DNA from: Magnetococcales bacterium
GTDB lineage: Bacteria > Pseudomonadota > Magnetococcia > Magnetococcales > DC0425bin3
Assembly (NCBI GenBank): GCA_015231175.1
Contig: JADGBZ010000010.1
Span: 15,048 to 79,047, forward strand
Direction of reading: 5' to 3'
DNA: 64,000 bases
A model generated the notes under the pieces. The model was not told where the DNA came from and did not search any database. It saw nothing but the letters and a program-made list of their open reading frames with translations. Every line of letters begins with the position of its first letter. The stretch's first letter is position 1. A program made the position numbers and the translations under genes. Of this stretch, positions 1 to 64,000 are shown one piece after another.

Positions 1-2731
1 CAGATATGTTTCCCGCGATCCCCTTGACGGCATGCAACAAGGTTTTGAACTCCTGCACCTTCCCGGCCTCCAGCAATGTGAGCAACGTGCTGCCGGCAGT
101 GGCGTATCGGTCCGTGAACGTGTGCAGGACGCGCAGCAGCAGCGTGACATCACCCTGCAGGCGATCCATGGCATCATCCAGGTCGATGCCACCCACCTTT
201 CGGAGTTGAACCAAAATCTGATCCGCCTCGGGAGCGGGCGAAGGGAACGGAGGGGGGCGGTCGGCCAACACAGGTTCCAGAACCGTGGCAAGAACAAAAA
301 ACAGCGTCTTGACGTTGATCGGCTTGGTCAAATAGTCGTTCATGCCCAGGGCCAGACACTGCTCCTTCTCGCTTTGCAACGCATTGGCCGTCATGGCAAT
401 GATGGGCAACCGGGTCGACGAAAATTGCCTGCGTAACACACGGGTAGCCTCGTAGCCATCCATGACCGGCATTTGCAAATCCATCAGCAGACAATCATAG
501 GCATCAGGCTGCCTGCGCAGGCGTTCGACAGCCTCCAGGCCATGGATCGCACGTTCAACCACCACGCCGGCTTTGCCAAGAATACCCTCAGCCACCTGCC
601 AATTGACCTCGTGATCCTCAACGACCAGAACTCTCGCTCCCCGCAAAATATCAAGCTGCCTGGTTCGCTGGAGCTGGGCGCTTTGGGAGGCGATCTCCTG
701 CCGACCACGAACCACCCCATACGATGCAGCAGAGTGTGTCCCACCAAAAAGATCGAGGATGGTGTTGAGCAGAACGGATGGGGTGACCGGCTTGAGTAAA
801 AATCCAGCGACGCCCACACTCTGCGCCTCCTGCATCACCTTTCCCTGACCAAATGCCGTTACCATGACGATGCGGGAGGATTGGACAAAAGCGGGATCAC
901 TCCTGATGCGCCGGGCTGTCTCCAGGCCATCCATCTCCGGCATGCGCCAATCCAGCAGGATCACGTCGTAGGGGCGTTCATGGGCAAGAGCGACACGTTC
1001 CAGTTCACGAACCGCCTCGAAACCCGAGCAGACCGAGATGCTCTCAAAAGAAAAAGCTTTCAGCATCCCGTTGAAAATCTGGCGGGCGGCATCGCTGTCG
1101 TCGACCACAAGCACCCGCAGAGAAGCCAATTGTCCCAGGGAAGGGGGGGGCGGCGACAGGAGAGGTTTCTCAATCGCAAAGGGAATGGAAAAACTGAAGA
1201 CGCTCCCCACACCGGGAGTACTGGTGACACCGATGGTACCACCCATCATCTCCACAAGATTTTTACAGATGGTCAATCCCAGACCGGTGCCGCCATAGTT
1301 GCGGGTGGTGGAAGCGTCGGCTTGGGCAAAAGGTTTGAACAGCCCGGCCAGCTGCTCCGCACTCATGCCAATGCCGTGATCCTCGACCAAAAACTGCAAG
1401 CGTACACTATCCTCGGACCTGTCAACAATTTCAGTGCGGAAAACAATCTCGCCCTGGTGGGTAAACTTGATCGCGTTCGTCCCCAGATTGAGCAGGATCT
1501 GCTCCAACCGCAGGCTGTCGCCAAATAAAGTCTGAGGCAGATCAACATGTTGGGCAAAGAGGATCTCCAAACCTTTCTCTTCGGCACGGGGCGCAAGCAT
1601 GCCGGCCAGCTTTTCCATAACCTCTTCGAGCTGAAAGGGAAGGTATTCCAACACAAATTTTCCCGCCTCAATTTTGGAAAAATCCAGAATATCGTTGATG
1701 ATCCCCAACAGGTTGTTGGCTGCAAACTGGATCTTTCGCATCTGCTCCTGCTGGCTGGGATTGAGATGGGTCTGGGAGAGCAGATACCCCATGCCGACGA
1801 TGGTGTTCATGGGGGTACGAATCTCATGGCTCATGTTGGCCAAGAAGAGACTTTTGGCCTGCGTGGCGGACTCGGCCACCTCTTTGGCTTGCCGCAGGTC
1901 AGCTTCCAGGCGTTTCCGGTCGGTCATGTCGATGGCCGACCCCAATAAATGGGGAACCCCGTCCAACTCAAAACGCAACCCTGTAAAGTAATACGGAATT
2001 TCCCGGCCATTTTTGGTCAGGAAATGGGCCTCGACAACGCTTTGCCCTTGGGTAAACACATCCTGGACTCTGGATGAAACCAACTCTCGCTCCCGGGGAG
2101 CGATGAAGGCAACTGCCGACATGCCGGTCAGTTCATCACTCCGGTATCCGGATACATGTTCAAAATTTTCGTTGTACCGAACCAGTCTCCCCTGCTGGTC
2201 GAACATGTAGAACAAACCGGGCAGACTCCGCATGATCGTTTCTGAAAGGAGGACGTTGTCTTGCAGTTCGCGTGTCCGATCAAGGATTTTTTTCTCAAGA
2301 TTCCTGCGGCCCTCCTCCAAGGCGAGGTTGGCCTTTTCCAACTCCGCCAGGGTCTTTTCCAGTCCGGGCATGTGCAGGATTCTGGGCATGAGGGGAATCA
2401 GGCCGACAAGGGCCACCGCCGAGACAATGGCCGTTAATGCCTTGATGACACCCGACAGCCAATAGTCAGGCCGCCAAATGGTCCATATTTCCATCCAGTG
2501 CGTCGTGCCACACGCCATGATGAAAAGAGCGAACAGGACAAAAAGCCAGCTGAAAGGAATGTTTCTTTTTCTCAGAAGAAAATACAGAATGAAGGAGATG
2601 GCATAATAGGAGAAAGCTATGATGCCGTCAGACAGGACGTGCAGCCAAAGCAATCCCGGGCTCCAGCTGAAACAAAACCCATGCGGCATGAAATCGGCGG
2701 ATGACGGCAGCCACTCCCCAAGTGTGATCAT
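1..2731 (-). CDS. Hybrid sensor histidine kinase with N-terminal ETR1-like ethylene-binding domain, PAS, HisKA/HATPase, 2 REC and HPt (3' end beyond window)
   Basis: Manual translation from ATG 2731 (SD-like GAGGGA upstream): [13 protein letters not shown]...[15 protein letters not shown]...KALTAIVS; H-box [14 protein letters not shown]; GGTGLGL; HPt [10 protein letters not shown] near position 1, all in one frame. Absent from the ORF track, consistent with no stop inside the window. Confidence 0.9.
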
Positions 2732-2900
2732 GAAATCCCTCGCAAGTCACAATTTGATCATCCATCATCCACAGGTCGTGCAACTCGACGATGGGTACAT
2801 ACTGCCAACTCAACGTTTCCGCTTCTCCAGTATATCAACCCGCATCTACCAGGTGCATGGGAAATCGAACTCCTGACCAGGGCCATCGCCTGTGCGATGG

Positions 2901-3075
2901 GCACACCTCCGGCACCCTTTCAAAAAAAGCCTGGATTTGAAAAGCGGATATGAAAAGCCTGGATATGAAAGCCTTTGTCAGGGCTTCGCCCCGAACCCCA
3001 CCAGGACGCTGTTTTGGACCTGCCAGGGAGCCAGTCCCCTGGACCCCCATTCGTGGCCGGGTGGCGAATGGTTAC
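2901..3075 (+). repeat. Type-A GTAAC/GTTAC structured repeat, copy 1 (inside 5' end of TolC-family gene)
   Basis: GCCTTTGTCAGGGCTTCGCCCCGAACCCCACCAGGACGCTG...CCAGGGAGCCAGTCCCCTGGACCCC...GAATGGTTAC; internal ~14 bp AAAAGCCTGGATATG unit repeated about 3 times; left terminus degenerate. Confidence 0.85.
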
Positions 3076-4443
3076 TGGTTTTTGTTCCTGGCGGTTCTGC
3101 CCACGGGCTGCGCCCATGGCCCGGATTATCAGGTTCCGAACGTCGAACTACCCGCCACCTTCAAGGAAGGGCCTGGCTGGAAGGTGGCCCAACCCCGGGA
3201 ACTACTGGCCCGCAGTCCCTGGTGGAAAATTTTTAACGATGCCGTGCTCGATCGCCTGGAAGATCGCCTGGCCCTCAACAACCAAAGCCTCAGGGCCGCC
3301 GAAGCGCAATACCGGGTGGCTGTGGCCCAGGCCGAGGCGGCGGGGGCATCCCTGTTTCCAACGCTCACCAGCAACCTGGGGGTGACACGAAGCAAGGCAT
3401 CCAACGCCAAAAGTACCGGCACAACCCCCCATCTGGGCCTGAATGCCAGTTGGGAACTGGATCTGTGGGGGCGGGTCAACCGCCTTGTCGAAGGGGGCGA
3501 GGCCAGCATCCAGGCTGGCATGGACGACTTGGAAGGGGCACGCCTGAGTCTCCAAACCCAGATGGCCCAGAACTATTTTTTGTTGCGTGTCGCCGAAGAG
3601 CAGCAACGCCTCTATCGTGAAACCCTGGCAGCTTATGAAAAATCCCTGGTCCTGACCCAGCATCAGCACGCCGCCGGAGTGGCCACGACCAGCGATGTGG
3701 CCCAGGCAGAGAGCCTGTTGCGCAGCACCCAGGCCCAGGCCCTGGATACCGACCTGCAACGCACCCAACTGGAACATCTGTTGGCCCAGTTGACCGGCCA
3801 TGTCCCGACCAACTTTTCTCTGGAACCGGCCACGTTGACGCAGGAGTTGCCGGACATCCCTCCAACTCTGCCCGCAGAGTTGCTGGAGCGCCGCCCGGAT
3901 GTGGCCGCTGCCGAACGGCGAGTGGCGGTGGCCAACGCCCAGGTTGGGGTGGCGGCGGCAGCCTTTTTCCCCACCTTCTCCTTGAACATGTCCGGAGGTT
4001 ACCAGGGAAACGGTTGGTCGTCCTGGTTTGACGCCCCGGCGCACGTCTGGTCCCTGGGGCCAACCCTGGCGGCCACCCTTTTCGACGGTGGCCTGCGGCA
4101 AACCCAGCATCGCCAAGCCCTGGCAGCCTACGATCAGGCGGTGGCCCACTATCGCCAAAGCGTTCTGAACGCTGTGCAGGAGGTGGAGGACAATCTGGCG
4201 GCACTGCGGTCGCTGAACGAACAGAGCGTGGCCCAGACCAAAGCGGTTCAGGCCGCCCGGCAGGCGCAAACCCTGACCGAGAACCAATATCGGGCAGGCG
4301 TTGTCGGCTATCCGGCCATGGTGACAACCCAAACAGCCACCTTGACCAGCGAGCGGGCTGCGTTGACGATGCGCGGTCGTCGCTATACAGCCATCGTGAC
4401 ACTGATCAAAGCCCTGGGAGGCCTTTGGCAAGAACAACCGTAA
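3061..4443 (+). CDS. Efflux outer-membrane lipoprotein, NodT/OprM/TolC family
   Basis: Lipobox LPTGC, PWWKIFND, SWELDLWGR, LLERRPDVAAAE, LIKALGG. Start uncertain (GTG 3061 or ATG 2950, both inside the repeat). Confidence 0.85.
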   Translation: MANGYWFLFLAVLPTGCAHGPDYQVPNVELPATFKEGPGWKVAQPRELLARSPWWKIFNDAVLDRLEDRLALNNQSLRAAEAQYRVAVAQAEAAGASLFPTLTSNLGVTRSKASNAKSTGTTPHLGLNASWELDLWGRVNRLVEGGEASIQAGMDDLEGARLSLQTQMAQNYFLLRVAEEQQRLYRETLAAYEKSLVLTQHQHAAGVATTSDVAQAESLLRSTQAQALDTDLQRTQLEHLLAQLTGHVPTNFSLEPATLTQELPDIPPTLPAELLERRPDVAAAERRVAVANAQVGVAAAAFFPTFSLNMSGGYQGNGWSSWFDAPAHVWSLGPTLAATLFDGGLRQTQHRQALAAYDQAVAHYRQSVLNAVQEVEDNLAALRSLNEQSVAQTKAVQAARQAQTLTENQYRAGVVGYPAMVTTQTATLTSERAALTMRGRRYTAIVTLIKALGGLWQEQP

Positions 4444-4637
4444 CTGTAATTCAGGGCAATCACATTTGGAATGGGCATACCCGAGGCCATGATCGCTTTT
4501 TGGAATTGAGGTCCAGGGGGCTGGCTCCCTGGCGGGTCAAGGGCAGCGCCCTTGCGGGGTCCAGGGCAGCGCCCCGTTTTGTTTTTGTACGCCCCCCTTC
4601 TCCCAGGCCTTTTTTGCGCTGTTGGCAAAAAAGGCCC
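4440..4637 (-). repeat. Type-B structured repeat, copy 1
   Basis: 4507-4637 is a near-identical reverse complement of 58531-58686. Shares the GTAAC terminus and the CCAGGGGGCTGGCTCCCTGG hairpin with type A; ends in a GGCCTTTTTTGC-N7-GCAAAAAAGGCC hairpin. Confidence 0.8.
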
Positions 4638-4710
4638 AAGATGCGAACACATTGCAGATTTTGCGAAAATAATCGTAAAAGATAATGGTCCGTACTTTCC
4701 GCTGGCTTTT

Positions 4711-4870
4711 TTTGGGGCGCTGCCCCAAACCCCGCCAGGAGGAAGGGCGCAGCCCTTCCTCCTGGACCTCCATCCCAGTCTTTTAAACGTTTTTTTGTCG
4801 GGGCTTTGCCCCGAACCCCACCAGGAGGAAGGGCGCAGCCCTTCCTCCTGGACCTCCATCCCAGTCTTTC
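4711..4870. repeat. Two tandem ~86 bp units, each with two hairpins (related type-C repeat)
   Basis: Perfect 14-bp stem CCAGGAGGAAGGGC-GCA-GCCCTTCCTCCTGG at 4735-4765 and 4821-4851, each preceded by a GGGGC-N3-GCCCC hairpin. Confidence 0.85.
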
Positions 4871-4916
4871 ATGCGTTTTTTGGGTAGGGCGCGCCCCTTC
4901 TCCTCATGTCATCGTT

Positions 4917-6134
4917 TCAGGTGCGATAATCCGCATTGATGGTGACATAGTCATGGGAGAGATCACAGGTCCAGGTCGTGGCCGCTGCCGATCCGGCGTG
5001 CAGATGGATGTGGACGGCAATCTCGGGGGCCGACATGACCTGGGCGCCCCGAGCTTCGGTATAGGTGGGATCCAATCCCCCTTTCTGGACGATCTGCACA
5101 TCCCCGAGGTGGATGTCTACAGCATCGACATTGATGGGAATGCCCGCCCGTCCCACAGCGGCCAGAATGCGACCCCAGTTGGGATCCTGACCAAAAAAAG
5201 CCGTTTTGACCAATTGACTGTGGGCCACCACCTTGCCAATCTGGCGGGCGTCGGCCTCGCTTTTGGCTCCGGCGACGGTGATGGTGATGAATTTGGTCGC
5301 CCCCTCCCCATCCCGAACGATCAGGTGGGCCAACTCCTGACACAAATCGTTCAGGGCGGTGACCAGGGGTGCGGCGCGGGGAGAATCCGGATCGGTCAGG
5401 AGATCGTTGCCGGCCAGGCCGGAGGCGAAACCCAGCAACGTGTCGTTGGTCGAGGTGTCCCCATCCACGGTGATGCTGTTGAAACTGGCTGAAACGGCAC
5501 GCTCCAGCAAACGTTGCCAGGCCATCGGCGTGATGGCAGCATCGGTAAAAACATAAGCGAGCAGGGTGGCCATGTCCGGATGAATCATGCCCGCCCCCTT
5601 GGCGATACCGGCCAGCAGCACAGGACGCCCATCCAGGGTGCAACGACGATGCCGCGCCTTGGGGAAGGTGTCCGTGGTGGTGATGGCCACCGCCGCATCG
5701 CTCCAGGCATCATCGCGCAGGTTGGCCGCCAGGGAAGGAATGGCGGCGCGGATTTTCTCCACGGGTAGAGGCTGGCCGATCACCCCTGTGGAGGAGATGA
5801 AAATGCACGCCTCAGGTACAGACAACTCCCGGGCAACGGATCGGGACACCTCCAGAGCGTTTTGCACCCCCTGGGGCCCCGTGCCGGCATTGGCGTTGCC
5901 CGCATTGACGATCAGGGCGTCGGCACGTCCTCCCACAAGCCGCTGACGACAAATCTGCACCGGAGCGGCCACCACCTGATTGCGCGTAAAAACTCCGGCA
6001 ACAGCCGTGCCCGGGTGCATATGGACCAGGAGAAGATCCGGGCGACCGGTCGCCTTCAAGCCGCAGGCTGTGGCTGCCAGACGAAATCCGGGTACCGGTG
6101 GAATATCGATCGGAGGGGGAGAACCAACGGCCAT
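4917..6134 (-). CDS. argJ: Glutamate N-acetyltransferase / amino-acid acetyltransferase ArgJ
   Basis: NAGNANA, TTDT, KGAGMIHPDMAT, DGDTSTND, DGEGATK, DPNWGRI, INADYRT; start trimmed to ATG 6134. Confidence 0.95.
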   Translation of the reverse strand: MAVGSPPPIDIPPVPGFRLAATACGLKATGRPDLLLVHMHPGTAVAGVFTRNQVVAAPVQICRQRLVGGRADALIVNAGNANAGTGPQGVQNALEVSRSVARELSVPEACIFISSTGVIGQPLPVEKIRAAIPSLAANLRDDAWSDAAVAITTTDTFPKARHRRCTLDGRPVLLAGIAKGAGMIHPDMATLLAYVFTDAAITPMAWQRLLERAVSASFNSITVDGDTSTNDTLLGFASGLAGNDLLTDPDSPRAAPLVTALNDLCQELAHLIVRDGEGATKFITITVAGAKSEADARQIGKVVAHSQLVKTAFFGQDPNWGRILAAVGRAGIPINVDAVDIHLGDVQIVQKGGLDPTYTEARGAQVMSAPEIAVHIHLHAGSAAATTWTCDLSHDYVTINADYRT

Positions 6135-6288
6135 GGGAGACAGAACCTCCTTCCGGGAGTATGATTGAGAGGAGTGGTGAAAGACCACCCGATTCGTCAG
6201 ACGAGGCCACTTCATAGCCGGTTTCCCAACACAAGGGAAGCCCCACCGTGTGGATCTGGACCAGATACCACCAGGAGTGCAAGAAACC

Positions 6289-6726
6289 ATGCTTTCTCCA
6301 TCTTTTTCCCAGCGTTTGTCCGACCGGTTCGATGGCATGATCCGACTGGCTGACGTTGAGTTGCTCAATGCTGCCGTGGAACGATTGAATGGTTGGTATC
6401 TCTTTGAACCTGGCGCAGATTTACCCACGTCAACCGTGGATGGCCAGATGGCCAGTCAACATCTGGCTGCTTTGGTGGCAGAGATTCTACGGGAAGAGCG
6501 CGGCGTCTGGAGCACCATGATCTATGTGCAAAGCCAGGAAGATCCCTGGCTGATCAAGGTGTATCATCCGCGCCGCGCCGGTTGTGGGTGTGGAGGTGGC
6601 GGAGGCATTCGTCCCTGGTGGGTGTTGACCCGCGTCCCCCCTGAACCGGTTCCGGGCTGGTCGGATGGTTCGGTATGTGCCACAGACGCTCCAACCAAGG
6701 CACCCTGGTGGAAAAAATTGCTTTGA
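6289..6726 (+). CDS. Conserved hypothetical protein (GCGCG motif)
   Basis: Plausible ORF divergent from argJ, its stop overlapping the mutT start; IKVYHP..GCGC..PWWVL motif; start uncertain. Confidence 0.55.
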   Translation: MLSPSFSQRLSDRFDGMIRLADVELLNAAVERLNGWYLFEPGADLPTSTVDGQMASQHLAALVAEILREERGVWSTMIYVQSQEDPWLIKVYHPRRAGCGCGGGGGIRPWWVLTRVPPEPVPGWSDGSVCATDAPTKAPWWKKLL

Positions 6727-7148
6727 AACCCTTATTGCTGGTCTGTGCAGCCTTGTTGCGGGGTGCGGGTGGACGGATTCTGCTCACCCGGCGGCGTCCC
6801 GAAACCCATATGGGCTCCTGTTGGGAGTTCCCTGGCGGCAAACTCCACCCCGGGGAGAGTCCCGAAATGGCATTGGTGCGGGAAATCCGCGAAGAGGTCG
6901 GGCTGGATATCGTCGATCCAGAACCCTGGACCTTCGTCTCCCACCCCTACGACGATTTTCATCTACTGATGCCGGTTTTTTCCTGCCGCCAGTGGTCTGG
7001 TACGCCCCAACCTCTGGAGGTGGCGGATCTGGGTTGGTTTCATCTCGAAGAGATGGCCCGGCTCCCCTTTCCACCGGCAGATTGGCCCCTGGTGGAAAAA
7101 TTGAAGGCGGAAGAGATCCGTTCGGCATCATGCCAAAAAAAGCCTTGA
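6723..7148 (+). CDS. mutT: MutT-like NUDIX hydrolase
   Basis: Nudix box WEFPGGKLHPGESPEMALVREIREEVG; C-terminal FPPAD. Confidence 0.85.
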   Translation: MKPLLLVCAALLRGAGGRILLTRRRPETHMGSCWEFPGGKLHPGESPEMALVREIREEVGLDIVDPEPWTFVSHPYDDFHLLMPVFSCRQWSGTPQPLEVADLGWFHLEEMARLPFPPADWPLVEKLKAEEIRSASCQKKP

Positions 7149-7221
7149 TATCAAACACCTCACTACTCAGCGCCTCTGCAAGAAAAGCCCGGACAAGAAA
7201 GCCTCCGTCAGGGTTCCGCAC

Positions 7222-7794
7222 TCACTGCGCTACGGGGTGTTCGAGACCGAAACATGGGGGGCAATCTGGACAAACGTGGCAGGAAGGCGCTGCGCAAAGT
7301 GAAAACCCCTCCTGCTCCCACAGTTGGCGATAAAGAAATTTTTTCCATTTCATATCGCCCGTGTTGCGTTGGGCCAGGGTGCGAAAATTGTGCAGCAGCA
7401 GGCGGCTGAGATCATCCCGATGGCGCAGTCCCAGGTCCGACCACAGATGGTCCGACCCGGAACAGGCGGTGACAACGATGGTTGCCATCCACTGAGCCTC
7501 GTGGTGGGGTACGGTACGATGATCATGGAGCAGATGGAGCAGATCATTGCGTTCCGGCATGAAGGAGGGGTGTTGCTGGGGAATATCCCAACCCGGCGCC
7601 GGCTTTTTCTCCAGACGATAGTAACGAATCATCCGCACAAAGGCCGTTTTGGCAAGCCCCAGACGCAGGGGCATGGCGCTCCGTCCCTGACGCTGACTCT
7701 CCAACATCTGGCTGACAAACCCCGGGTTGGGGCTGCCCAGACCAAGAGCCGGTTGTGTCAGATAGAACAGATCAGAGATGACCATGCTGTACAC
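7222..7794 (-). CDS. nifQ: Nitrogen fixation protein NifQ
   Basis: DHLWSDLGL, NTGDMKWKKFLYRQL, C-terminal CX4CX2CX5C (CAAPSCHVCPDCPPCFG). Confidence 0.88.
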   Translation of the reverse strand: MYSMVISDLFYLTQPALGLGSPNPGFVSQMLESQRQGRSAMPLRLGLAKTAFVRMIRYYRLEKKPAPGWDIPQQHPSFMPERNDLLHLLHDHRTVPHHEAQWMATIVVTACSGSDHLWSDLGLRHRDDLSRLLLHNFRTLAQRNTGDMKWKKFLYRQLWEQEGFSLCAAPSCHVCPDCPPCFGLEHPVAQ

Positions 7795-8182
7795 GACTCA
7801 CTCCCCCCCGATAAACAAGGCAGCGTGGGCCAGACAAACCCAGGCCCGGAACGGCCCTTCGATCACACTTCCGAGGCCGGCTTGCAAAACCCTCTCCTCA
7901 CAAGCCCGGTGACCATGGTGACTGTTGCGCAGAGCGCAGGTAACGCACGTCCGACGGTAAAGCACAAAGCGTTCCAACAATTACTTTCAACTTGATTTCA
8001 ACATGTTGCATCATAGCAAGCCCATTCTGGCCTGAAACATCTGCTGTTTTTCCTTGCATGGATTGCCTCTTGATGCTTATTCGTTAAGCATCTTTTTCAG
8101 TCCCAATAGCTGGATGAACGAAACACCCTCGACACCGGCCTTTCGGAGCAACCGGACCATCCGTAAAAAGAGCCACGGATCC

Positions 8183-9328
8183 TCAACAGCATTTACCCCC
8201 TCCCCCCGCCGGTCCACACGGCTTCCGTTCGCCTTGACCCACGCTCTGCACCTGGCCGCCGCGCCCGGCTGAGGCAGGTCGCTCGGCGCCTGGGGGGGCC
8301 AGATAGGGTGTGGGAAGTTGTGGGCGCAAGGGGGCAAAGCGCACGACATGATCCACAAAAGGCGCACAACCCATGCGGGCATGGGCTTCGCGGGAAACAG
8401 CCATGCGCACCCCCACCGGGAAACGGTTGCCCAGGTCATCTTCGACACAGGCAAAGGGACCGCGATAAAGGATGGCATGCCCCCCTTCGGTTTGCTGCGT
8501 GATGGAATGCTTGACTGCCGTCAGGGTGACGGAACGAAATTCGATCCCCTCCATGACCTGCCAGGGGGTGGTTTCCCATTTGTCGATGGTGACGCCGGTC
8601 AAACCTGCCTCTCGAAATGCGCGAACAAAATCCGTTTCGGTGAAGGCGCCGGAGATGCAGCCGGTCCAGAGTTCCGGATTTTGTTTCAGGGTTTGGGGAA
8701 TCGGGGCATCGGCAACGATGTCGGAGATGGCAACCCGCCCGCCTGGTTTGAGCACACGAACAATCTCCCTTACCAACTGGGACTTCAGGGTGTCATCCAC
8801 AAGGTTGAGAACGCAATTGGAGATGACAAGATCGACAGAGGCATCCGGGATCATGGGATCCTGGTGACGCATGCGGTGTTGATGTTGTTCGAGCAGGGTC
8901 AGGGATGCCAGGTCGGTCACCGGATGGGCAACCAGCCAATGGCCCAGGGATTCCAGATCCAGGGCCAAATCCTGAATGCGGCCTTTGCGAAAAGAGACCC
9001 GGTCGCTTCCCAGTTTATGGGCCATTTCCGGTTGATATTTGCGCGCCAGGGCCAGCATCTCATCGTTCATGTCGATACCGATAACCCGGCCCGACTCCCC
9101 CACCAACTGAGCGGCGATGTAGCAGATCTTTCCCGCACCCGATCCCAGATCGAGAACGGTATCGCCTGGTTGTACGTAGCGGGAAGGGTCGCCACAGCCA
9201 TAATCCCGGTCGATGATCTCCCGGGGCAGCAGCGCCAACAGGGCGCTGTCATAGGAGACAGGACAGCATAGGGCCGGCACAACCTCCCTGGCTCCCTGGG
9301 CGTAACGTTGGTGAACGTGAGATTCCAT
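8183..9328 (-). CDS. SAM-dependent methyltransferase, arsenite methyltransferase (ArsM/AS3MT)-like
   Basis: LCCP, DYGCGDP, VLDLGSGAG, VISNCVLNL, WTGCISGA, C-terminal KCC. Confidence 0.8.
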   Translation of the reverse strand: MESHVHQRYAQGAREVVPALCCPVSYDSALLALLPREIIDRDYGCGDPSRYVQPGDTVLDLGSGAGKICYIAAQLVGESGRVIGIDMNDEMLALARKYQPEMAHKLGSDRVSFRKGRIQDLALDLESLGHWLVAHPVTDLASLTLLEQHQHRMRHQDPMIPDASVDLVISNCVLNLVDDTLKSQLVREIVRVLKPGGRVAISDIVADAPIPQTLKQNPELWTGCISGAFTETDFVRAFREAGLTGVTIDKWETTPWQVMEGIEFRSVTLTAVKHSITQQTEGGHAILYRGPFACVEDDLGNRFPVGVRMAVSREAHARMGCAPFVDHVVRFAPLRPQLPTPYLAPPGAERPASAGRGGQVQSVGQGERKPCGPAGGGGKCC

Positions 9329-9338
9329 GGTCATGGGG

Positions 9339-10286
9339 TCAACCCTCCGACTTTTTCATAAAATTCCTGACTTGTTTCATAAACTCGGGAAGCATTCGCA
9401 AGCAATTGACTTCAACCATATTTTTCCGATGCTCCTTACCCCACCAACCCGACCAGGCGGCTCCGGGGGGAACATCGGTGGCGACCCCGGTGCTGGCACC
9501 GATCCGGGCGCCCGGGCCGATGGTGACGTGTGGGACAAGACCGGCTTGCCCAGCCAGGACGGCGCCGTCGCCAATCTGGCAGGAACCAGCGATGCCGACC
9601 TGGGAGATGATGATGACATGTCGGCCAATCTGGACGTTGTGGGCAATTTGGACCAGATTGTCGATACGGGTACCGGAGCCGATACGAGTCATGCCAAACC
9701 GCGCCCGGTCTATGGTAGTGGAGGCGCCGATATGCACATCGTCTTCAATCTCGACGGCGCCAAAATGGGGAATGCGCTCATGGCGACCGGCGACAAACTC
9801 AAACCCAAAGCCGTCGGAACCGATCACGGCATGGCTGTGGATGACACAACGAGCACCGACGCTACAGCGTGCGTGTATGACGACGCCGGCATGGATCACA
9901 CTGCCTTCGCCTATGGTCACATGGGGCCCAATGACAGCCAGGGGGCCAACAGCGACATCGGCACCCAAGGTGGCCGTCGGGTCAATGACGGCACTGGGGT
10001 GAACGCCGGCGAGAGTCAGCTCCGGGAGGCCAAACAGACGCCCGGTGCGGCCCAGGTCCATGGCCGGATGGGTGGTGACCAGACGTGGCTTGTCACTCGC
10101 TTCGGCCAACTCAGGTGGAAGGAGCAGGGCAGCGGCAGCCTGGGTCTGGGCCAGAAGATTTTTTTTGGTGACGTAAGTCAAATCCCCCGCCCCAGCACTT
10201 TCCACCGGAGCGACGCCGGTAATGGGTACGTCGGGCCCCAGCTGCTGCAAGGCAAGAGCGCTGGCGATGTCGGACAATTTCATCAC
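9339..10286 (-). CDS. lpxD: UDP-3-O-acylglucosamine N-acyltransferase LpxD
   Basis: Hexapeptide repeats, IGSDGFGF, TTIDRA, IDNLVQIAHNV. Confidence 0.92.
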   Translation of the reverse strand: MMKLSDIASALALQQLGPDVPITGVAPVESAGAGDLTYVTKKNLLAQTQAAAALLLPPELAEASDKPRLVTTHPAMDLGRTGRLFGLPELTLAGVHPSAVIDPTATLGADVAVGPLAVIGPHVTIGEGSVIHAGVVIHARCSVGARCVIHSHAVIGSDGFGFEFVAGRHERIPHFGAVEIEDDVHIGASTTIDRARFGMTRIGSGTRIDNLVQIAHNVQIGRHVIIISQVGIAGSCQIGDGAVLAGQAGLVPHVTIGPGARIGASTGVATDVPPGAAWSGWWGKEHRKNMVEVNCLRMLPEFMKQVRNFMKKSEG

Positions 10287-10295
10287 GGGAACTCC

Positions 10296-11456
10296 CTACA
10301 CGGCGCGACCGTGCTGTTTGGAGTGGATGCTCACGTGTGCCAGAAGCCCCATGGCCAGCATGATGGTCATCATCGAGCTGCCACCATAACTGACCAGCGG
10401 AAGAGGAATACCGACCACGGGCAAAAGACCAATGACCATGCCGATGTTGATGACAACCTGAAACAAAAACAGGGAAAGCAGCCCCGATGCCAACAGCAGA
10501 CCAAAACGATCCCGGGCCATGGCGGCGATGGTCAGGCCCCGCAGAGTGATCAGACCGTAGATGACGATCAGGGTCATGGCCCCCATGAAACCCCACTCCT
10601 CCGCCAGAACCGAAAAAATGAAGTCGGTATGGCGTTCCGGGAGAAAATCCAGATGACTTTGGCTGCCCCCCATGAAACCCTTGCCGGTCAAACCACCGGA
10701 ACCAACGGCAATCTTGGACTGGATGATGTGGTATCCGGCCCCCAAAGGATCGCCCTCCGGGAAGAAGAGAGTCAGGATACGGCGTTTCTGGTAATCGTGG
10801 AGCAGGTTCCAAAACAGAGGCGTGGAGGCGGGAATGATGATAAAAATGGCCAGGATTGCGTTCCAGGAGAGCCCGGCGACAAAGATGACAGCACCGCTGA
10901 TGACCGCCAACAGGACGGCGGTACCCAGGTCGGGTTGATGAACGATCAGGACCAGGGGCGCCAGGATAATGCCAAGAGGAATCAGGATATCCCGGAGCCG
11001 AAGCTTCGCCACGGATTGATCGTGAAAATAGCGGGCCAAGGCCAACACGATGGCCGCTTTCATCATTTCCGAGGGTTGCAGGCGCACAAAGCCGATCTCC
11101 AGCCAGCGGCGCGCCCCCATGCCAATATCCCCCATAACCGCCACGGCTGTCAGCATCAACAGGATCAGACCGTAAACAAGATAAGCATAACGCCGGTAGA
11201 CCTTTTCGTTGGCCATGGCCAGAACCACCATGAGGATCAACGTGAAACTGAAACGAATAACCTGGCTGATCAACATGTTGACATTATGCTTACCGACAGC
11301 GGATAACAACACGATGAAGCCGATACAGGCCGCCAAGGTGAGCAAAAGCATCAAACCCCAGGGAAACCGCACCAGACGCTCCCGAAGGCGCAGGGCGACA
11401 GCGTCTTCGGAGGAGAGAAAATTTTTGTTATCATTTGCCCGGGACATGAAGCTCAC
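10296..11456 (-). CDS. rodA: Rod shape-determining protein RodA
   Basis: GARRW, QPSE, QPDLGT, FLPERHTDFIF, SYGGSS. Confidence 0.95.
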   Translation of the reverse strand: MSFMSRANDNKNFLSSEDAVALRLRERLVRFPWGLMLLLTLAACIGFIVLLSAVGKHNVNMLISQVIRFSFTLILMVVLAMANEKVYRRYAYLVYGLILLMLTAVAVMGDIGMGARRWLEIGFVRLQPSEMMKAAIVLALARYFHDQSVAKLRLRDILIPLGIILAPLVLIVHQPDLGTAVLLAVISGAVIFVAGLSWNAILAIFIIIPASTPLFWNLLHDYQKRRILTLFFPEGDPLGAGYHIIQSKIAVGSGGLTGKGFMGGSQSHLDFLPERHTDFIFSVLAEEWGFMGAMTLIVIYGLITLRGLTIAAMARDRFGLLLASGLLSLFLFQVVINIGMVIGLLPVVGIPLPLVSYGGSSMMTIMLAMGLLAHVSIHSKQHGRAV

Positions 11457-13324
11457 GCCTCCACGCTGGTACGTTTGCGGGCAAAATAACGTTCGATGAT
11501 CTCCCGGGCGATGGGAGCGGCAGCAGATCCCCCATGACCCCCGTGCTCGATCACCACGGCAATGGCCATCTCTGGCGCTTCCACCGGGGCATAGGAGACG
11601 AAAAGGGCATGGTCCTGGAAACGGGGGTCGTTTGAGAGGATGGGCCGACCATTCTCATCCCGTTTTTGGCGCACGACCTGGGATGTGCCGGTTTTTCCTG
11701 CGGCCCGAACGCCTTTGGGGGCTGCCTGGCGCGCCGTTCCGTGAGATCCGTTGACAACCTCTTCCATACCAGTCCTGACCACGGCCAGGTGACGGGAATC
11801 GATGCGAATCCGGCGACGGACAATCGGAGTGAATGGATTGACCGGACGCACCAGGGTCGGTTGATGAAGAACACCACCGTTGGCGATGGTGGCCACCATG
11901 TTGGCCAACTGCAAAGGGGTCGCCATGACATACCCCTGACCAATAGCGGTGATCAGGGTCTCGCCGGGATACCAGGAGGCGTGATGATGCATGCGTTTCC
12001 ACTCCCTGGAGGGCATGATGCCCGAACGCTCACCCACCAGACGGATACCGGAAGACTCACCAAAACCGAATTTATGGGCATACCGTTCCAGGGCATCGAT
12101 GCCAATCTTGTCCGCCAACCTGTAAAAATAGACGTCGCAGGATTGGGCGATGGCCTGGACCATATCCATGGAACCATGTCCACCTCTTTTCCAGCAATGG
12201 AAACGGACCTTTTCCCGTTCGACGTGGCCACTGCAACCAACCCGGTCATGCGGCGAGATCCTGCCTTCGCTCAGGCCGGCCAGAGCCACGACCATCTTGA
12301 AGGTTGAACCGGGAGGGTATTGACCCTGGATGGCTTTGTTGGTCAGCGGACGTCCAGGATTGGTGATCAGAGAGCGCCATTGACCCGGACCAAAACCCTG
12401 GATAAACGCATTGGGATCATAAGCGGGGCGACTGACCATGGCCAGGACTTCGCCGGAACGCGGATCCAGGACAACGACGGATCCAAGCTTGTCTCCCATG
12501 GCCTCTTCCACATCCCTTTGCAGATCCATGTCCAAGGTCAGGTAAAGATCCTCACCCGGTACCGGAGAGGTGTGGCCCAGTTCGCGCACCTGACGGCCCA
12601 GGGCATTGACTTCCATTTCCCGGACCCCCTCCCGGCCACGCAGCACAGTTTCAAAACTGCGTTCAATGCCGGTCTTGCCGACCAGATCTCCAGAACGAAA
12701 GCGGATATCCTGTACATCGCGGTTGGAACCGGAGATGAATCCATCATCCGAACGTTGGGTCGTGGCAATGTCCTGTTTGTCTCTTTCGTTGATCTCCCCC
12801 AGATAGCCAAGGGCGTGCGAGGCCAGGCTGCCATAAGGGTAGTGCCTGCGGGATTGTATCTGGATGATGGCGCCGGGAAAGTGATGGTTGCGCACCTCGA
12901 TGCGGCTGACTTCAGTCCAGGTGAGATGCGATTTGATCTTGACCGGCAGAAACGAACGTTGTTTGCGCGCCTGCTTCAGGATACCTTCGATCTCCTTGTC
13001 GGTGATTTCGATGTAACGTCTCAGCCTCTTGAGGATCCTGGGCAGGTTTCCGGAAAGCTCGGGAATGATGGTCAAGCGGTAGTCGGGCCGGTTTTCCACC
13101 AGGATTTCGCCATTGCGATCAAAAATATGCCCACGTGGAGCAGGAACAGGTTGCAGGCTGATGCGGTTGTTCTCGGCGAGGTCACGATACTCCCCCCCCT
13201 TGAGCAACTGTAGATGGAAAAGGCGCACCCCCAGAATGGAGAAACAGACACTCCCCACGCCACCGATGATCAGAAGGCGACGGCGGGCATCAACCCGAAA
13301 AAGCTCATGATCGTCTTCGAGCAT
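11453..13324 (-). CDS. mrdA: Penicillin-binding protein 2
   Basis: PRGHIFDRNG, PGSTFK (SxxK), SCD, KTGTSQ. Confidence 0.95.
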   Translation of the reverse strand: MLEDDHELFRVDARRRLLIIGGVGSVCFSILGVRLFHLQLLKGGEYRDLAENNRISLQPVPAPRGHIFDRNGEILVENRPDYRLTIIPELSGNLPRILKRLRRYIEITDKEIEGILKQARKQRSFLPVKIKSHLTWTEVSRIEVRNHHFPGAIIQIQSRRHYPYGSLASHALGYLGEINERDKQDIATTQRSDDGFISGSNRDVQDIRFRSGDLVGKTGIERSFETVLRGREGVREMEVNALGRQVRELGHTSPVPGEDLYLTLDMDLQRDVEEAMGDKLGSVVVLDPRSGEVLAMVSRPAYDPNAFIQGFGPGQWRSLITNPGRPLTNKAIQGQYPPGSTFKMVVALAGLSEGRISPHDRVGCSGHVEREKVRFHCWKRGGHGSMDMVQAIAQSCDVYFYRLADKIGIDALERYAHKFGFGESSGIRLVGERSGIMPSREWKRMHHHASWYPGETLITAIGQGYVMATPLQLANMVATIANGGVLHQPTLVRPVNPFTPIVRRRIRIDSRHLAVVRTGMEEVVNGSHGTARQAAPKGVRAAGKTGTSQVVRQKRDENGRPILSNDPRFQDHALFVSYAPVEAPEMAIAVVIEHGGHGGSAAAPIAREIIERYFARKRTSVEA

Positions 13325-13819
13325 TCAGGTACTCTCCATCCATTGGCGGTGGACCCGGATCAGGACCGCCACCAAAGGGGCTGCTGCCAGCGCAGTGGCC
13401 AGGGAGCGATCAACCATGTGGAACCAGCATGCACCGGGGTACTGGAACAAGGACATCATACCCAATTGAAGAAGCTGCTCCAACAGGCTGATCACGCCCA
13501 GCACTGGAATCAGGAGTAAAAAATCGGTGGCGCGCAGGCGGTTGCCAAAACGACCCACCAGCAGAATGACCAAAATTTGGGTGATGGCCGAGAGTCCCAA
13601 AGGCAGGGTCGTCAGGGAGTCTACGGCCAAGCCACTGATGAACGCCAAACCTGAACCACACCTGTCCGGGCGGTACAAACGCCAATAGAACAGACAGATC
13701 AGCACCAGATTGGGACGAAAAAATTGCCAACCCGACCAGGGGAGCGCCAGCTCCTGCAAGGCAGTGGCCAGCAGAAGGGTCAACGCCGGGATCCAGGGAG
13801 CGAACAAGGCGCCGATCAC
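13325..13819 (-). CDS. mreD: Rod shape-determining protein MreD
   Basis: Hydrophobic 164 aa ORF between mreC and mrdA; RPNLVLICLFYW. Confidence 0.85.
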   Translation of the reverse strand: MIGALFAPWIPALTLLLATALQELALPWSGWQFFRPNLVLICLFYWRLYRPDRCGSGLAFISGLAVDSLTTLPLGLSAITQILVILLVGRFGNRLRATDFLLLIPVLGVISLLEQLLQLGMMSLFQYPGACWFHMVDRSLATALAAAPLVAVLIRVHRQWMEST

Positions 13820-14682
13820 GGTTCCGACCTTGGGGGAATTTGCTGGCGCGGATCGTTTTCAGGGTTCAGCAGAAGGGAGACCTCTTCGAGGCGATCAAAA
13901 TCCACCGCCGGCGCCAGGGTCACCTTTTGGAACAGACCCACTTCCTGCGGCGTGAAGCTCACCACCCGGCCCACAACCAAACCGCGGGGGAAGACACCGC
14001 CGATACCCGAGGTGATGACCAGATCCTGGAGCTGGACATCGGCGTCCTTGGCGACGAACTCCAGGTTGATGAGTTGATCGTTGGCGCCTGTGGCGATACC
14101 AGGAATGCGGTTGCGTTGAATACGCACCGGGGTGCGCGAATTGAGATCGAGCAAGGTAAGGACCACAGCGTAATATTCGCCGATTTCAACAATCTTTCCC
14201 ACCAGACCGTCGGCGGAAATGACGGGGGTATTGATCCTGACCCCATCCTTCTTGCCGGCGTTCAGAATCAGCGAGCGGGCAAAAGCGGATGAGGATGTCC
14301 CCACAACCCGACCCGATATCGTCATGTAGACCGGATCCAGGCGCATGTTCAACAAGGTGCGGAGGCGGCGATTCTCCTTGAGGAGTTCCTCTTTCTCGGC
14401 CATGTTGGTCTTGCGGCGCTCCAGATCCAGTCTGAGGGACGCATTCTCTTCGCGAACCTGCTCCAGGGTACTGAACCTGTCCCTGGAGGTCTCCAACGCT
14501 TCGATGGAGAGATGCACCACGCGCTGCACCGGCCCGACCAGGTCTAGCACCAGTTCCTGAACAGTGCGGAAGGCAATGGCGTGGGTGCGGACGGAGAGCA
14601 TGAGAAACACGGCCACCAGAAGAAATATGGTGGCAGCAATGGTGTGGCGATGCTCTCTGAGGAGATTGAACAAGGAGTCCAA
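13816..14682 (-). CDS. mreC: Rod shape-determining protein MreC
   Basis: N-terminal TM, coiled coil ENRRLRTLL, TSGIGGVFPRGL. Confidence 0.93.
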   Translation of the reverse strand: MDSLFNLLREHRHTIAATIFLLVAVFLMLSVRTHAIAFRTVQELVLDLVGPVQRVVHLSIEALETSRDRFSTLEQVREENASLRLDLERRKTNMAEKEELLKENRRLRTLLNMRLDPVYMTISGRVVGTSSSAFARSLILNAGKKDGVRINTPVISADGLVGKIVEIGEYYAVVLTLLDLNSRTPVRIQRNRIPGIATGANDQLINLEFVAKDADVQLQDLVITSGIGGVFPRGLVVGRVVSFTPQEVGLFQKVTLAPAVDFDRLEEVSLLLNPENDPRQQIPPRSEP

Positions 14683-14703
14683 CGATTGGGCTCCTGAAGT
14701 TGG

Positions 14704-15834
<1,131 letters not shown>

Positions 15835-15967
15835 TTATGTGCCAAGACCCCTTTCCCGAGTGGACCCCCCCTGATGCCGGATACGTTACCATGGTGACAT
15901 AACCCCAGCAAGGTGGCGAACCCCAACTGGAACAAGGAAATCATTTTCTCTTTCCCAAGGTGAGCGT

Positions 15968-18799
15968 GTGTCAAAATTTCGCAAGCGGACCATCGTCGAT
16001 CTGGAAGGGTTGGACCGTCAAATTTCCGAAATTTTGGATCGTGCCGGATCGGCAGCCGTCCTGGCTGTCAGCCGCAGCGCCTTGTTGGAGGTCTTTCGTC
16101 AACACTTGCAACAGGGGCGGGACCGGTTGCGTCAGAGCCACCAGGAGGGGGCCACGGGACTCTATATCGTGCGTGGGCACGCCTACCTGATGGATGCCCT
16201 GTTGCGACGTCTTTTCCTGCTGGTCCGGGCAGGCAGCGCGGAAACGATCACCGGTGTGACCACCAAAGAAACGCCAGGCCAGCCGCAACCTCTTTTGCAT
16301 CGTCTGGTGCAGCGCTTCAGGGAGCGAAAAAAAACCACCAGGCCCCTGGGACAATTCTGCCTGGTGGCGACAGGAGGCTACGGACGTGGAGAACTGGCCC
16401 CCTACTCCGACATCGATCTGCTCTTCCTGTTGCCAGAGGCGGAGCATGACCGGTTCAATGTGCAAGTGGAGTGGATGCTCTACTTTCTGTGGGATCTTCG
16501 TCTGGAGGTCGGACATGCGGTGCGCAACATCCAGGAGTGCATCGAACAGGCAAAACTGGAGTCGGAGATCCGCACCTCCCTTCTGGAATCGCGTTTCCTG
16601 GCGGGCAACAAACGGCTGTTTCAACGTTATCGCATCAGTCTGCTGGACAAAACCCTTCTGGAAGATGTGGAAGGGTTCCAGCGCGACAAGTTGGTCGAAC
16701 AACGGCAGCGCCATGAACGGTTCGGCAACTCCATGTTTTACCTGGAACCAAACATTAAAGAAAATCCGGGCGGCTTGCGGGATATCCACACCTTCCTCTG
16801 GATCTCGGAATACCGCTACCGGGTCAAACGCATCATGGATCTGGTCGGCAAAGGGATCATTACCGAAGAGGAGTACCTGACCTTCCAACGCTGCCGCGAG
16901 TTTTTGTTGCGGGTCCGCAACGCCCTGCACTACGGAGCCGGGCGCCGGGATGACCGGTTGACATTCCAGTGGCAATTGGAGATCGCCGCCTCGTTCGGTT
17001 ACCGGGATCGGCCCCACATGCGCGGGGTGGAGCAGTTCATGCGCCGGTATTACCAGGTTGCCAAACAGGTGGGCAACCTCACCTACGTTCTTCTGCAAAA
17101 ATACCAGGAGGAGCAACTGCAATCGGATGAGGACGAACAGGAGTTGCTTGAGGATGTCTTCCTTCTGATGGGAGACAAGGTGGCCGTGACCCATGCCGAG
17201 GCGTTCCAGGAAAATCCTGTCCGTTTGATGCGTCTGTTCGAGGTGGCGCAGCGCTACGTCAAAGGAATCCATCCGGAGACAATCCGCCTGGTGACGCGCA
17301 ATCTGGGCCTGGTGGGACGGGACTTTCGGCGCAATCCCGAGGTCAACCTGATTTTTTTAAACATGTTGAGCGGGCGCATGTCCGTTGCCTGGGTGTTGCG
17401 CATGATGAATCTCTGCCGCATGTTGGGCCGTTATCTGCCTGAATTTGGCCGCATCATCGGCCAGTCGCAGCATGACCTGTTCCACATTTTCACCGTGGAT
17501 GAACACACCATCCGGGCTGTGGAAAACCTGCGCCACATCAAGTCCGGCAAGCTTGTCGAGGATCAACCCCACTTCACCCAGATCATGCGCAAAATCCGCC
17601 ACCCGGTCGTTCTGCATCTGGGCGTCTTGTTTCACGACATCGCCAAGGGACGTGGGGGGCAGCACGAAAAGGCCGGGGCGGTCATCGCCCTGGATGTCTG
17701 CACCCGCCTGGGATTGCCGGAGTGGGAAACGCGACAGGTGGCCTGGCTGGTGGAAAATCATCTGATCTTCTCCCGCACGGCCTTCCGCCGCGATATCAAC
17801 GACCCACAAACGATCGTGCAGTTTGCTCGCATGGTGGGCAATCAAACCAATCTGGACCTGTTGCTCCTGCTCACGGTAGCCGATATCCGCGCCGTCGGTC
17901 CCGGGGTTTGGAATCAATGGAAGGCGAACCTCCTGTTGCGCCTGTACCACCTCGTGCTTGAGTTTTTGAACAAGGGGCTTTATCCCGCCGACGAGCTGGC
18001 GCGGCAGGCCAAGCAAAAGCGGGATTCCGCCATGGGCATTCTGACACCGGGCTACAGCGCCGCAACAGTCAACACCTATCTGGACCGTTTTTATTCAGAC
18101 TACTTTGTTGGCAACGAAGCCGAGGATATTGCAGACCATTTCACGGCCCTTGTCGAGCAGTTTCACCAGCCGCTGGCCGTGGCCTTTTTGCCCAATCCAA
18201 ACTCCGACACCACTTCACTGCTGGTACAAACCCAGGACCATGCCGGCCTTTTTGCGGAAATTTCCGGCGCCCTGGCGGCGGAGTCCGCCAACATCCTGGC
18301 AGCCAACGGCAACCTGACCCGCGACGGCATGGTGTTTGACATTTTTGTTCTGGAGGAGCCCAAAGGGGGAGCCATCCGCAACGAAGAAAAGTTGGCCCGT
18401 ATCGAAAAAACTCTGCGTGCCGTCTTGACCGGGCAGACACATCCAGATCAACTGTTGACCGGTTCCAGATTGACCATGCACAAGCATGAACTCTTCGATG
18501 TGCCCAGTACCGTCGAATGGGACAATGAGTTCTCCGATACCTCCACGGTCCTGGAGATCAACACCCTGGATCGTCTGGGATTGCTTTATGCCGTAACCCG
18601 TGAGATGGAACGCCAGGGGATTCAAATTGGCACTGCCAAGGTTTCCACCTACGGCGAGCGGGCCGTCGATGTCTTTTATCTCCGAGACATGTTTGGTTTC
18701 AAACTGACCGAAACAAAAATCCGCACCCTGACACTCAGCCTAAAGCAGATCATGGATACCTGGGGGCGGGAGAAAAAAAAAGGTGACGACCGGATATGA
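15968..18799 (+). CDS. glnD: [Protein-PII] uridylyltransferase GlnD
   Basis: GGYGRGELAPYSDIDL, EPNIKENPGGLRD, HD domain FHDIAKG, two ACT domains. Confidence 0.96.
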   Translation: MSKFRKRTIVDLEGLDRQISEILDRAGSAAVLAVSRSALLEVFRQHLQQGRDRLRQSHQEGATGLYIVRGHAYLMDALLRRLFLLVRAGSAETITGVTTKETPGQPQPLLHRLVQRFRERKKTTRPLGQFCLVATGGYGRGELAPYSDIDLLFLLPEAEHDRFNVQVEWMLYFLWDLRLEVGHAVRNIQECIEQAKLESEIRTSLLESRFLAGNKRLFQRYRISLLDKTLLEDVEGFQRDKLVEQRQRHERFGNSMFYLEPNIKENPGGLRDIHTFLWISEYRYRVKRIMDLVGKGIITEEEYLTFQRCREFLLRVRNALHYGAGRRDDRLTFQWQLEIAASFGYRDRPHMRGVEQFMRRYYQVAKQVGNLTYVLLQKYQEEQLQSDEDEQELLEDVFLLMGDKVAVTHAEAFQENPVRLMRLFEVAQRYVKGIHPETIRLVTRNLGLVGRDFRRNPEVNLIFLNMLSGRMSVAWVLRMMNLCRMLGRYLPEFGRIIGQSQHDLFHIFTVDEHTIRAVENLRHIKSGKLVEDQPHFTQIMRKIRHPVVLHLGVLFHDIAKGRGGQHEKAGAVIALDVCTRLGLPEWETRQVAWLVENHLIFSRTAFRRDINDPQTIVQFARMVGNQTNLDLLLLLTVADIRAVGPGVWNQWKANLLLRLYHLVLEFLNKGLYPADELARQAKQKRDSAMGILTPGYSAATVNTYLDRFYSDYFVGNEAEDIADHFTALVEQFHQPLAVAFLPNPNSDTTSLLVQTQDHAGLFAEISGALAAESANILAANGNLTRDGMVFDIFVLEEPKGGAIRNEEKLARIEKTLRAVLTGQTHPDQLLTGSRLTMHKHELFDVPSTVEWDNEFSDTSTVLEINTLDRLGLLYAVTREMERQGIQIGTAKVSTYGERAVDVFYLRDMFGFKLTETKIRTLTLSLKQIMDTWGREKKKGDDRI

Positions 18800-19515
18800 A
18801 GACCATCCATTCCCTGACCATCGTCATTCCCTGCTACAACGAATCCAAGACCCTGATCTCCCTCACCGAGCGGGTCTTGGCAGCCGATATTCTGGGGTTA
18901 AAACGGGAGGTCATCATTGTGGACGATGGTTCCCGGGATGACTCCCGGGCTTTGGCGCAAACACTGGCCCGGCAACATCCCGCAGAGATCCGGGTGATCT
19001 TCCATGAACGCAACCAGGGCAAGGGAGCGGCTCTGCGCACTGGTTTTCAGGCTGCAACAGGGGACGTTGTCCTGGTGCAGGATGCCGACCTGGAATACGA
19101 TCCGGTTGAATATGCCCGTTTGCTGCAACCCATCCTGGATGGTGCAGCTGACGTGGTGTTTGGTTCGCGTTTCCGAGGCGGCGAGGCCGGCAGGGTGCTC
19201 TATTTCTGGCACTCTGTGGGCAACCGTTTCCTGACCCTGCTTTCCAACGTATTCACCAACCTGAATCTGACGGACATGGAGACCTGTTTCAAGGTATTCC
19301 GCCGTGAAATCCTTGCCCAACTCCCCATCACCGAAAATCGTTTTGGTTTCGAGCCGGAGATTACGGCCAAGGTTGCCAGACTGGGCAGCGCGGTGCGCAT
19401 CTACGAGGTGGGCATCAGCTACCACGGACGTTCTTACGCCGATGGCAAAAAAATCACCTGGAAAGATGGACTTTGGGCCATCTACTGCATATTGCGCTAC
19501 AATCTGCGGCCATGA
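18796..19515 (+). CDS. GT2 glycosyltransferase (DPM-synthase-like)
   Basis: IPCYNE, VDDGS, QDADLEYDP, TDMETC; ATGA overlap with glnD. Confidence 0.9.
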   Translation: MKTIHSLTIVIPCYNESKTLISLTERVLAADILGLKREVIIVDDGSRDDSRALAQTLARQHPAEIRVIFHERNQGKGAALRTGFQAATGDVVLVQDADLEYDPVEYARLLQPILDGAADVVFGSRFRGGEAGRVLYFWHSVGNRFLTLLSNVFTNLNLTDMETCFKVFRREILAQLPITENRFGFEPEITAKVARLGSAVRIYEVGISYHGRSYADGKKITWKDGLWAIYCILRYNLRP

Positions 19516-19569
19516 TCATCCCTGTTCATGTTAGTCCCTGTTCAGCACTCTTTCATGGTGACTCATATC

Positions 19570-19738
19570 GTAACCATTCAGCATGCGACGTGGCCATGTA
19601 CCACCCGACAACGCATCGGGGTCCAGGGGGCTGGCTCCCTGGCAGGGCCTAAGACAGCGTCCTGGTGGGGTTCGGGGCGAAGCCCTGACAAGGGTTTTCA
19701 TATCCAATCTTCTCTTGAAAGAGTGCTGAACAGTTTAC
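19570..19738 (-). repeat. Type-A repeat, copy 2
   Basis: GTAACCATTCAGCA ... GGGGTCCAGGGGGCTGGCTCCCTGG ... GGGTTCGGGGCGAAGCCCTGAC ... GTGCTGAACAGTTTAC. Confidence 0.85.
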
Positions 19739-19756
19739 CTCATGTCAAATCTTTTC

Positions 19757-20635
19757 TCACACAGGCGCTGAACTGCAGCATTTCTGGTCACATTTTTCCA
19801 GCAGCACAAAGTACAACTTGCCGCCTCTCTTTTGTTCAAGCCGATTATTCTTATATTCGACGACTCTCCTCGCAAGAACATACGCTCTTCTCGCCAGGAA
19901 TCTTGTAGTCTCATGGCGCCACTCTGCCACAACAAGTCGGTACATGGCTGGAACAATGAGACCACATAAAAAATGGCAATAATAAGAAACGCGGCGCAAC
20001 CGAAAACCGTATCGACTGGCAACACTTACAACATAATCTGAATTCCAATAATGAAGATAGGAAACAACCGGCTTTTTTCCAAACAATCCTCTAATAAGAT
20101 TGTTTTGTTTTAACATAGTTACCACACCATTTGTGGGACTTTGCCCATCGAACAGGATAACATAACCGCCATTTTTTATCAGTTTTGACAGTTTATCAAA
20201 AAAATAACCGAGATCTTCCATATAATTTATAAACTGCATGGCAAGAACAAGATCAACCTGTTGATCTGTTGGGTAATGTTCATACGCCGTGCAGAAAAAA
20301 TCAATATTTTTGTAGCCGCCATTTATTTTTTTTTGGCGTGCAAGACCCAATGGGGCATCGGCAATATCGATGCCCAACGCATGGCCGATGATCCCGAGAT
20401 CGGAGAGCAGGAAGAGATTGTCGCCACTTCCGCACCCAATCTCCAGACAAGAGACCTGCCGGACATTCAGGTCGGCAAACACTTGGCGATAGAGCTTGGC
20501 ATACAACCGCCCTGTCCAGGCGAAGGACATGGGCTTTTCCCGGTAGAGAATCCTTGCGGGATGATCTTCCGCATTCCGGGAGTAATTCCACTGTTTGGCA
20601 ACGGAGCTGTTTTTGTCGCTCAGGGATTCTGGCAT
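19757..20635 (-). CDS. Class I SAM-dependent methyltransferase (AT-rich)
   Basis: LEIGCGSG, GIDI, LIKNGG; start uncertain (20635 or 20530). Confidence 0.75.
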   Translation of the reverse strand: MPESLSDKNSSVAKQWNYSRNAEDHPARILYREKPMSFAWTGRLYAKLYRQVFADLNVRQVSCLEIGCGSGDNLFLLSDLGIIGHALGIDIADAPLGLARQKKINGGYKNIDFFCTAYEHYPTDQQVDLVLAMQFINYMEDLGYFFDKLSKLIKNGGYVILFDGQSPTNGVVTMLKQNNLIRGLFGKKPVVSYLHYWNSDYVVSVASRYGFRLRRVSYYCHFLCGLIVPAMYRLVVAEWRHETTRFLARRAYVLARRVVEYKNNRLEQKRGGKLYFVLLEKCDQKCCSSAPV

Positions 20636-20757
20636 GCGGGATAGGGCCCAACGTTGGCGGGACACCAGACAAAAACAAGACAACGGAACCGGTGACCCGG
20701 CTCCGCCGTCCTGGAATGGAACAGCCTGAAAGGCTTTTCCCTGGAATTTCCGTCTGA

Positions 20758-21057
20758 CTACTTCTTCAGACGGTGCTTGAACATGCGAGACTCTTTCTCT
20801 TTGGCCTGGCGCGCTCTCTCTTCAGCGGCAGCGGCTTCCTGACGGGCCTGCTCAGCAGCGCGGCGGGCCTCTTCGGCGCGGGCCAGATCCTCTTTTGCAG
20901 ACTGACGCGCCTTCTCGGCGGCGATGCGCTCCTGCTCCGCCTTTTTGAGATCTGCGGCCTGGGTGTCCGGCTGTTTGCTGGCGCAACCACCGAGCGTCAT
21001 GCCCCCGATCAGCCCTGCCACCATCAGCATCACAGGAATAGATTTGGATTTGATCAT
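20758..21057 (-). CDS. Small alanine-zipper lipoprotein (OprI/Lpp-like)
   Basis: Lipobox LGGC, Ala/Glu/Arg coiled coil, C-terminal RMFKHRLKK. Confidence 0.7.
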   Translation of the reverse strand: MIKSKSIPVMLMVAGLIGGMTLGGCASKQPDTQAADLKKAEQERIAAEKARQSAKEDLARAEEARRAAEQARQEAAAAEERARQAKEKESRMFKHRLKK

Positions 21058-21203
21058 GTTCTTCCCTCTCTATGGGTATTTTTCCGACTTCACTGTTATG
21101 GAAACTGTACGACTGCCCGCGAAAATCCCCCCACCATATAACTGATCCGGTACAATTATCAATCCAAAAATGCAACCCGGGGCGGTGCGGGTGGGTGGTT
21201 TTT

Positions 21204-21773
21204 TTATTTTCCCAACCAGAAACCAAACATTTGACGACGACTGACCGGACGCTGCAAGCGATCAGAGACGGACCGCGCACCCGGATGCTGCGATGGACCC
21301 ATGGCACGCGCCGCAGCGAAGGCCTCCTCTATCGTGTCAAATTCTTGCACCGAGTGCAAGAGGGTTTCGACAAAATAGTGGCCTGTCTCGGGTTCCAGAC
21401 CCACCAAAACCGGCTTCAAGTTACCTTGCACCCGCAGCAGAAGCCCCTGTCCTTTGGCCACTTTCCCGTCTGCATCACCCTCTGGAGGGTAGGCTGAGAC
21501 GATCCATAGATCGGTTGGCCGATTGGGTGGGTGCCAATAGATACGCTCCACCCCCCACGGGGAAACCAGCAAAGCTCGCGCCAATTCGTCAGAGTCCGGG
21601 GCGCTCTCCATACGGGTCACGACCGGCAGGCGCAGATTGAGGCCGGTCGACTCTACACCATCGACCTCAGCCTGTGCCAGCATTTCCCGCAGCATCCGTT
21701 CCGAAGCAACCTGGATGGCAACAGGATCGGGCCAACGGAACTCCCAACGGGGGGTGGGTTCGGTGCACGTCAT
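21204..21773 (-). CDS. HybE/HupJ-like [NiFe]-hydrogenase assembly chaperone (divergent)
   Basis: Strong SD GGAGGTGA; LVSPW motif and C-terminal SRRQMF pseudo-Tat motif typical of HybE. Confidence 0.55.
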   Translation of the reverse strand: MTCTEPTPRWEFRWPDPVAIQVASERMLREMLAQAEVDGVESTGLNLRLPVVTRMESAPDSDELARALLVSPWGVERIYWHPPNRPTDLWIVSAYPPEGDADGKVAKGQGLLLRVQGNLKPVLVGLEPETGHYFVETLLHSVQEFDTIEEAFAAARAMGPSQHPGARSVSDRLQRPVSRRQMFGFWLGK

Positions 21774-21814
21774 GCCATCACCTCCCCTCGCATGGCGAGC
21801 ATCTGGACAAGGGG

Positions 21815-22810
21815 TTAAAAAAACGTGCCATCGATGGGGGAAGAGGCTGCGGCATGCGTCCGGCGCGGCATGCGTCCGGCCAAGAAAGCTTCTCGCCCAG
21901 CCTGTATGGCCAACTTCATGGCGGTAGCCATGCGGACCGGATCCTGGGCCTCGGCAATGGCTGTATTCATCAAAACGCCATCGCACCCAAGCTCCATGGC
22001 AATCGCCGCGTCCGAAGCGGTGCCCACCCCGGCATCCACCAGAACCGGAATGCGCGCCTGCTCGACAATCATGCGAATGGTCCAGGGGTTGCGGATACCC
22101 AGACCGGAACCGATGGGCGCCGCCAAAGGCATGACAGCCACACACCCCATCTCCTCGAAACGTTGACACATGTGCGGGTCATCCGTGGTGTACACCATCA
22201 CCTTGAACCCCTCGGCAATAAGGGTCTTGGCAGCCAAAAGGGTCTCCGGGTTGTTGGGCCAGAGAAATTTTGGATCGGAAAGAACCTCAAGCTTGACCAG
22301 ATCCCAGCCACCAGCTTCCCGGGCCAGGCGGAGAGTGCGCACTGCCTCGTCGGCGTTGTAGCAACCCGCCGTGTTGGGAAGATAGGTGAACTTTTTCGGG
22401 TCGAGATGGTCGGTCAGCATGGGGGCCTTGGGATCCGTGATATTGACCCGACGCACAGCCACAGTGACAATCTCGGCACCCGAAGCGTTGATGGCGCGCA
22501 CCGTTTCGTCAAAATCCTTGTACTTTCCCGTTCCCACCAGCAGACGGCTGTGATAGGTCCGGCCAGCCAACAGCAAGGGATCCCCGGGGGCAACGCTCTT
22601 AGGTTTCGGGGCTCCCCCGCCAATGAAATGAACCACTTCCAACCGGTCTCCATCGTTGAGGCGGGTATCGGCAAAACGGTCCTTTCTGACCACCTCCAGG
22701 TTTTTCTCCACAGCAACTCTTTGGCTGTCGAGTTGCAGGGTTTGCAACATGTCCGCGATGGTGCTTCCGGAGGGAAAATCGCGGGTTTCACCGTTGAGTA
22801 TGACGTTCAT
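21815..22810 (-). CDS. thiG: ThiS-ThiG fusion (sulfur carrier + thiazole synthase)
   Basis: ThiS part NGE...VAVEKN...EVVHFIGGG; ThiG part [29 protein letters not shown]. Confidence 0.92.
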
Positions 22811-23070
22811 GACCGGCATCTGCTCCCTTGTGTGCAATGTCCAGGATGACCCAATCTCTCCTTCTGCATGTCAGGCGCGGAAGCATGGCGTGTTTTGGAG
22901 AAAAAATCAACGACACGGCATGACGAAACAGGGCAATCGCACTGGACCCCGAGTACGTAACCGGGCGGCAATTCAGGCGCCTGCTGTTTGCGAAATATGG
23001 AAGAAAGGGCCGATGGCGCGTTATGATGGGGGGAAAAGAGACGCCACGGCGAGAAGATTTGCGAGGCAGC

Positions 23071-23625
23071 ATGACAGAAAATTCGCAGGACGACATCACC
23101 CGAATAGTGGCCTTGATTCGGGATAACAAGGTGGAAGATGCCCGGCAACTGCTGGATCAGGCCAGCGAGCAATCTCCAGAGAGCGTGGCGCGATGGTATC
23201 TTTTCGCCCGCCTCCTGGTCTCATCCCTGGGTGAAAAGGAGATCGAGGAGCGCTTGTCGAGTTTTGGACGCGCCCCGGGACAGGCCTTTCGTACCGCGCT
23301 CGCTGCCCTGCAACGAGCCTTGCCGAGCGAGGTCCCTGCACCGGATCACCCGGAACTTTTGCGTCTCAAAAAATTTTTGGATCGCCTCCAAGGCGTCCCG
23401 CCCGAGCCGTTGCCGGCTCCCGTCGCCCTGGCGCGGTTGGAGGACTTTCTGCGCCGCGTGCAGACCCGTCGTGCGGCTGTTGCGTCATCGGTTGGGCCTG
23501 TGGAGACGCAGCCGCCAACATGGATCACACATGGCTTGCGACCGTTTCTTCCCGTGACGACGCTGTTGGCAAGCGTCATGGCCCACGGCCACGACCTGAA
23601 ACGAAGGGAGATCGACCGCATATGA
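23071..23625 (+). CDS. Hypothetical helical protein coupled to aroQ
   Basis: SD GAGG, ATGA overlap with aroQ. Confidence 0.55.
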
Positions 23626-24086
23626 CCATTCCCCCGCTTTGGCGCATTCTGGTGTTGAATGGTCCAAACCTGAACATGCTCGGGCAACGCGAGGCAGGCA
23701 TCTATGGCGCCGACACCCTGGCGGATATCGAGAAGGCCTGCCGACATCACGGCGAAACCCTGAGAGCCGAGATCGTCTTCTTCCAGTCCAACCATGAAGG
23801 GGTGCTGGTCGAGCGGATCCAACAGTCGCTGGGGGTGTGCGATTTGATCATCATCAATCCGGCGGCGTTCACCCATACATCGGTTGCCATTCGCGACGCC
23901 CTGCTGGCCGTGGCATTGCCGGTGATCGAAGTGCATCTGAGCAACATCTTCAAGCGGGAACCATTCCGACACCACTCCTACATCCACGACATCGCCATCG
24001 GACAAATAACCGGGTTCGGCAAGGATGGCTATATCCTGGCGCTGGAAGGGGGTGTACGCTACCTTCGGCAGCATCGGCCCGGCTGA
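23622..24086 (+). CDS. aroQ: Type II 3-dehydroquinate dehydratase
   Basis: [35 protein letters not shown]. Confidence 0.96.
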
Positions 24087-24135
24087 CCAGCCTGGGCCGC
24101 ACGTTGGATCTGTGAATACAGGGAGGAACGCAGAG

Positions 24136-24627
24136 ATGGACCTCAGGGAGATACGCCAACTCCTGAAAATGCTGGCCACGACCGATGTGGCCGAAATCGA
24201 GATCAAACAGGAGAACGGCGCCACAGTGCGGGTAACCCGGGACCGGGGTCAGTTTGCGCCCACCGTGCGGGCAGACGTTCTACCCTCCCCCGGTGAGATC
24301 GCAACAAGGTTTGCCATCTCCGGTCCGCCCGTCGGCGCGCCAGGATCCGCCCCCCCGGGTGTGTCCGGCGAAGAACGCTCGCCAACTGCCAAACTGGTGA
24401 CCTCACCCATGGTCGGCACCTTCTACAATGCCCCCTCCCCGGAGGCCCCCCCCTTCGTCAAACCGGGGGACTGGGTCAAAATGGGTGATACCCTGTGCAT
24501 CATCGAGGCCATGAAGTTGATGAATGAAATCGAAGCTGAAGTGGGTGGGCGCGTCCTGCAAATCCTCAAGGAAAATGCCACGCCCGTGGAGTACGGCGAA
24601 GAGTTGTTTCTCATCGAGCCCGGCTGA
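24136..24627 (+). CDS. accB: Biotin carboxyl carrier protein
   Basis: [17 protein letters not shown]. Confidence 0.96.
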
Positions 24628-24633
24628 CCCCTC

Positions 24634-25995
24634 ATGTTTAAAAAAATCCTGATTGCCAACCGAGGCGAGATTGCCCTGCGCATTCATCGGGCCTGCAAGG
24701 AGTTGGGGATTCAGACCGTGGCGGTGCATTCAGTGGCCGATGCCAACGCCCTGCACGTCATGTTGGCAGATGAAGCGGTGTGCATCGGACCGCCACCAGC
24801 CGCCGAATCCTACCTGAACATCAAATCCATCATGGCAGCTGCCGAGATCACCGACACCGAGGCCATTCATCCCGGATACGGCTTCCTCTCTGAAAACGCC
24901 GAATTTGCCGAAGTAGTCGCCGATTCTGGTTTGACCTTCATCGGCCCTACGGCGGCTGTCATCCGCCTGTTGGGCGACAAGGTCACGGCACGCGCATCCA
25001 TGATCGCGGCTGGCGTACCGGTGGTGCCCGGTTCGCCGGGAGTGGTCGAGAGTGACGATATGGCGTTGCAGGTAGCCCGGGATATCGGTTTTCCGGTCAT
25101 CATCAAGGCCTGCGGAGGGGGCGGAGGCCGCGGCATGAAAATTGTCCACACCGAAACCTCCCTGGCCAACGCCTGTTCCATCGCCCGCAACGAGGCGCGC
25201 CAATTTTTTGGCAATCCGCACATCTACATCGAAAAATTTCTTGAGGCGCCCCGTCACGTTGAAATACAAATCCTGGCCGACCAACACGGTCATGCCATTC
25301 ATCTAGGGGAACGGGATTGTTCCATCCAACGCCGACACCAGAAGGTGCTGGAAGAGGCGCCCTCGCCAGCCGTCGCTCCAGCTCAGCGGGAACAACTGGG
25401 CAGGTTGGCCTGCCAGGCCGCACTTGCCGTGGGTTATACAGGCGCCGGCACCTTCGAGTTTCTGTTGAGCGACGGTGGCTTTCACTTCCTGGAGGTCAAT
25501 ACCCGCATCCAGGTCGAGCACCCCATCACCGAAATGATCTCCGGCATCGATCTGGTCAAGCAACAAATCCGCATTGCCTTCGGTGAGCCTCTCCCCATCA
25601 ATCAGGAGGAGGTTCGCCTGCATGGGCACGCCATCGAATGCCGCATCAATGCCGAGGATCCGGAAACCTTTCTCCCCTCCCCAGGCTTGATCACCGAATA
25701 TCACGCCCCCGGCGGAGGAGGAGTCCGGGTTGAATCCGGGGCCTATGCCGGTTACCGCATACCACCCCATTATGACTCCATGATCGGCAAGCTGATCACC
25801 TATGGCGAGGATCGCAACGAAGCCATGGCCCGCATGCGCCGGGCCTTGGACGAATATGTCATCGGTGGTGTCGCCACGACCATCCCCCTGCACCGACGCA
25901 TTCTCCAGGATAGTGAGTTCTGTCGCGGAAAATACACGCTCCATTTTCTGAACCGCTTCCTGCAACCAAGAAAACCAGATAAAAGAAAACCCTGA
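24634..25995 (+). CDS. accC: Biotin carboxylase
   Basis: [36 protein letters not shown]. Confidence 0.97.
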
Positions 25996-26019
25996 CCATT
26001 CAGCTATCTTCCAAAAAAA

Positions 26020-26167
26020 GTCTCCATTCAACACCCTCTCAAGAAGAGCTCGGATATGAAAGCCTTGGTCAGGGCTTCGCCCCGAACCCCACCAGGACGC
26101 TGTCTCAGGCCCTGCCAGGGAGCCAGCCCCCTGGATCCCGATGGGTTGCCGGGCGATGAATAGTTAC
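26020..26167 (+). repeat. Type-A repeat, copy 3
   Basis: GTCTCCATTCAACACCC ... CCCCTGGATCCCGAT ... GAATAGTTAC. Confidence 0.85.
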
Positions 26168-26192
26168 GAAAAATGACCCATCGGAGGGCGCG

Positions 26193-26762
26193 ATGCAGCA
26201 GCCAAAAAAATTCCGCCATCACCCTGGTGGCCCACGGCCAGAAGAGCATTTTACCCTGCTGATCGATCCGCAGCACTTGCAGGAGCGGGTCGTTGAGTTG
26301 GCCAGCCAGATCGAGGCGGACATGGCCGGCCTGGATCCGGTTCTGGTGGTGATCTTGAAAGGGGGCATCCTGTTCGGGGTGGATCTGCTGCGGGCCATGA
26401 AACAACCCTGGCCTGTTGTCTTCCTTCCCCGCCGCCCGCCCAAAACACCCGATTGGATCACCCTGGAGGACCAAAAATTGCTGCATGGGCGGAATCTGGT
26501 GGTGGTCGATGGCATCCTGGATGATGGCAACAGCCTCTCTCTTTTGTTGCAGCGCCTGCAATTCCTGGCGCCTGCCTCGGTGCGTCTGGGCGTCTTGCTG
26601 CACAGAACCGTCAGCCATGCCCTGCCCTTGCCCATCACCTGGGTGGGATTTGAGGTACCCCATTTGCGCGTGACCGGCTATGGCCTGGACGAGGGAGAAC
26701 GGTTTCGTGGTCTGCCAGGCATTTTTACCTGGATTGAAACCCACTCCACCGAAAACGGATAA
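26193..26762 (+). CDS. Hypoxanthine phosphoribosyltransferase-like protein (divergent)
   Basis: ILKGG, VVVDGILDDGNSL PRPP-loop variant, GYGLD..ERFRGLP. Confidence 0.75.
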   Translation: MQQPKKFRHHPGGPRPEEHFTLLIDPQHLQERVVELASQIEADMAGLDPVLVVILKGGILFGVDLLRAMKQPWPVVFLPRRPPKTPDWITLEDQKLLHGRNLVVVDGILDDGNSLSLLLQRLQFLAPASVRLGVLLHRTVSHALPLPITWVGFEVPHLRVTGYGLDEGERFRGLPGIFTWIETHSTENG

Positions 26763-26785
26763 AATGATGGAATGAGAATGCGATC

Positions 26786-29581
26786 ATGAAAACACGCGGA
26801 TTGAGTATCAAGGGCAAACTTTTCCTGGCCTTTCTGGCGCCGATCATCATCCTCTCCGGGATCAACGTCTGGGGATTCGTGGCCACGCAAGCCATCTCGT
26901 CCCAGACCGATGTTCTCAAACAAGAGGGCATTGCCCTGGCCATGGTGGCGCGGGATTTGGAACGCGATGTCATCCAGGTCCAACAATACTTGTCGGACGT
27001 TTCGGCGACCCGTGGCCGGGATGGCTTGAACGACGGGTTTGACGAGGCCGAAAAGAGTGCCCGCTCCTTCAAGGCAGGATTGGATCGCTTCCGAAAACAT
27101 GCCGAGCAAGCCGGGGACCAGGCCTCCCTGCGCAGCGTCGAAGAGATCGCCACACGCTTCGCCGCCTACTATACCCTGGGTCAAAAAATGGCCCATGACT
27201 ACGTCGATGGCGGTCCCGATGCGGGAAATCGGCAAATGGCCTCTTTCGACAAAGAGGCAGAAGCCCTGGGAGAAGTTTTGCAACCTTTTGTCGCCCAACG
27301 CATGGTCTTTGGCAATCAGTTACTGGATCAGTCCGTTGGTGGCATCAAAAATTTACGGAATGGCATGACCGGTTTGTTGATCGTTGCCATGGCCATGGTT
27401 GTGATTTTGGGGTGGCTGGTCATGCGTACCCTGTCGGTCTCCCTGGACCAGGTCGAGGCGTCGGTCCATGCCTTGGCCCGTGGCGACTTGACGGCCAGGG
27501 TTCCTGACCTGGGGGACAACAACGAGATTGGCCGGGTAGGCAAGCGCATCAACGCCATGGCGGATGGCATGAAGCGTTTGATGTCCCTGATCACGCTGCA
27601 TTCGGGCAGCATCACCGCCTGTGCCTCAGAACTGATCAAAATCAGGGAGTTTGTAAGCGCCGATGCCAGGGACTCCCAGGCGGTGGTGGAACGGGTGTCG
27701 GACAAGAACGGAGCGCTTGCCCACGAAATCACCCAGGTCAAGGAGGCGATCATCCGGGCCACGGAGGCGTTGCACAGCATCTCGTCGGCTGCCCAGCAGG
27801 TTTCCGACAATGTTTTCGTGATCGCCGCAGGTTCGGAGGAGGCCAGCAGCAACATCACCACCGTGGCGGCGGCAGCCGAAGAGATCACAGCCAACATCTC
27901 CGGGGTGAACAACAACCTGGCCCAGGTCAACCAGTCGGTGATGTTTGTGACACACTCCATCCAGGAGATCACCGGGGCATTCGAGGCCATCCGCCAGCGT
28001 TGCGTGGCCGCCAACAAGGAGTCCATGCAGACCAACCAGCATGCCCACGCCACCCGGAAAGTGATGCAAAAGTTGTCCGACTCGGCCCGTGAAATCGGTG
28101 ACGTGGTCACGGTCATCAATCACATCGCCGGTCAGACCAACATGTTGGCCCTGAACGCATCCATCGAGGCAGCCGGAGCGGGAGAGGCAGGCAAGGGGTT
28201 TTCGGTGGTGGCCAACGAGGTCAAGGATCTGGCCCAGAAAACTGCCAATGCCACCCGGATGATCTCTGAAAAAACCTTGGAGATTCAGGCTATCACGACA
28301 GAGGTTTCCATCGCGAACGAAGAAATTGTCGCCAGTGTCGAACGGATCAACAGGGCCAATTCGGCCATCACCTCCTCGGTGGATGACCAGTCAAAAACCA
28401 TCTGCGATATCGCCAGCTCCATGAACAGCGTGTCAGACGCATCCAGCGAAGTGACCCGCAACGCCCAGGAGTTGAATGTGGCCGCCCAGGATGTCGCCAG
28501 AGCCGCAGCGGAGGCAGCCACCGGTACCAGCGAAATCGCCCGCTCTGCCGCCGAGGTCGCCAACTCCTCCCAGCAGGTGGCCAATTCGAGCAAAGAAGCC
28601 CTGGATATGGCCAACGCCATCCTGACGGCGGCACAAACGACCGAAAACGAATCCTCGATCGTGCAGCAGGAGATGGTCAAGGCCAACCGGATCGCCGATC
28701 TGATGCGCGGATCGGCTGCGCATTTTGCTCGTATGGGAACCGTTCTCCAGGATATGAGCAACGCCCTCTATGCCGCCCAGATGGAGTTGGACATCGGAAC
28801 GCCACTCTTCAACATTCGTGATATCAAGGAGTACTATCTCTCCTGGCAAAGCAACCTGGAACAGGTGCTCTCCGGGCGCATTCAGTTATCCAGGGCGCAA
28901 CTCCCCTCCCCCCAGGAGTCCGCTTTGGGAACCTGGTTGCAAAATGAGGGGCGGGTCCACTTGACCTCGTCAGCTGCCTGCAAACATGTTGAAACACTCC
29001 AACCCAAACTGCACGAACTGATCGAAAAAATCGTCACTGCGGCTTCGCAAGAGGGAGGAGACGCCGCTCCGGCCAGTGAAAGGTATTTTGCCGAATTCTT
29101 GACCACCTGCAAACAGATGTTTCAATACCTGGACCAATTGTTCCTGCAAGATGCCACGCCGGATGGAGAGGAACGACTGTTTTTCCCCTGGGATGATCAA
29201 CTGAACACCGGCCTGTCGGAGATCGACAATGACCACCGCAAACTGGTGAATATGGTCAATGACCTCCACGCAGCCATGCAACGCGGCGAAGGAAGCGTGG
29301 CCATCAGCGCCATTCTCAGAAGGTTGGCCGAATATACCCAATTTCATTTTGGCCGGGAGGAGCAGTATTTCACCCAGTACGGATACCCGGAAACCGAAGC
29401 CCACAAGGCCGCGCACAGGAAGCTTCTGGAATCGGTTACCGAACTGATCAAACGTTTTGAATCCGGCAAGTTCTCGGTGGCCATCGACCTGCTGGCTTTC
29501 GCCAAAAGCTGGCTGGTCGATCACATCATGAAGACCGACATGCGCTACGTCCCGTACCTCAAGGAGAAAGGTGTGACGTAG
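26786..29581 (+). CDS. Methyl-accepting chemotaxis protein with C-terminal CZB-like and bacteriohemerythrin domains
   Basis: 2 [37 protein letters not shown]; hemerythrin [26 protein letters not shown]. Confidence 0.9.
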
Positions 29582-29630
29582 CAAACCAGTGGTACACCCG
29601 GCTTTTGGCGTCGAAAATGCGCTTCGTCGT

Positions 29631-30875
29631 CTACGTTTTTTCATCCATGGGGATGGCGACGCGCACCTGTAAAATGCGCCGCCGGGTGACGCGGACGATG
29701 GTCACTTCCAATCCATCGATGACAAACCGTTCGGTTGCCGTCGGAATCCTTTGGACATGCTCCAAAATCCACAGGCTGATGATATCGGAGGGTTTGCCGC
29801 TGAGCGTTTTGCCGAAATACTCGGCCAGGGAGCGAACCTCCACCGTACCCTCGACCAGCAACTCCCCTTCGCGCACCTCCTGGATGCTTTCGGGGGGTTT
29901 ATCCAGTTCGTCATAAATCTCCCCGACCAACTCTTCCAGCATATCCTCCAGGGTGAAGAGCCCCTGGAGCTGGCCAAACTCGTCCACAACGATGACGGTC
30001 TGTTTCTTGGTGCCTCGGAGGGTGTTGAACAGGGCATCAACAGGCTGGTTGAGGGGAACAAAAAGCGGGTTTTGAGCAATTTCTTCAAGGGTCTTGTCCC
30101 AGTTACCCTGGGCCGCTTCGACAAGGATCTCCCGCAGATGGGCGACACGATGAATTTCATCCTTGAGACCGGTATGGAGCGGCACCCGGGAGTGAGGGTG
30201 CTCCAAAAACTCTGGCAGGGCCTCGCGAATGGTCAATGAACCATTCAAGGAGAAGATGCGGTGACGGGGAATCATGACATCTTCGGCGCGCAGATCATCA
30301 AAGGCGAAGATCCGTTGGATCATGATGTGTTCATCGCGTTCAATGCTGCCCTCGGCGGCACCATGTCGCGCCATGGAGATGAGTTCGGATTCGGTCACCG
30401 TGGGATCGATTTGCGCTGGACTCATTTTTTGCAGCCAGACAGTCAAATGCTCCATGAACCAGGTCATGGGCTTGGTCAGATGGATGAAAAACAACACAAA
30501 AGGCGCCACCCTGAGCGAGATGGTCACGGCGTAACGGGCGGCAAAGGTTTTAGGAACAATCTCACAAAGGAACAGGATGCCCAGGGTCAACACACCCACA
30601 ACGAAGCTGGTCCCCAGATCACCAAAATGCTTGTGCGCCAGAACGGTGGTGATGGCCGATGCAGCGATATTGACGACGGTGTTGCCGATCAGAAGCGTGA
30701 TCAGCAGGCGGTTGGTGTTGCTTTTGATGCGCGAAAGGGTGCGGGCGCCAGGACGGCCCTCCCGCAGCAAAACTTCGACACGGGCTGACGAGAGCGTGGT
30801 CAACGCCGTCTCGGACCCGGAGAAAAAAGCCGAGAAAAGCAGAAGGACGAGCAGTATCAAAATTTCACTGACCAT
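29631..30875 (-). CDS. CNNM/HlyC-CorC family (DUF21-CBS-CorC) protein
   Basis: FFSGSETA, EIVPK, HSRVP, VDEFG, TLEDMLEELVGEI. Confidence 0.92.
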   Translation of the reverse strand: MVSEILILLVLLLFSAFFSGSETALTTLSSARVEVLLREGRPGARTLSRIKSNTNRLLITLLIGNTVVNIAASAITTVLAHKHFGDLGTSFVVGVLTLGILFLCEIVPKTFAARYAVTISLRVAPFVLFFIHLTKPMTWFMEHLTVWLQKMSPAQIDPTVTESELISMARHGAAEGSIERDEHIMIQRIFAFDDLRAEDVMIPRHRIFSLNGSLTIREALPEFLEHPHSRVPLHTGLKDEIHRVAHLREILVEAAQGNWDKTLEEIAQNPLFVPLNQPVDALFNTLRGTKKQTVIVVDEFGQLQGLFTLEDMLEELVGEIYDELDKPPESIQEVREGELLVEGTVEVRSLAEYFGKTLSGKPSDIISLWILEHVQRIPTATERFVIDGLEVTIVRVTRRRILQVRVAIPMDEKT

Positions 30876-30920
30876 GGGAGGCGAATATGACCCTGAATTT
30901 GACGGATTGAAGGAACATGT

Positions 30921-31067
30921 GTAACCATTCAGCACCCGGTAACGAACAGGGGCCCAGAGAACTGGCTCCCTGGCGGGTCAAGAGCGGAGCCCTTGTGGGG
31001 TTCGGGGCGAAGCTCTGACAAAGGCTTTCATATCCAGGCTTTTCTTGAAAGGGTGCTGAACGGTTAC
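30921..31067 (-). repeat. Type-A repeat, copy 4 (best-preserved termini)
   Basis: 17-bp terminal IR GTAACCATTCAGCACCC / GGGTGCTGAACGGTTAC (1 mismatch), 147 bp. Confidence 0.9.
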
Positions 31068-31102
31068 CATTTTTTGTGTTTCAGATGTGCGGATACGGTC
31101 GA

Positions 31103-31897
31103 TCAGGGGAGGCCCGCACGGGCCGTTGCCACAGGCCCCTTTTCGCCATGACGCAACCGGTACCAAAGCATGCCGATATATTCATGCAAGGGAAGCCGCA
31201 TGCCGGCAGTGACCTTGGGAAGCCAATCACCCAGGGAGAGCCCGGGACGATGCATATTATAGGGTGTCGGCGCCGGCGTCACCAGGAAACCGACCTTTTC
31301 AAAAGCCCACACAGATCTGGGCATGTGAAAAGCCTGGGTCACCAGAATGATGTGCGCAATCGAGCTTCTAGCCAAAATTTGGCGTGAAAACAAAGCATTC
31401 TCCCATGTGTTGTTGCTTTTATCTTCCACCCACTGCACAGGGGTGTGCAGATCGGCCTCAAAAACTTTTTTCATCAACTCCGCTTCGGACACGGCTTCAT
31501 GGTCGGGGGAGCCCCCAGTGGCAAGGAGAGGAAGGCCGGTCCAGTCGCGCAGGCGGGCGGCATAGCGAACCCGGTCCATTCCGTCGCTTGTGAGCGTCGC
31601 ATCGCCAAGAAACCGGGACGGGGATTCACGACCGCTGCCCAGGACGACAATGGCCTGGGCAGGAGAGGATTTCACCTGCTCCAAAGTGAGAGGGTGGTAT
31701 CTCTCCAATCGAGTCGAGAGATAATACGCCGGCGCCTGAATGGTCGAGATGTAGAGCAAAAGGGCGCCAAAGACCAGAACAACGCGCGCAAGACGTGTAT
31801 GGCGAGGAATCAACCACCAGACGAGGGCCAGTACGACCAGAACCAAACCAGGAGGCAAGACAAGAGAACTCAGAACAGGGAGCAACACAGCGCTCAT
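31103..31897 (-). CDS. YdcF/ElyC (DUF218) family protein
   Basis: IVVLGSG, TGG, SEA, SNNTWENA, LVTQAFHMPR, HEYIG. Confidence 0.9.
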   Translation of the reverse strand: MSAVLLPVLSSLVLPPGLVLVVLALVWWLIPRHTRLARVVLVFGALLLYISTIQAPAYYLSTRLERYHPLTLEQVKSSPAQAIVVLGSGRESPSRFLGDATLTSDGMDRVRYAARLRDWTGLPLLATGGSPDHEAVSEAELMKKVFEADLHTPVQWVEDKSNNTWENALFSRQILARSSIAHIILVTQAFHMPRSVWAFEKVGFLVTPAPTPYNMHRPGLSLGDWLPKVTAGMRLPLHEYIGMLWYRLRHGEKGPVATARAGLP

Positions 31898-32952
31898 GGC
31901 CCATCCGCCACATGGTCTGGGAGACAACGCCGCGCCCGCGGGTGGGCCGCATCGTAGATGGAAGCCAGATGGGTCAGATCCAGGTGGGTGTAGCGTTGCG
32001 TCGTCGAGAGCGAAGCATGTCCCAGCATCTCCTGGAGGGCACGCAAGTCCGCGCCGGCCTGAAGGAGATGTGTTGCAAAGGCGTGGCGCAACGAATGGGG
32101 TGTGGTCTGCTCGGGCAAAGACAACTGACGCCGCAACCTTTCGATCAGGCGTTGGGCCTCCCGCGGATGGATGCGTCCCCTCTGCCGGCCAACGAATATC
32201 GCCCCTTCAAGCGGCAACCCGGGAAAAAATTGTTGCCTGGCATGCATATATTTTTCGATGGCCCGCGCAGCCCATGAACCAACCCGGACGATGCGTTCCT
32301 TGTTGCCCTTGCCCAAGACCCGTACCTCCTCCTGGCGCAGATCCAGGCCGGCAAGATCCAGAGCGCACAGTTCGCCGATACGCAAACCGGAACTGTACAA
32401 AAGTTCCAGAATGGCGGCATCGCGCAGAGCGCGCACCATCGGCCAGCCGGTGCAGGTGTCCGGCGTCGGTGCGGGGGCATCCAAAAGGCGTCCGGTGTCG
32501 GCCTCGCTGGGGGCACGAGGCAACCTTTTGGGCAATTTCGGCGTGTGGACGAGACGCGCCGGGTTGGTGGTCACCCAGCCCTCCCGCTCCAAAAAATGGT
32601 ACCAGGCCCGAATCGAAGCGATCCGGCGTTGCTGGGTGCTGCGCGCCAACCCCGTCCGATGCGCCATGCCCATGAAGGCACGCATATCCTCCTTGTCGAT
32701 CACGGGAAGATCCGCATCGGTCAAAACCCTCTGGTGACGGTCACGCCAGAAGGCGGCAAAGTGGTTCAGATCACGCCGATAGGCGGCGATGGTATGCGGC
32801 GAGTGGCGCCGCAAAACCAGGTGACGCAGAAACAGGTCACCGTGCGGCACCAGGATGGCGGAAGCCCCCGGTTCGGTCCCCTCCGGGAGAGTGGCATGAT
32901 CTCCAGGCGACTTCCCTGGATGCGACGGGGTGGGGGTATCAGCTTGGAACAT
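31894..32952 (-). CDS. xerC: Tyrosine recombinase XerC
   Basis: SPHTIAAYRRDL, YSSGLRIGE, GKGNKER, HSLRHAFATH, LGHASLSTTQRY; downstream of a DUF484 gene as is typical. Confidence 0.88.
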   Translation of the reverse strand: MFQADTPTPSHPGKSPGDHATLPEGTEPGASAILVPHGDLFLRHLVLRRHSPHTIAAYRRDLNHFAAFWRDRHQRVLTDADLPVIDKEDMRAFMGMAHRTGLARSTQQRRIASIRAWYHFLEREGWVTTNPARLVHTPKLPKRLPRAPSEADTGRLLDAPAPTPDTCTGWPMVRALRDAAILELLYSSGLRIGELCALDLAGLDLRQEEVRVLGKGNKERIVRVGSWAARAIEKYMHARQQFFPGLPLEGAIFVGRQRGRIHPREAQRLIERLRRQLSLPEQTTPHSLRHAFATHLLQAGADLRALQEMLGHASLSTTQRYTHLDLTHLASIYDAAHPRARRCLPDHVADGP

Positions 32953-33108
32953 GCGCAACCATCCCTTTGGACGACACGAGAAAACGCCACGATCCACCAC
33001 AACTCCACATCGACCACAACATCATCGATCGGAAGAGCATGGACTCGCATTTATTGTGCCGACACCGATTTTGCATGGGAAAAGTTTGCATGGGGAAAGG
33101 TAGCCCAT

Positions 33109-33828
33109 TCATGCGCCGGATGGTAGCATCCTCTTCAGGCAAAGCGCAATCACTTCCGACAAATCCTGGACCAGGTCCGTGGAGTAACTGGGAATGAAAC
33201 GGCTGGGGATGGTGCCGCCCAGGTTGAGGCTGCCGAGAAGCTTGCGTGAGCCACCCGTGGTCAGGGAGAGGGGAACCAGGGCCTCCGAACGAATGGATGG
33301 GGTGTGGGTGCCAAAAAAAAGGTGACGGTTGCCACCCCCCTCCATCCCGATGCGAATGATCGTCGAACGTCCATCCCCCAGCATCTGGTTCAGCACGGCC
33401 TGACTGACAACAAAGACCCGGTCAGCAAGCTCGGGAGGACGGTTCTCCAGGGTAAGACCAAAACCCTCCGCACAATCGGACAAGGCCAGGGTCACACGTG
33501 AAATATCAAAGGCAAGTTCAAGAGCCGATGTGGCAGCTTTGACCAGCTGGAACAGGGTCCGGGCACCGATCAACCCAACCTGGATGGTGTGGAGCGTGCG
33601 ATAAATCTCCTCGTTGCGGCGCACACGCTCCAGCATGCCGTCGAGCTGTTCACGGATCTGCTCGTTCTGGCGCTGCAAATGGTCCAGTTTGCCGCTCTCC
33701 AGAGAGAGGACACGCCCGGAAGCCGTGATGGCAGCCGGCAAAAGATCAGCGTGGGTGCGAAAAAAATCCGGATTTTCTCGCAACCATCGATCAACCTGGT
33801 ATTCGGTGATGGTGGAGTGATCACTCAT
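33109..33828 (-). CDS. DUF484 family protein
   Basis: WLRENPDFF, VLSLE coiled coil, SEALVPL GAF-like C-terminus; real start ATG 33828, not the 605 aa ORF start. Confidence 0.85.
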   Translation of the reverse strand: MSDHSTITEYQVDRWLRENPDFFRTHADLLPAAITASGRVLSLESGKLDHLQRQNEQIREQLDGMLERVRRNEEIYRTLHTIQVGLIGARTLFQLVKAATSALELAFDISRVTLALSDCAEGFGLTLENRPPELADRVFVVSQAVLNQMLGDGRSTIIRIGMEGGGNRHLFFGTHTPSIRSEALVPLSLTTGGSRKLLGSLNLGGTIPSRFIPSYSTDLVQDLSEVIALCLKRMLPSGA

Positions 33829-34014
33829 AATCGGACAGGATGGTCGACCGGTTTTGGAAAAGCAAGGATTGCAGCATGAATCGCGGCGAATTTGTTGACG
33901 TACCGTTCCTTCAGCTTTACCATGGCGGCGAGTGGTGGTGAAGTACGCTTCACCGGGTGGGGGCGTGGCGATCCATGGGATCCGAAGCAACAGGCGGTGG
34001 CATGAGGTGAGGGT

Positions 34015-34428
34015 GTGGGTTGCGACTTCAACGAAGAGAGCATCGAGAAGGTCTCCCGATGCATGAAAGCCCTGGCCCATCCCTTGCGGATCAAGGTGAT
34101 TGTGGCCCTGAAGGACAAGGAGATGAGCGTCCAGGAACTGGTCGAGGCGGTCGGGACCACCCAATCCAACGTTTCTCAGCACCTGACCATCATGCGTGAC
34201 AAAGAGATTCTTGCCTCTCGTCGCGTTGCCAATCAGGTCTTCTATCGGGTCGGTGATTGCAAAGTCCTGGATCTGGTCGCCTTGACCAAAAAAATTTTTT
34301 GCACTCAGACCCAGGATGCTGGCAACGTGGGAAGCACCCCCATGGACATTCCAGCAGAGTCGCCCCGGTTGGCTGATTTTGTACGGACTCTCCAGGAGGA
34401 TGTCGCCTCGCCACACCGACGGGCTTGA
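34015..34428 (+). CDS. ArsR/SmtB (BigR/SqrR-like) transcriptional regulator
   Basis: KALAHPLRI, QSNVSQHL, VFYR, C-terminal IFC. Confidence 0.88.
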   Translation: MGCDFNEESIEKVSRCMKALAHPLRIKVIVALKDKEMSVQELVEAVGTTQSNVSQHLTIMRDKEILASRRVANQVFYRVGDCKVLDLVALTKKIFCTQTQDAGNVGSTPMDIPAESPRLADFVRTLQEDVASPHRRA

Positions 34429-34452
34429 ACGCGCAGGGCAATGGAGTAACGG

Positions 34453-34872
34453 ATGACCTGGTTGCAAACAAACTGGCCGCTCCTGCTGGTGCTGGCCCTT
34501 TTCTCCTACCTCTTTCTCTGGGACCGCCTGGAAGCCCGGTGGGTCGGCGTGGAACAGATCTCGGTCCACGATCTGGCCGCTAAACTTGCCGGCGACGCCC
34601 CTCCCCTGCTCGTGGATGTGCGATCGCCACGCGAGTTCAATGCTGGCCACGTCCGACAAGCTCTCCTGGTTCCCCTGTCGGATTTGCGCCAAAGGGCAGA
34701 GGCCCTGCTGCAAAAAAACCCGGGGCGCGACGTGGCCGTGATCTGTCAAAGCGGCAACCGCTCCCTCAAAGGGTCCATCATCCTTAAGCGGCATGCCGAA
34801 ACCATTCGGGTTTACAACGTCGCAGGCGGCACCAGCACCTGGCGCAGCCAGGGTTTCCCGGTCGGACAGTAG
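34453..34872 (+). CDS. Rhodanese-domain protein
   Basis: DVRSPREF..GH, CQSGNRS, N-terminal TM. Confidence 0.9.
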   Translation: MTWLQTNWPLLLVLALFSYLFLWDRLEARWVGVEQISVHDLAAKLAGDAPPLLVDVRSPREFNAGHVRQALLVPLSDLRQRAEALLQKNPGRDVAVICQSGNRSLKGSIILKRHAETIRVYNVAGGTSTWRSQGFPVGQ

Positions 34873-35011
34873 GGAGGTGCGTGGCCGGATGGTGAACAGT
34901 CGCGCAAAAACATGGGTCGGCAGCACGCCATGGCGCTTGCCTTGGGAGGATTACCCATCCGAGCCGTTACAGAATGGGATTGCCCGCAACCCGGGCTGGC
35001 TGTGACCTCCC

Positions 35012-35638
35012 ATGCATCTGGAAGAAGAGGTCAAACTCACCGCTCCCGACCGATCCGCCCTGGATGCTGTTCTGCAAGATCCCGGGGTGTTGGCGGTCGC
35101 TGGTCGCCATTCAGTCCAGGATCGCTCCTTTCTGGCCACCTATTACGACACGCCAGAAAAAGAGTTGTTGCGCCGCAAACTGGGATTTCGCATGCGCCAG
35201 GTAGGCGACCAGTGGTGGATAGGGCTTAAGGGAAGTGGTTCGCTTGTGGCAGGAGTTTCCCGGCACCTGGAGTGGGAGGTCCGGTCCACAAAGCCCGTTG
35301 TCCGCTTCTGGGATTTGCCACCCGGCCCGCTGCGCGACCAGGTGCTGTCGATCGTGCGGGCTGACAGCCCTGTCACCCCGCTATTGACCACCGACATCCA
35401 CCGCCGCACCCTGGAGCTGGATCTGGCCGAAGGGTGTCGCGCCGAAATGGCGTTGGACGCCGGAATCATCCGCGCCGGGGGAAAAAAAATACCCCTGTTC
35501 GAGGTGGAATTGGAGTCCCTTGCCGGGCCGTTCGCTCCCATCCTCGCCTTTGCCACCGATCTGACCAGGCGTCACGACCTGGTACCAGCCACATTGACCA
35601 AATTTCATCAGGGGGTCGCTCTGCTGGGAATAAACTGA
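35012..35638 (+). CDS. CYTH domain protein
   Basis: EEEVKL, YYDTP, ALDAG, EVELE. Confidence 0.88.
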   Translation: MHLEEEVKLTAPDRSALDAVLQDPGVLAVAGRHSVQDRSFLATYYDTPEKELLRRKLGFRMRQVGDQWWIGLKGSGSLVAGVSRHLEWEVRSTKPVVRFWDLPPGPLRDQVLSIVRADSPVTPLLTTDIHRRTLELDLAEGCRAEMALDAGIIRAGGKKIPLFEVELESLAGPFAPILAFATDLTRRHDLVPATLTKFHQGVALLGIN

Positions 35639-35648
35639 AAACAGGGTG

Positions 35649-35790
35649 GTGAAGATTCGGCGCACTTGCAAGAAAAGCTTTGACATGAAAAACTTTGTCA
35701 AGGCTTCGCTCCGAGCCCCACCAGGACGCTGTCTTAGGCCCTGCCAGGGAGCCAGCCCCCTGGATCCCGATTCGTCACCAGATGACGATG
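35649..35790 (+). repeat. Type-A repeat, copy 5 (degenerate)
   Basis: Same three-hairpin core. A 14-bp direct repeat AGGGTGGTGAAGAT (terminus-like) lies at 35643 and 35835, so the right boundary is uncertain. Confidence 0.8.
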
Positions 35791-35864
35791 CCGGATTTCT
35801 TGACAACGCCCCGCCCGACCCCCAGCCGGCCATAAGGGTGGTGAAGATGACGAAAGGGAGTACT

Positions 35865-37259
35865 ATGACCATGCGGTACATAAGCACGCGGGGTGGTGTA
35901 CAACCGGTGGATTTTGCCCAGGCAGTCATGATGGGGCTGGCCACCGATGGTGGTCTGCTCCTGCCCGAGCGGATTCCCGAAATCCCGATCGCCACTTGGC
36001 AGCGTTGGGCGACACTCTCATTTCAGGAGCTGGCCCTGGAGGTGATGGCCCCGTTTGTGGGTGACGCCATCCCCGCTGCCGACCTGCGGGATTTGGTACA
36101 GCGCTCCTATGCCACCTTCACCCATCCGGAGATCACCCCCGTGGTGCAGGTGGGATCCCGTTATATCCTGGAGCTGTTTCATGGTCCGACGCTGGCCTTC
36201 AAGGATGTCGCCCTCCAATTCCTCGGCAATCTTTTTGCCACCCTTCTGGCCCGGCAAGGGGGGCGATTGAACATTCTGGGCGCCACCTCCGGGGATACCG
36301 GTTCGGCAGCCATCCATGGCGTGCGTGGCAAAGAGAGAATCCACATTTTCATCCTTCATCCGCATGGCCGGGTCTCTCCAGTCCAGGAACGTCAGATGAC
36401 CACAGTCCTGGATGCCAATGTTCACAACATCGCCGTGCAGGGGGACTTTGACGACGGACAGCGTATCGTCAAGGCCTTGTTCAACGACCTGGACTTCAAG
36501 AATACCTACCAGCTGGGAGCGGTCAACTCCATCAACTGGGCACGTATTCTGGCCCAGGTTGTCTATTACGTTTACGCCTGGGGTCGGGTGACGGAAGGCG
36601 ACACCGGGCATGCCGTGACATTTTCGGTGCCAACCGGCAACTTTGGCGACATCTTTGCCGGTTTTGTGGCGCGCCGCATGGGTCTACCCATACACCGACT
36701 GCTGTTGGCCACCAACCGCAATGACATTTTGACCCGTTTTGTGGCCACGGGTGTTTATGAAACCGGGCAGGTTGCGCCGACCGTCAGTCCATCCATGGAT
36801 ATTCAGGTCTCTTCCAACTTCGAGCGCTATCTCTACTATCTCTTCGATGCCAATGCGAAACGGGTACGTGACTGCATGGAGCAACTCTCCCGCACGGGCC
36901 GATTCCAGGTGACGGCAGATGAGCAGGCCGCAGCGGCGCGGGAGTTTCCGGCCATGGCAGTCTCCGAGGCAGCGACCTTGCAACAAATCCGGGATACCGA
37001 CGCGCAGCACCGCTATCTGTTGGATCCCCATACCGCTGTCGGCGTGCATGCGGCCCGAGACGAAAAGGGGTCGGTGATTTGTCTGGCCACTGCCCACCCG
37101 GCCAAGTTTGCCGACGCCGTGCGCCAGGCGACCGGTCGTGACCCGGAATTGCCGCCTGTTTTTGCCGGTCTCTTGGCCATGCCCACCCGTTGCGCCGTGC
37201 TGCCTGCCGATGTCGAGGCCGTGCGCCGCTTTATTCAGGAGACTCGGGGAGTTTTGTGA
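35865..37259 (+). CDS. thrC: Threonine synthase
   Basis: YISTRG, FHGPTLAFKD, ATSGDTG, NSINWARI, PTGNFG. Confidence 0.96.
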   Translation: MTMRYISTRGGVQPVDFAQAVMMGLATDGGLLLPERIPEIPIATWQRWATLSFQELALEVMAPFVGDAIPAADLRDLVQRSYATFTHPEITPVVQVGSRYILELFHGPTLAFKDVALQFLGNLFATLLARQGGRLNILGATSGDTGSAAIHGVRGKERIHIFILHPHGRVSPVQERQMTTVLDANVHNIAVQGDFDDGQRIVKALFNDLDFKNTYQLGAVNSINWARILAQVVYYVYAWGRVTEGDTGHAVTFSVPTGNFGDIFAGFVARRMGLPIHRLLLATNRNDILTRFVATGVYETGQVAPTVSPSMDIQVSSNFERYLYYLFDANAKRVRDCMEQLSRTGRFQVTADEQAAAAREFPAMAVSEAATLQQIRDTDAQHRYLLDPHTAVGVHAARDEKGSVICLATAHPAKFADAVRQATGRDPELPPVFAGLLAMPTRCAVLPADVEAVRRFIQETRGVL

Positions 37260-37268
37260 AACTTTCAT

Positions 37269-37459
37269 GTAACCATTCAGCACCATCCCAAAAAAACATG
37301 GGGATACAAGCCTTTGTCAGGGCTTCGCCCCGAACCCCGCCAGGACTCTGCCCCGGACCCGCCAGGACTCTGCCCCGGACCCGCCAGGACTCTGCCCCGG
37401 ACCCGCCAGGGAGCCAGCCCCCTGGACCCCGATTGCGTGGCCAGGTGGTGGATGGTGGC
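37269..37459 (+). repeat. Type-A repeat, copy 6, with 3x tandem 22-bp middle module
   Basis: GTAACCATTCAGCACC terminus; CCCGCCAGGACTCTGCCCCGGA x3 at 37336-37401. Confidence 0.88.
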
Positions 37460-37462
37460 GTT

Positions 37463-37837
37463 TTACTTCCCGTACCCATTTTTTTGCAATATCTCGTCGA
37501 TCCGTTCCTCAAAGTCCTCGCCCACCGGCTTGAAGATCAAGGCGTCACAGCCTCCGAACATGGCCCTTGGCTCATCCCGGGATATGGCACCCGCTGTTAC
37601 CGCGACGATACAACCGGTGTACCCCTGCTGGCGCAGTGCGACCACGGCTTCACTGCCATCCATGACCGGCATGTGCATATCGAAGAGCACAAGATCGTAG
37701 GCGTTGGCGAGGGTTTTTTCCATACCCTCCCGGCCATTTTCGGCCTCTTCCACCGTGTGGTCGGCATATTCAAGGCGAAGTCGCAACACGGCGCGTATAT
37801 CGGGTTGGTCATCTACGATCAGGATATGGGCCATCAC
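37463..37837 (-). CDS. Single-domain response regulator
   Basis: IVDD, FDMHMPVMDG, VTA, KP. Confidence 0.9.
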   Translation of the reverse strand: MMAHILIVDDQPDIRAVLRLRLEYADHTVEEAENGREGMEKTLANAYDLVLFDMHMPVMDGSEAVVALRQQGYTGCIVAVTAGAISRDEPRAMFGGCDALIFKPVGEDFEERIDEILQKNGYGK

Positions 37838-40059
37838 ATCACCTGTGCCAGTGGAATGGTAAAACGAAATGTCGAACCTGCATCGGGAGTGCTGGTAACG
37901 GTTATCGTGCCACCAGATATGTCGACCAGTTTCCTGGTAATGGTCAAACCAAGGCCGGAACCCCCGACGCGACGTGTCGCGGATCGATCCACCTGGTGGA
38001 AACGGTCGAAGATGCGTTCCAATTCGTCGGGGGGAATGCCCTGGCCGGTGTCGGCGATGGCAAACTCGGCAAAGTTCCCGGAGCGAACAATAGTGACGTG
38101 AATCACGCCCTGGTCGGTGAACTTGATGGCATTGCCGATAAGATTGATGAGAATTTGCCGCAGACGGGTCGCATCGGCCATGACGAGAAGACTTTCCAGC
38201 GTGTTGGCCAGACGCAGATTTTTTTCATCTGCCTTGACACGCAGGGCATCCAGGACACCCCGGACAATCTCCCCGGCATCAACCACGCGAAAATCCATGG
38301 CAAACTTGCCCGACTCAATTTTGGCTATGTCGAGAAGATCATTGATCAGCGTGAGCAGATGCTCGCCGTTGCGATGCATCTCTCCGGCCATCTTGCCGAT
38401 CTGCTGCATGAATTTTTCGAGCAACTCCGCCTCGGGCCTGTCGGCAAGGGCCTGAAACAATTTTTTTGCCGTTGGATTCTTGCTTTCCGTGCGGGTGAGC
38501 AGAGGCAGATAGCCCAGAATGACCGTCAGTGGCGTGCGCAGTTCATGACTCATCATGTTGAGAAACTCGGACTTGGCCCGATTGGCATTTTCAGCCGCCT
38601 CCTTTGCTGCCAACAGGTCGTGTTCCGTTTGTTTTCTTTCTGTAATATCAACAATACACCCAACAAAAATCTGCTTCTCGCCAACCAGAACCTCACCCAC
38701 GGCCAACCAGAGCGGAAAAATGGTTCCATCCTTGCGCAAGCCAAGCACCTCCCGACCGCCGACCTTGATGATGCGGGATTCCCTGGTTCGGATATACCGC
38801 TCGATATAACCATCGTGATGCACATGGTAGGGATCAGGCATGAGCATTTTAACGTTTTCCCCAATGACCTCGGCTCGTGTATACCCAAACATCTCCTCGG
38901 CAGCCAAGTTGAACGTGATAATACGGCGATCTGCATTCATGGTGACGATGGCATTGACCGCCGTCTCCAGGATGGCCTTCGTCATGGAAGTGTTCACGGT
39001 CAATGCATCGGTGGCTTTTTTGGTCTGGTCAACGGCCTGATCGCGCTGATGGGTCACCCTACCCATGAAACCGAACAACAAAAGGCTGAACAACAGGCCT
39101 CCGACCAGAATGATCTCAGGCTCTTTTCGGTTCATGCTGGCATCCAATGCCGGCGTACTTTGCAGCTCCAGGGTCCACTCCCGACCCGAAATGAGCAGTG
39201 ACTCCCGGTGTACAAACTTTCCCATGACCCTTCTGGAGGTATGCTCAGTCGCTGAATCATACATGAGGTTGTCCGGCTGAATATCCCGGCCATCGAAGAT
39301 GCGCAAGGCGACAAACTCGTGTTCGCTGCCCAGGATGTCCTGCATGAGGTCGTTCATACGGAACGGTGCGTAGACAAAACCGAGAATGGCAGCCTGGCGT
39401 TCCGCCATGGTGGCCAACGGCTGGGATTTGCGGTACACGGGCAGATAAAGCAGACAGCCAGCCTGTTTGTTTGTTGCCGTCTCCTGCACCAGGAAGACCC
39501 TGCCGGAAAGGGCAGGCTCGCCAGTATCGCGGGCACGCTCCATGGCGGCCCGGCGGACAGGCTCCGTGTACATGTCATAGCCAAAAGCACGTTGGTTGCG
39601 TTGGTCGAAGGGTTCGATAAAAATGATTGAAGTATAGATATCCCGCAAGCCTTCAGGGCGAAGGTGATAATTGGCAAAACCTTCGGCGCGCACGCTCTGC
39701 ACATGTCCGGCCAGCTCATCCGGGCGCACGAAAGCGGCCCAGCCAAACCCCTGGATGCCAGGAAATCTTTCGCCAATGCGCAAACTCCTGGCAAACATGT
39801 GCCACTCCTGCCGGCTGACATCCTGACTGGCGTCGAACAAACCAACTCCGCTGCGCAGAATTTGTTCATAGGTGCGCATGCGGTTTTGGATGGACAATTT
39901 ATGTTCAATAACTTCCCGGGAAAACCGCACCTCGGCATACACCTTGGCCTCCTGGTGCAGATAATGCCAACCTGCATACGTTCCCCATACGGCCACCACC
40001 AGGAGCAACCATTTGACCGTCAGGAGCACATTGGGAGAGATGGAGTTCCGGATTTTCAT
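37834..40059 (-). CDS. CHASE-PAS sensor histidine kinase (PAS resembles FixL heme-PAS)
   Basis: CHASE (FPGIQG, NQRAFGYDM, GFVYAPF), PAS LMPDPYHVHHDGYIERY, MSHELRTP, GGSGLGL. Confidence 0.9.
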   Translation of the reverse strand: MKIRNSISPNVLLTVKWLLLVVAVWGTYAGWHYLHQEAKVYAEVRFSREVIEHKLSIQNRMRTYEQILRSGVGLFDASQDVSRQEWHMFARSLRIGERFPGIQGFGWAAFVRPDELAGHVQSVRAEGFANYHLRPEGLRDIYTSIIFIEPFDQRNQRAFGYDMYTEPVRRAAMERARDTGEPALSGRVFLVQETATNKQAGCLLYLPVYRKSQPLATMAERQAAILGFVYAPFRMNDLMQDILGSEHEFVALRIFDGRDIQPDNLMYDSATEHTSRRVMGKFVHRESLLISGREWTLELQSTPALDASMNRKEPEIILVGGLLFSLLLFGFMGRVTHQRDQAVDQTKKATDALTVNTSMTKAILETAVNAIVTMNADRRIITFNLAAEEMFGYTRAEVIGENVKMLMPDPYHVHHDGYIERYIRTRESRIIKVGGREVLGLRKDGTIFPLWLAVGEVLVGEKQIFVGCIVDITERKQTEHDLLAAKEAAENANRAKSEFLNMMSHELRTPLTVILGYLPLLTRTESKNPTAKKLFQALADRPEAELLEKFMQQIGKMAGEMHRNGEHLLTLINDLLDIAKIESGKFAMDFRVVDAGEIVRGVLDALRVKADEKNLRLANTLESLLVMADATRLRQILINLIGNAIKFTDQGVIHVTIVRSGNFAEFAIADTGQGIPPDELERIFDRFHQVDRSATRRVGGSGLGLTITRKLVDISGGTITVTSTPDAGSTFRFTIPLAQVM

Positions 40060-40078
40060 GGGCCAAGCAGTCTTTCTG

Positions 40079-40224
40079 CAACCCATTCAATGCCAAGAAA
40101 CGAATCGGGTCCAGGAGGCTGGCGCCCTGGCAAGGCCTGAGACTGCGTCCTGACAAATTCGAAGCGAAACCCTGACAGAGGCTTTCATGCCCGGGCTTTT
40201 CTTGAAAGGGTGCTGAATGGTGAG
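40079..40224 (-). repeat. Type-A repeat, copy 7 (degenerate)
   Basis: GGGTCCAGGAGGCTGGCGCCCTGG ... GGCTTTTCTTGAAAGGGTGCTGAATGG. Confidence 0.8.
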
Positions 40225-40430
40225 TACTGAACAGATTCAAAAAAACAAATATCCATCACCATTGGTAAACGAAACACCAAGCATTCCGCAAGTAAAAAGA
40301 AAACGCAGAGAGAGGCGTTTCCGGATTGCACTGGTTCCGGGGTTGCGATAGCCTGTGCAATTCGCTGTGTTTCCAAGGTTGGGGTCAAGAAGGGTGTCAT
40401 CATGGTTACAGAAGGATAGAGAGTCGCCGG

Positions 40431-41429
40431 ATGACGGGCAGAAAGTTCAAGCTTTTCTTTCCGCGTTGGCGTTTCCCCTACAATCTGGGGGATACGGTGA
40501 TGCTCTCTTCCCTGTTCAAGGCAGTGCGTCAGGTCTATCAGCCCGGCACTCTGGAGGTGGTGGCCGATGCGGTCGTCGCTGGCCTTTTTGCCCATGATCC
40601 CTGGGTGGACCGGTTTGTGACGGCCTCCTGGCTGACGCGCAAGCTGATCCGCAAGTCTGCGTGGAGTTGGTATCAGCGGCGGGGAGGGCATGGCATCATC
40701 TGGCCACATTGGCAAAAAGCCGCCTTTGACCACCTGGCCATGGGTCACAACCTGGTGAATACCATCCAGGATCCCAGGCGTAATATCCTTTCCATCAACT
40801 ATGCCGTCCAGTTGGGTCCGGAAATTGTGGCCTTCGACGATCTGCGGCCCCGCATCCACCTGACTCCCGAAGAGCTGGCGCGGGCGCGCCAGGAAATCGC
40901 GCCCAACGCCATCGCCCTGCACGTTGCCGCCATCCGCCAGGATCAGAGCCGCCTGGACAACGAGCGTTTGCGCTATCGTCGTTCGGCCTGGCAGCGCTTT
41001 GTCCAGTTGGTCAAGGCCCATGACCCGTCACTGGTGGTCTATGAGGTGGGACAGAAGCAGTTTGAGGGGATCGGCGACAAGCTCATCCCCATTGGTTCGA
41101 TTCGTGACATGGCTGCCCGACTCAAGGCAACGCGGCTGGTGGTCCTCTCTGATGGCGGCGTCCACAACGTCTGCAATGCCATCGACCAACCCGTGCTCCT
41201 GTTCCAGGGGTACGAGTGGAACCCCCCTGAACTGTTCCAGATGGGAAACGCCCGGTTCAACCCGGCCTACCACCCCCCCTGCCGCCAACAATGCCACCTG
41301 TTCGAGGATATTCTCAACCTGCCCAAGCCCCGCGACCACTGCCATCGGGCGTGTTACGACCTCAGCCCGGAACGCCTGGCGGAAGATTGCATCGCGTTGT
41401 TGGACAAACATCCTGGCCACCAGGCTTGA
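40431..41429 (+). CDS. GT9-like glycosyltransferase
   Basis: LGD N-terminal motif, SDGGVHN (DSG..H-like), C-terminal Cys cluster. Confidence 0.65.
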   Translation: MTGRKFKLFFPRWRFPYNLGDTVMLSSLFKAVRQVYQPGTLEVVADAVVAGLFAHDPWVDRFVTASWLTRKLIRKSAWSWYQRRGGHGIIWPHWQKAAFDHLAMGHNLVNTIQDPRRNILSINYAVQLGPEIVAFDDLRPRIHLTPEELARARQEIAPNAIALHVAAIRQDQSRLDNERLRYRRSAWQRFVQLVKAHDPSLVVYEVGQKQFEGIGDKLIPIGSIRDMAARLKATRLVVLSDGGVHNVCNAIDQPVLLFQGYEWNPPELFQMGNARFNPAYHPPCRQQCHLFEDILNLPKPRDHCHRACYDLSPERLAEDCIALLDKHPGHQA

Positions 41430-41442
41430 TGGCCACCTGGCG

Positions 41443-41934
41443 TCAGCCTCGCAAAACGGCCATGCCCAAGAGCAGGTATAAAACAACGAACAGGATGGGA
41501 ACCCCATTTTCAACGTGTGTCAGCGGCCAGTACAGCCTGGGATTTTTTCCTCCGCCCAAAGCGACCCATTCGGCATCATATGGGGCAACCGGCAACATCT
41601 GCTCCAATGTATGAATCACTTTGAATTTCCCGGTATTCAACTGGCGATATGAATGCACCATGAACCACCAGGTCAGACAGAGCAACATGACGGCAGCGAA
41701 CGGCAGCATGCCTACCCAGGTTGGCTGCAAGAGTTTTTCCTTCAGCAAGACGGCAAATGCCGCAATGAGCGCGGTGTGAACAGCCAGGAAAAACGAGTTG
41801 GCCATCACGCGCCTGGCGCTCACACGATCCGCCATCTCAACACAAAGCTTGTATTGCTCAAAAAGATGCTGCTCATAGGCGCTGCCATAGGTACGCTTTT
41901 TCTGGCGCAAAAGGTTGAGATCGTCGATACTCAT
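41443..41934 (-). CDS. RipA-like small integral membrane protein
   Basis: EQYK..VEMADRVSARR..ANSFF, SYRQLNTGKF.VI..LE..LP...Y.AEW, three hydrophobic segments; family recalled from memory. Confidence 0.65.
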   Translation of the reverse strand: MSIDDLNLLRQKKRTYGSAYEQHLFEQYKLCVEMADRVSARRVMANSFFLAVHTALIAAFAVLLKEKLLQPTWVGMLPFAAVMLLCLTWWFMVHSYRQLNTGKFKVIHTLEQMLPVAPYDAEWVALGGGKNPRLYWPLTHVENGVPILFVVLYLLLGMAVLRG

Positions 41935-42082
41935 CGGCAGCTTTCCCGTGGGCAGTGATCCATAACTCTGCGGAGGCTGTCCGACTCCTGACAGGAAAGC
42001 AAACGTTTGTTGGGATACGGCCATGCAGTGTGTTCCCAGAGATCGAATCGTTGCCGAAGGTGCTGAAATCGCCACAGGTATC

Positions 42083-43261
42083 ATGAAAAAAGATGTCACC
42101 CTGGTGGTCATGCGCTACACCCCCTTCGGTGGCGATGAGACCCAGGCTGCCCTTCTGGCGGAGCACCTGGTGGCTGCGGGTTGCCACGTCACCCTGCTGT
42201 GCGCCGATTGGCGGGGAGGGCCGTTACCATCCGGTATGACCTGGGTGCGCATCCCCATGTGGCGAGGTGGTTCCTGGCTCAAGGTGTGGTCCTTCGCCCG
42301 TGCTGCGGCAAGCCATTTAAAAAAACATCCCGGCATGCGGGCCATCGCCTTCTCCCGGGTGCCGGGAGCGACCTTTTATCGGGCCGGCAGCGCCTGCCAT
42401 GCGGAGTGGTTGCGCCTGCGCCAACAAACAGGCGGCTGGCGGGCTGCCCTCTCCATGGCGATCAACCCCCTGCACAGGGTGATCCGTGGCATCGAAGGGC
42501 ACATCTTTGCCGATACGGTCCGGCAGGCGGGACGCATCATCGTCATGGCTCGTCTGGGGCAGGAACAAATACAACGATTCTATCCTATCCCCGATGACCG
42601 GTTCGTCGTCATTCCACCCATGGTGGATCTCAGCCGTTTCCAAAAAAGTGCGGCTGAGTGGATCGCGGATCGGCACAAGACCCGCTCGGCCCTGGGCGTG
42701 GATGAGAATGAGGCTGTTTTATTGCACGTGGGATCGGGTTTTCGCATCAAACGTTTGGCCCTCACGCTGGCCGTTGTGGCTGAATTGACGCAGCGTGGGC
42801 AGGCGGTGCGCCTGCTGATTGCCGGTTTTGACCGCAAGGAGCAATCCCGGCATGTGCGCCTTGCCCAACAACTTGGCATAGCGGAACAGGTGACCTTTCT
42901 GGGAGGGGTCGCCGATATGGCCCCTTGTTATGCGGCAGCGGATCTGCTGCTGCTTCCCAGCCTGCTGGAGACCTTCGGCGTGGTGGTGGCCGAGGCGCTC
43001 TATTGTGGCCTGCCGGTTGTGATCAGCACTGGCATGGGGGCGCGCGATCTGGTTTTGCCTGCCGCAACGTGTGGCCGGGTGGTTGCAGTGGATGCCGGCC
43101 CGACCGCCTGGGCTGCGGCTGTTGCCGAAACTCTGGACCAGAAACGCCACAGCACCGATCCCGACGCCGATGCCGCCCGGCGCCGCATGGCCGCCCTCCC
43201 CTGCATGCCCGAACGGGTTCTGGCCCAATACCTGGATCTGCTCGCAGAAATCCAGGCGTAA
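42083..43261 (+). CDS. GT4 glycosyltransferase (WaaG-like)
   Basis: YTPFGG, VGSGF..K, ETFGVVVAEA. Confidence 0.88.
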   Translation: MKKDVTLVVMRYTPFGGDETQAALLAEHLVAAGCHVTLLCADWRGGPLPSGMTWVRIPMWRGGSWLKVWSFARAAASHLKKHPGMRAIAFSRVPGATFYRAGSACHAEWLRLRQQTGGWRAALSMAINPLHRVIRGIEGHIFADTVRQAGRIIVMARLGQEQIQRFYPIPDDRFVVIPPMVDLSRFQKSAAEWIADRHKTRSALGVDENEAVLLHVGSGFRIKRLALTLAVVAELTQRGQAVRLLIAGFDRKEQSRHVRLAQQLGIAEQVTFLGGVADMAPCYAAADLLLLPSLLETFGVVVAEALYCGLPVVISTGMGARDLVLPAATCGRVVAVDAGPTAWAAAVAETLDQKRHSTDPDADAARRRMAALPCMPERVLAQYLDLLAEIQA

Positions 43262-43308
43262 CGATTCACCACCAGGCAGCGCATTGGGGGCAAGAAATCG
43301 GGATCCAG
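43258..43308 (-). repeat. Left half of a split repeat copy (IS110 target)
   Basis: GTAACGATTCACCACC terminus, then AATCGGGATCCAG; the reverse complement CTGGATCCCGATT equals 35760-35772. Confidence 0.75.
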
Positions 43309-43509
43309 CAACTGTCTTGACTGTCAAGCAGCTTTTGCTAGGGGGCATGTCCATGTTTTCATGTTTTTTATCATGATGTTGAGAATGGTTAGGAGCTTCC
43401 GCATGCAGGCCGTGAGTGCTACCTTTTTGGGTTTTCCTGCATCGACCAGGCGTTGATAAAAGTGGCGTATGACCGGGTTGAAACGAGTGGCCACCAATGT
43501 GCTCATGTA
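43307..43509 (-). mobile_element. IS110-family element, 3' fragment with intact right end
   Basis: C-terminus YMSTLVATRFNPVIRHFYQRLVDAGKPKKVALTACMRKLLTILN; right end TTGACAGTCAAGACAGTTG-CT. Confidence 0.85.
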
Positions 43510-44195
43510 CTCAACTTTCGCAGTTCGCGAAATGGCTTGGTGGCCTGATTTCCGCCAGATACCCGGGTGAGGCTGGCCCTTTTGTGCTAAAATATTGCTT
43601 GCGAATTCAATATGTCAGCACGAGAAAGGCCGGCCTCATGGATAAGAATACCAGGAATCAGGCAGCATTGCCCACCCCCATGATCGATGACATCAAATCC
43701 TGGTCTTTCGGGACATTCGGGGTAGATGGCGCCGTGTTTGATCTCCTCAAGGAAATGGCCTTTTTGGGCATTTTTTCCCGCCATGGATGGAGCAAGCGCT
43801 CCGGCAAGGATCTGCCCGTCCTGATCGTCCTTCTGATCATACATCCACTGCTGAAGGTGCGTTCCATCCACATTTTCTGTCGCGACCATTTTCTGTCGAT
43901 GTTCAATGTGGGCAAAGATGCTTTTTACCGCTTGTTGCAGCGCGATTTTCCCTGGAGGACGGCCCATTGGGCACTGGTCCAGAGACTCGTTCCCCATTGG
44001 CGGAAACTGGATCTCGGCAACGGCTACCTGGTGGCTGATACCACCATTAAAGGGAAGAGGGGAAACCGGATCGAGGGGGTCTGCTGGCACTACGATCACA
44101 CCACAGGGCGCAAGGTTCCCGGATTCGAGACTGCCCAGTTGATCTGGGTAAATGCCCAGGATGCGTTGGCGTTGGACGCCGCCTTGCGTTTTTCC
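43510..44195 (+). mobile_element. IS701/IS4-like DDE element, 5' fragment (truncated transposase from 43638)
   Basis: Probable terminus CTCAACTTTCGCA; LVADTT...RIEGVCWHYDH...GF...LIW; transposase-like sequence ends at ~44195. Confidence 0.7.
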
Positions 44196-44259
44196 AATTG
44201 TTTTTCATTCTTGCAAGAGTTACAGGCGCTTTCTTGGCTCCTGCTTTTATTTTCTCCAC

Positions 44260-45606
44260 TTAAACATCTTTTTTGTTTGACTTTTTTGGACGATGCAATT
44301 CCATGATTTTCATTCGCCGCCACAAGGTGCTGCGACTGATACCCAACTTGACGGCAGCCACCTGCAATTGCCATCGTGATTCCGTTAAAGTTTGTAAAAT
44401 GGCGTCCCGATCCAGCCCTTCACCAGGTTGATGGCCGTTCTTCAAAGGGCGTCCGCGTTGGCGAACTGGCAGCTGTGGCTGTTTTGGTATTGGCGGGGGA
44501 CGGGCCCGAAACTCGGCAGGCAGATTGGACCATGCCAAAATAGACTGTGGTGCCACGACCATGGCATGCTCCAGCATGTGTTCCAGTTCTCGCACATTGC
44601 CTGGCCAGTCGTAATCCATGATGGTCATCAGTACCTCTTCACTCACCCCTTTGACCGAACGCTTCATGCTTGTGTTGAATTTTGCCAGAAAGTGGTCGAT
44701 CAGTGCGGGCAGGTCGACCTTGTGCTCCCGCAGCGGTGGCAGGTGCATTTCCACCACCTTGAGTCGGTAGTAAAGATCCTCGCGAAAAATCCCTTCCTGG
44801 ATCCGTTTCCGCAAATCGCGGTTGGTGGCAGTTACCACTCGCACATCCACCTGGATGGGCTGACTGTCGCCCACTGCCTCGAAAACCTTCTCCTGTAAGA
44901 CGCGAAGAAACCTTACCTGCATGTCCAGGGGAAGGTCGCCAATCTCGTCCAGGAATATGGTACCACCATCGGCCAATTTAAAACGGCCTGGTTTGTCACG
45001 TATGGCGTTGGTATAGGCCCCGCGTACATGGCCGAACAACTCGCTTTCCAACAGACCAACAGGCAGAGCAGCGCAATTGACCGCCACGAAGGGACGATGG
45101 CATCGGGGGCTGGCGTCGTGCAGGGCACGGGCCACCAGTTCCTTGCCGGTACCTGTTTCACCCGTAATGAGTACGGTGGAATCAACCTCAGCCAGTCGTT
45201 CGATCAGATCGTAGACCCCTTGCATGGACAGACTGGAACCCACCAGTCCGTGATAACCCTGGCGTGTTTTGGTTTCCCGTTCCAGCATGGCCAAGCGACT
45301 TTCATCCCGCACCACCAGGATCATTCCCTGTGTTTTTTGCACAGGATCATGGAAAAGTGAGGCTGTACAATTCAAAACACGTTCCGTGCCATCCTCATTC
45401 ATGACGACCATGCGTACCGCACGTTTGCCTTCACCCTCTTTCCGTGCTTGTTGCAACAGGGGTTCAATCCTGGAAAAAAGCCAAGCGATTTCATCCCGCA
45501 ACAACTGATTCATGGATGAGGGGCTAAGCCTAAAAAGACGAGCAGCCGCGTCGTTGACCTGAATGATACGCCATCCTTCGTCTATGGCGACGATGGCATC
45601 ATCCAC
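44260..45606 (-). CDS. PAS-domain sigma54-dependent Fis-family activator (in-frame TAG just upstream; possibly pseudogene)
   Basis: [52 protein letters not shown]. Confidence 0.85.
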
Positions 45607-46064
45607 ACCCTAGAAAACGGCATCCATGCGATTTTTCAGCATCTCCTGTTCTCCCCGGAGGCGTTCACACTCATTGAAATCCACAGATGCCCCACATGTT
45701 TCAAAATAAATTTGAATCACTTTGTTTCATGTTACAAAGTGTCCCTTATTTTGAAACAAAAGTACAGCGTTTAACAGTGTGAACCAAGGAAACCACATTC
45801 ATTTTTTTGCCATGTCATTTATACGCAAATATAAACAAGCAAAATAAACGCCAAGAAATATCTATGTATATAATAATTCCATGATTAACCTTTAAAAAAA
45901 TATATTCCTTTTAATTTTCAACAAACCACGTATTTAACCGGCCATGCAAATATAACACAACACGTCAATTCATAACATAATGTATCAATTACTCAGGCGC
46001 TAATTGAGCTATTCTTCGACTTTTGTAGATGATTACATGCAGAGCAAAATTTTTTATTTTATGC

Positions 46065-46081
46065 TTGGCATGCATTATGCT
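46065..46081 (+). promoter_or_regulatory. Putative sigma54 -24/-12 promoter
   Basis: TTGGCATGCATTATGCT (GG-N10-GC) in an AT-rich spacer ~80-110 bp before the kinase gene, divergent from a sigma54 activator. Confidence 0.65.
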
Positions 46082-46160
46082 TTTAGATTGAATAATCATG
46101 GATGTTTTTCTTAAAAGTATTCTTTGAAATATCCACGGCTGGGATCTTGATTCTCACGGA

Positions 46161-49100
46161 ATGAGGCCTTTAAAATTGTCTATAAATATGCTCATGGTAG
46201 CCACCATTCTGGTCGTGGACAGCGATCCGAATACGCTGTCCTTTTTCTCCAGGACATTGGAGGCCAAGGGTCACGCCGTACATCTTGCTCCCACAGCCAG
46301 GCTAGCCATCGCCTTTTTCCGAACCTCAATACCCGATCTGGTGCTGCTGAACGTTAAGATGTCAGAGATCAATGGATACGATGTTTGCAGCCAAATAAAG
46401 GCCATCAAACCGGATGCCAATGTCCCGATCATTTTCATCAGCGATCAGGCCAACCAGGACGACAAAAATAGCGTTTTCGAGGCTGGAGGTGTGGACTTTG
46501 TCACCAAGCCCCTCAGGGCGGAGGAGGTTCTGGCACGGGTGACGACCCACTTGACGTTGAGGTGGGCGCTGCGAGAAATGGGGAAACGGAATACCCTTTT
46601 GGAGGAACACATCAAACGCTGCGAAATTGCGGAGGAGACAAGCCAACAAAGAGAGGTCATGCTCAACCAGAGTGAGACGTGCTTCCGGGGTATTTTCGAG
46701 ACTGCTGTCCATGGTATGGCCTTGGTTTCACCAGCTGGCAAATTTCTCAAGGTCAACCGTGCCCTGTGTGCAATCGTCGGCTATGAAGAAAAAGAGCTGT
46801 TGAACATCGATTTTCAAACCATCATCCACACCAGTGACCTGGACACCGAGTTAGCCTGTGTGCGCCTCATGCAATCGGGCACCTTACCCACCTACCAGAT
46901 GGAAAGGCGCTACGTTCACAAGGATGGCCACGTTGTCTGGGTGTTATTGAGCGTCTCCACGGTTCGGGTCAACAGTGAAAGTGACAAACCAGCCAATTTT
47001 GTGTTGCACGTCCAGGATATAACTGACCGAAAGGGCATCGAAGAGGAACTCCTGGTCACCAGAAACAAGCTGCAAGTGCAAGTAGATTGCATCAACCGTA
47101 TCCAGAGCCTGTACATTGAAGACCAAAACCCGGACACACTCTTTCATACTCTTCTCCTTGAAATTCTGAAACTAACGAACAGTGTTTACGGTTTTATCGC
47201 CGAAACAAGAAAAGATGATAAAGGTGATTCCTACCTTCATGCATTGGCCATTTCCAACATGGCCTGGAACAAGGATAGCAGGGAGTATTACGAGGCCAAT
47301 GACCTGTCCGGAATCTGTTTTGCCAAAATGCGCGGGTTGCATGTCGCAGCACTGGCCAGTGGTGTACCGGTGATCGCCAACGACCCGGCCAACGATCCTC
47401 GCAGCTGTGATCTGCCACCTGATCATCCTGTGCTCAATACATTTCTGGGCATGCCTATTAAGCAGGGGGAGAAGGTCGTGGGTGTGATGGGGATAGCCAA
47501 TCGCCAACCCGGTTACGATATGGCCTTGGTAGATGCGTACCTGGGACCGGTGATGTTGGCTTGCGCACAACTCATTGAAAGGTTCCAGGAACGCGGAAAG
47601 AGAGTCGGGATCGCAAGTAAGGTGATCCAACATGAGGCCATACTTCTCAACAGGGAAGAAGGTGTTATCCTCGTCAATGCCATGGACGAGTCGATATTCT
47701 ACGCCAATGCCAGTTTCGGAAAATTGTTTGACTATGATCCAGACGAGATGATTGGGAAAAATTTTAGAACTGTTAATGCGCCTGCTGATCAAATACCCCA
47801 GGAAATGTCAGCAGAGATGATCAAATCACTCAATAAAAATGGTGTGTGGGCTGGAGAAACCCGCAGTCAAAAGAGGAACGGTTCCGTTTTCTGGTGTCAT
47901 GTAACTGCTTCATTGTTTGAGCATCCGGCGTTCGGAAAGGGTTGGATTTCAATTTATAGGGAGATCAGCGAAAAGAAACAGTTGACAATGGAATTTGATC
48001 AATCATTTTCCCATGTTGACGACCTTTTATGCATTGCGGATACTGACGGCAATTTCCTGTGGATCAATCCAGCCTGGGAAAAATTGTTTGGGTATCCAAT
48101 GGAAGAACTGACCACTAAACCGTTTATCGCATTCATCCATGCAGAGGATGTTGAATCCACCAAACAATCGCTTGTTGCACAAAACAATCAAAATCCAATC
48201 GGCAGCTTCGTCAACCGCTTCTATTGCAAAGGTGGCAATTTCCGATGGCTGGAGTGGCGTTCAATCCTGGTTGGAAATCTCATCTATGCCACCGCAAGCG
48301 ACATAACCGAGCACAGGGCAACCGAGATGATCATGCGCCAACAGGCAGAGGAGCTGCGTCTGTTCTACGATCTGCCCCTTATCGGTATGGCCATCACCTG
48401 TCCTCGTACCAGACGATGGAAGATGGTCAATAACTATCTTTGCCAAATGTTTGGTTACACCAAGGAAGAACTTATCCAACTCACCTGGGCCGAGATGATT
48501 CACCCCCATGACTTGGAAGGTATCCTGGAATGTTTTCTTGATATTATGCAGGGCAAATCCGACAACTGTTCCATGGACTCAAGATTTCTCCGCAAGAATG
48601 GCCAAATCGTGGATATCGTCTTCAATGTTCAGGCCATTCGCAATGATTCCGGCCAGGTGGAACGGTTCTTTGGCACGTTACTGAATATTACCGAACGCAA
48701 ACAAACAGAGGATGCCCTTCGCGAGGAATTGACGAAAAATAAAATGTTTTCTGACATCATGGATAATATCGAGGCCCATATTTACATTAAAAATCGCCAA
48801 CGGAGATATATCTATGCGAATCGCTTAGCTCTTGAACTTTTCCAGTGTTCTGCCGAAGGGTTGATCGAGTCAGGGGATGAAAGATTTTATTCCTCTGGCG
48901 CCACATTGGAGCAGATCGCATCCATTGATAAACGTGTCCTGGAACATGGCGAAACAACCAATGAAACCACAAAGGTTACTCCACTAAGTATTGGCAAAGA
49001 GCGGGTTTACCTGGAAGCCAAGCGTCCGATTTACGACAAGGCAGGGGAGATATGGGGCCTAAGCGGCATCTTCTATGACATCACCGATCAAAGTCGTATT

Positions 49101-50876
49101 GATGAGGCGTTGCGAGAAAACGAACTGAGGTTGAGGGAAATCACCTCCACCTTGGCTGAGGGTCTGTATGTCATTGACCTGCATGGACGGATCACCTTCA
49201 TCAACCCCACTGCCCTGACCATGTTGGGTTGGCGGGAAGAGGATGTATTGGGAAAAAATTCCCAACTTCTCTTCCACCATACCAAAGCCGACGGTACTCC
49301 CGTTCTCGCCACTGATTGTCTGTTGCACGCTGTGCTGACTCAAAAAATCATAGCCACTTCGGAGGGAGAATGGCTCTGGCACCGGGATGGGACCGGATTT
49401 CCAGTTTCCATGACCGCATCACCTATAGTCAACGGTAAGGTGAAAGGAGCCGTCGTGGCCTTCCGGGACATTACCAATCGCAGGAAGAGGGAGATGGACC
49501 TGTGCCAAGCCAAGGAGCAAACAGAAAAGGCCACTCAAGCCAAGAGTGAGTTTTTGGCAACAATGAGCCATGAAATTCGTACCCCCATGAATGTCGTGCT
49601 GGGCATGAGCGATATCTTGCTGGAAACCGATTTGGATCAAAATCAGCGTCGCTATGTGGAGATGATGCACCGTTCAGGAGGTGCGCTTTTGGGAATCATC
49701 AACGATGTTCTGGATTTCTCCCGGATTGAGTCTGGTCAATTCACACTAGTTGACATTCCATTTTCGCCCGGCATCGTTGTGAATGATACGATCCAAATGA
49801 TGCAGCTCTCTGCCGAGCAAAAGAGCAATAATCTAGTAGCGAGTATTGTCGGACAAATCCCCGATGCCATTTTGGGAGATGATAGCCGAGTTCGCCAGGT
49901 TCTCGTCAACCTGATCGGTAATGCTGCCAAATTCACCGACCATGGTCAGATCAAAGTTCACCTGGGTTTCCATCCTCAGGAACGGGACACCTTTCTTTTC
50001 TCCGTTTCCGACACAGGCATTGGTATTGCCACACACCATCTGGAGCACATCTTCAGTCTATTTACCCAGGCAGATTCCAGAATAACCCGGCGATTTGGCG
50101 GAACCGGGTTGGGGCTGGCCATCTCCCGTCGGCTCGTGGAGTTGATGGGAGGACGTCTATGGGTAGAGAGTGAAGAAAAGCGGGGAAGCACCTTCTTTTT
50201 TACTTTGCCGATACGCATCGCTGAAGCATCCACTCTCCCGACCTCGCAGGCACATGATGCCTTGGATATCCCGAATCGGAGCCTGCGCATACTGCTGGTG
50301 GAGGACTCGCCTGACAATCAAGCCCTGTTCCAAATTTACCTGAAAAATTCGTCCCATCAGTTGGTCATGGTCAATGACGGCATCGAAGCGGTGGCGCGTG
50401 TACACGAAGAGTCGTTCGACCTGGTGTTGATGGATATCCAAATGCCCAACATGGACGGTTATACGGCTACCCGAGCCATTCGCCAGTGGGAAAGAGAAGA
50501 AGGGCGTTCCCCTTTGATTATCATTGCTCTAAGCGCCCATGCAGCCATTGGAAAAAAGGAAGAGAGCTTGGCAGCCGGGTGCGATGATCATCTCACCAAG
50601 CCCATCAAGAAACTGGCGCTGCTGTCGGCGCTGAATCGCTACGCCGTACTGGGTGACGTGGATGAGGTGGCAGCAGGTCACCCAGTCCCAGTTTATGACT
50701 CAGCGAATGGTGTCGTGGAAGAAGCACAGGGTACCGCCACTCCCATCACCAATCGTTCGCACCATCGACCAAGGAAGAAAAAAGTCCCATTGCAACTGGA
50801 CCCCAATGTTGAGGCGAACTGTGCGCATCAGGAACCCTTGCTCGCTGCCAGATGTGAGATAGAGGAGCAGAAATGA
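46161..50876 (+). CDS. Large cytoplasmic hybrid histidine kinase (pseudo-REC, PAS, GAF, several PAS, HisKA/HATPase, REC)
   Basis: N-terminal REC has Asn at the phospho-Asp position (DLVLLNVKM); [10 protein letters not shown]; GGTGLGL; C-terminal MDIQMP. Start may be 46188/46194. Confidence 0.9.
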
Positions 50877-50877
50877 A

Positions 50878-53133
50878 GTGGACGCTGGGTTTTCAGGATT
50901 TTACGGACCATGTGCATCGGGCGCCCTTTTTGACTGTCGGGGAGAAAATTCATCAAGGAAAGGATCTGTTGAGGTATTGCACCAGCGTATGCACCACCTG
51001 CTGCAAGTTCATGCCGCCCATGCCCTCCAAGCGGCCAACGCAGAACGTCTTCGTCTGTTGATGGAACTGAACCGCCGAGCACGTGAGCTCAACATGCAGG
51101 AACTGTGTGACCAAGCCTTGGAGATCGCCGTGATCCTCACCCACAGCCAAGCCGGTTTTCTAATCCTGTTCAACGAGGATCAAAACACCTTTGCCCAAGT
51201 TTCCTGGAGCAAGGGTTCGCAACAACTTTGCTCCATACCGAGCCGGATTCCCAATCCCCTGGCCGAGGCTGGGGCATGGGCCGATTGTGCACGACAATTG
51301 CGTCCGGTGGTCTACAACGATTATCTGTCTCTGGCGAATCGGAAGGGTCTCCCTGATGGACACTTTCCAGTTTCTCGGTACTTGGGCGTCCCAGTAGTGG
51401 AAGAGGGCAGGATATGCAAGATCCTGGCAGTGTGCAACAAAGTCGATCCCTACAATGATAACGACGTCCAGCAACTTCAGGAGGTGGCGGACAATGTGCA
51501 TGAATTTGTGATGCGCCGACACTGGGAGGAACAATTGAAACAGGCCAAGGAAGATGCGGAAATCGCCAACCGGGCCAAGGCCGACTTTCTCTCTGCCATG
51601 AGCCACGAGATCCGCACGCCGATGAACGGGGTGCTGGGCATGGCCGATCTGGTCCTCTGCACACCCCTGACCGACCAGCAACGCCATTACATCTCGACCA
51701 TTCACCGCTCTGGTCGCACCTTGCTGCGCATCATCAACGATATCCTGGACCTCTCCAAGATTCAGGCAGGTCACCTGGCCCTGGAACTGCTGCGGTTCCA
51801 CCTGGAAGATGTGATCCGGGACGTGGCTGCCATGTTCGTCGAACGAGCCAAGGCCAAGGGAGTGGCCCTGGACATTCAGATTAACCCCGGGGTTCATCGT
51901 CATCTCCTGGGTGATCCATATCGCCTCAGTCAGATCCTGTTCAACTTGGTGGGCAATGCCCTCAAATTTACCGAACAGGGTTCCGTCCGGGTGACGGTGA
52001 ATGGCCTGGAGGAGCGGGATGCGGATTGCCTCTTGCGTTGCCAGGTGACCGACACTGGGATCGGCATGACTCCCGACTATCAAAGTCGGATGTTCCAGGC
52101 CTTTTCCCAGGCAGATCCTTCGATCTCACGCAAGTTCGGCGGCACCGGTCTGGGATTGGCGATTACCAAGCAACTGGTAATCATGATGGACGGGGAATTG
52201 GGGGTGGAGAGCGTCTCCGGCCAGGGTTCAACCTTCTGGTTCACTGCCCGTTTTGGCAAGCAACTGGCGGGGGATCAAGAGAAAATCGCCGCATGGCAGG
52301 AAACCCTTCAACCGCCCATCCCGGATAATTTCCGTTGTCAGGGTCGCATCCTGCTGGTGGAAGACAACCTGGTCAACCAGGAAGTGGCAGTGGCGACCCT
52401 GGAGTTGTTTGGCTGCCAGGTGACGGTCGCCAACAACGGCCAGCACTCTTTGGCTGCCATGGTCAAGGCGACCATCCCCTTCGATGCCATCTTCATGGAT
52501 TGCGAAATGCCCATCATGGATGGTTTCGAGACCACCATGCGTTTGCGTCAATGGGAATCAAAAGCGGGCAAGCCACGCACTCCCATCATCGCCTTGACCG
52601 CCCACGTCATGGAACAAAGCCGCCAGCAATGCCGTGCGGCGGGGATGGACGACTTCATCCGGAAACCATTCAGCCAGGAAGATATGGGGGTCATCCTGCA
52701 ACGTTGGCTGCCCTTTACAAGCGGAAGGGACGGTGCGCCACCATCTCCCATGCTTACCCCCGAACCAGGAGAGGTTGGGTCCGCCGTGCTTCCTGTTTTG
52801 GACCTTGTCACCCTGGGCCACATTCTGAAACTGGTCAGGCAGGGTAATCCAGGCTTGTTGACCAAGGTAGCTACAAGATACCTGATGCAGACGCCGATTC
52901 TGTTCTCTGAATTGGAAAAGGCCCTGACGACAAACGATTCCGAAGGAGTGCGGGTCGCCGCCCATGCCCTGAAATCATCCAGCCTTACCATGGGCGTTGC
53001 CCGTCTGGCTGAATTGGCACGAGCCATGGAGGTGAATCACGCCGACCTGGCCCTGGTGCAACGGCATTTTCAACAACTCGCCCCGACCTTTGGCGAAGCT
53101 CAACAGGCACTGAATGAATTCCTTGCTGCATGA
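50878..53133 (+). CDS. GAF hybrid histidine kinase with REC and HPt
   Basis: [36 protein letters not shown]; start uncertain. Confidence 0.88.
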
Positions 53134-54182
53134 CCCGGAGGTTGATCACCATGCATGAACTGATCGATGAATTGGCCAATCCCTTGGTGTTGGTCGTGGA
53201 TGACGAGTCCGCGCAAACAGTGTTCATGCGAGCGGCCTTGGAGCAAAGCGGTTTTCTGGTGATAGAAGCGGAGAACGGGGTGGATGGCTGGGAGTTGGTT
53301 CAGAAGGAACATCCGGACATGGTAATCTCTGACGTGGTAATGCCCAGGATGGATGGATTTACCTTGTGCCGGACCATTCGCCAACAGATGGCGCACCTGC
53401 CCGTCGTCCTGGCCACCAGCCTGGATGATCTGGCTTCGATCGATCATGCCTATCAGGTGGGAGCCACTGATTTCATTACCAAACCCGTCAACTGGGTATT
53501 GCTTGGTCATCGAGTGCGTTACATCCTGCGGGCCGCCCACACCGCCCAGGCCTTGGCAGAGAGCAAAATGGATCTGACTCGCACCCGTATGGAGATCATC
53601 CGGCGTCTGGGACAGGCGGCGGAATATCGGGACAACGAAACCGGCCTCCATATTCTGCGCATGAGCCAGTACTCTAGTATATTGGGACGTGCTCTTGGTT
53701 TCTCTCCTTTCGACCAGGATCTGCTGCTTCATGCCTCCCCCATGCATGATGTGGGCAAAATCGGTATCCCCGACGCTATCCTCCTGAAACCGGGAAAGCT
53801 GTCCATCGATGAGTTTGCCATCATGAAACAGCACACCATCTTGGGAGGAAAACTGTTGGATGAAGACCCCTCTCTGCTGCTGCGTACTGCCCACATGATT
53901 TCTCTGACTCACCACGAGAGATGGGATGGTCAAGGCTATCCCTACGGTTTGGCAGGAGAGAATATTCCTGTCATGGGTCGCATTTGCAGCCTGACCGATG
54001 TGTTTGATGCCCTTACTTCCAAACGTCCTTATAAACAACCTTGGAGCGTGGAGGATGCGGTGGATGAAATCCAGCGATGTTCCGGATCTGCTTTCGATCC
54101 CAGCATGGTGCGCGTGTTCGTTGGGATTATTCCTGAAATACTGAAAGTCAAGGATGCCCTCTCAGACATGGTGCAAGTCTGA
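53130..54182 (+). CDS. Response regulator with HD-GYP c-di-GMP phosphodiesterase domain (RpfG-like)
   Basis: REC SDVVMP; [10 protein letters not shown]; [11 protein letters not shown]. Confidence 0.92.
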
Positions 54183-54211
54183 GATCATGAAGTTGATCAG
54201 GGAGGAAAATA

Positions 54212-54943
54212 ATGGGCAATAATCAGATGGTTTTTGCTGTTGATGGTGATATGGACGCATGGGGATCCCGCCGATTTCAGATGTGCATTCCTGAACAGTT
54301 TCTGGATTTATCCCTGGCAAGGCGTTACTGCCCTGGCCATAACGCATCCGTCAGAGAGGCCGATGGATATCTCATCCTGGATTACTTTCGCAACGAAGAT
54401 GGCGGCAAGGATTGGAAATGGGGCAAACATGGCCAGGGACGCATGATTGATCCGGCTCTGGTACGAACAGACCTGATCCGAGGTGATCTGCGAGTTCTCT
54501 ATTTGGGATGGCTATTAGCGGCACAGGAGGGAGTTTTGAGCAACGATTCCATGGAACCACCTCTGCCTGTCGGCCTTGCTGACATGAATGGCCCCCTGCT
54601 GTCGTTCGTGGATTTTTTCGGAATCGGTTGGGATCTTATCGAAGCTGCTGCTTCCAGCCATGACGCATTTTTGCAACCTCCCTCCAGAGAGGAAATGGTT
54701 TCGAAGATATGTGCCAAATTCGACTACGAGACAGCCTGTTTAGTGTGCGTTGCCTCGAAGGGAAATCCCCCTGTGGGGTTGGAACTGCTCCGTCGTTTGG
54801 CAGCCGTTTCCAGGAAAAAATCGCCGTCCTCAAAGACAACTGACCATCGTAACGTGGGACATATATTGGCCCTGGCAAAAATAAAGGGGCAGAAAAGAGA
54901 CAACACGACCAGGGATAGAAAATGGGGTGGTGTCAACTCTTGA
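54212..54943 (+). pseudogene. Degenerate/truncated hypothetical protein, cut by IS1
   Basis: GDLRVLYLGWL...EPPLPVGL motif recalled from a longer conserved hypothetical family; ends 7 bp before the IS1 terminus. Confidence 0.4.
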
Positions 54944-54950
54944 CCTGTTG

Positions 54951-55790
54951 CGTAGTCCTACACAGGTAAGGATGCATTGTAGTCATGGATAAAATACCAA
55001 ATTGCGCCGATATGGTTCACGAGTTTCTTCGAAAAAGATAGAGTCATTCACACCAAACGTGAAACTCGTTGTCGCATGGTATTATTGAAACGTTCAATAT
55101 TATTGGTTTTACCACTGTCTTTTCCGACTGCTTTGTGACGCTTTTCTGGAATCACAGTTTCATATGAAGACCAGAAATCAGTATAACAAACAGCACACTG
55201 ACGGTAAACGGAGGGGAGTGAATTCCAAAAAGATCTTGCTCCATTCCGGTCTCGCGCTCCAACAAAGACACCTACAATTCGCTTGGAAATCACATCTATT
55301 GCCAACCAAATCCATTGTTTATTGTCTTTATTTTGCACAAACGACCACATCTCGTCACATTCTATGGTAAGTTTCCCTTTGATTCCAATATGTTCCATCT
55401 TGCGAGGAATTGACTCGAATTTGCTATTGACATACGCTTGTAGCCAACCTTCAGAAACACCAGAAACTCTGGCAATACCTGCCAATGAGACTCGTTCAAG
55501 GAGTAATCGATCAATCAATTGTATGGCTTCTTCACTAATCCGGATATTTTTAGGATTTTCAACAAATTGCCTCCCACAATCTCGACATTTGAAATTTTGG
55601 TCACCATGCCTTGTGAGTCCATTTTTCACGATGAAGACCCCTCCGCAACTGGGACAAACCAACCGATCTTTGAGCCAATTCAAAATGGCCGCAATCGCTA
55701 TCCATCCCATGTCTCCGACCTCCATATCGGAAACATGATTTTTACATCAAATCATAACGTTGAGTCCATCCTTACCTGTGAGGCACTACG
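54951..55790 (-). mobile_element. IS1-family insertion sequence
   Basis: 24-bp terminal IRs CGTAGTCCTACACAGGTAAGGATG / CGTAGTGCCTCACAGGTAAGGATG (21/24 identical); no target duplication seen. Confidence 0.88.
54958..55725 (-). pseudogene. IS1 InsAB transposase with internal TGA at 55048-55050
   Basis: CPSC..KNG..CRDCGRQF, DEMWSFV, YTDFW, IERFNNTMRQR; the frame continues after the stop as MTLSFSKKLVNHIGAIWYFIHDYN. Confidence 0.85.
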
Positions 55791-55800
55791 CGCCTGCCCT

Positions 55801-55817
55801 GGGTGCTGAATCGAGAC
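55801..55817. repeat. Isolated repeat terminus (probable right end of the split copy)
   Basis: GGGTGCTGAATCGAGAC; its reverse complement matches 43258-43273 at 13/16, including the CGATTCA variant. Confidence 0.5.
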
Positions 55818-55907
55818 CTCTGGACTTGGATCCGGCAGCATGATCAAATGATGGGTATCGGAACCTTGCCGCCTGCCGAATGTTCCCCCACCTGGAGACA
55901 CAACCCC

Positions 55908-56816
55908 ATGTCCGGTCGCAAAAAAATTGTCATGTTCCGCACCCTGGAGCATCACACCGCTTCCCGGTTGTATTGTCTGGCCATGGCACGCCAGGGCGTG
56001 GATCTGGTGGAAATTCCCTTCGACCACACCCTGTTGACTCAGCCGGTTCGCGAGATTCCCCCCGCCGATCTGGTCTTGATGGTGGATTGTGGCATGCCCG
56101 TCGTTTTTCCCGGTCTGCCGGAATATGCCGGTCGCAAAGGCTATGTCAGCATCGACTCGTGTCACAAGTTGGAACAACACAAGAAATATGTGGCGGATTG
56201 TGGCTTCCACGACGTTTGGGTGGCCCAGAAACATGTCGTGGATCAATTTCCGGGGAAGGGCCGTTGGCTGCCCCTGGCCGCCGACCCATGGATCCACGCC
56301 ACCCGCCCCGAATTGGCGCGGCAAGCCTTTCTCCGCTCCCGCTGCTGGGGTCCGGCGTCCTACGATGTGGGCATGTGCGGGGCGCCCTATCCCCACCGGC
56401 GGCAGTTTGCACGGCTGTTCCGGAAACATGGCTTCTCCACCAACTTCCACTTTCGACGCCGCTTTGGTGAACTGGCCACCTGGGAGTTGTCCCGTTGTAC
56501 GGTCGGCTTCAACGTGGGCGCCGGCTATACCGGCCTGAAAGGCCAGGACATGAACATGCGCATCTTCGAAACCATGGCCAACGGGCAATGCATGCTGTTG
56601 ACCAACACCTACCCTGGATTGGGTTATGAAGAGTTGTTCGAGGTGGGGGTGCATTATGCCACTTTTGCCAGCGACCAGGAGGCGCTGGACAAGGTGCGTC
56701 ATTATGTGTCTCACCCCCTTGAAGCCATCGACATGGCCCGCCGGGCCCAATCCCTGATCCTGGCCCAGCACACCTATGACCACCGCTGCCAGGCCATTCT
56801 GCGCGCCCTTTCCTGA
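55908..56816 (+). CDS. CgeB-like GT-B glycosyltransferase
   Basis: WLPLAADP, NMRIFETMANG, HTYDHR. Confidence 0.8.
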   Translation: MSGRKKIVMFRTLEHHTASRLYCLAMARQGVDLVEIPFDHTLLTQPVREIPPADLVLMVDCGMPVVFPGLPEYAGRKGYVSIDSCHKLEQHKKYVADCGFHDVWVAQKHVVDQFPGKGRWLPLAADPWIHATRPELARQAFLRSRCWGPASYDVGMCGAPYPHRRQFARLFRKHGFSTNFHFRRRFGELATWELSRCTVGFNVGAGYTGLKGQDMNMRIFETMANGQCMLLTNTYPGLGYEELFEVGVHYATFASDQEALDKVRHYVSHPLEAIDMARRAQSLILAQHTYDHRCQAILRALS

Positions 56817-56855
56817 ACAAGCATGGCCCACATCAAAAACGCATGAAAAACTGGG

Positions 56856-56984
56856 GCAACTATTCACCACCCTTTCAAAAAAAGCCTGGATATGACAGCC
56901 TTTGTCAGGGCTTCGCCCCGAACCCCACCAGGGAGCCAGCCCCCTGGACCCCGATTCGTGGCCGGATCGTGAATAAATGGTTAC
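56856..56984 (+). repeat. Type-A repeat, copy 8 (lacks middle hairpin)
   Basis: GCAACTATTCACCACCC ... ATGGTTAC. Confidence 0.85.
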
Positions 56985-58203
56985 CATAGACCCCGGAGAT
57001 CATGCCGCCGCACCCGCGACCGCTCCTGCCAACCCTCCCTGCCCCACACCGCCTGAGCCCTCTCTGGCCCCGGTTGACCTGCTCGCAAATTATGGTGACC
57101 TGATCGATTTGACGCAGGTGCAGCGTGTTTTGGTCATTTTATTACGCCACATCGGGGATGTGATTCTGACCACGCCAGTTTTTTCGGTGTTGCAAAACCG
57201 TCACCCCCATCTGCGCATCGATGCCTTGGTCAACGAGGGAACAGAAGGGATGTTGGCCGACAATCCACACATCAACGTGGTGCACGTCTTGCGGCGCCAA
57301 CAACTCAAACAAAAGGGGCTTTGGCATCGAATACACGGCGAATGGCGCCTGCTGCGCCAGATCCGGCAGGCTCGTTACAACCTGGCCATCTCCCTGACCG
57401 GCGGAGAACGGTCAACCACCCTGGCCTTTTTGGCGCGCATTCCCCTCTTTGTCTCGGCACGCGGGGGCAATACCCTGTTGGGAGGATGGATTCATCCGGT
57501 AACCCATTTGGTGAGGCACACGGGGTATCGGCGGCACTATGTGGAGCGTCACCTCGACTGCCTGCGTCACATCGGCGTGCATCCCACACCGGAAGAGCGC
57601 CGTCTGCAACTCTACGATGGCCACGCCGAACAGACCCGGGCCGAACAGTTGGTGCAGGAGATGATCCGCCAGGGTCAGGAGGATGGACGGTTCATCCTCT
57701 ATCACCCCACCTCGCGCTGGATGTTCAAGGCATGGCCCTCTGCCTGCGCTGCGGCCCTGGTGGACCGGTTGGCCACACATCCCGGCCTGCCGGTGGTCCT
57801 GACCGCATCCCCCGATGCCCGGGAGATGGCGTACATTCAAGGCATGCAGGGACGCATGCAGGCTCGGGTGATCAACCTTGCCGGTCAATTGACCCTGCGC
57901 GAACTGGTGGCCATGATCCGACGCGCCACGCTGTTCGTCGGTGTGGATTCAGCGCCCATGCACATGGCAGCGGCGGTGGGAACACCCGTCGTCGCCCTGT
58001 TTGGCCCCAGCAGCGAATGGGATTGGGGGCCCTGGTGTACCCACCAGCAAGTGGTCGCCTCGACACGCCACCCCTGTCGTCCCTGCAACATGGATGGATG
58101 CGGGGGCGGCAAGGTCAGCGATTGCCTGACCACGTTGCCGGTGGAAACAGTCCACCAGGCCATCTTGCGCCTGCTGGAACCACTCGACCCCCAGGGGCCA
58201 TAA
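56977..58203 (+). CDS. rfaQ: LPS heptosyltransferase III-like (GT9)
   Basis: LRHIGDVILTTP, HPTSRWMFKAW, GVDSAPMHMAAA, LFGPS; start uncertain. Confidence 0.8.
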   Translation: MVTIDPGDHAAAPATAPANPPCPTPPEPSLAPVDLLANYGDLIDLTQVQRVLVILLRHIGDVILTTPVFSVLQNRHPHLRIDALVNEGTEGMLADNPHINVVHVLRRQQLKQKGLWHRIHGEWRLLRQIRQARYNLAISLTGGERSTTLAFLARIPLFVSARGGNTLLGGWIHPVTHLVRHTGYRRHYVERHLDCLRHIGVHPTPEERRLQLYDGHAEQTRAEQLVQEMIRQGQEDGRFILYHPTSRWMFKAWPSACAAALVDRLATHPGLPVVLTASPDAREMAYIQGMQGRMQARVINLAGQLTLRELVAMIRRATLFVGVDSAPMHMAAAVGTPVVALFGPSSEWDWGPWCTHQQVVASTRHPCRPCNMDGCGGGKVSDCLTTLPVETVHQAILRLLEPLDPQGP

Positions 58204-58225
58204 TCGCCCATGAATACGGAACCGG

Positions 58226-58369
58226 GGCATTATTCAGGTAACCATGAATCGGGGTCCAGGGGGTTGGCTCCCTGGCAGATCCAGGACAGAGTCCTGGTGG
58301 GGTTCGGGGCGAAGCCCTGCCAAAGGCTTTCATGTCCAAGCTTTTCTTGCAAGGGTGGTGAATAGTTAC
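58226..58369 (-). repeat. Type-A repeat, copy 9
   Basis: CCAGGAC-AGA-GTCCTGG middle hairpin, GGGGCGAAGCCC, GGGTGGTGAATAGTTAC. Confidence 0.87.
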
Positions 58370-58530
58370 TTTTAACGCGCATGATGTTTTTGGCCTTGAT
58401 CGTCCTTTGGCCATGATGATCCCAAACGGTACATCCGGTTGGAAAGGTTGGAAAGGTTGGAAAACCTGCAATACGCCCCACACTGGGCGCTGAAAAACGC
58501 GCCCAGTGTGGGGCCATGGCCCGCCCCCCT

Positions 58531-58710
58531 GGGCCTTTTTTGCAAACAGCGCAAAAAAGGCCTGGGAGAAGGGGGGGCGTACAAAAACAAAACGGGGCGC
58601 TGCCCCGGACCCCGCAAGGGCGCTGCCCTTGACCCGCAAGGGCGCTGCCCTTGACCCGCCAGGGAGCCAGCCCCCTGGACCCCGATTTGCTGCCGGGTGC
58701 TGAACCAGTA
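58531..58710 (+). repeat. Type-B repeat, copy 2 (22-bp module duplicated)
   Basis: Reverse complement of 4507-4637; CCCGCAAGGGCGCTGCCCTTGA x2 at 58611-58654; GGGTGCTGAAC terminus. Confidence 0.85.
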
Positions 58711-58742
58711 TGGCTTTCCACCCTTTTCATGGATCCGACATC

Positions 58743-59861
58743 ATGCGCATCGTCTTTACTCAATTTGCCCCCCCTTTTGAACACGGCCTGGATGAAATCG
58801 CCTACCTCCGCTATGACGACTGGTATGCCAAACTGCGCCGCCACTTCGCCACCCTGGGACATGAAGTGGCCTTTGTCTCCCAGACCCGGCGCAAACAACT
58901 CCTGCACCTCCCCTGGCAGGGGTATCAGGCATTTTTTTTCCCCGTCACCAATCCCAAGGATCGCCAACACGACGGGCGTTTATGGTACTTGAGCCCGGAA
59001 GCGGAGACATGGCTGGCCGCCTTCCAACCCGACATTTTGCACGTGGTCGGGACAGGAACGGAAATGGCTCCCCGCTTTCTGCAACAGGCCGGGAACGCGG
59101 TGGCCTTCCTTTGGGAACGCACCATGCTCTCCACCACCACATTGGCTTGGCCGGAAATGCGTCTCTTCGACTATTTTCTGCTCCCCAATTCCCAGGCCTG
59201 CCAACTTGCCGCAACAGCCGGGATGGCAAAAGAACACCTGTTCCTCCTGCCCCTGGGTACGGACACCGATACTTTTCACCCCTTGGGGCAACCCCGGCGC
59301 TACGACCTGGTCAGCTCGGGCAACCTCTCCTCCCAGAAACAATACCACCGGGTGCAACGGATCGTCCTGGAGCATGGTTTGAGCTGGCTGCATGCGGGGG
59401 GGTATATCAAAGGCAAACCCTATAGCCGTCTGAACGACCTGCTCCACTCCCACAACATGCGTAAAATAGGGCTGTTTCGTGGCCTGAAACGCTCGGGTGA
59501 CGGCAAGGTGGCCTCGGCCCGGTTTTCCCATGACCGGATGCCCGAAGTGTACAATCAGGGCCGTCTGCTGGTGCATCCGTCACTCAAAGAGGGGGCGGCC
59601 CGGGCCGTTCAGGAGGCCTTGGCCTGCGCCACACCGGTGGTGGGGTTGCGCCAGGCCCTTCCCTGGGTGGAACCGGAATTTGGCCTGCTGCTGGATGATG
59701 TGAACGAATTGGAAGGCGCCATCCTGCAACTGCTGGCCGATCCCCCCAGGCTGGAGGCCATGGGAGCGGCAGGACGGAAATGGCTACAGGACAATCATGC
59801 GTTCACCCGGTTGGCGGCGTTTGTGGAAAATCTGCACGGACTCGGCAAGAGGAAGTGGTAG
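58743..59861 (+). CDS. GT4 glycosyltransferase
   Basis: GTDTDTFHP, PSLKEGAARAVQEALAC. Confidence 0.82.
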   Translation: MRIVFTQFAPPFEHGLDEIAYLRYDDWYAKLRRHFATLGHEVAFVSQTRRKQLLHLPWQGYQAFFFPVTNPKDRQHDGRLWYLSPEAETWLAAFQPDILHVVGTGTEMAPRFLQQAGNAVAFLWERTMLSTTTLAWPEMRLFDYFLLPNSQACQLAATAGMAKEHLFLLPLGTDTDTFHPLGQPRRYDLVSSGNLSSQKQYHRVQRIVLEHGLSWLHAGGYIKGKPYSRLNDLLHSHNMRKIGLFRGLKRSGDGKVASARFSHDRMPEVYNQGRLLVHPSLKEGAARAVQEALACATPVVGLRQALPWVEPEFGLLLDDVNELEGAILQLLADPPRLEAMGAAGRKWLQDNHAFTRLAAFVENLHGLGKRKW

Positions 59862-60693
59862 CACTGACCCAAGCCTGCCAGGTCATCCACATCCTGGTCA
59901 AACGGCCAACACGCACCGGGTGATCGAAAACGTTGCAGCCACATTTTTGCAGGCAGGACAGGTAGTGCCGATAGACCGCCCCCATGGCCAGGGCCGACCG
60001 AACTTCACGCCGGCCAATCTCCGTTGCCAACCGGTCGGCGTGTTGGAAATGGGCCGCAGCCGCCTCGGCAACCTGCTCCAAAACCCCCTGCAACTCCGGC
60101 AACCAGTGCCCCGCCAACACCCGATCCGGCGCTATACCCGCCCGCTGCAACATCTCCAGAGGGAGATAAATGCGCCCCATGCGGGCATCCTCGGCCAAAT
60201 CCCGTAAAATGTTGGTCAATTGCAATGCCACACCCAGATGATGGGCAAACTGGCCCGCAAGAGGAGAGTGGGCCACTCCCAACAGGCGCAAGGCCACCTG
60301 CCCCACCGCAACCGCCACCTTGCTGCAATACAACTCCAACTCCGCCATGCCTGGGTAGCGTTGCCCGACCAGATCCATGGCCATCCCGTCGAGAATGGCA
60401 AAAAAGGGTTCCGGTTCCAGGGCAAAAACGGTCTGCGCCCAGACGAGTTCCTGCGCTATCGGGTGTTGGGGAACCCCGGCAAAGGTGCGTTCCATCTCCT
60501 CCCGCCACCATGCCAACTCGATCCGCGCCATGTCTGTATTCTGGCAACAATCAACGATGTCATCCACGGAACGACAAAACGCATACAGGGCGTGCATCCC
60601 CCGCCGGCGGACTTTGGGGAAAAGACGCAAGGCATGATAGAACGAAGAGCCGGAACGACGTGTCACCTCCTGGCAATAGTCAGCCGGGGTCAT
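59803..60693 (-). CDS. hpnD: Presqualene diphosphate synthase HpnD
   Basis: SGSSFY, YAFCRSVDDIVD, LQLTNILRD, GRIYLP. Confidence 0.85.
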   Translation of the reverse strand: MTPADYCQEVTRRSGSSFYHALRLFPKVRRRGMHALYAFCRSVDDIVDCCQNTDMARIELAWWREEMERTFAGVPQHPIAQELVWAQTVFALEPEPFFAILDGMAMDLVGQRYPGMAELELYCSKVAVAVGQVALRLLGVAHSPLAGQFAHHLGVALQLTNILRDLAEDARMGRIYLPLEMLQRAGIAPDRVLAGHWLPELQGVLEQVAEAAAAHFQHADRLATEIGRREVRSALAMGAVYRHYLSCLQKCGCNVFDHPVRVGRLTRMWMTWQAWVSATTSSCRVRADFPQTPPTG

Positions 60694-61568
60694 GTGACCA
60701 CCCGATGCAAAGCCCGCATGAGGCACCCCATGCGGTCACGCCCGTCCAGATGATGTCGAATCCGCAGGGTGTTGCCACCCGAAAGCTCGATCTTGTCCAG
60801 CACCGCCATGCCGGCCTGCCAAATGACGGCCAGTTCAAGATTGAATGGCCACGACAACAGGTCGATCAGAGGATCCCCGGCTTGAAACAGCCGGCGCGTC
60901 TCCTCCACCAGATAGAGCAGCAAACTGCCCACAGCCGGAGAAAAACGCCGCTCCAGAATCAACTTTTCATCCACCCCGAACCGCTCCATCTCTTCACGCG
61001 GTACATAGAGGGGACGCCCTTTCCAGGGATCCATGCCCAAATCCTGCCAATGGTTGGTCAATTGCAGCGCCGTACAAATGGCATCCGACCACCGCAACCC
61101 TTCGGGGTGCTCCATTCCTGCAAAATGCAAGACCACCCGTCCGACCGGATTGGCTGAATAGCGGCAATAGTCCTCCAACTGTTCCACCGTGTCATAACGC
61201 TTGTTGGTCACATCCAAGCGAAAGGCGATCAGCAGTTCATACAAGGGTCGCGCCGGCAGACCCGTGGCCTGGAAGGTATGGGACAATGCCCGAAAGACCG
61301 GATGATCCGGCTGACCGGTCTCCGCCAACCGCAAGCGCCGGGACCAATCGTCCAGGAGCTGCAACCGTTCGGCGATATCACGTCCCGGCGTATCGGCAAA
61401 ATCATCCGCCATGCGGGCAAAGGCGTACACCGCATGCAGGAAGGGGCGCACCCGCCGCGGACTCAAAAAGGAACCGACAGGAAAATTTTCCGGGTGCCCA
61501 CGCACAATCTCCGCACAGTAGCGAAAATCATCCAGGAGAGCGCCGGGAATGGGTTTGGTCACACGCAT
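60690..61568 (-). CDS. hpnC: Hydroxysqualene synthase HpnC
   Basis: HPENFPVGS, FARMADDFAD, YCRYSANPVGR, NHWQD. Confidence 0.9.
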   Translation of the reverse strand: MRVTKPIPGALLDDFRYCAEIVRGHPENFPVGSFLSPRRVRPFLHAVYAFARMADDFADTPGRDIAERLQLLDDWSRRLRLAETGQPDHPVFRALSHTFQATGLPARPLYELLIAFRLDVTNKRYDTVEQLEDYCRYSANPVGRVVLHFAGMEHPEGLRWSDAICTALQLTNHWQDLGMDPWKGRPLYVPREEMERFGVDEKLILERRFSPAVGSLLLYLVEETRRLFQAGDPLIDLLSWPFNLELAVIWQAGMAVLDKIELSGGNTLRIRHHLDGRDRMGCLMRALHRVVT

Positions 61569-61587
61569 GGCCAAGCCTGAGCCGCAC

Positions 61588-63030
61588 TCATTCGGCCTGC
61601 GGGTGCAACCCAGGATCGGACGTGCCCGCCACACCTCCGAAATCGGGATCGACAGCACCCATCATGACGACTTCCACCCGGTTCCGTCCTCCCTCCTTGG
61701 CCTGGTACAAACCCAGATCCGCACATTGCAGAAGCCGTTCCACCAAACGTTGCACATCTTCACCGGAAGCCAACATTTTTTCACTCTCCGCCTGGCCAGG
61801 TTCCGCCAGACACCCCGCCAGGGTGCAGACCCCGAAACTGGCCGTCACCTGAAGGTGTTGCCGACCGATCTTGAAGCGCAGCGAAGCCACATCATGGCGG
61901 ATCTTGTTGGCCGTGCTGACCGCCGCATCCAGATCCGTTTCCGGCAGGATCACGGCGAACTCCTCGCCGCCGAACCGGGCGAGATAGTCCGACTGCCGCA
62001 ACAGGTTCCGGGTCTGCCCTGCCACCGCCGTCAGCACCTTGTCCCCGACCGGGTGACCGAAGGTGTCATTGATCTTTTTAAAATGGTCCAGGTCAAACAT
62101 AAGCATGGCGAGGGGCAGATCATGCCGCAGGCTCCGTGCCACCTCCCGTTCCATGTGCTGATCCAACGCCCGCCGGTTGGGGATTCCAGTCAAGCGATCC
62201 GTCAAGCTCTCGACCCTGGCCTGCGCCAACTCATGGGAAACCCGGGTCAGATGATCCTGCGTCTCCCGCAACTTGCGTTGACTTTCAGATAATTGCCGGT
62301 AAACAAGATGCGTATGCGCCTTGAGGGACTCGGCCTCCCGCACCAGGGTCTCCCGCAATTCAAACAGCTCTGTAACGCTGCGCGCCTCCTGCAACCGAAC
62401 GATGGCGCCGCCCAATTGTTTGTCCAGCCCTCCCGTCTGACCGCGAATTTCATGGATGTAGCCGGCAACCTCAGCCACCAGGTTGACAAACACCTCTCGT
62501 TCCCGCTTCCACTTCCGGTGCAACCCCTCCCCTGCCTGGATCACCTGGTCACAAAAAGCGGTCAACTCCTGAGCAAAAGCCGGATCATCCACCGTCTGCA
62601 ACCGATGCAGCATATCCTGGGTACCTGTCCTGATCCACGCCTCTTCCCCCCCCAGGACGGCCACCCCTTGCAACAGACGCCGGACCATCTCGCCCGACAA
62701 TCCTCCCCCGCCTGCACCCGTCCATTGCCGTTGGGCGCCTTCCCCGAACCGCTCTGTCCTGGCCCACTCTTCGGCCATTTCCCGCAGCCAACGCGCCACC
62801 TGGCGCAGTGGGTCCAAAAAACGCGGCTCCAGATCCTCCTCGGGAACCCCACGCGCCAACTCCTTCAGGATCCGCTCGACCTCCTGTTGCCGATTGACAT
62901 CCCGGGACAAGGCATACTTGACGCCATTGGTCAGGATGGAAATCAACAAACGGGTCGCCGGGTGTTCACGGTGCGATCTGCCCAAGACGGTTTCAAACAT
63001 CAACGCTCGCACAACCCTGTGCGCCTCCAT
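61588..63030 (-). CDS. Diguanylate cyclase (coiled coil + GGDEF)
   Basis: DRLTG, DLDHFK, RQSD I-site, GGEEF; start uncertain. Confidence 0.88.
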   Translation of the reverse strand: MEAHRVVRALMFETVLGRSHREHPATRLLISILTNGVKYALSRDVNRQQEVERILKELARGVPEEDLEPRFLDPLRQVARWLREMAEEWARTERFGEGAQRQWTGAGGGGLSGEMVRRLLQGVAVLGGEEAWIRTGTQDMLHRLQTVDDPAFAQELTAFCDQVIQAGEGLHRKWKREREVFVNLVAEVAGYIHEIRGQTGGLDKQLGGAIVRLQEARSVTELFELRETLVREAESLKAHTHLVYRQLSESQRKLRETQDHLTRVSHELAQARVESLTDRLTGIPNRRALDQHMEREVARSLRHDLPLAMLMFDLDHFKKINDTFGHPVGDKVLTAVAGQTRNLLRQSDYLARFGGEEFAVILPETDLDAAVSTANKIRHDVASLRFKIGRQHLQVTASFGVCTLAGCLAEPGQAESEKMLASGEDVQRLVERLLQCADLGLYQAKEGGRNRVEVVMMGAVDPDFGGVAGTSDPGLHPQAE

Positions 63031-63067
63031 GAAAGTCTGTCCAAAGGCATCCTCTCCGCCAGGAGCG

Positions 63068-64000
63068 TCATTTCTGCACGTCCCGGTCCCGCCATGCAGC
63101 CAGCACGTCCCGGCCAATGACGAAAGCCCCGCTGGCCCCAAAGTGGAAAAAGATCCACTCCACCGGCAAATCCGGCCAACGGGTTTTCATGATCTCTTCG
63201 ACATCGTCACCCACTTCGCACACCAGGAGACCCCCTGGGGCCAGATAATCCGGCGCCTGGTCCAGGATGGCCGATACCAGACGCAGCCCATCATCCCCCC
63301 CCTGCAACGCCACCGCCGGCTCATGCCGGTACTCCCTCGGCAAGGCCTCGAAAATGGCCTGCGGCACGTAGGGAGGATTGGTCACGATCAGATCGTAACA
63401 TCCCGGATCCAGATTTTGAAATAAATCCGCATGCACCAGACGAATGCGCCCTCCAAACCCGAGATGGTCCCGATTGATCCGGGCCACTTCCAGGGCATCG
63501 GCGGAGATGTCGGAAGCGTCCACCAGGGCCTGGGGAAACGCCTCTGCCAAGGCCACCGCCAGACACCCGCTCCCGGTGCACAGATCCAAAATGCGCCGCA
63601 CCCGTCCCGGATCCACCCAGGGTGTAAACCCCTCGGCATCATCGAACAAATTTTCGATGCAGGAGCGTGGGATCAACACCCGTTCGTCCACATAGTAGCG
63701 CCGACCGGCAAAAAAAGCCTCGCGGGTGATATACGGCGCTGGCCGGCGTTGGTGGATACGCACATCCAAAACCTCGGCCACTGCATCCTGATCCTCCCGC
63801 GTCACCATCAGGTCATGACACACCTCCACCGTTTCAAATGGCACGGAAAGTGCGTAACACACCAAATATTCGGCCTCGGCATAGGGATCCTGCATGCCGT
63901 TGGCGTGGCAAAGGCCGGAACGCCGCAGGCGCGAGGCCGCTCGTTGGATCAGCCGCCCCAGGGAGATGGGACGGGATCTTGCGGATTTGGAGGTGGATTT
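63068..64000 (-). CDS. prmB: Ribosomal protein L3 glutamine methyltransferase (5' end beyond window)
   Basis: RRPAPYI, DERVLIPRS, DLCTGSGC, NPPY, EVG; frame open to the window edge. Confidence 0.88.
   Translation of the reverse strand, partial: KSTSKSARSRPISLGRLIQRAASRLRRSGLCHANGMQDPYAEAEYLVCYALSVPFETVEVCHDLMVTREDQDAVAEVLDVRIHQRRPAPYITREAFFAGRRYYVDERVLIPRSCIENLFDDAEGFTPWVDPGRVRRILDLCTGSGCLAVALAEAFPQALVDASDISADALEVARINRDHLGFGGRIRLVHADLFQNLDPGCYDLIVTNPPYVPQAIFEALPREYRHEPAVALQGGDDGLRLVSAILDQAPDYLAPGGLLVCEVGDDVEEIMKTRWPDLPVEWIFFHFGASGAFVIGRDVLAAWRDRDVQK

Follow-up and report, generated by a model that had tools for sequence, protein, structure and literature searches.

Several described systems resemble the element studied here. 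IS621 of E. coli carries the donor ACAGTATCTTGTAT (PMC13396178), and the available text of PMC11208160, PMC11208158 and PMC13626964 describes it as guided to REP by a bridge RNA. Thousands of IS110 guide/target pairs are catalogued in the accessible portion of PMC11208160, and insertion of IS110-family elements into repeats or MITEs has already been published (PMC11208160, PMC5896051, PMC11187229 and PMC12288879, each in its available part). IS1111 of Coxiella is likewise an IS110-family element that uses a resident MITE, QMITE2, as landing site (20/21 copies), but it belongs to the IS1111 group, carries its RNA in the right end and targets a GTAG REP inside the MITE (available part of PMC5896051). 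In Pseudomonas putida, ISPpu9/MITEPpu9 and ISPpu10 are also repeat-targeted IS110 elements with hairpin targets, and the likeness extends to an associated extra small RNA and non-autonomous minis, with a native promoter in the linear element for ISPpu9 (accessible text of PMC12288879 and 10.64898/2026.03.19.712850). ISEc21, also of the IS110 group, is guided to another mobile element and has a relative that was naturally retargeted, but the target of ISEc21 is a coding stretch of IS3-family transposase genes and it lacks core duplication (available part of PMC11187229).

We analysed a 64,000-nt stretch of contig JADGBZ010000010.1 from a Magnetococcales bacterium (the window), which contains the 3' remnant of an IS110 element. 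According to the accessible text of PMC11208160, PMC11208158 and PMC13626964, this element has in common with IS621 a CT core, a long left and a short right end, a predicted two-loop RNA, the guide order, an identical right-donor guide, a predicted junction promoter and a repeat target. Its donor, ACAGTTG-CT-TGTAT, is identical to the IS621 donor at 12/14 positions and different at 2/14. It differs from IS621, as described in those portions, in its target (an internal MITE hairpin vs REP), its right target guide (natural 7 bp vs 4 bp), its left end (412 nt to the ATG vs 191 bp) and an extra RNA-like module, and the two recombinases are distantly related. A literature search found no publication combining Magnetococcales and IS110. 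Very probably, the locus is the dead remains of an IS110-group insertion sequence (IS) that is present in multiple copies. Its assembled ends all lie at the CT of one hairpin, which is the last of a 147-bp MITE and is shared by other repeats, and a bridge RNA likely guides it as in IS621.

The remnant in the window and its target repeat

The features of the locus, and two unoccupied repeat copies in the window, were as follows.

43258..43306, minus strand: right part of the target MITE, with the right target GGATC, a short insertion and a terminal repeat ending GTTAC
43307..43308, minus strand: core dinucleotide CT, present at all 16 right and 5 left junctions
43309..43327, minus strand: right end, with TTGACA at 43327-43322 (-35 of the predicted circle-junction promoter) and the left-donor ACAGTTG at 43315-43309; 16 exact genomic copies
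43324..43509, minus strand: 3' fragment of the IS110 (bridge) recombinase, 61 codons and stop, 5' part gone; 92-96% identical copies on contigs C7, C86 and C143
43510..44196, plus strand: truncated DDE element (IS4-family by best model), starting exactly at 43510 and abutting the IS110 fragment
26026..26159, plus strand: unoccupied MITE copy (internal part), with the empty target core CT at 26131-26132
35655..35788, plus strand: unoccupied MITE copy (internal part), with the empty target core CT at 35760-35761

Read on the minus strand from 43509 to 43258, the locus consists of 61 IS110 codons, the stop (43326-43324), TTGACA, ACAGTTG, CT and the right repeat part ending GTTAC, and the core CT (43308-43307) is followed by GGATCCCGATT. 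The initial annotation had described a transposase stop, ACAGTTG and CT in this order, and the sequence reads so at 43326-43307; the GTAAC terminus that it reported was found at 43258-43262, and the repeat copies align in register with its matches at 35760 (13/13) and 26131 (12/12). The right MITE part overlaps the stop codon of a glycosyltransferase gene (42023-43261, plus strand). A gene at 41443-42111 (minus strand), located between two glycosyltransferase-region genes and on the opposite strand to them, showed a strong match to PF24838 (8xMP; E 2e-42).

The 61-aa recombinase fragment matched IS110 proteins (PF01548+PF02371) with identity up to 83%, and its score against NCBIfam NF033542 (E 2e-7) fell below the cut-off because the sequence is a fragment. 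The neighbour at 43510, previously regarded as IS701-like, is better described as IS4-family (NF049925, E 2e-26 vs about 1e-6 for the IS701 models; all below cut-off). Its start base is identical in 5 genomic copies, and its alignment to the copy on contig C114 stops at 44196, near which the element is cut. The longest copy of this IS4-family element (L026, G000 C114:22582-24469) has a MITE copy directly on either side. The remainder of both the IS110 and the IS4-family element, as well as the left repeat half, is absent from 43258-44196, and the IS110 copy at 43324-43509 is dead because the rest of the element and the left repeat half are missing here. Close to the end of the recombinase gene, a run of C (window 43327-43345; also L024, L025 and L027) differs in length among copies, and in the C7 and C86 copies the recombinase frame stays open across the right end and continues into the MITE.

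The target repeat is a unit of 147-148 bp with about 350 genomic copies and terminal inverted repeats (TIRs) starting with GTAAC, and 41 of its 86 full-length copies are flanked by an exact 8-bp duplication. REP/BIME sequences are short extragenic palindromes without TIRs or target duplication, a description that the repeat does not fit. IS66-type ends have terminal repeats starting with GTAA and 8-bp duplications, and the repeat has both, so we take its ends to be IS66-like. The repeat is a MITE, not a REP, and the earlier comparison to REP does not hold in view of these TIRs and 8-bp duplications. No autonomous IS66-family partner with the MITE ends was recognised by eye among the long TIR pairs of the genome, and left and right MITE halves could not be paired through their 8-bp duplications. 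The initial annotation had predicted CAGCCCC-CT-GGAT as the target; the site was right, but its usual form is CT-GGACC (299 repeat copies), with GGATC as the minor variant (51). A second CT-GGA[C/T]C site in the middle of the MITE gave 182 matches, the four commonest forms having 3-5 left-guide mismatches, and 0/16 right ends were located there.

Within the 3.8-Mb assembly, 16 exact right ends were present, the majority at contig ends, followed by GGACCC (14/16) or GGATCC (2/16). Since GGA[C/T]CC follows only 1,189 of 376,068 CT sites genome-wide (0.32%), its occurrence at 16/16 right flanks is not due to chance. All five left ends begin CT-TGTATCTTGG (with two changes in the C92 copy) and are preceded by the left half of the same hairpin, the left flank ending GCCAGCCCC-CT in four of them and GCCAGCTCC-CT in one degenerate copy. 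Left and right flanks join to an intact repeat, with CT at both ends. Both expectations raised for other copies were borne out, namely that they would occupy the same repeat (one hairpin position for 16/16 right and 5/5 left ends) and that their left flanks would be repeat halves ending in the predicted sequence and CT (4/5). Judged by eye, about 9 right flanks reach the GTTAC terminus, 3 enter a sister repeat and 4 continue with other distal sequence; therefore, the hairpin cassette is recognised rather than the MITE terminus. The sister repeat (43 matches; C33, C44, C54, C55, C143, C158 and others in the same genome, G000) has the same internal hairpin cassette with different ends, and this IS110 uses it as a target too.

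Searches of the genome, of 41 + 56 related genomes and of 120 metagenome matches to the guide pattern (50/64 parts covered) revealed no full-length copy of this exact element. The left end with 71 codons comes from contig C87 and the C-terminal parts come from C7 and C11; because they share the target and show a donor/guide match, we infer that these pieces belong to one element. Two left-end stubs (L028 and L029, at the ends of G000 C2 and C162) repeat CT-TGTAT after 31 nt, which could reflect duplication of the left-end start, insertion of a sequence within the element's own left end or an artefact of the assembly.

The predicted bridge RNA and its guides across relatives

Contig C87 (locus L023) terminates in a complete left end and 71 recombinase codons. 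In the fold of the 125 nt preceding the start codon, two internal loops each enclose a central stem-loop, and the guides stand at the IS621 positions (numbering after the available text of PMC11208158); the folding energy is ordinary (z -0.5 for the 125-nt region and -1.9 for the whole left end). In the donor loop, the left guide ACAGUUGCU matches the donor at 9/9 positions, and the right guide AUUUGCAAG has the bases given for IS621 in the accessible part of PMC11208158, the right donor TGTAT being identical as well. In the target loop, 7/7 positions of the right guide GGUCCAG pair with CTGGACC, one of them as a G-T wobble in the variant CTGGATC, while the left guide UUGCCCUCU pairs with CAGCCCCCT at 8/9 positions (six exact, two wobbles), leaving one real mismatch at position 2. 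The handshake bases C81 and G166 fit donor G7 and target C7, respectively.

The left end measures 412 nt from core to ATG, and the right end 15 nt from stop to core (43307 copy). Joining the C87 left end to the right end creates TTGACA-17-TATCTT, which by sequence resembles a sigma-70 promoter; a promoter scan of the linear left end found no full sigma-70 site. The initial annotation had proposed that the bridge RNA is programmed against the lineage's own repeat and that folding the left end would reveal matching target- and donor-loop guides. The two-loop RNA of C87 agrees with both points, its four guides fitting the predicted target and donor. The guide had also been considered lost at the 43510 junction, which is correct for this locus, but it is visible on C87. 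Sub-threshold matches to the Rfam family sX15 (a Xanthomonadaceae sRNA) lie antisense to bridge RNAs at L023:460-615 and L032:1335-1487 (36 and 33 bits; cut-off 55), and sX15 may correspond to the antisense of an IS110 left end.

The N- and C-terminal recombinase pieces each matched NF033542 below the cut-off, the middle with two of the four DEDD acids being unassembled, and full-length homologues carry both PF01548 (DEDD RuvC-like) and PF02371 (Tnp, catalytic Ser). The core dinucleotide, the long left and short right ends, the two-loop RNA and the junction promoter sequence are all those of the IS110 group, to which the element would belong on every DNA-level test except a complete recombinase. 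Its designation as an IS621-like IS110 element stands: the 61-aa fragment matches IS110 proteins, and the CT core, donor and guides fit the IS621 plan. The relation to the IS621 recombinase is distant (C-terminal piece, E 1.5e-5; N-terminal piece, no match). In a FastTree tree, the element's own fragments grouped near L189, L199 and L032 with weak support (0.47-0.82), and L180, L147 and L138 formed a separate clade.

A donor-loop pattern scan yielded 103 loci in named genomes, to which two more were added; 54 of these 105 loci were parsed into 22 distinct target loops, and 51/105 were unparsed. Among relatives sharing the donor guide (n=16), the left guide scored 7.4 on its own target vs 5.1±1.1 on other targets, and the right guide 6.2 vs 3.9±1.1, with the better of two registers taken for each guide and the right-target string of this element entered by hand as its commonest flank. 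The own target was strictly best in 12/16, and the guide of this element reached 14 on its own target, compared with ≤11 for the 15 others. The guide pattern of this element is typical of the clade, because left-guide positions 1-2 are often unpaired in its relatives and a 7/7 right guide occurs in 11/16. Position 81 is C in 20/22 loops, fitting G at donor position 7.

Relatives at L189, L199, L180, L147 and L138 and in genome G005 (L264 with L034) share the right guide but have different left guides, and they occupy other CT-GGACC hairpins, each matching its own left guide. Within very similar repeats, L189 occupies the middle hairpin and the L023 element the last one, and an apparent two-base register slip may distinguish their left-guide loops. 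At L199, a tandem hairpin repeat holds a related IS110 twice, in adjacent repeat copies. In a genome of the same genus (G001), L007:1187-1530 and L009 are non-autonomous minis of ~340 bp at CT-GGACCC sites; they have a left end with bridge RNA and a right end, without recombinase, and their guides look degenerate.

Proposed targeting mechanism and alternatives

By analogy with IS621, the element would be excised as a circle, bringing together the TTGACA-17-TATCTT promoter, and this junction promoter would drive both the RNA and the recombinase (available text of PMC11208160, PMC11208158 and PMC13626964). The donor loop (ACAGUUGCU / AUUUGCAAG) would read the joined element ends and the target loop (UUGCCCUCU / GGUCCAG) would read CAGCCCC-CT-GGACC, with the G-T wobble admitting the GGATC variant and the natural 7-bp right guide offsetting the weak left guide. 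As the handshake bases C81 and G166 would fit the post-exchange strands, insertion would be favoured, and recombination would take place at CT into an empty MITE. Targeting by bridge RNA is supported because the guides match and change with the target across relatives.

The imperfect left guide would also be compatible with targeting by protein or homology, the guide match being incidental, but this is highly improbable given that matches in the IS621 geometry occur at four separate guide segments, which track the target across relatives. Another proposal, that base-pairing is insufficient and the target hairpin serves as a second, structural determinant, follows ISPpu10, for which the accessible text of 10.64898/2026.03.19.712850 reports a hairpin gate. 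The left target lies in the 3' part of a hairpin in 7/7 folded CT-GGA[C/T]C targets. Moreover, the genome contains 640 guide-matching sites (≤1 mismatch), 361 in the repeat and 279 outside, yet 16/16 ends are in the repeat, which has a chance of about 1e-4 if all sites are equal. However, long ORFs contain 230 of the 279 sites outside the repeat, and if insertions into ORFs are purged by selection, the chance of 16/16 rises to about 0.13, so a hairpin gate is not needed. The core itself is also within the stem here, and the stem would compete with guide pairing. We therefore consider a structural gate unlikely and retain guidance by the bridge RNA as the preferred explanation. The finding as posed is a well-supported further member of the IS110 group with an already known mechanism.

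A passenger module in the left end

From core to donor loop, the C87 left end spans 357 nt, compared with 95-205 nt in 21 other types; it is about twice the normal length because of a module of ~170 nt.

L023:240-429 (= G000:C87:126439-126628): passenger module, ~170 nt, with covariation and a -10-like box
L273:2987-3166; L051:353-553; L275-L324: further module loci

Left-end positions 55-230 match non-coding DNA elsewhere, and for this element the module was seen in one left end, that of C87, the sole fully assembled one. A covariance model built from 13 copies detected one copy in G000 and hits in 21/38 other genomes of the order, 0/112 other genomes of the phylum, 11/151 in the phylum of an Acidobacteriota genome, 2/151 in the phylum of a Syntrophales genome and 3/101 in a Reyranellaceae sample. 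Two-sided changes occurred in 32/42 pairs across 33 copies (shuffled: 21±2, 0/500), in a model-fitted alignment, which is biased toward the model. With plain MAFFT, aligning 19 copies (18 outside training) recovered the 5' domain, with two-sided change in 12/16 pairs, and did not recover the 3' domain. The module had 76 G-U-type vs 38 A-C-type cells, and its internal loop UGAAAC/AGGGAUA was conserved. A -10-like box was present upstream of 17/41 copies vs about 1 expected, 14 of them at one distance (6/47 loci were dropped for want of anchor or flank).

Transposase catalytic domains were located within ≤450 nt at 10/26 loci of the order and 10/19 elsewhere (20/45, a raw count without background rate; 65/98 ORFs were submitted for the 19 loci elsewhere). 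The adjoining transposases were of integrase-core (IS3/IS481-like), IS110, IS66, IS256, IS1380, IS200, IS1 and IS1595 types, and the position and orientation of the module vary among host elements. In Acidisarcina, the module occupies the right end of an annotated IS110, and its location is the same in the L051/L084/L098 clade. Phage and plasmid collections contained one clear match, on an Acidisarcina plasmid, and viral contigs gave 0 matches to two module patterns. For 19 module-bearing loci, Rfam 15 returned nothing over the module save sub-threshold hairpin (miRNA-model) matches at one locus. A description of the module was not found in the literature, including the accessible text of 10.64898/2026.10.21.760802, 10.64898/2026.08.14.744561, PMC11109978 and PMC5737381; the supplements of PMC11109978 and the preprints, or COMPASS clusters, could hold the motif. 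Ssr9 of ISPpu9, in its available description, has end boxes of its own element on both sides and is complementary to its antisense RNA, whereas the module lies inside the left end and occurs in unrelated IS families, a distinction drawn from description, not sequence. An IS1111-type right-end bridge RNA was rejected, since the carrier IS110s have their own left-end bridge RNA and the module also lies beside non-IS110 transposases; a small peptide was rejected by eye, as start codon and frame are not kept.

We give about an even chance to the module being an undescribed structured RNA family with its own promoter, repeatedly captured by unrelated ISs in several phyla and acting in trans as a helper of any host element. 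That it is a separately transcribed, protein-binding small RNA acting in trans is a similarly balanced prediction; such an RNA might, for example, titrate a host RNA-binding or defence protein. In the integrated element, the extended -10-like promoter of the module would read through into the bridge RNA, and 5'-extended bridge RNAs work in vitro (accessible part of PMC13626964). Instead of acting in trans, the module might serve as a portable promoter/leader, or might cleave itself and thereby define the 5' end of the bridge RNA: its position is immediately upstream of the target loop, on the same strand and in place of the 5' hairpin of relatives, and it contains the extended -10-like box. 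In other elements, however, its place is downstream of the transposase, with sense (L273, L276) or antisense (L279) orientation, and from there it could not lead a bridge RNA, and Rfam gave no ribozyme match to it, so we regard this role as rather improbable. A trans-acting small RNA is preferred over a leader or ribozyme, or a DNA-level structure, because the promoter and the invariant loop bases are kept in any position.

For the element, targeting a MITE would open up hundreds of intergenic sites, the MITE itself being a repeat that spreads. Its relatives form a retargeting series, in which the right guide is fixed and the left guide tracks lineage-specific hairpins, and the clade has natural 7-bp right guides, which are useful for bridge-recombinase engineering. 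As an RNA-like element with its own promoter, carried in any orientation at the ends of many unrelated transposons, the module would represent a new kind of non-coding transposon cargo.
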